Shown piece after piece: positions 1-64,000 of a DNA stretch of 64,000 bases. The notes beneath the pieces were generated by a model. That model was not told the origin of the DNA, made no database searches, and saw only the letters and a list, made by a program, of their open reading frames with translations. The stretch is from the NCBI RefSeq assembly GCF_902713615.1, contig NC_052149.1, positions 49,313,213 through 49,377,212 on the forward strand. Direction: 5' to 3'. Within the stretch, counting starts at the first letter, position 1. Each line of letters begins with the position of its first letter. This DNA comes from Scyliorhinus canicula. Lineage: Eukaryota. The position numbers and the translations under genes were made by a program.

Positions 1-12892: not shown

Positions 12893-13242
12893 CAGCAGGG
12901 TAGCATGGTGGTTAGCATAAATGCTTCACAGCTCCAGGGTCCCAGGTTCGATTCCCGGCTGGGTCATTGTCTGTGTGGAGTCTGCACGTCCTCCCCCTGT
13001 GTGCGTGGGTTTCCTCCGGGTGCTCCGGTTTCCTCCCACAGTCCAAAGATGTGCGGGTTAGGTGGATTGGCCATGCTAAATTGCCCGTAGTGTCCTAATA
13101 AAAGTAAGGTTAAGGGGGGGGGGGGTTGTTGGGTTACGGGTATAGGGTGGATACGTGAGTTTGAGTAGGGTGATCATGGCTCGGCACAACATTGAGGGCC
13201 GAAGGGCCTGTTCTGTGCTGTACTGTTCTATGTTCTATGTTC
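12893..13242 (+). mobile_element. tRNA-derived V-SINE (HE1-like) with CR1-type tail, young copy
   Basis: A/B boxes (ggttcgattcc); V-domain-like core gtgggtttcctccgggtgctccggtttcctcccaca; tail gggccgaagggcctg...(TTCTATG)n shared with CR1; near-identical to 19796-20148 and 42492-42843. Confidence 0.93.
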
Positions 13243-13681
13243 AGAGAGAAAAATCTTCTACAATGACTATCTGCAGTCATAACAGGATGAGGAAAAGAAT
13301 TTCAGACCATCTTTTTGTCACAGACCATATGCCGTTTACCTCATCATAGTCCACCCTTAATTAATCTCTTCATATCTTTGAAAAATAATCATGCAAAACT
13401 GATGTATTCACCTATGTACCCTCTCCGAGGCCCGTTTCCCATCTCATTTAACACTCCACGCAAATCCAAAAATGCTGTGGCTGTTGTGTCCTTTACTGTG
13501 ATTATCTTGGGTCTATAATTATTCTTCAATTGTATTCCTGAACATCCAGTACCTTTTTGATAGGAGGATTTAATTAAAATAACTGTCCCAGCTGACAGTC
13601 CATTCACCTGTTAACTTGGCTGAATGTGGAGTCAGTCAGAAGATTGTGAGTTCAAGCTTCATTCAGGATTTGAACACTAAA

Positions 13682-14363
13682 GCGCAGGATTTTCCCACGG
13701 GCTTCAAGATCTCGATGTTAGAACCAATGGGGGTCCCGAGCCCGCACGTGCTGAGTGTTAAGACTGGTAGAACTATTTTCCAGGAGTCTTTTAATTGAAC
13801 TCCTTCACGCTTGCCATCCTATTACAACCGGCAGGCAGATTCCTAACACTGCCAATCCAGTCTCAGAGCCAGTAGCCCTCGAACCTCAGCAGCCCCAGTG
13901 GGTAAGGTTGGCCTGTGAATGTGAGGATGCCTCAAAATGGAGGTGCTCTCAGGAGGCACAAAAATAATTTAATACTTTAGAGGGGGAAGGTGGCAGGCCC
14001 CTCTCTCAGTTCAGAGGGCAAACCTCTCCAGTTGCATTGTTGGAGCATGGAGCATTTCTTGCCTGCTTTGAGGTGTAGAGCCTGCAACACAATGGGACCC
14101 AGAAACGGCGCAAGGAGACCACATCCAGGGAGCTGGCAGCCTCCCAATGTGGTGGCGGACCACTCGGCCACTGGCATCGCACATTCAACCTTAATTAGGG
14201 ACTTAACCATTTTAAATTGCCTGCCCACCTCCATGCAGCAGAGCGAACCGTGTCACTCCTGGGAAACACTCCCAGCAGCCTTGATGCAGCTCCCCGTTTT
14301 TCTTGGCATCGCTCTTCCCCCATTTCCATTCCCGCACGCCAAAGGACCAGGAAAATTCAGCCC
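13682..14363. mobile_element. Older non-autonomous DNA element with Harbinger-MITE-like ends
   Basis: Imperfect TIRs gcgcaggattttcc / ggaaaattcagccc; no clean TSD. Confidence 0.5.
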
Positions 14364-14724
14364 ATAATAAGCTGGTACTGCAATGCAGAAATGAGGAAGA
14401 TCACATAGCTCTACTAAAATAAAGCATGGTGGGTTTCCCATTGGACTGACTAACACTCGTCGCTAACCAACACTATCAATACCATTTGTGGGACCTTGCT
14501 GTGTGCATACTATTTACTTGCCTATAAAAAGCAAGGTAGCTCAATAGCCACGACAGACTTTAGCATATGTTGAGGATGTAAACGATACAAAGGAAATGGA
14601 GGTTTTTTTTCATGCTCTCTTGTGAGAGGCAAGGGCTTCATTAATTCTCACCTATTTCAGACCTTTTAATTTTAAACCGTGTGTCCTTATTTCTAATACA
14701 AAAAAAAGACTCCATTAATTTGCA

Positions 14725-14995
14725 CTGGTCAGAAATGGTGAAATTTGAATTCAATAAAAGAAATTAAGAGTCTAATGATGACCATGAAGCCATTATTGAT
14801 TGTTGTAAAAACCCATCTGGTTTACTAATGTCCTTTAGCGAAGGAAATGTGCTGTCCTTACCTGGTCTGGCCTGCATGTGACTCCAGACCCACAGCAATT
14901 TGGTTGACTCTTCACTGCCCACTCTAGGGCAATTGGGGATGGGCAATAAATGCTGGCACAGCCTGCGAAGCCCACGTCCCAGGAACAAATTAAAA
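14725..14995 (+). mobile_element. SINE fragment of a separate family (also 57085-57420, 60915-61170)
   Basis: Shared core gaccatgaa...aaaacccatctgg...ccttacc...gactccagac; tail gggcaattrgggatgggcaa(t/c)aaatgctg in this copy and 57085-57420. Confidence 0.7.
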
Positions 14996-15519
14996 AAAAG
15001 TGAATTCCTCATGTGTCGGATGAGATATTAAGTTGAGTGTCCCAGCTGTAAATGGTGTCCAACTGTTGGCTGACCCTGGAATGGCTTTCCTATGGGAGAA
15101 TTGTCATTGTTACTGTCTAATCATAGTGTACTCTAAAGCACTGAAAGCAAGGAGTGAATTCTCAAGACATAGCCATGGAGATGCCACCATCTTGATATCA
15201 CTATCAGGTAGAGGTATTCTGCAGCAATGTAGCTAGCTGCAAAGACTCAGTGGGTGGATGAATGATGCACAGTGCCATGTTCATTATGCCATACACTTGA
15301 CCTTTTGCCAGCCACCCATGGATGTACCCCCACTGTTGCCCCTTGACTAGGTCCCTCATAGCTGCACACGACAGCTGCTGTCATGGAATAACAGTGTGTC
15401 TAAGAGGGCTGTGAATGCAGGCCACAGAGCTTGCTATCCTGGAGTACAACAGTGCTCATGAATCAAGTGCTAGAAAAGATTGAACAATCTGCTGCTTTCT
15501 GGCAAGGTGAGTAGTTTGG

Positions 15520-16314
15520 TTCAATAGAGTGGCGCAGCGACAACAATTTATCCTTCAATGCCAGCAAAACTAAAGAGCTAGTCATTGACTTCAGGAAGCA
15601 AAGTACTGTACACACCCCTGTCAGATCAACGGGGCCGAGGTGGAGATGGTTAGCAGCTTCAAATTCCTTGGGGTATACATCATCAAAAATCTGTCCTGGT
15701 CCACCCACCAGGAAAGCACAACAGCGCCTATATTTCCTCAGGAAACGAAGGAAATTCGGCATGTCCACATTAACTCCTACCAACTTTTACAGATGCATCA
15801 TAGAAAGCATCCTACCTGGCTGCATCAGAGCCTGTTATGGCAACCGCTCGGCCCAAGAACGCAAGAAACTTCAAAGAGTCGTGAACACAGCCCTGTCCAT
15901 CACACGAACCTGGCTCCCATCCATTGACTCTATCTACACCTCCCGCTGCCTGGCAGCATAATCAAAGACTCCTCCCACCCGGCTTACTCACTCTTCCAAC
16001 TTCTTCCATTGGGCAGGAGATACAAAAGTCTGAGAACACGCACGAACAGACTCAAAAACAGCTTCTTCCCCGCTGTTACCAGACTCCTAAATGACCTTCT
16101 TATGGACTGACCTGATTAACACTACTCCCCTGTATGCTTCATCCGATGCCGGTGTTTATTTAGTTACATTGTATACCTTTGTGTTGCCCTATTATGTATT
16201 TTATTTTTATTTTATTTTCTTTTCATGTACTTAATGATCTGTTGAGCTGCTTGCAAAAAAATACTTTTCACTGTACCTCGGTACACATGACACTAAACAA
16301 AATCCAATCCAATC
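15520..16314 (+). mobile_element. Rex1/Babar-type LINE 3' fragment
   Basis: KTKELVIDFRK, VSSFKFLGV, KAQQRLYFLRK..KFGM, FYRCIIESIL motifs; (CAATC)n-like tail near 16300. Confidence 0.85.
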
Positions 16315-17387
16315 ATCCACAGAGGTCATATCTAGATGCTGGAGCATGGGACATGGCACATAGCTCTGCTACAGCACTCAGGCTTGTAGGTGTACACAGC
16401 TCATGCAGATTTGCACAGAACGTATGTGAATAAGCAATGTGATGCACAGTTGTAGTGATGATAAATGTCATATCATAATGTCATTACAGTCAAACAGGGC
16501 GAAGAAAACCATGGAAATGGTCTGGACTGGGGGTGGATCGGCCTGATTCAGCCATCCGACCCATGGGGTTTGTCGGGGAGCCTGAACAGCTTTCTGTTGG
16601 TGATGGTGAATCGCCATTAGCAGGTGATAATTGAAGTATTGCAATCACCTTTGTACATGTACAAGGCCATGCTCTCAGTTCACAGAGCACAAGGGGGTAT
16701 TAACATGAGAGGGAATGTAATAATGGGGCTGCATCATAAGTTAAGGCAATGATGTGAATCACAACGTGCTTTCACAATGAGACGAGCTTGACCTAAATGA
16801 CTCCTTTTGCGTCTCACACAGTTCCTAACTCTACTTCCATCTACCAGCACCAACCCCTACCCATCCCCACACCTCGGCTAACAAAATACGACTGGAGTGG
16901 AGGTATCTGATGATTTAAACACCAGCTGCCTCTGTGAAGCATGCATGCGCCAAACTGGGAAGTGCCATATTCGGACAGGACTTAAGATTTTCAGGCAGTT
17001 CCTCTATTTCTTGTTATGGTGAAAATCTGGGCCTAACAATCAAATAAGTTCAAAACTGTGTCAAATAAATTAAAAGTATTCTGCTCCAGTTCTGTTTTAT
17101 ATTTATTCTTTCCTTGTGCAGCTGAAAGAAACTGCATTCACCTTTAATGCTATAAGCTGCGCATCATGCAAATTACAATTAGGCCATTTGGCAAGAGGCT
17201 GTATCTTCATTCGCAATGTGGAAAAACATTCTATTCCCCAGAACAGTCAGTCTTTGTTTCAAAGAACACAGGGTACATGGAAGTGCTGAGCATTAATATT
17301 AAGACACGGGTTAAACTTTAAAAAGCATAAAACATGTACGTACTACAACTGTATCGGGAATCACCAACTGATGGAGGAGTGATTTAC

Positions 17388-17442
17388 CTGGATTCAGGAA
17401 TATATTTCAACTTCCTTTTGAAAGAAACATTTGACCAAATGT
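17388..17442 (-). CDS. Candidate 55-nt internal exon of an unidentified gene
   Basis: Acceptor tttctttctgttttcag, donor CAG|gtaaat; single open frame xIWSNVSFKRKLKYIPES(R). Confidence 0.33.
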
Positions 17443-18490
17443 CTGAAAACAGAAAGAAACTTCAGTGAACTTTGTTTCAACCAAGTTTCTTCTTTGTAGT
17501 GTCGGAAATGAGTATGCCTCATCATTGAGTCATTAAGGAAATCAAAATCTTGTTCAATTGCAAAAAGGAAGAGCCCTGGGTGTCAGTTAGCCTCAACTGT
17601 GGCTCTTTGAGCTCTAAAAATGTAATCCTAACCAAATTAACAAATTTACTAAACTATGAGTATTTATCAGCTAAACTCACTTTAATGTGCAGACTCCTGG
17701 GTTATCCGAGGAGTGGGATATATCCCCTTCTCCTTGGAGACATTGGCCGAGGGCCGTTCAGCACGTCTCCACAAACGGGGACCAGACAGAATGGCACTTA
17801 TGGGGGTCTCCCAGGGGTTTGAAGACCCACCCCCCCCCCTCTCCGAGGTGCATGCCCTTTGGGAAGGGTGGTATCCTGGCACAGCTGGTGCCACCCAGGC
17901 AACCTGGCAGTACCAGCTCGGCACTCTGCCAGCCTAGCACTGCCCAGGTGCCCAGAAGATAGAGTGGTTCCCTCACATAGTGCGGTAGGGCTGGGGGGGC
18001 GGTGGGAAATCAGGGGTAGGTTCAGGGACATCGGAGATCGGGACGCCATTTCTTGTTACACTGAAGAGTTCTATGGAGCGGAGTTCCTCAGTGCACAGGA
18101 CGGGACTATGTGCAGCCTCGGCCGCTTGTTCCCTGCTGAGGCCCCCTATCTAATGTGAGTCGCGTTTTATAGCCTTGTGTTTCTTGGCCCTGCGAGCAGC
18201 GTGAATGGTGCGGCTAAAAGAGCTCGCCAAGAGACTTTGTTCCCATTTAGTTAAATCGTGCCCATAGAAAGCAATGAAGAGGATAGGAACAGACTTCAGG
18301 ACAGCATACACAAACTGGTGAAATAAAACAACAGCAGATAAAATTTAGCGCAGAGAAGTGTCAGATGATTTATTTTGGCAGGAAGAATGAGGAAAATATG
18401 AACAAAGTGGAACAATTTTAAAGCAGCTGTGGTTTTGGGGGGTGGGGGGCTGGTGTACAGCCTCAGCAGAACGGTCTAAGGTGTATACCG

Positions 18491-21177
18491 TCTGGTAAAC
18501 CACTGGTGCACCTCTATTAGGTGATGTATGGTAGGACCTGTACTACAGGTACGTTGGTAGTCCCTGCCTGCTGGCTCCGCCCAGGAGGCGGAGTATAAAT
18601 ATGTCCCCCCCCCATGCTGAAGCCATTTCACCAGCTGCTGTGGGAGGCCACACATCTTAGAGCAATAAAGCTTCAGTTGTATCCAACTCTCGTCTTTGTG
18701 CAATTGATCGTGCATAAATTTATTGCCTAAGATTTTCAAAAGATGGACGTCCGTATCAAACCGGATCGCCTGCAGCTGGATCTGCAATCAAGCGAGGCCA
18801 AAAAGGACTTTCAACACTGGCTAGCTTGTTTCAAGGCATACATCAAATCGGCGCCCAGCCCTGTCTCGGAGGCTCAGAAGATACAGATCCTGTACTCAAG
18901 ATTGAGCTCCAGCATCTTTCCGCTAATCCAGGACGCGCCGAAATACGCCGAAGCCATGACCCTTCTCAAAGAGAATTACGCTCAGAAGACGAATACGCTC
19001 TTCGCCAGGCACGTACTCGCCACTCGCTCTCAACTCACTGGTGAGTCCATAGAAGACTTCTGGCGGGCCCTAATCCTACTAGTCCGGGACTGTAACTGTC
19101 AGGCCGTTACAGCCACCGAACATTCAAACCTCCTCATGCGGGATGCGTTTGTTACGGGGGTTGGGTTGGACCTCATATGCCAACGACTGGTAGAAGGGGC
19201 CATGCTCGATCTAGCAGAGACAAAGAACTAGCGCTCTCTATGACAGTCGCCTCGTGCAATGTTCAGGCCTTCACCCCCAGCCGCGCGGCCCATCCCTCCT
19301 ACGCATCGTGGACCCCACAGACGGCCGCCCCAGCGGGGGCCTTACCCAGCCAATACGCCTGCGCCACACGCCAGCCCGCGAACACCGGGGGTCCCCGATG
19401 TCACTTTTGCGGCCAGGAGAAACACCCTCGTCAATGCTGCCTGGCCCGCGCTGCCCTTTGTAAGGCTTGCGGTAAAAAGGGGCACTTCGCCGTCGTGTGC
19501 CAGGCCCATGCAGTCGTCGCTATCGCCCCCCACCCCCCTCGTTTACGGACAATGGGCGCTGCCACCTTCACCTCCCCGGACCACCTGCTACCAGTGGGCA
19601 CTGCCATCTTCCGCTCCGAGCAACACTTGCGGCCCATGGGCGCCACCATCTTGTTCAACCCCCGCCACGTGCGGCCCATGGGTGCCGCCATTTTGCCCTC
19701 CTCAAGATCTTCAGGCGCCGCCTTCATGTCTCCCCCATGGTACATGGGCACTGCCAGCGTTCTAGGACCCGTGCCTCCCGGCTCTCCATCATCCTGGGGC
19801 AGCAGGGTAGCATGGTGGTTAGCATAAATGCTTCACAGCTCCAGGGTCCCAGGTTCGATTCCCGGCTGGGTCACTGTCTGTGTGGAGTCTGCACGTCCTC
19901 CCCCTGTGTGCGTGGGTTTCCTCCGGGTGCTCCGGTTTCCTCCCACAGTCCAAAGATGTGCGGGTTAGGTGGATTGGCCATGCTAAATTGCCCGTAGTGT
20001 CCTAATAAAAGTAAGGTTAAGGGGGGGGTTGTTGGGTTACGGGTATAGGGTGGATACGTAGGTTTGAGTAGGGTGATCATGGCTCGGCACAACATTGAGG
20101 GCCGAAGGGCCTGTTCTGTGCTGTACTGTTCTATGTTCTATGTTCTATCCAACACCAGCGACGACCGACTACGACTCGCCTCAGTGACCATCGACCAGTC
20201 TCGTCCTCATAACCTGGCCACCGCATAGACCAGCGTTAAAATCAATGGAGACGTAACCTCTTGCCTGCTGGACTCTGCGAGCACCGAAAGCTTCATCCAC
20301 CCGGATACAGTAAGGCGCTGCTCCCTCATGGTACACCCCGCCAACCAAAAAAACTGCCTGGCCTCCGGATCCCATTCCGTGGCGATCCGGGGGTACTGTA
20401 TGGTCACACTGACGGTCCAGGGTGTAGATTCAGCGGCTTCCACCTCTACGTCCTCCCTAACCTCTGCGCTGCCCTACTACTCGGCCTGGACTTCCAGTGC
20501 AACCTCCAGAGCCTAACCCTGAAATTTGGCGGGCCCCTACCACCCCTCACTGTGTGCGGGCACGCGACCCTAAAGGTCGATCCGCCTTTCCTCTTCGCAA
20601 ATCTAACCTCAGATTGCAAACCCGTCGCCACCAGGAGCAGACGGTACAGCACCCAGGACAGGACCTTCATCAGGTCCGAGGTCCACCCGGCTGCTTTGGG
20701 AAGGCATCATCGAGGCCAGCAACAGCCCCTGGAGAGCCCAAGTGGTAGTGGTGAAAACGGGGGAGAAACACCGAATGGTCGTGGACTACAGCCAGACCAT
20801 CAATCGGTACACGCAGCTCGATGCGTACCCCCTCCCACGCATATCTGATATGGTCTATCAAATATTGTAAATGTAAATGTAAAAAGAAAACCATTTGTTG
20901 TGTATAGTTCTCCACCACTCCCGCTGGACTCAATTTTAACAGGGGGTAAATGTGATAAACCACTGTTGCACCTCCATTAGGTGATGTATGGTAGGACCTG
21001 TACTACAGGTACGTTGGTAGTCCCTGCTTGCTGGCTCCGCCCAGTAGGTGGAGTATAAATATGTGTGTCCCCCATGCTCCAGCCATTTCGCCAGCTGCTG
21101 TGGGAGGCCACACATCTTAGAGCAATAAAGCCTCAGTTGTATCCAACTCTCGTCTTTGTGCAATTGATCGTGCATCA
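18491..21177 (+). mobile_element. Gypsy LTR retrotransposon, internally deleted (gag, protease, RT start), with a nested SINE
   Basis: 227-bp LTRs 18491-18717 and 20951-21177 (about 16 mismatches); TSD TACCG/TACTG; PPT acagggggtaaa; gag from 18743 with CHFCGQEKH and CKACGKKGHFAVVC knuckles; protease LLDSASTESF; RT SPWRAQVVVVK...RMVVDYSQTIN...DAYPLP ending near 20865. Confidence 0.95.
19796..20148 (+). mobile_element. V-SINE (HE1-like), young copy nested in the Gypsy element
   Basis: Near-identical to 12893-13242. Confidence 0.93.
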
Positions 21178-21542
21178 TACTGAAAGTGGCAAGAAAAGCT
21201 GAAAAGGCTGCTAAATATCAAAGTGTTCTTTGGCTTTGTTAATTGAAGAATAGAGTACAACAGCAAGGAAGCTACCCTAAACCTGAATAAAAGAGAATTT
21301 AAACCTGGGCAACACTTTAGGAAAGATTTGAAGGGCTTTGAGAGGGTGCGGACGAGATAGCTTGACCTGCGCCAGGGACAAGGGGCTTCAGTTATGTGGA
21401 GGGACTGGAAGAAGCTGGAGCTGTCTCCTCAGAGCAGAGAAGATGAACTTGAGATGGGATCGAGATGTCCAAACAATGAGTGGGTTTGGCTGAGTAAATA
21501 CAGAGAAGACCAGAAATTTAAGTCGATTGGCAAAAGAAACAG

Positions 21543-22217
21543 GGCGAGGTTCTCCCAGCCCTGGGCGGGCCGGAGAATCCCCACGAACGGGCCACACTGC
21601 GGAGCAGAGAATTGGCGCCGGCGTGGTTGGCGCGGCGCCGGTCGAGGGCCGCTCTACGCGGCTGGCCCGCCAAATCTCTTGCTCGGATGGGCGAGCAGCC
21701 GTAAGAAAAGAGCCGAGCCCCTCCGATGCCGTTCTAAACTGCGCTGGGCTGGTGGGACCTCGTCGTGGAAGGGTCGGGTGGCAGCCCATGTGGGTGGGAG
21801 GGTGGCCCGACCCCGGGGGTGGCCTCTTATGTGGCCTGGCCCACGACCGGGGTCCACCGATCGGCGGGCCGGCCTCTGTGGCTGGCGGCCTCCTTTCCTA
21901 CGCGCCAGCCCCTGTAATCCTGGGCATGTTGTGTCGGAGCCGGCGCGTTGAAGGAGGCCACTGCGCATCCATGCATTAGCGCCAGTGCCACTGCGCATGT
22001 CTGCGTTGGCGCCGGCGCAACTGCGCATGCGCAGATCCCGCGGTGCACAGTTCGCACCGGGATCAGCAGCTGGATTGGCGCGAACCGCTCCAGTGCCGTG
22101 CTGGCCCCCTGTAGGGGACTGAATCGGTCCTGGGAGCGGACCGTTCACGCCGTCGTAAAGCGCAATGACATTTACAACAGCATGGACACTCTGTCGCGGG
22201 ATTGGAGAATCCCGCCC
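21543..22217. mobile_element. Harbinger-type MITE inserted in an old CR1 remnant (~18270-18490, 21178-21540, 22218-22320)
   Basis: TIRs ggcgaggttctcc / ggagaatcccgccc; TSD CAG/CAG; TGCGCATGCGCA at 22022-22033. Confidence 0.85.
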
Positions 22218-22569
22218 CAGGAGTCAACAGGAGGAAACATTTTTTATGCAGGAAGTTATTGAGACTCAGAATACAGTGCAGGAAATCCTTGCTTAATATC
22301 ATTCTGCACAATGTTGCATTGCCTTAACATTACTCTCCAATGAACTGTAATGTTGATATTCTGTGCTAGCTTCGCAGTAAGCCAGGACATTCCCACAAAA
22401 TATCCACTGTTCAACCTGCAAGAGCTGCCTCTTGGATGAGGTGGGGAGCATGTAATTTTGGGAGGGGGTTATGAAACTCCTACAGATTGTTTTGCATGTC
22501 GTCATTCCAAATTACGTCATTAATTGGTTCCTGGGAAACATGATGTTAATTTAAGTGAGGACTCCTTAG

Positions 22570-22855
22570 ATAGCACCTTCCAAAGATATGACCATTACCA
22601 TTGAGAAGGACAAGGGCAGCAGGCACATGGGAACATCATCACCTGGAGGTTCCCTTCCAAGCCACTCACCACCCTGACTTGGAAATACGTCACTATTCCT
22701 CCACCGTCCATAACAGCATTGTGGGTGTGCCTACACTGCAGGGACTGCAGCACTTCAGAAAGGCAGCTCACCACCACCTTCTCAAGGGCAATTAGGGCTG
22801 GGCAATAAATGGTGGCCTGGCCAGAGGCACCCACCATCCTACGAATGAACAAAAC
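22570..22855 (+). mobile_element. 3' end of a second CR1-like LINE family
   Basis: Matches the 3' ends at 36120-36400 and 47320-47600 in reverse (aggcagctcaccaccaccttctcaagggcaattaggg...). Confidence 0.75.
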
Positions 22856-23499
22856 AAAATCTTCCTGTACACGAAAGAAAGCAGATTCAATAGTGCCATT
22901 CAAAATAGAATTGGGGAAAGAGCAGGGGAGTGAAATTAATCGAATCGCTACACCAAAGATCCAGCACAGACAGAATGGGGTGAATGGTCTCCGTCTGGGA
23001 GCCGTACACACTTCCGCAGACTGACAACAGGTGCTGAGGGTCAGGTTTCCAGCTATTTACACATGGGATAGATTTATAAGTCCAACTGCCAACGACTGCT
23101 GACGGCACTCAAAAGCAAAGGTCAATTGTAGATCTACAAAGAAGTCAATATTCTTAGAATCTAAGGGCAGGGGTGTCAACTTTACATGGGTTATAAAATG
23201 GACATCTTAGACCAAGTGCCCCACTTTCTATTTGTTGCCACTGTTTTGCACCCCGCCAAAGTGGAACGCTTTAACCTGAGTGTTCAAGCACTAAAATCAT
23301 TTGTAAACATTGTAAATAAACACCGCATTGGTGGAGGGGTTGTGGACTAATAATCAGACAACTGGGTTTATAATCCAGTAGAGTGCGAGTTCAAACCCCG
23401 AATGGCAGCTCCAGTATTTGAATTCATTCTAAACAAAAAACTAGCACCAGCAAAAGAAAAGTGTCTGGCTCTTTGTGGAAAGTGCATTTTCTAAACCTG

Positions 23500-24137
23500 G
23501 AGCGGGATTCTCCCACACTTGGCGCGATGGCCCGACGCCGGCTCCAAAAGCGGCGCGAACCATTCCAGCCCCGGACCATCCAGAAGGTGCGGAATTCTCC
23601 GCACTTCTGTGGTCTATGCCGGCGCTGGAAAGGTTGTCGCCACGCCAACCGGAGGTGACCGCCAGCGTGTTCCTGCGCATGCGCAGGGGGGTTCTTCTCC
23701 GCACCGGCCATGGCGGATCCCTACAGAGACCAGCGCGGAGGAAAAGAGTGCCCCCATGGAACATGCCCGCCTGCAGATCAGTGGGCCCCAACCGCGGGAC
23801 CGACCACCGTGGGGGCCTCCCCGGGGCCGAATCCCCCCGTGCCCCCTCCGAGGACCCCGCTAGACGACCGACAAGCCAGGTCCCGCCGTGGTGGACCATG
23901 TCCATTTCACGCCGACGGGACTGGCCAAAAACGGGCGGCCGCTCGGCCCATTGGGTCCGGAGAATTGCAGGAGAGGGGGCTGTCAACGGCCCTCGGCCGG
24001 CGTGGCGCGGTCCCCGCCCCTGCCCGAAAACCGGCGCCGGAGAACTCAGCAGCCAGCATCGGAGCAGCGGGGCAGGATTCACGCCGCACCCCCCGCCGAT
24101 TCTCCGGCCCAGCAAGGGGGATCGGAGAATCCCGCCC
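23500..24137. mobile_element. Harbinger-type MITE, complete
   Basis: TIRs gagcgggattctcc / ggagaatcccgccc; flanks CTG/TTG; TGCGCATGCGCA at 23674-23685. Confidence 0.87.
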
Positions 24138-26561
24138 TTGCAATTTGAAAAATATTACGATTACAGAGATTTGAATTATTTTCCATTGACATTGAGGGTT
24201 AATTTTATGAGGCGTGTTGAGACCTCGATTTTGGGATAAAAGGTATTGTCCTGAGACTGCATTTAATGGCAGTGGGACCTGCTCGGCAATTTTACATCAG
24301 CGGCCTCCTCATTGCCTGCCTATGTTAATGTAAGCCTACTTGTGAAAAAAAATGATTATTATTATAGACCATGGCAGGCTCGTGGTGTTGCAAATCTGAG
24401 GACTAACAGTTCTAAAAACTCAGTAGCCCCACAAGGAGAGTTTGTTGCTGCTGAGGGATGTAGGGCCGACTGAGATAAGTGAAACGTATATCACGGGACC
24501 GATAGTTGGAGGGAATACCCCATTGGGGAATTCACTGGACCCACGGGGGCTGCCACGGCCGCCTTTTTGTTTCATTCTCTCTAACTTAGGTGGCCGTCTC
24601 AGGCTGTCACTGGGAGACTGCTTCCATTTATCTGGTGGCCTTTCCATGTGGTGGGGGTGGGATAGTGGGGGGGGGGGGGTGGGGGGGGGGGGGTGGAGGG
24701 CACCATGCCAACGTGAAAACCAACGACAAAATGGCGATGGGATTGTCATAGGCCTTTAGATGGATGCAGGCTCTCTCTCTCTCCCTCCCCCCCCCCCCCC
24801 CCCCCCCCCCACCTCTTGGGATCTTGTACAATCTGGTCATTGAAACAAAATAGAAAACAAAATCAACTTTAAACTTTAACATGATCAACCCTGTTTAACA
24901 AAAGCCATTGCCATGTCCAATATCATGCCTATTCAGCATCATCAACGTTCATGTGAAGAATACAAATACGCTCACTGAGACACAATAAACACCTTCACGC
25001 CATCAATCTCTGAACACACTAAAGCCTTGAAAGTGGAGATGTTAATGTAGTTCCTGCCTATGATATAGCAGACTTCATTCGACCCTGGTGTGGTTAAACT
25101 TGAACCTTCAAGTAAATTGGTGTTTGGTGAAAGCACAAGAATGAAAATAGATAATAAAATATATCATAACCACAGTTCTTTCAAACCATGTGTAATACGA
25201 GCATAAGAATTTTCAACTGGGGTTTTCGTGAATGGTTGCCTATTATCTGATTTCCTTCCCATTCAACAGTAACCTATGGGGTTTTATGACATTATAATTC
25301 TCTGAACATTCCAGTAGAATAACAAACACAAACGTTAAGCAGAAGCAGCACCATGACAACACTGAGGAAAGTATAATGATATTAGAAATATAAACTGTAA
25401 ACGGCCACCTAAGTTAGAATGGTTTAATAAACAAATCATGGCAGTGCTAAACTTTATCCCTTGTGCAATAGAAACAAGTCATGTCCATATGAATATGGTT
25501 TTGTGTATACTTGTAAAAGTAAAATGTTTAAGAATATGCCCACCATCTGTTGAGTGATGCAAGTCATAGCAAACAGCAGAATAAAACTGACAAAATCAAA
25601 GTGTTGGAATTACACAGCTGGGAATATAAAAGTGTTTGTACCACAGCAGCTGTCCAGCGGGAAGTCAGGTTTACACTTTGAGCGCAAAGACGTTCTGAAA
25701 ATAAGGGTCTGCCAAAACATTAATTTGCCTTTTCTCTCCACAAATACTGACTGGCCTGCAATGTATTCCTAGCACTCTGTACTTCTGTGTCAGGTTTCCA
25801 GCAGATTATTTTCTTTGAGAAAGGTACGAGGCACGAGCAAAGGTAGTAAGTGTCTTGGCGATGTTGCAAACCCGAACAACAGATAGCATTTCAGATTTAC
25901 GATGGACTCATCTAGATTTTATGGAATTCTTTATTTCCTGTGCCCATGTGTTCAGAACTATATCTGGTGATCTACGAACAGCAACACAATTTTACCACTT
26001 CTGTGTTTTCCCCCATGGCCAAACATGTTTATGATCATGGAGTTCCAGCTTCCCTCGGAGTTTTGTCGAACACACCTCTGTGCTCCGTACATTCTCTGGG
26101 TATTACATATATAATGGGGGGATTTTTAACATGGGTGCCTGGTGAGATTCGGTGTGGGCAGGGGTTTAAATGGACAAAAGATACTGAACATACTGAAAAC
26201 TCCAACCCACTGTCTTTCAGATTTTGCAGAGGTTGGACAAGGAGCGGGCAGCCAACTCGCTCCCTGGAGGTGGGTTGGAATTTTAAACAGTTAATGAGTC
26301 TGTAAACCTCAAATTTAATCTGCCTTGCAGGTTTAACTGTGGCCGGCTGGTTACCAGGGCCTTGGGAAACCTGCAATTGTAGCGAGGCAAGGATAGCTTT
26401 GGGGAGAAGGCAAGTTCATTCACAGCACTCCAAGGGAACCAAGAGAAGCAGGTGCACTTCTTCCTGGCCCTGTAAGTTCCCCTAAACCTCATACAAACCA
26501 GAAACTTCACAGCACATGGGGAATCGAGACTTGGGGTTCCCTGTGTGCTATTGGAACCGGC

Positions 26562-26687
26562 GGGCTGGATTCTCCTTCCCCGCCCACCGCAAGAACGCCA
26601 CAGGTAAGCTGCATAGAATGGAGAACTCCATTGACCTTAGGTGGGATTCTCCGGGTGCCGGGCGGATGCGGTCGGAGAATCTCGCCC
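26562..26687. mobile_element. Short (126 bp) MITE with the same TIR type
   Basis: gggctggattctcc / ggagaatctcgccc; TSD not matching. Confidence 0.65.
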
Positions 26688-26771
26688 TCCATCTCTGAAC
26701 ATGTCACGAAGTAAACATTGCCTCCTAATATGTCACATGGCCTTTCAGTTAGTCAATGCACATTTCATATA

Positions 26772-27072
26772 AATAATAATAATCAATAATAATCTTTATT
26801 AGTGTCACAAGTAGGTTTACATTAATACTGCAATTAAGTTACTGTGAAAATACCCTAGTCGCCAGACTCCGGCGCCTGTTTGGGTACACTGAGGGAGAAT
26901 TCAGAATGTCCAATTCACCTAACAATCACATCTTTCGGAACTCGTGGGAGGAAACCCACGTAGACACAGGGAGAACTTGCAGACTCCACACAGCCGGTGA
27001 GTCAAGCTGGGAATCGAACCCGGGCCGCTGTTGCTGTGAAGCAACAATGCTAACCACTGTGCTACCGTACTG
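26772..27072 (-). mobile_element. V-SINE variant with the alternative tail (type B)
   Basis: tRNA head and V-like core plus tail aggcgccgga...gactaggg...cacagtaact...cctacttgtgac-(ATT)n. Confidence 0.85.
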
Positions 27073-29626
27073 CGGCCATAAATATTGTGGATATTTTGCG
27101 ACAGAAGAGAAGCAGTAAAACTGGTACAAATATTTAAAGTTATGACAGGAAACATTTTTTTTAAATGAAGTAAAATAATGCACAGTTCCCACTCTCCTGT
27201 TCAAAGATTTAGAGATGTCCAATTTGGTTAATTTTTCATGTTCAGCGAATGATCTCTTGACCCTGTGCTAATCTTATTAACAAATCTACATTTTTTCTAA
27301 ACCTGCTCACAATTTGTAACCATAATCAATTAACATCAGACTGTCAACTCTACTGCAGTCCCTGGAGATTAAGGGTTCAGCGTACACTCAAAACGAACGC
27401 CTGTATTATTGTTTTAGCACAGGTCACCAGTGTGCAGCAATTTTTTTAAAAACAATCCATGACTGACCAAACAAGTGATTGAGTATCAAGTTGATTAGAT
27501 TCAGCTGCGTTTGCCAGTTGTGAAATTTAAAAACAAATTGTTTTACACCAAAGGATGTCCTCCAGATATCATTTTGTTACAAGAATCAGAATCTTCTCAT
27601 TTGTCGGTTCTCTTATATATTTGTAGTGTAAAGGCACTGATGGAAGCAAATCCAGAGAGAAAGGCAGATCGTTGATAGATAAAACAGAAGTGGAGGCAGG
27701 AAAACAATCTCAAGTTTTCACTTAAGGCCTAGGAACTATGGGCTTTGTGTTTTTTTAAAAATTATATCGGACTCCTAGATTCTTACTGCTAATTTGGAAT
27801 TGTATTCTATGATAATTTCCATTCCTCCATGAAAATGAGAACGCACTGCCTTTGTCATGAGATCTTGATTCAACCTCAACACTTAAATTTTACTATGACT
27901 TGAAAATACCGCCTGCCAAAGGATCGCCATGCAAATCACGTCAATGCAATAATTCATTATTCAAATGTCAAAAACACAAGCTATATCAGAGGAGTAATTT
28001 CTTGGCACATGACATGACATCTGTGCAACTTTTATTTTCTTTGAAAATAGAAACACTGTGGAGATTTTGGGGATGGTTTAATTCTGTTTGGATTAAGTTT
28101 CTGCCATGAATTAATGTCACGGGGTACACCAACAGCCATGCATGTTCTCAATGTCCATGGTAATTATTCACTTTAATGAAAGTTGATGACTTGTGAAATA
28201 TATATATATTCGACTCATTTTACAATTGTCTTTATTCTTGTAACACAGAACCTTTTGCAACAACTTCCTGCTTTTGGTTGAGAGATCATTTTTTAAATTC
28301 TGCAGTCCGCCAATCTATAGGCGGGCGAGATTAGTCTGAAAAGGATGAATCGACCCCGAGCTGACTGTCTTAACGAATGCCAAACATGATATGGGTGCCA
28401 AAAAGGGATATATTTCCAATGTCTGGAAACTGCTCTATTTCAAGGAGCTGGATGTATATTTATACCATGCTACATAGGGAGCTGGGAAATCACCAAAGCA
28501 TCTAGTTTAATGCTGCAACAATGAACAATATTGTTGCCAAGTTATGACAGTATTCCAAATCAGGTCAAGATACAACATTTGTCACATCAATGACTTGACG
28601 ATGTTCTTCCAGCATTATCAGGAATGTAGGGCAAATCTGTAAAATGTAAATTCCATTCAGCAGGTCCTTAAACCGGACAATATGAGTCGCCATTCCAGAG
28701 TAACATCAGTGGTGCAACATTTGGCGTGCCGTAAAGTGGAAGAACATGGACTCGTTCCCAAAAAGATTCACAGCAGATATTTCTGAATCAGACATTGGCA
28801 GCTTCCTTTATTTGTTTTGTGATCAGAATTCTCCAAGAGACAGGATACTATTGTGTGTTAAAAATGAAGTGAACAAATGTAGAAGGCATGTGTTTCAAGG
28901 AAAGATTAATCTTTCTAAAGGGCCCCGATGGGGACAGCAGTAAAATCCTGGAGAGTTACAGAGAGTGCTGTGAGGTGTAGGGAAGGGCAGGAAAACTACA
29001 TCTTGCTCCAAGCAGAATGATTGCCAGAGGGACTTTTTTACCTCTCTCAAAATGAGAGGGCTGTTTAAGATGTGAGGCTCTTTGTAACCACGTCCTCCCC
29101 TAATGTACGAAACTAACTTGCTCCAATTGAAAAAAAATTCAAAACCGAAATGAGATACCGTTACAAAGATTCAAGGGAGACAGAAATGTGTTGTTCTCAA
29201 CATGTCAAAAAATCCATTTGTGTACAATTTTCCCTCTGCTGCAAAGATACATTTTATATTAATAGTAATGAAAATGCATGCACAGATGAAGCATATAAAA
29301 AACCTGATTGCATACTCGACATGTGGGACTGAAGCCTTCGGTACAAGTCTGCAGAGGATACCGATTCCAAACGCAATTTAATATCAAAAAGCTTTTACTT
29401 TAAAGAGAATGCAAAATTGGTTTAAAAAAGCTCTTGGGATTTCTGCACATATGCAGTGTCTCACGGTTGGCTGAAATTGTGAACCAGAATCTCACTAAAG
29501 GGAATGATTAATTCTGGTTCTGCTCTAACTTGTACATTTCATAGAATCATAGAATTTACAGTGCAGAGGAAGGCCATTTGAACATAGAACTGAATGAGAT
29601 CATGATCACATGATTACATAAAGCAT

Positions 29627-29796
29627 GGCTGGGATTCTCCGCTGACATGATTCTCCATTATGCCGGCGCCCGGGGGTTTCCCGACGGCGTGGGGCTCTCC
29701 CCCAATGGGAAACCCCATTGACCGGCCGGCGTAATGGAGAATCCCGCCGGCCGGTCGGGGCAGGAATGTGGCACAGCAGGGCGGAGAATCCTGCCC
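29627..29796. mobile_element. Short (170 bp) Harbinger-type MITE
   Basis: TIRs ggctgggattctcc / ggagaatcctgccc; flanks CAT/CAC; internal hairpin caatgggaaaccccattg. Confidence 0.82.
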
Positions 29797-30286
29797 CACA
29801 TCTGAAAAATCGCCGACTAAAATTATTTATAGTTATTTGGAAATGGCAAACGAGAAACAAAATACATCAACCTGGTAGCATGACAGTGAAAGTGTTAGCA
29901 TCAGTGCCTGCAGTTAAAATTATGACTTGATTCCTTTGGTGGGATTTGATGATACACGAGAGAAACTAGGGAGGGGACTGAAACCCATGGTTCCATACAT
30001 AAAATTGAAGCCAGGAGGAAAATGTCTACTTCAGCCTATCACTCACCTTCAAGCAAGCAAGTCACAGTAACATTGACAAGACTGGAGAGCAGCTGCTTGG
30101 ACATTCTCCCAGATGGAAGGCAGGAGAAAAATGACTGAAGAATCAATTTGAAAAAGGGCTGTACTTCCAGACCATTAAATATGTCAGAAAGAGAAGCCAA
30201 GTGTCGTTGAAACAGAGGAGGCCGAGGGGTGATTTAATTAAGGTGTACAAGATTATAAAGGCCCTAGAGTAGACACAAAAGACACG

Positions 30287-31001
30287 GGCCGGGATTCTCC
30301 CCTACCTGGCGGGGCGGGGGGTCCCGGCGTGTTGGAATGGCGTGAACCACTCCGGCGTTGGGCCGCCCCAAAGGTGCCGCACCTTTAGGGGCCAAGCCCT
30401 CACATTGAGGGCCTAAGCCCGCGCCGGAATGGTTCCCGCTCTGCCGGCTGGCGTGAACGGCCTTTGGCGCCACGTCAGCCAGGGCCGAAAGGACTTCACC
30501 GACCGGCGTAAGTCCGCGCATGCGCCGGAGCATCAGCGGCTGCTGACGTCACCCCGGCGCATGTGCAGGAGATGGGGTCACTTCCACCTCCGCCATCGTG
30601 AAGACCATGGCGAAGGCAGAGGAAAAAGAGTGCCCCCACGGCACAGGCCCACCCGCCGATCGGTGGGCCCCGATCGCAAGCCAGGCCACCGCGGGGGCAC
30701 CCCCTGGGGTCAGATCGCCCCGCGCCCCCCCCCCCCCCCGGACCCCGGCGCCCGCCCGCGCCATCAATCCCGCCGGTACGGTAGGTAGTTTAATCCACAC
30801 CGGCGGGAGAGGCTTGTCAACGGCAGGACTTCGGCCCATCGCAGGCCAGAGAATCGCCGCAGGGGGCCCGTCGACCGGCGCGGCACGATTCCTGCCCCCG
30901 CCGAATCTCGGGTGGCGGAGAATTCGGGACCCGGCGGGGGCGGGATTGACGCCGGCCCCGGGAGATTCTCCGACCCGTCGGGGGGTCGGAGAATCCCGCC
31001 C
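30287..31001. mobile_element. Harbinger-type MITE inserted in a plus-strand CR1 3' fragment (~30205-31290)
   Basis: TIRs ggccgggattctcc / ggagaatcccgccc; flanks ACG/CCG; host reads ...RGDLIKVYKII... on the left and continues on the right. Confidence 0.87.
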
Positions 31002-31522
31002 CCGTTTCCTCTAGCAGAAAGGTCAACCACCGGGGGGGAGAATTTAAGGTGATTGGTAGAAGGATTAGAGGGGACATGAGGAAAAAGCTCTTCACACAGC
31101 AGGCGGTGGGTGCCTGGAGTTTGCACCCTGGTTTGGTGGTTGAGGCAGGAACCATCAACTCATTTCAAAAATACCTGGCACTGCACCGGAAGTGCTGCAA
31201 CCTCTAGATTGGATGGCTGGTCACTGTTTGGTTTTGTTTTTTTGGCCAGCGCAGATACGATGGGCTAAATGGCTCTTTCTGTGGTTTTATCTCTGTCTAG
31301 TTTTCTTGAGTTAGGAAAGACAGTACGACATTACATACCACAAATACAATCCAACAATTTGTGAAATAACTTTTCTTGGGATGGTGGTGGTAGCCACAAG
31401 ATTAGGATACAGTTTTGCATTTGTGGTTAAATTAAATATTTTCTTAATTCATCAGAACATCAGGGATTAGAACCAAAAGGTAATAGACTATGCCTAAAAG
31501 CATTTTGTTGCAGGAATACTAT

Positions 31523-31818
31523 GGGCGTGATTCTCCACACCCGGGAGAAATCGTGAGGCTGGCGTCAAAAACGGGTGGGTTTGACGCCAGCCTCTGCCCC
31601 CCCCGACCGGGAACCACTTCTGGTCCCCGGTCGGGGCTAGCATCCCGCGGCCGTGAACTCCGGCATCGTGGGAGGAAACCGGAGCACCCGGAGGAAATCC
31701 ACACCGACACGGGGAAAACGTGCAGACTCCGCACAGACAGTGACCCAAGCTGGGAATCAAACCTGGGACCTTGGAGCTGTGAAGCAACTGTGCTAACCAT
31801 TGTACTACCATGTCGCCC
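31523..31818 (-). mobile_element. MITE end (31523-~31668) fused to the 5' half of a minus-strand V-SINE
   Basis: First ~145 bp match the reverse complement of 55710-55851; the remainder is SINE head and core. Confidence 0.85.
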
Positions 31819-32820
31819 ACAGATTTAACCCAAAACATTTTAGTGATGGGCATCACCAGAATGTGAACTGTGCATCTTTATTCAAAAACAATCTCCAGAC
31901 AACTGTAGAATCAGATCAAGATAAATAAGATAGAAATTCAGGGGTTATGATACATTTGTTAACCTAATATTAAATATGTCTCAATTAATTTATTGCAAAC
32001 TAAGATAAAGGGTGGGTTCCACTCCTAACAAAGGTACAAATTGGGTCGCAAAATGCAAACTTATTTTGTGCTGCAAAAACATTTTTCCTGCCTTCCTGAC
32101 CCTCGACCATTTTCAGCAGGTAAGGAAGGCCTTGAGCACAAGACACACGTGCACCTCTTCCAAGATCAGTTCCTCATTATGAGGACCACAGAGAAACTAA
32201 ATTTCCTCCTACACACGGTTTCCATATGCTGGGGCGGGTTTTATAAACCCTAAAAAATCTAGGAATGAGTGTGACCACTGGAGGAAGCTTTCTGAGGAGT
32301 GAAGAACATTTTGACACTTTCAAATGTCACTATTAAATGCTGTATTGCAATGTAGATGTGTTTTTAATGCAGTGATTCTCAAGGGGATTCTTGTCTTGCA
32401 AAGTTAAATTGATCCTTACTTTTTTTATGCTTCGCCGGATGTGGGCATGGGGGATTTTGAGGTGGCGGGAGATGGCATGGGGTGGGTGGAGAGTAAGAGG
32501 GGTCAGATTCATGGGGGCCATTAAATAGTGTTGGGAGGTGGGGCTGCTGTTTTGGAGAACCAAGGCAGGTCTTCACACAGGCTCCCTCCGCACTCAGTCC
32601 CCACACACTCCATCACGACTCATAAAACACACTTCATAAAAAGACAGAAATCCTGGGCAAAAGGCACGTTTGGGTTGGCTGTGCATTTTGGCTCCCCATG
32701 TCACCTCAAATCCCTCATACTACCCCAGATCCCTCATGCTCCCTCACTGCCAACCACCCACCCTTCATTCCATCTCTGGTCCCCATGGCGCCCCAGATCC
32801 ATTGCTACATCTGGCCACCT

Positions 32821-33003
32821 GAAAATGAAAAAAATGCAAATCGCTTATTGTCACAAGTGGGCTTCAAGCGAAGTTACTGTGAAAAGCCCCTAGTCGCCAC
32901 ATTCTGGTGCCTGTTCGGGGAGGCTGGTATGTGAATTGAACCCATGCTGCTTGCCTTGCTCTGCTTTACAAGCCAGCTGTTTAGCCTACTGTGCTAAATC
33001 AGC
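32821..33003 (-). mobile_element. Short tRNA-derived SINE (type C)
   Basis: Reverse complement matches 56688-56871 and 37386-37571. Confidence 0.85.
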
Positions 33004-34249
33004 CTCTCTGTGACCTCTGCATCCTCCATAGGCACTTACTAAGTATGAACCAAGCACCGGCCTCAGGAAACATGCAATATTAATGGGAGTTATTTTAAAA
33101 TCAAAAATAAACTTCTACCAACCTAATAAAACCTGGAATTCAAACACAGTACCGAAAGAGTGCAGGGCAGGTTTCCCCAACACCACACAAAAATCTGGGC
33201 AGAAAGGTCTAGGCTCCACCACCCACTCTTTCAACCTTTGAAATTTTTGTGCATTTGTTTCTTTATAAAGGTTCTCCTACATGGAGTTAATGCAAATTTA
33301 CTGAGGTCAGAATGTGGTAACTAAACCTAAACTATTTTAAGACAGTATTTTTTATTTGTCTTTCTGAACCAAATTCCTGACACAGTTAGTAAAATGATTT
33401 CAGAGATCACTCAATGATAAGAATTCCCTTAGTCTCTGAGGTTTAAATTTGAGAGCTTGCGCTGTTGAGTTGCCAAAAAAGGGTGTATGCAATGAGACGC
33501 CAGTTGGAATTTTAATGAGTCTCTGGATTTATACCCATATGTTCAGTGTGTGCCAAACCAAGAGGTGTGAAGAAGCTAGTGGTAGGACTTAGCTGAAATT
33601 TACAAAGGCAACGTGCTTAATGGATGACAAGTAGCTTCACATATAGATTATAGAAACAGTCCTGTAAGACTTTATTTTATTCTGAGCAAACACTACCCTT
33701 ACTTGGGCTTTCGATAGTTCAATAAATTTGCACAATTACCATCCACTTACGAGTTTAAATCTGCCAATTCTGATCCTTGACATCCCTTTTTGACAGGCAA
33801 CTGTCCTAGAGCTCATGTAGAGCTGAGAAGGATTTGGCTGCAGGCACTTTGAATAAGTGAAGTGAGGAAAGACAGTCATTTAGATTCCATTCCAAATCTT
33901 TTCCCGCACCTACTGGTGCACTAAGGCAAACTATCGTCTGCTTCCCTAGCTAGTTATTCCCAGAACAGGTTGCTAGTCTGTTGGTCGGGATTCATAGCTT
34001 TAGAGGGCCACTCCATATCAAGCGTGGTTGTCCAGGAGTCTCTCCCGCTCTTACTGCCAGCTATTGGCACGTTGGAAGGGTTTGCAGGTTGACATTCAAC
34101 CTTGTTGACCGCATTATGAATGCACCTTCTGAGGTAGGATTGATCTTAGAGCTTCTGGCTGAGAGGCAGGGACGCAACCCACTAACCCACTGCGCCACAA
34201 GACCACCTGCAAGGGGGGGAGGGGGGGTGATCAGGGTTTGATACTAAGA

Positions 34250-34878
34250 CTCCGTTTCACTCCGCCGTCGGAGGCCGCTCCTCACACCCTATTCTCCTCC
34301 TGCCCCCGGGGGGCTAGGAGCAGCGGTGCGTGAATCTCGGGCGCCTGGCCTTGACGCTTGCGGCCGAGAATGACGCGGCCGGCAGCGCCTAAGTGATGTC
34401 AGCCACGCATGTGCAGGTTGGCCAGCTCCAACAGGTGCATGCGCGGTTGCCGTCTTCCCCTCCGCTGCCCCGCAAGACATGGCGGCTTGATCTTGCGGGG
34501 TGGCGGAGGGAAAAGAGACGCTGGCCCGACGATCGGTGGGCACCGTTCGCGGGCCAGTCACCTCATGAGCACACCCGTGATGCTCGATCCTCCCTCCGCC
34601 CACCACAGGCCCCACACTTACCTGGCAGCGACCAGGTGTGGATGGCGCCGGCCTGAACCGGTTGGGTTCATCAGGCCGTTCGGCCCATCCGGGCCGGAGA
34701 ATCGCCCGTCGCCGTTAAAAACGGCGAGCGCCGATTCTCCGAGCGGCGTCACACAAAACGCGACACGCCATTTTGGGGGGGGTGGGTGAATCGCGGGGGG
34801 TGCCAGGGCGACGTGTTGTGATTCGCCCGGCCCTCTCGCAATTCTCCCCCCCGGCGTGGGGAGCGGAGAATCACGCCC
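34250..34878. mobile_element. Harbinger-type MITE lacking its left TIR (family of 7209-7857)
   Basis: Colinear with ~7265-7857; right TIR ggagaatcacgccc. Confidence 0.88.
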
Positions 34879-35365
34879 ATTGTTTTTTAACAGGTTTGCA
34901 GCTTTGCACCACAGTTACTGCAAACTCTCAGTAGAACCCTCTCACCCGACCAAATATGGAAATGTTCCCATGCTCTTCAGTGAGATAGGAGGGGTATCCG
35001 AGCAGGTTCTGACAAGTCTTTAAAGGAAACTTTGCAACTGAAGAATTAACTTTCAATTTTGGCGAGATGAGGTTTTGTCAGGCACTGCTGGAAAGGAATT
35101 GGGAGCAGCATATGGAGCATATGGCTACAATTCGGCTGCAAATCACAAAAAAATAGGAAATCTGCTTCTGGCCTTTGATTTTGCAAAGGCAGAAATTGCC
35201 CCGACACGGCTGGCCAAATAATCTTGATTATTTGTGGAGACCTACACCATAAATGGAAGGAATTGACACTTTACTGGTCCACATTATCACTGTGGAAGGC
35301 ATGAACAATCTAATGGCTCGAGAATTCCAAAGGTTTTGGAAGTTTAAAATCCGATTGCCATAACT

Positions 35366-35385
35366 GGGGGGGGGGGGGGGGGGGG

Positions 35386-35424
<39 letters not shown>

Positions 35425-35480
35425 GGGGGGTGGGGGGGTGGGGGGGGAGGGGGTGGTCACGGTTTGGGGGGAGGGGGGGG
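35366..35480. repeat. Poly-G, (GA)n and G-tract compound simple repeat
   Basis: Directly visible. Confidence 0.95.
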
Positions 35481-36109
35481 TGATCAGGGTTTGATACTAA
35501 GTCCACCAATTTTACACACCATTTAAGGTATGTCCTAAATGCCACAGGCATTTGACAGTGGGAGAGATAGGTCCACACTGGTATGAGTAGCCATGCAAAC
35601 AGGTTTAGACCACATATTCCATCATTTCTCTGGTTCTAACTTACACAATTCTGAAATGGGTGTATTTTAATACAATTGTAGTGGAAGGTTAAATGCTGTA
35701 CTGAATTGTGCCATTCGGTACAAACTTTGTTTTGAATCAGTCTTTCGCCAACATTATTATTAAAGCTCGGGCTTCATTTGGAATTCTGCCTCTAGACAGC
35801 TTTTGGTTTGGAAAATCTTCCTAAAATATCCTGATAGGCTGTAACATGGATTTTCCAAAGATGATTTTCCTCTTCATGATAACTATGTTGGAAAAGAAAG
35901 ATAGAGAAAAGCAAAGAATTTAAAAGCTCCACAGGTGTATATGGCAGGGCCACAGGAAACCCATGCCTCATTGATACCCAACCAGCAGAGTGCTTAGACC
36001 CATCAGACATTCCTACCTCTTTGGTATTATGAGGCAACAAGGTTGCAGCTCAGAAGGGCTGAACGAACATTATAGGAAGGTCTTCAAACTGCATCAAGGA
36101 AACAGACCG

Positions 36110-37365
36110 AAACAAACAAAAATTTTACGGGATGTGGGCATCACTGGTAAGACCAGCATTTATTGCCCATCTCTAGTTTCCTTGGGGAGATGGTATTGAG
36201 CTGACTTCTTGAACCACCATAGACCCCGAGGTGTAGGTACATCCCCAGTGCTGAAAGTAAGGGAATTTCAGGATTTTGACCAAGTGACAGGGAAGGAACG
36301 GTGAATGACTTGGAGAGAACCCAGGTGATGAAGTTGCCAGGTATCTGCTGTTCTTGTCCTTCCAGATGGTAGTGGTCTTGGATGTGGAAAGTTCTGCCTA
36401 AGAAACCTTGGCGAGTTCCTGCAGTGATTCCTGTAGATGGTGCACATAGATGCCACTGTTTGTGGAGGGATTGAATGCATGTGGAAGGGATAGCAATCAA
36501 GCGGGATGCTTTGTCCTGGATGGTGTCGAGCTTCTTGTGTGTTGTTAGTGCTGCACTCATCCAGACAAATGGAGAGTATTCCATACAGTCCAGACTTGAG
36601 CCTTATAGATGGTGGACAGGTTTTGGAGGGTCCGGTGGTGAGTTACTTGCGGCAGGTTTCCGAGCCTCTGACCTGCTGTGGTAGCCACAGTATTAATATG
36701 GCTGGACAAGTTCAGATTCGGGTCCATGGTAAACCCCAAGGTGTTAATAGGGGCGGGTTCAGTGATGATAATGCCATTGAATGTCATGGGATGATGGTTA
36801 GATTTTTCCTTGCTGGAGATGATCATTTCCTGGCACTTGTGTGGTGCGAATGTTATTTGCTACTTGTCAGCCTAAACCTGGATATTGTCCAAGTCTTGTT
36901 GCATTTGGACCTGGACTGCTTCATTATCTGAGGAGGTACGAGTGATACTGAAAATTGTGCAGTCATCAGCGAACATCCCCAGTTCTGACCTTATGACGGA
37001 AGGAAGGTCATTGATGAAGCAGCTGAAGATGGTTGGGCCGAGGACACTACCCTCACAAACGCCTACAGTGATGTCCTGGAGATGAAATGACTTACCTCTA
37101 ATCACCGCAACCATCTTCCTTTGTGCCAGGTTTGACTCCAACCAGCAGAGATTTCCCCCACCCACCCCAATTCTCATTGATTCCAGTTTTGCTAGGGCTG
37201 CTTGATGCCATACACAGTCAGATGCTTGGTCAAGGGCTTGATATCAAGGGCAGTCACTCTCACCTCACCTCTTTCCATGTTTGAACCAAGGCTGTAATGA
37301 GGTCAGGAGTGTACAGAGCCCAAACTGAGTGTCCGCGAGCAGGTTATTGCTGAGTAAGTGCCACT
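36110..37365 (-). mobile_element. CR1-like LINE (second family), RT and 3' end, decayed
   Basis: GSVLGPTIFSCFINDLPS...MFADDCTIF; MEYSPFVWMSAA..KKLDTIQDKA. Confidence 0.88.
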
Positions 37366-37385
37366 TACTAGGGGCTGGTTCACTA

Positions 37386-37571
37386 GGGGCTGGTTTAGCT
37401 CACTCGGCTAAATCGCTGGCTTTTAAAGCAGACCAAGCAGGCCAGCAGCAGGGTTCGATTCCCATACCAGCCTCCCCGGACAGGTGCCGGAATGTGGCGA
37501 CTAGGGGCTTTTCACAGTAACTTCGTTGAAGTCTACTCGTGACAATAAGCGATTTTCATTTTTTCATTTCA
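37386..37571 (+). mobile_element. Short tRNA-derived SINE (type C) with a tandemly duplicated 5' end
   Basis: A/B boxes; actaggggctggtt occurs twice (37367 and 37382); (TTTCA)n tail. Confidence 0.88.
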
Positions 37572-37589
37572 CTTGATAGTACTGTTGAC

Positions 37590-38350
37590 ACGCGCTGGGC
37601 TTCAGAAACAACCCTTACATTTCTGGCAACATGTGAGTTTTAGTGCCAATTCTTCAATCAGGGAAGTCACCAATTCTCTGTTTGCCAGTTCATTACATCA
37701 GATGCTGGAGTAAGACATGGGTAAGGGGATCACAAGCACGGGATTGTGAGTGCTTGGAGCTCCTGACTGCATTAATGTTGCCAACAAGACCAATCAAATA
37801 TGTCAATTGGAAGAGACTTTACTGCATCAATGTCCAACTGGTGTGTGATTACAGATTCAACTTTCCGCACAATGCCCGCTCTACAGGCAACTGCCATTTC
37901 CAGCATCGACCCGCTTAACCCTGCCCCTTCCACAATTTTACCTGTGACATTGACCAATTAATGGCCATGTAAGGGCTTCCTCTGTCGCTTGTATTTTACT
38001 CATGGTGGGGGAGGATGGCACCAAGTGTCCAGCATGTCTTGTTTCATGGGTTGAGCCGGTGACTAATCAAAGGGGGGGGGAGGAATGGGTGGGGAGTAAC
38101 TTTACTGGTGCCCTGTACCCATTGGGGACCCCCACCCCTATCAATGATGTGGAGAAGCCCTATAAAGGGTTCACATTCACTCTCTATTAAAATTGAACAG
38201 GCCATTGGCATGCTGATAGATCGATTCAGGTGCCAAGGTATGTCTGGCATTCCCTCTAGTATCATCACACAATGTTGCTTCATGCTTTGCGGTGGCCCAC
38301 TGTGCCCGTTATATTTTAATTCTACAGGAAGGCCTGGACTCCAGAGGTGA
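37590..38350 (+). pseudogene. PIF/Harbinger (HARBI1-like DDE) transposase fossil
   Basis: Motifs in correct order across frameshifts: IREVTNSLFA (~37657), VLGAPDCINVA (~37750; cf. GAIDCTHVA), YVNWKRLYCINVQLVCDYR (cf. NRKGFHSINVQLVCD), IEQAIGMLIDRFRC (cf. IERTIGLLKxRFRCL). Confidence 0.8.
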
Positions 38351-38557
38351 AGACAGAATGAGAAACTGAATGCACAATGTCGGAGGGACTTGGACATGTG
38401 GGCCACACACAGGGTCACAGCAGCTTCTGGAAATGAGTGGTGACTGATCAGACAGACTCTCAAGAATCTTTTATCACATAGCTTTCCAACATCTTTAATA
38501 AACAGGATGTTTCGCAGTAAATTAATTTCACAACTTATTCAGAATAAACGACTCATT

Positions 38558-38894
38558 GGGGCAGCAGGGTAGTACAGTGGTCAGCACAGTTGCTTCACAG
38601 CTCCAGGATCCCAGGTTCGATTCCGGCTTGGGTCACTGTCTGTGCGGAGTGCACGTTCTCCCTGTGTCTGCGTGGGTTTCCTCCGGGTGCTCCGGTTTCC
38701 TCCCATAGTCTAAAGATGTGCGGGTTAGGTGGATTGGCCATGATAAATTGCCCTTAGTGTCCAAAAAGGTTAGCTGGGGTTACTGGGTAACGGGGATGGG
38801 GTGGTGGCGTGGGCTGAAGTAGGTGCTCTTTCCAAGAGTCGTTGCAGACTCGATGGACCAAATGGCCTCCTTCCGAACGGCAAATTCTATGATT
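38558..38894 (+). mobile_element. V-SINE with CR1-type tail (older subfamily)
   Basis: Head and V-like core; tail ending ttctatgatt. Confidence 0.88.
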
Positions 38895-39074
38895 ACCAAC
38901 CCCATGTCCATATGTACTTTTCCCCAACATTTTTCCTGGCAACCTTGTTTCCAACAATGCAATGAATGTGATCAATATATTGTAATCAACAAAAAATACT
39001 TCCAATATGCTAGTTGCCCTCTAAATACAATCCAGCTTTAAATCTTGCAACCAGGCCCATGGAATGGCTTGCTT

Positions 39075-39115
<41 letters not shown>

Positions 39116-40792
39116 CAATATCTTTTCTGGGCCTTCCAGGCAAATCTCACCAATTGCTGGCAGGACGCGTGTCCTAATGAGCTGAACCCTGCATTTCTGA
39201 CAGGGTCACGATCGGAGCTGGAAAGGGAGGTGAAATCCTGCCCTACTTGTACTTCCAGTGGCAGATTGAGAGACCCAGAATGTTATGGCCATTTTGCACA
39301 TGGACTGAGTAAGCCGAATTGTGTGAGAATGGAGAGGGAATAGTTAACGGAATATTCAGTTGGCTCAGCTAGCCTAGCCCGAAATGGCTGTTCATTTATC
39401 ACTGAAGCTTGCAAAAATGATTTGCGTCCCACAAGCCATAATGAGTCCAGCATGTTGCATTAAATTTGTTCTCGATGAATGGTATTTCTTCTGAGAGTAT
39501 ATGATATCCAAAGTTCTTGGCATTTTACTACAAAATGCTGCAGCTGTGACACAAATAGGAAACAAAGTCTTTCATTCTTTAGCTAAATAGTGCAGAGTTC
39601 AGTTAGCTTCTTCAACTGGAGCAAGTAGCCATGGACGATTTTTACAGATTAATGTTCAATAAAAACCTGGTTTTATATTTCACCTCCAATCCTCATGTAA
39701 ACTGTTTGCACTACATTTTCACAAGCTATGAATAATACAGCAATAAAAGTACATTTAAGCTGACAGTGCAGATAGAGGGGTGGTGAAATGTGTGCTCTTC
39801 CAGATGTACTGTAAAATGATTATATTTTCTGTACACATGGATGGAGATAGACATTACGACGGGGAATTAAATACCTAGCAGGTTATTTGAAAGCACCTTA
39901 ACTGAAGGCCCCCAATTACATTTGTGGTTTAAATAATTGCACCTCTCTGTCGATAATATAGGAATTATTTCCTTTATTGAAGAAAAGGGGAGTGAAGCAC
40001 ATTTGAAACTGCAAGGCTTTGCAAAGTTATTTTTGATTTTCTCATTTGTTTTTCTTTGTTTTCTTTTTCATCTTTGCTTTCCGGCAATTAAATCGCATGA
40101 TGTGCTTGTACTTTCAAGCAGAATCTGGAGATCAAGCAGACCAGTTCCAGCCATGCAAGCACCATTGCTCCAGCCTGACACAATAACAATATGTGGCATT
40201 CAATGAACTATCTATCCTTCAGACACTGAAGATACAATCTGTCTTTGCTAATGGCATTTTCAATTTTAAGCATTAAGATTTATTCATTCAACATTCATAA
40301 CTGAGACTCTCTTAGCCAGCACTTCAGATAGGTATTGATGAATTCCCCTCATTAAAAGGATTGCAAAATCCAAAACATTCAAGCACAATAATACCTTCTC
40401 CAAGCAGTTTTTCACCAGGAAGATCTTGACAGAGGAGAAACCTCCATCAGCAGGGAATGAGACGTTCCACGTGTGTGAATTCCTCAGTAATGGGGTTTAG
40501 AGGCTTTTGGCTGATTCCCACGTGCGGCAGACATCCAATTGACCAAAAACAAAATTGCCGCTGCCGTGATAATTATTCAGCGACCCTTTGCCCAGAAGTG
40601 TGTGTTTGTGGACATTGGGCTCAGCTGCGAAGTACTCCACAGTTCAATAGCCTGCCAACATTTATGGCCCAGTTTCAAATATTAAGAACTGCTACTCTGG
40701 AAGGGTACTGATGGATGCATGCACCCACTGAACTACTACAATCAATAATGAAAATAGAATAAAAACTACATATTATAATGTTGAAAATGCCA

Positions 40793-41078
40793 GGACAGCA
40801 CGATGGCGCAGTGGTTAGCATTGCCACCTCACAGCTCCAGGGACCCGGGTTCAATTCCAGCCTCGGGTGATTGTCTGCGTTTGTACTTTCTCCCCGTGTC
40901 TGCGTGGGTTTCCACCAGGTGCACTGGTTACCTCCCACAATCCAAAGATGTGTAGATTAGGTGAATTGGTCATGCTAAATTGCCCCTTAGTATCCAAAAG
41001 GTATGGAGGTTAGGTGAGGTTACTGGGTTAGAGTAGGCTGAATGGCCTCCTTCTGCATAGTAAATTCTATGATTCTAT
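40793..41078 (+). mobile_element. V-SINE, diverged
   Basis: Head and V-like core; ttctatgattctat tail. Confidence 0.85.
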
Positions 41079-42491
41079 ATAAAGATAATTGCATTAATAT
41101 TAAATTTAACAATTTATTGAGTTGTAGAGCTGTGCGAGATGGAAAATTTCACCTTGGTTCAGTCGGAAGTCTGCCTGAGGCTGGCTATGTTGCAGCAAAT
41201 TAGCATGTATCCAGACTGTGCTGTACCTTTTGCTTCAATATTAACATTGCAGTAAAAAGAGGAGAGGATGTCAGTCCCACCACTAACATCCCTCATCATT
41301 ATTCCAAATAAAAAATGTGTTGGAGCAGTTATCCATGGCTTTAATGTAATATTAGCTTTTAACAAAATACATTTTCTTCCAACTTGAGTAACTCTTAAAA
41401 ACGAAAACAAAGTATTGAACTAAACTCGACCTTACTCCCAGTGATATGGAAGAGCTACTTAATGCACTACATTAGTCTAATAAGGTACAACTCCAATTGT
41501 TAATCAATAAACCGTGTCCTTTTTAAAAAAAATGTTAATTAATATTGTTAAAGACTGTTAACATTTAAAGAAGCTATCTAAGCACCCAGCAATCAACCAA
41601 CAGAACCCACAAATGTCATGTTTGTCTTAGAAACAAATTACATTGCAAAAAATAAAGCTTATGCGATCAATTCAATTCTACTTATTTTGCCCCCCACCCC
41701 CAATGTTCTATTATCTTACAAAATCATGAAGGACCATTCATTTCTCCTGGGACCAGCCCAAAAAGTATGCCACTTTTGTGTTTTATCAGGGGCATCCCTC
41801 ACCCCCTGATAAAAGTTGACAGCCTTCCAGAATTTACTTTAATTCTCCTTTGTATTCTAGCTATTTCGCAAGGTTCAAATTACACGAGGATCCTTCCATT
41901 CGCTTTTTGGACATACAGAGACTGTTTTCCCCCAACCTGCTCGCACAGTTACTACGCAGTTCTTTTCTAGCTAACCATTTAAGCTGACTGATTTCTTCCA
42001 CAAGCCTTTGCAAATACTACTACATATTACTTTCCACGAGTTGCAAGCTAGAGTACAACTGCCAGCTACTTTTCCCTCACAAAACCAAACTGGCCTCGCT
42101 GCTTCTGTCAGCACACACGGATTGAATAAACAAAATAACGTTTTAATTAAGGCATCACCCTGAATCACTTTCTCTATGGCAACATGGCATGCTATGGGAT
42201 GATACAAACAGACATGTAAATGGATTAGTTTACCTTCAACACAACTATTTGATTCTGCAACCAATATCAATAATTTATATTGCTAATGGAGCTTTATGTC
42301 ACTTTCTCCAGACTCCTGGACTCCATTACAAGCTTGGAGATGGGCCATTCATTGGCCAAAGTGCTTTTTCACTATCAACTCTGATTTTCTAAAACAAACA
42401 CTGGTTAGTTTTTAAGCATAATAAACTCAAGCTAGTTTGAGAGCATTTAGATCTGAATTTCTTATCAGGTTTTCAATTAGATGCCCCCATC

Positions 42492-42843
42492 TAGAACATA
42501 GAACATAGAACAGTACAGCACAGAACAGGCCCTTCGGCCCTCAATGTTGTGCCGAGCCATGATCACCCTACTCAAACCCACGTATCCACCCTATACCCGT
42601 AACCCAACAACCCCCCCCTTAACCTTACTTTTATTAGGACACTACGGGCAATTTAGCTTGACCAATCCACCTAACCCGCACATCTTTGGACTGTGGGAGG
42701 AAACCGGAGCACCCGGAGGAAACCCACGCACACACGGGGAGGACGTGCAGACTCCGCACAGACAGTGACCCAGCCGGGAATCGAACCTGGGACCCTGGAG
42801 CTGTGAAGCATTTATGCTAACCACCATGCTACCCTGCTGCCCC
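42492..42843 (-). mobile_element. V-SINE (HE1-like), young copy
   Basis: Reverse complement near-identical to 12893-13242. Confidence 0.93.
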
Positions 42844-42908
42844 AATCTATTAACAGTTAAAACTTTAATTATAAAACTAAAAGTTTTATTACAAAAGATA
42901 TGAACAAG

Positions 42909-43515
42909 GGGCGGGATTCTCCGCGAACCGGCGGGGCGGGCAACTCCTGCACGAAGGAGAGGCCTGAACCACTCCGGCAACGGGCCGCCCCGAAGGTGCG
43001 GAATCTTCCGCACCTTCAGGGGCTAGGCCGGTGGCGGAGTGGTTTGCTCCGCGCCGGCCAGCGCGGAAGGGCTTGGCGCCACACCAACGGGCGCCAAAGA
43101 GCGAGTTGGCGCATGCGCGGGAGCGACAGCATGTGCTGGCCATCGCAGACTGTTACTGCGGCAGATGCGGAGGAATAGAGGGCCCCCATGGCACAGGCCC
43201 CCCCGCGAATCGGTGTGCTCCGATCGCTGGCCAGGCCACCGTGGGGGCACCCCTCAGGGCCAGATCCTGCTCCGCCCCCCCCCCCCCCCTCCTGAGGACC
43301 CCGGAGGGCGCCTGCGGAGCTGGGTCCCGCCAGTAAGTACCTACCTTAATTTACGCCGGCGGGACGGGCCTAATATTGGCGGCCGCTCGGCATATCGCGG
43401 ACGGGAGAATTCGGGCGGCCCCGGGCCCCATTGCTTCGCGCCAGTCCTCGCCATTCTCCGAGGGGAGATTTTGGGGGGGCCGGAGAATTCGGCGGGAGTT
43501 TGGAGAATCCCGCCC
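42909..43515. mobile_element. Harbinger-type MITE, complete
   Basis: Perfect 14-bp TIRs gggcgggattctcc / ggagaatcccgccc; perfect TSD AAG/AAG. Confidence 0.93.
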
Positions 43516-44157
43516 AAGGTTTTTGCAGCAATATCACATTTTGTATAACGCCAAAATGAAGTAGGAAACTTTGCATGCAGAAATTCCATGGTTAAAATGA
43601 AGCTGCGCAACTTTTCAGATGTTTGATGTTGTATGGCATGTCGTTCTTCACTGAGATTCTCACTGGCAAGATCTCGTTTCCCAACTTTCCCTACCCCTCG
43701 CTGATAATGTAATGAAGTTCCCACCCATCAAGGGCAGGGCTCTAATTTCAATACATTTAAATCTTATTAGAGGGTTTTCCAGCCACATGATCCCCCCTCA
43801 CGCTGAGTATACCAAGGTTGGTATAGTTCCTGGGGAGGGGGGAGAAAGAGGGACATTCCCCCAGCACAGGTTGGCATTGCCCCTGACAGTGCCAACATGT
43901 CAATGCCAACCTGTGCCATGGGGCAGCGCCTAAGGTTGGCCCTCTGAGGAGCTCCATGGGGGAGGGGTCCCCTTGTGTTTGTGTATGATGGGAGTGGGCG
44001 GGGTCACAGCTGGGAAAGGTTACAGTGTCCCCAATAGTTCTGTGATGGTGGTGGTGGTGGGGGGGAATGGAGAAATGCCCCTGATAAAGCCATGTTGAGG
44101 AAGGGGGTGGGGAAAGTGCCCCTGACACTTGTGGTGGGGAGCTGTATTTGTGTATGT

Positions 44158-44188
<31 letters not shown>

Positions 44189-44751
44189 GGGGGGAAGCAT
44201 ATTTTAAACAGTCTGGAGCGCTGTTTAAATAGAGTCCCATCCCGCCAGAGTGACATCGTAAACCTAGCCCCCAGATTTACTGTATACTGAATGCCGGAAA
44301 ATGCGGTCTGAAATCTCAGCTATGCATCTGGAGAGATACACATGGGTTTTCAAACAGAGCCTGACCCTCGGCCAAATTTTGGTAAAATTCCATTCAATGA
44401 AGCAGCATTTGGGACACACACACCATCAGGCAATTGCCATCTCCAACAAGAGAGAATCTGACCAGCTCCCCTTGACATAAAACACCATTCTCATTGATGA
44501 ATTCCCACCACAAATATTCAAGAGCCCAATATTCACTTGAAACTTATTTGAACTAAGTACAGAGCAGGTCAGGGACTGGGAATTCTGTGGCGGGGTACTC
44601 TCCCTCCCGACTTCCCAAAATCTGTCCACCATGTATAAGAACAAGCCAGGAGTGTAATAGAATAACATGCACTTGCCGAGATGAGAGAACTTTAAACAAC
44701 AAAACTCAGCATCATTTAGGTTAAAACAGACTACTTGATTAGCATCTCATA

Positions 44752-45095
44752 GGGCAGCACAGTAGCACAGTGGTTAGCACTGTTGCTTCACAACACCAGG
44801 GTCCCCGGTTCGTTTCCCCACTGGGTCACTATCTGTGCAGAGTCTGCATGTTCTCCCAGTGTCTGCATGGGTTTCCTCCGGGTGCTCCGGTTTCCTCCCA
44901 CAGTCCAAAGACGTACTGGTTAGGTGGATTGGCCATGCTAAAATTGCCCTTAGTGTGCAAAATGTTAGGAGGGGTAGGAAGGGTAGCAGGAGTTATTGGG
45001 TTACGGCGTTAGGGTAGAAGTGAGAGCTTAGGTGGGTCGGTGCAGACTCGATGGGCCGAATGGCCTCCTTCTACACTGTATGTTCTATGTTCTAT
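44752..45095 (+). mobile_element. V-SINE with CR1-type tail
   Basis: Head and V-like core; (TTCTATG)n tail. Confidence 0.88.
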
Positions 45096-46859
45096 TCCCC
45101 AAACCGCATCCTACTCTCCACGCAGACACAGTGAGCAGGGAAGGAAAAGTTAAAAAATAACAGGGATTAAAATGGCTGAGATTAATCTTTGTTGTGGAGG
45201 TGGTAGTCAAGTCTGAGACCTTGAAATCATCAGTTGGTTTTAAGGTTTGTCTCCAATTAGAACTCGCAAGTTGTAGAATTTCCTCTGGGGAGTCACTTTC
45301 ACTGGACCGACCTCAGTCTCAGTGAGACTATCTTAAAAATTCTCTCCCTGAGCACTGAAAATAGGGTTTTCTTTCTACTCTCCCTCTGAAACATTTGTCT
45401 GTTCCTTCTACAGATCAAGATTAACTGTATTGAAGAGAAAGTAAAAGACCCTTTCTTCCAGATCTCTAGCGATTTCAAGGGAGAGCTATCAGCACTGTGC
45501 CTTCCCCAGCCTTCTGACTGGAGAGCGCCTGCAGCCTATTGATCAGAGGTTAAACTTCACAGGCCTGGCTGGGTAGAACAATTGCAGCATTTAAATCAGG
45601 AGTTAAACCTTCACAGGCCTGACAGAGAGAGTGTTTAAATCAGCTCCTGCTGCTTCATAGGTTTTGGCAGCTGTACTGTTTGAGCTGGTGTTTGGAAAGG
45701 GTGGGTGTTGTTCGGAGTTCCCAGTCCTCATTGGATGCACACCCCAAAGTCATAACCCCCTTTAACGCTGCACCTCCCCATCTCTCAAATTCCCCCCCAC
45801 CTTCCTCATCCCCCTCACTGGGTTCTGACTGCCAGCTCTGCTGATAGTCCTGACTTACCTTGAAGTCCAGTTGCACAACCTCTTCTTCTCCAGGGACTGG
45901 CTGTATTCCAAGGAGTGGCCACCGTTCGAATGTAGCACTGCTGGGACTATAGGAGCTGCCAGCCAATCTAATTAGCTGCCAGCTCTCTATGGCAGAAGTT
46001 CCTCCCCGGATGAGGGTGACGATGGGAGTGGACAATTAACGCAGCTTCCAGTGCTAAATGGCTGCAGGGCAGCCAGCACCTTCATGGGCCGGCTGACCTT
46101 TAAGTCGGGTGGGGTTGGGATGGCAGGGGGAATAGAGTATCCTGTAACATTCAACCCAATCTGTGTGGGAGACAGCAATTCCCATAGAAGAATTACCATC
46201 ATACATGCTGAATAAAGAGGTGTGAAAGACACTTGGAGTAATTTGGATAATAGCCAACTGCTGCTGATGATGATGAAGAGTGAATTGCTGTCTCATACTG
46301 AAATTCAAACATGGTCATTCTAATTTGCTCAAACTCTGCTTGACAATTTGAAAGCCCCCAAATTGTGTTCAATGAGATTATCACTCTGTGGGGAAGGTCA
46401 TTTTGCCTCACAGATAAAACCCACAATAATAATCGGCAGAGAGAGACTGTTCTGAAGGGGAGTTCCAACTCAACCATTTTAACATTCCCTTTTGTTCTAA
46501 CCATTAAGACTTTCATTTTCTTTGCAAAATAGTGACACATAACAGATGGCATTTTAAGTGATTCTGGACCAAAATTACAAGTGGAATTTATAAACCTCAA
46601 ATAAAAATGTAAACTGCTTAATAACATAATGAAATCTGTTTTTGGACCATTCAATTAGTCCCGTTCCCCGCTCTTTTCCCATGGCTTGCAATACATATAT
46701 CACGTGATTTTTATTAGCTCAGAAGTTAATATATGCATCAGCTAGACTGAAGCTGCATTGCCATTTTATCAGTGGAGTCTGGCAGTCACTGAAGATACAT
46801 TGCCATGCGAGTGAGGGCAGAGTTTATACCACAAGTGAACAAAGAAAAACCTGTCTCAC

Positions 46860-47070
46860 AGAAAATGTTGGACAAACTCAGCAGAATCTGATGGAATCTG
46901 TGGAGCGAGACACAGAGTTAACGCTTCTACCAAACTGTAGATAGGTCAGAGGGACTCGGAACGTTAACCCTATTTCAGTCTCCACGGATGCGACCAGACC
47001 TGCTGAGTTTATCCAGCATTTCCTATTTTTATTTCAGATTTCCATTAGCATCCGCAGTATATTGTTTTCA
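46860..47070. mobile_element. Penelope-like inverted-repeat (hairpin) element; relatives at ~25575-25815 and ~59640-59770
   Basis: Imperfect inverted arms 46863-46923 and 46962-47021 (aaatgttggacaaactcagcag / ctgctgagtttatccagcattt); family assignment is from recalled similarity only. Confidence 0.6.
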
Positions 47071-47309
47071 TTAAAACAAACTGTCCAGCTGGATGCGGAT
47101 TCTGCTGCTCGAACTATCCGTTTTTAGGACATGTTTATTTTCCTTTGCTCTGGAAAGTAAATCTAAACTACAAAGCAATATTGTCACATCACATCAGCCA
47201 ATAGGCAGTCTCAATCCATAGACTTCAAAATCTGTCCAGCGGCCATTAGGGTCCCACACTGTTTGTCTGAATTCACAGGGGCAGATGATGCAGTCCTGGT
47301 ACAGTGGCT

Positions 47310-48160
47310 TTTTGTCTGTTCACTCATGGGGTGTGAGTGTCACTGGCAAGGCCAGCATTTAATGCTCACCCCCAATTTCCCTCAAGAAGGTGATGGTGAG
47401 CTGCCTTCTTGAGCTGCTGCAGTTCAAGTGGTGTAGGTACACCCACATTGCAGTTAGGAAGGAATTTGCAATAATTCTGACCTCGCGACAGTGAAAGAAC
47501 AGCGATATATTTTCAATTCAGGATGGTGCGTGACTTGGAATGACAATTGCAGGTGGAGGTACTCCCGTGAACCTGCTGTCCTTGCCCTTCTAATTGAAAG
47601 CAATTGTAGGTTTAGAAGGTGCTGTCCAAAGAGCCTTGGTGAATTCCTGCAGTGCATCTTGTAGATGGTACACATGGCTGCAACTGTGCATTGGACAGAG
47701 TGAATCTTTGTGGATGGGGTGCAAATCAAGCAGGCTGATTTGTCTTGAAGGATGGTGAGCTTCTTGAATGTTGGAGCTGCACTCATCCAGGCAATTGCAA
47801 GAGTAATTACAAGACTCTGTCTATTATTTGCCACTTATGCTATTTGGCACACAAGTAGTCCTGTGTTGTAGTTTCACCAGGTTGACGCTCCATTTTTAGG
47901 TATGCCTGATGTTGCTCCTGGTATGCTCTCCTGCACTCTTCATTGAACCAGGGTTGATCCCCTGGCTTGGTTTTAATGATGGAGTGGGGGATATGCCAGG
48001 TTAAAGAGGTTAAAGATTGTGGTTGAGTATAATTCTGCTGCTGTTGAAGGCCCACAGCGGCTCATGATTCTCCAGTCTCGAGTTGCCAGATCTGTTCGAA
48101 ATCTATCGCATTTAGTTGTGCCACAGAAGACGATCAAGAGCATCCTTAATGTGAAGATGG
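47310..48160 (-). mobile_element. CR1-like LINE (second family), internally deleted
   Basis: KPGDQPWFNEECRRA; WMSAAPTFKKL; 3' end matches the 36120 region. Confidence 0.85.
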
Positions 48161-48943
48161 AGCTTTTCTTTTTCCTAAGCTGGGGTATGCAAGCTGGGAA
48201 ATATCCCAACTCGGCACACCAAGGTTTTCTGGAGGAAATCTGATCTTCCTCCGCATTTCCAGCCAATTTTCCTCTGGTATTTTTGCTGATCAGGAAGGCC
48301 AACCTCCCCTCGCTGAGGTCACATTCCTCATTTTAAAAATCAGATTTCCTTCCACACATACTTTTCATTTGGTGGTGTGGGGCTTTAGAATGCTATTAAA
48401 ATCACACAAGGTGTGAGAGTTTGTGAAGAAAATAGTAGCCCACTGAGGAATTGAAAACATTCTGAGAGGCAAGTGTAAAGGGTTTTTACATATCAAATGT
48501 TGGTATTTGTTACCTAATTGTAATGTATGTTTTAATACAGTAATTCATCACAGAGATCTATCATTTAAAGGTAAGCTGACCCTTAAATAGGTCAGTCTTT
48601 GGCATTTGTTCACATACAAGTGTATTTCCAATGGAAAAAGAAGCATCATTTAGTAAAAAATGTATCAAAATGTCCTGTCCGTTTGTGATGTCATTTTTTC
48701 TATTGTGATTCAAATCGCTCTGGCTGATACATGAAAAAAAAGCCTGGTTTTGACACATCAAAACAAATTTAACTATCTACTTCCTCGGCGCTCTGATTTG
48801 TTCTTTCCTTCCCAAAGAGGAATCTGTTGCTTGGACAACTGTGGTCATTATCAATGCTCGACTGAGTTTCAAACACTAATGGTTTTCAGCACATTGTTCC
48901 ACGCATCTGAGAATCAATGATAGTTTCAAGGAGATAGTTTTGT

Positions 48944-49244
48944 GGGGTAGCACAGTGGGTAGCACTGTTGCTTCGCAGCTCAAGGGTCCTAGGTTCGATT
49001 CCCGGCTTGGGTCATTGTCTGTGCGGAGTTTGCACGTTCTCCATGTGTCTGCGTGGGTTTCCTCCGGGTGATCCAGTTTCCTCCCACAAGTCCCGAAAGA
49101 CGTGCTGCTGGGTGAATTGGACATTCTGAATTCTCCCTCTGTGTACCTGAACAGGCGCCGGAATGTGGTGACTAGGGGCTTTTCACAGTAACTTCACTGC
49201 AGTGTTACTGTAAGCTGACTTGTGACCATAAAAATTATTATTAT
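48944..49244 (+). mobile_element. V-SINE variant with type-B tail
   Basis: Head and core plus aggcgccggaatgtggtgactaggggcttttcacagtaac tail, ending in (ATT)n. Confidence 0.88.
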
Positions 49245-51005
49245 AACAGATTTATAACTGATTGTACCTTTGATGTGGTTTCTGGTTTGTTGATGCAAGC
49301 TAATAGGATTAAAGGTATTGCAAGTTTTTTTTTCAAATGCCAGAGTACATTTCTTTCAGTATTAATGATATGGAGACGATTATTAGATGGTAAAAGATTC
49401 ATTTCCCACCCACAAGAAACATAAAATACTTTTCATTGATATCATGGAATCTGAGGATCCATTCATAGTGAGCGAATGGCTATGGCAGATACATGGGGGT
49501 TTTAGGGGTGACATGTAAAATCTGAAAGAGTGTGGAGAATACATAGCGTATACAGGTGGCATGGATGATATAAGGTGGCATGGTCTGTAATGGAAGTGAG
49601 TGGGAAGGTGAGAAAGGTTTACGAGGCCTTTAAGCACTGTTGGGTGGTGGAATACTATGTTGAAGTACTGCAGTGGGCCTTCCAACCAGCCTGCCTCTGC
49701 ACCCGTACTAATTCATGGCTCGCAAACTGGATTGCAAACTCAACCCTGGTGTGAAAGACAAAAATGGCACATGAGGTCACACATGGATCGGGTGTATAGT
49801 TTGCGAGCCATGTAGGTGCACAGGTCAGGTTTCCCCAAAGCCACTGGAAGATTCAGCCTCAAATACCTCACTACAATACCTGCTGATAAACTGAAATCCT
49901 AAGGAAAGAGAAATTCTAACAATTTAGGATAAATAGTTCAATAAACAATAATATGACATACTTGACATTATCTTATATTGAAGTTGAACATTACCAGGAC
50001 ACCCTGAATATTGCCACAATAAAAGGATATTTATCTAAACTAATATCAAAGAGCTGATGCCTAAGGTCTTCGGGTTTCCGAGTGACACCAGATGACATGG
50101 CCAGTTTGTTAGGTTACCCACTCTTCGTCAAGAAAATGGCATCCACTAATCTAATTGGGGTGACTTGGTCAATCTGTGGATTTTGCGCCAATGGATACAT
50201 AGATACAGCTTTGAAATTGGGAAGCAGCTAATACAGCGCATTCATTGCCTGAACTTGTTTGTCACCGTAAATCCGCACAGTAAAAATTCAATCAAAACTC
50301 TAGCAGTCCATGAATCAGGTAAAAGGAATGGACTCTGGCGCCAGCTTAAAGTTGCACATTCCCTTCATCAAACGGCGTGAATGTGTGTTAAGTAATACAG
50401 TAGAATTCCAGTGTGAATGTGAGATCTGTGTTCCACCTTGGCTCATGTTTTAATGAGCTGCCATGCTTCTTACATCAAATCAGTGTGAACCTTTCAAAGG
50501 CACGCACAGCATTCCAAGCTGATACAGTACCAGCAGTAATCTCAAGTCAAAGCGCATAAAAACTGAAGCATTACCGTGTTTGACAGTTGGGAAAAACCAA
50601 GACTATAAGTTTCCAATTATGCAACAAATAAATCGGCAGTACAATTTCAGTCTGAGGATTCAGTTAAGTTACTTCACCTGTTGTTCTTAGGCAAGGGAGC
50701 TCAATATCGCAGTTCCTGGTCATGTGAATTTTAATGGGACTTGTACTCACCTGAAAAGAATATTTCTTCATTTTGTTCATTAGTCTCTCCTGATCCCTTA
50801 CCCCACACACCAGACCTAGCATTGGAGGAGCCACATGGTCTACTCCTGCTCCTGTGCTCCTACGAAAACAGTCAAGTAAGCCATCTGCTCCAAATTATTG
50901 ACCAATTTATCAAATTGTTACAGGCATGGATGATTAACATCCTTCTAGTCATCCTCCCTCACTGTGAGAACACACTCATATTATGCTCACATCTCTCCAG
51001 GAAAG

Positions 51006-62559: not shown

Positions 62560-64000
62560 TCCAACACCACCAAGATATGCCCCTAGCAACCCCAGAGACT
62601 GAAAAGATGACAAAGGCAGCAAAAGCTGTGAGAGGAGGACCGAGGCTATGGTAAGCTTGCAGGCGATGAGGCACCAGTCAAACCCGAGCAGGGAGTGCCG
62701 CTGGAGCATACGCAGGGCCTGCCCGCTGAACGAATGGAGGGAGTTTTTAACGCAGGAACTCCAAGAGGTCAAGAATGTCATTAAAGTGGAAATGATGGCA
62801 ACAGTGAAGGTGGTGTTAGCGGAAGCACTAGGCACCCTGCAAGCGGCGTTGAAGAAGACGGAAAGGCAGCTGGAGACACAGGAATTGACGATCAAGGAGA
62901 TGGAGAGAGCTGCCATCGACCAGACTAATGGATCCCCTTACTAGAGAAGGAGGCAACGTAACCAGCAATGAACCAGATACCGCAACATTTCAAACCACAA
63001 AGATTGGAGAGACTATTTGCAGGGAACTCAACCGCCTCATTTTAAAGTCTGATGTTGAGCCTCAGAAAGGAGGGGGCAAGAACAGCAAGTCACAGGGGAG
63101 ATGAGGAAGACGAAGGGGGAACTATAGATCGACCCGGAGGGGGGTGGGGGGCACCACACCAGTGGGTGAGCCAGCATTAGGTGGCACAAGCGAGGGGGGG
63201 GACCGCAGTACATCCCCCATCGGGAAAACAATGCCTGCCGGCAGGAGGGGAGAACACTATAGGTGGTGGGGGGTGGGGGGTGGTGGTAATAGGGGCAGTA
63301 AATAGGGGGGGAAACACAGAAGCCAGGCGGGTGGGAGGGTAGGGCATTAGGCTGGCTTTGACACATGGTGGCAAGGAACATAAAGGCACTGCAAACTTTG
63401 GAGGGCCCCCAAACAAAGGGAAACACCTTAGTGCACCCTGTGGGTGACTGTTGGAGAAGGTATGCTACCCCGCAGAAGGAGACAAGGGAAAAATTAGAGG
63501 AAGAGCTACGCATAGTAGTAGGGGGAGGACTCTGGATCAAAGCACTGCACAGGGTGAACTTCAGTTCCTTCGCCATGTTTAACTTCCACCCCCCTCGATT
63601 TGGGGTTCAATCTGTCTGTCCGTGGGTCCTGTATGCAGTTAAAGACCCCCCTTAGCACCCAAATGATAGGTTCTTTCCAGAGCTGGGGGACAAATGTGAA
63701 CAGTGCCTGGGAGGCCCGGCCATCCACACCAACATGTTCTGGGCCAGCCCTAGACTTGTCCGGTTCTTGTCGACCTTCTTTGAGATCATGTCCAAGGTTA
63801 TGGGGGTGAGGGTGGTGCCATGCCCAAAAGTGATGGTCTTCGGGGTTTCAGAGCTGGTGTTCGGCAGCACCACCCAAAGCTGAAAACTGGCTGTCCGACC
63901 TAGCAGAATTTCTCAGGCTGGAGAAAATAAAATTTGCCATCCGCCGGTCGGAAGAGGCCTTCCACATGATGTGGAAGCTGCTCACAAACTTGTTCCAGGT
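62560..64000 (+). mobile_element. L1-clade LINE, rearranged: ORF1 coiled-coil piece, G-rich spacer, ORF2 C-terminus
   Basis: 62648-62944 coiled coil (LKKTERQLETQELTIKEMERAA); terminal WLSDLAEFLRLEKIKFAIR motif; inverted EN fragment near 63580-63655. Confidence 0.8.

Follow-up and report, generated by a model that had tools for sequence, protein, structure and literature searches.

Primer-binding site pairing with an internal R site in a catshark Gypsy retrotransposon clade: evidence for self-priming

Structure of the element in the window

The window analyzed here is a 64-kb stretch of the Scyliorhinus canicula genome. Between 18491 and 21177 it carries a decayed copy of a Gypsy LTR retrotransposon (Table 1), the two LTRs of which differ at 16 places over 227 bp. 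LTRs with TG..CA ends, a polypurine tract and a short target duplication are present in the family, and the ends of the window 5' LTR have decayed. Target duplications of 5 bp are readable in further family copies too, and those largely or wholly free of insertions measure 4.3-4.9 kb. The preliminary description had placed TATAAA at 18594 and the gag ATG at 18743, and both coordinates are correct.

Table 1. Features of the Gypsy copy in the S. canicula window
Feature	Position	Strand	Remarks
Left target-site duplication	18486..18490	+	5 bp; partner 21178-21182, one mismatch
5' LTR	18491..18717	+	227 bp
TATA box	18594..18599	+	76 nt upstream of the primer-site 3' end
U3/R inverted repeat around the predicted start	18608..18646	+	Weak in the window copy, z +0.2
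Predicted transcription start, A of Inr-like CCATTTC	18625	+	Inferred from TATA spacing and the stops of fused copies
Primer site in R	18654..18669	+	3' end is the poly(A) hexamer 18664-18669; predicted cut 18669/18670
Rest of R and U5, minus strong-stop template	18670..18717	+	Predicted stem stacked on the primer duplex
Primer-binding site (PBS)	18719..18733	+	1 nt past the LTR end; complementary to 18654-18669
gag and linker	18743..19793	+	First frame open to 19228, then broken
SINE-like repeat, later insertion	19794..20151	+	Missing in copy L078
Broken protease and RT start	20152..20863	+	About 2.5 kb of RT-RNase H-integrase deleted at about 20854-20863
Polypurine tract region	20934..20950	+	sequence
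3' LTR	20951..21177	+	227 bp; second primer-site copy at 21114-21129

Two other repeats of the window were recorded. The SINE-like repeat inside the Gypsy copy is near-identical to one at 12893-13242, and the two form a young pair. A second Gypsy element with a TGGCGAC primer site had also been reported; we found an LTR end followed by this tRNA-type site at about 52059 on the minus strand, and no partner LTR for it between 44000 and 56000 of the window.

Classification of the clade

By its domain order, LTR ends, polypurine tract and target duplication, the element is a Ty3/Gypsy LTR retrotransposon. A natural open reading frame of family copy L069 encodes RT, RNase H and integrase in the Gypsy order, the order protease-RT-RNase H-integrase is also found in the relatives L081, L082 and L087, and the best PDB match is Ty3. 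The closest source-named relatives of the reading frame come from catsharks and rays (60-80% identical), followed by those of a coral, a nematode, a leafhopper, a tapeworm and a fluke (51-56%). Scans of viral contigs gave no relative. In a tree of 37 RT-RNase H rows, from which two rows were omitted as too short, a branch with 100/100 support separates 20 self-complementary elements from two TGG-primed elements. A TGG primer-binding site is present only in the distant outgroups L168, L170 and L172. The Pfam chromo domain had no match in the three intact relatives (L081, L082, L087) or in the integrase frame of L079. Gag carries two CCHC knuckles in L072, L081, L082, L086, L087, L089, L161 and L162.

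Two peculiarities of the database records should be mentioned. In L084, L161 and L162 the element is circularly permuted within its contig; these may be one-LTR circles or assembly loops. L161-L168, L170 and L172 are animal-type Gypsy elements in records titled as bacterial genome bins, and are likely host contamination.

Pairing between the primer-binding site and the LTR

No TGG-type primer-binding site stands behind the 5' LTR, as the preliminary description had noticed. None of 30 family copies has one, and we therefore rejected the explanation that a TGG site was merely deleted from the window copy. In its place, 18719-18733 is complementary to 18654-18669: the duplex has 15 bp and one bulged A and includes the AATAAA (18664-18669); recomputation reproduced this pairing. 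The observed local score against the LTR, 12, was reached by none of 20,000 shuffles and by nine of 25,346 other 25-mers of the window, and on these two controls chance was rejected as the source of the complementarity. Among 29 other family copies, chosen for their similarity to the window, 21 pair at 16 of 16 positions and eight have one or two substitutions. Among the copies compared, only the window copy has the bulged A and lacks CA at its 5' LTR end.

The pairing had been thought possible only at the 5' LTR. This holds for local folding, as the 5' LTR site lies 49 nt from the primer-binding site and is predicted to fold locally. It does not hold at long range, where the site in the 3' LTR (21114-21129) could also pair. 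A fold of the leader (18625-18745) includes the LTR/PBS stem, with a z score of -2.33.

Covariation across families and hosts

We examined whether the pairing is kept where the letters have changed. A genome-wide pattern scan, in which the pattern fixes the AT-rich core only, gave 8,397 matches, compared with one for the reversed control. The rows compared were 30 pattern matches, 30 gag matches taken regardless of their leader and 35 junctions from foreign-animal contigs; in its own genome the window gag query returned only the same family, and a diverged query together with the pattern reached other families. An anchor was found in 82 of 97 rows, which gave 67 distinct site/PBS pairs, and the 15 rows lacking one were dropped. 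At the variable positions 6-13, the 67 pairs form a mean of 6.9 of 8 Watson-Crick pairs, compared with 4.2 for swapped partners. The mean for own pairs is lowered because six faulty rows (L124, L167, L179, L189, L191 and L200, in which the site is disrupted or the junction or anchor was called wrongly) were retained. The observed pair total was matched by none of 10,000 permutations, a value not to be read as a probability as the families are related.

RNAalifold recovered 13 pairs in 23 hand-picked own-genome variants, seven of them with changes on both sides. At least 10 pairs were formed in 26 of the 35 foreign-animal rows; the other nine were degenerate or uncallable. A primer-binding site beginning with TGG was found neither among these 35 rows nor among the own-genome rows. 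The register of the pairing is fixed: the site ends with TAAA before GCC or ACC, and its partner begins 1 nt past the CA of the LTR. Within this frame the letters of the primer-binding site vary freely at positions 7-13 and the LTR site changes along with them. Thus, the complementarity is not lost in diverged relatives, as would have spoken against the first interpretation, and is conserved with changed letters across families and in other animals. Of 55 anchored own-genome rows, 53 have AATAAA or ATTAAA as the hexamer at the paired site, and 30 of these rows came from the pattern that fixes five of the six hexamer letters.

Predicted transcription start and leader folding

The distance from the TATA box to the 3' end of the site is mostly 74-77 nt in the own-genome families, with 82-87 nt in one group and 69 nt in another, and an Inr-like motif often lies about 31 nt downstream of TATA. 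From these sequence features, the start in the window copy is predicted at 18625, and the piece from cap to hexamer would be 45 nt long. Four raw RNA runs compared with copy L010 gave 72-653 reads each, mostly partial and with no peak at a start or an end, and were uninformative.

An inverted repeat of U3 and R spans the predicted start. It reaches z < -2 in 12 of 23 families, with letters that differ among them, and a control stretch upstream of TATA does so in three of 23. In L204-L232 and L173-L196 the Inr-like motif sits in the loop of this repeat. Both arms occur together solely in 3'-LTR RNA or in DNA. The repeat may possibly serve in 5'-3' tethering. In single-sequence folds of most families the primer duplex is accompanied by an adjoining U5 stem; the consensus fold (RNAalifold) retained the primer duplex alone and did not recover the U5 stem. 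No third leader duplex was consistent across the single-sequence and consensus folds.

Insertions with the LTR-PBS junction fused to reverse R

If the primer is sometimes copied beyond its paired part, insertions in which the LTR and primer-binding site run into a reverse copy of R are expected. Such insertions are present in the genome. Twelve of 380 exact matches to the LTR-PBS junction continue as the reverse complement of R or the LTR. Allowing two mismatches gave 42 fused loci, and one more from the exact search brought these to 43 loci, which correspond to 40 events. The joint was in the primer register in 16 of 16 cases, though a gap of 0-30 nt was allowed.

Among the 40 events, the reverse copy ends at or before 43 nt in 17, at 44-47 nt in 14, at 49-75 nt in three and at the LTR start in six, or 0.022 stops per nt up to 43 nt, 0.237 at 44-47 nt and 0.0036 beyond. 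Microhomology and decay leave an uncertainty of a few nt in these positions, and some were assigned by visual inspection, as for L238, L248, L252 and L255. The edge at 44-47 nt coincides with the start predicted from TATA and Inr at 45 nt. Beyond the stop, the sequence jumps to gag, pol, LTR or host DNA, with partners up to 4.4 kb off within the element and in both orientations. The two arms of the fused copies differ by point changes. An extra T at the predicted start was seen in four fused copies and in none of about 100 partly overlapping normal LTR reads. In four of the 43 fused loci, a sense U5 piece starts within 3 nt of the predicted cut.

We predicted in advance that the stop edge shifts with TATA spacing, and this held in small numbers. 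In the family with a spacing of 84-86 nt (30 of 64 matches examined), short extensions end at 28, 40, 41 and 41 nt, and four times at 54 nt. The stops at 54 represent three independent events, of which two lie exactly on the Inr A and one is 3 nt short. In the family with a spacing of 69-70 nt (all seven matches examined), short extensions end at 37 and 41 nt (two events). Most other matches in these two families extend far into U3, many of them by a palindrome artefact. About 13 of the 30 matches in the second family begin 33-39 nt beyond the cut because U5 ends in a palindrome there; we rejected these as fused copies, read them as LTRs with an internal deletion and left them uncounted.

Two fused copies, L247 (G000:C5:19875555) and L249 (G000:C15:105962080), are about 400 bp long and consist of an LTR and its own inverted U3-R. 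Each has two U3 ends and is flanked by 5-bp target duplications. These full-length fused copies therefore existed as cDNA before integration.

Several further structures were found during this search. In L263 (G000:C8:63926750), a 44-nt reverse copy of R is followed by a return to the normal leader and gag start. L261, L267, L278 and L285 have a common rearranged junction into the integrase region, so that the mis-copied element itself has spread. Inverted internal segments are joined to LTR pieces in L233, L236, L242 and L244, as expected from auto-integration or strand jumps. In another family, the LTRs of L293, L295, L302, L304, L310, L313 and L314 seemingly lack about 35 nt of U5, and the gap begins immediately downstream of the poly(A) hexamer, where the cut is predicted. 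It is either one amplified deletion or the result of repeated events.

Proposed priming and alternative explanations

The preliminary description had suggested self-priming from an R site about 30 nt past the start, and the covariation, the fixed register and the fused insertions support this. We consider it very probable that the clade primes itself from the R site. The primer is probably a capped fragment of about 45 nt of the element's own RNA, cut after the poly(A) hexamer, as judged from the sequences. In this scheme, transcription would start about 31 nt after TATA, at 18625 in the window copy, and the last 12-16 nt of the primer would pair with the primer-binding site; the complementarity and its covariation are observed, and the RNA pairing is predicted. 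The RNA would then be cut at TAAA|GCC, probably by the RNase H that the family encodes, by analogy with Tf1. RT would extend from the last A, add 1 nt and then use U5 as template as far as the cut, and strand transfer would rely on the 15-25 nt that separate the cut from the poly(A) site. Priming would take place in cis. Normal plus-strand synthesis would copy the paired part of the primer only; in about 3% of copies, the plus strand may have run along the primer toward its 5' end and then jumped, giving the fused insertions.

Some observations fit the capped 45-nt primer less well. The stop edge also falls where the left arm of the U3/R hairpin ends on its inner side, and a structural cause is possible. 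Six of the 40 events extend across U3, for which a 45-nt primer by itself offers no template, and they require a second jump, a fold-back or a primer from the RNA 3' end. The shifted edge consists of three events at 54 nt and two in the third family, and four more extensions of the second family stop earlier, at 28-41 nt. Start, cut and primer are read from sequence, and the four RNA runs have neither a start peak nor an end peak.

An alternative is that the element primes itself with another primer, namely a trimmed piece of 12-16 nt, a short R transcript that was polyadenylated too early, or the 3' end of a genomic RNA trimmed as far as the hexamer. The 45-nt copies would then arise when plus strong-stop DNA ending at the primer-binding site lands on the R site of an intact second RNA and runs to its cap. 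A primer from the 3' end, or a fold-back, would give the six U3-crossing events, a short primer would leave no unpaired 3' tail at the second strand transfer, nearly all own-genome families have the site at the poly(A) hexamer, and the sense piece in L262 begins at the predicted cap. Against this alternative, there are 31 short extensions but six long ones, and every joint is in register and seamless. The extra T at the start is found in two long copies, consistent with synthesis pausing at the cap before it jumped. The 5' site, just 49 nt from the primer-binding site, folds locally. We regard a primer of this other kind as unlikely, and the capped fragment cut from the 5' end of the same RNA as the better account of these data.

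Retroviruses such as HIV-1 carry poly(A) hairpins, and the stem could function to hide the 5' poly(A) signal with priming left to something else. The canonical hexamer within the paired site in 53 of the 55 anchored own-genome rows agrees with such a function. However, the stem is retained in foreign relatives whose site reads GTTAAA, TTTAAA or TTAAAA, and also in L085 and L086, where the canonical A(A/T)TAAA lies outside it. Nor would hiding the signal require a constant 1-nt spacing from the LTR end or lead one to expect fused copies, and no other primer site is present. Signal hiding as the whole function is thus very unlikely. The earlier suggestion that the stem suppresses 5' polyadenylation is not supported as its main role in view of L085 and L086, and stands as a possible second role. 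Such a role beside priming is plausible because the hexamer lies nearly always within the stem in this genome, and we lean only slightly against it.

Inverted repeats promote template switching, and the fused copies could be products of host replication or repair switching templates at the 16-bp inverted repeat, or assembly artefacts, and say nothing about priming. A hairpin does span the stop region, and one class of long matches in the second family is an artefact of the U5 palindrome. However, the ends of two fused copies are of the integrase type and carry 5-bp target duplications, the partners after the joint are distant and in both orientations, the point changes between the arms are unlike fold-backs of reads, and the stop edge follows TATA spacing. 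Template switching also leaves the covariation and the missing tRNA site unexplained, and this origin is highly improbable. That a host RNA fragment such as a half tRNA or an snRNA is the primer and the LTR match incidental is scarcely credible, even though half-tRNA priming exists in some Copia lineages (PMC6317226, excerpt), as the primer-binding site is free at positions 7-13 with the LTR site tracking it, and an Rfam search of 18480-18800 gave nothing near threshold.

A wider reading of self-priming from R is that it arose independently of Tf1/sushi in a pan-animal Gypsy clade, of which this genome contains at least 8,000 copies, with a long capped primer that has the poly(A) hexamer as its 3' end, a stem of dual role and transfer by an overhang. 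In this reading, one stem would both silence the 5' poly(A) site and mark the cut. The 29-nt overhang of the primer would pair, at the RNA 3' end, with the U3 arm of the conserved hairpin, and this pairing would carry strong-stop DNA to the transfer site. The mis-copied insertions would preserve the primer, and its 5' end could be read from the genome alone. Taken as a whole, this reading is tentative, and we would sooner expect it to fail in some part than to hold.

Comparison with known elements

Tf1 has been proven to prime itself and its chromovirus relatives are assumed to do so, and Tf1/sushi elements have the self-primer at the very 5' end of the RNA. Like the present clade, Tf1 and Tf2 of Schizosaccharomyces pombe, Tj1 and the Tf1/sushi chromoviruses have no tRNA site and a primer-binding site complementary to their own 5' LTR. 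Their leader is a three-duplex 'pretzel', and a U5 stem adjoins their primer duplex; in the present clade single-sequence folds predict such a U5 stem in most families, the consensus fold keeps the primer duplex alone, and no third duplex is consistent. In Tf1, an RNase H cut of the RNA frees the primer (PMC7175516, excerpt), and a copy of the primer is often found at the end of plus-strand DNA (PMC11042837, excerpt). Unlike in Tf1, the paired 12-16 nt of this clade lie about 30 nt inside R and end on the poly(A) hexamer, with a predicted 5' overhang of 29 nt. That the site is off the RNA 5' end is indicated by the 74-77 nt from TATA to its 3' end and by the stops of fused copies at 44-47 nt, both pointing to the predicted start. 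Chromoviruses are distinguished by a chromodomain at the integrase C-terminus (bioRxiv 2022.12.06.519325, excerpt); in contrast, the three intact relatives here have none, and Gag has two CCHC knuckles. The LTRs of the clade are about 200 bp, compared with a median of 536 for Sushi (PMC3601003 supplement 1, excerpt). On the features tested, the missing chromodomain and a primer site away from the predicted RNA 5' end, we rejected membership in Tf1/sushi.

The retroviral poly(A) hairpin of the HIV-1 type likewise has the hexamer in a stem at the RNA 5' end. There the partner lies within R/U5 and priming is by tRNA, unlike in this clade, where the partner of the hexamer is the primer-binding site itself.

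The Mag lineage is characterized by two CCHC zinc knuckles in Gag, and its members use tRNA primers. Two Gag knuckles, short LTRs and many animal hosts are Mag-like traits of the present clade. LTR medians of the Mag A, B and C clades (Jule, SURL, CFG1, Hydra2-1) are 164-195 bp (PMC3601003 supplement 1, excerpt), and the lineage has a wide range of animal hosts (PMC6238403, excerpt). The knuckles and short LTRs, set beside Mag by description, suggest membership as a lead only. Motif and term searches of PMC2774666 and its supplements gave no match. The CsRn1 clade has a CHCC Gag motif, a tRNA-Trp primer-binding site and a 4-bp target duplication (PMC2582038, excerpt); membership there was rejected on the CCHC knuckles, the lack of a TGG site and the 5-bp duplication.

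For plant Tcn1 (Gypsy) and TAR (Copia), self-priming has been predicted from complementarity of at least 10 bp between the post-LTR sequence and the 5' LTR (PMC6317226, excerpt). These belong to other lineages and hosts than the present clade, and in the excerpt their prediction comes from complementarity only. In full-text literature searches, which included excerpts of PMC3601003, PMC6934838, PMC6317226, PMC4600332, PMC11042837, PMC7175516, PMC6238403, PMC2582038 and bioRxiv 2022.12.06.519325, the self-primed elements were confined to Tf1/sushi, to Tj1 and other elements of fission yeast, and to Tcn1 and plant TAR, and elements lacking a primer-binding site were represented by GalEa and the bivalve TRIM elements. 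The self-pairing of this clade and priming from its R site were not found in the full-text literature searched; older key papers, Repbase and GyDB may hold them.

The clade-wide feature is real, and is best read as a variant of Tf1-like self-primed reverse transcription with unusually direct genomic traces of the primer. If self-priming from R is true, a second abundant animal lineage with another primer geometry would mean that tRNA-free priming arose more than once in Gypsy. Such elements would be missed or mis-typed by tools that seek a tRNA site, and would escape silencing by tRNA fragments at the primer-binding site. The fused insertions offer a readout of primer length and start site from sequence, usable for any many-copy family, and they name the exact RNA species and cut site to look for.

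The N-terminal approximately 100 residues of a catshark nuclear envelope protein isoform (P0008) are the Gag of this clade, which is either an exonised element or a gene-model error.
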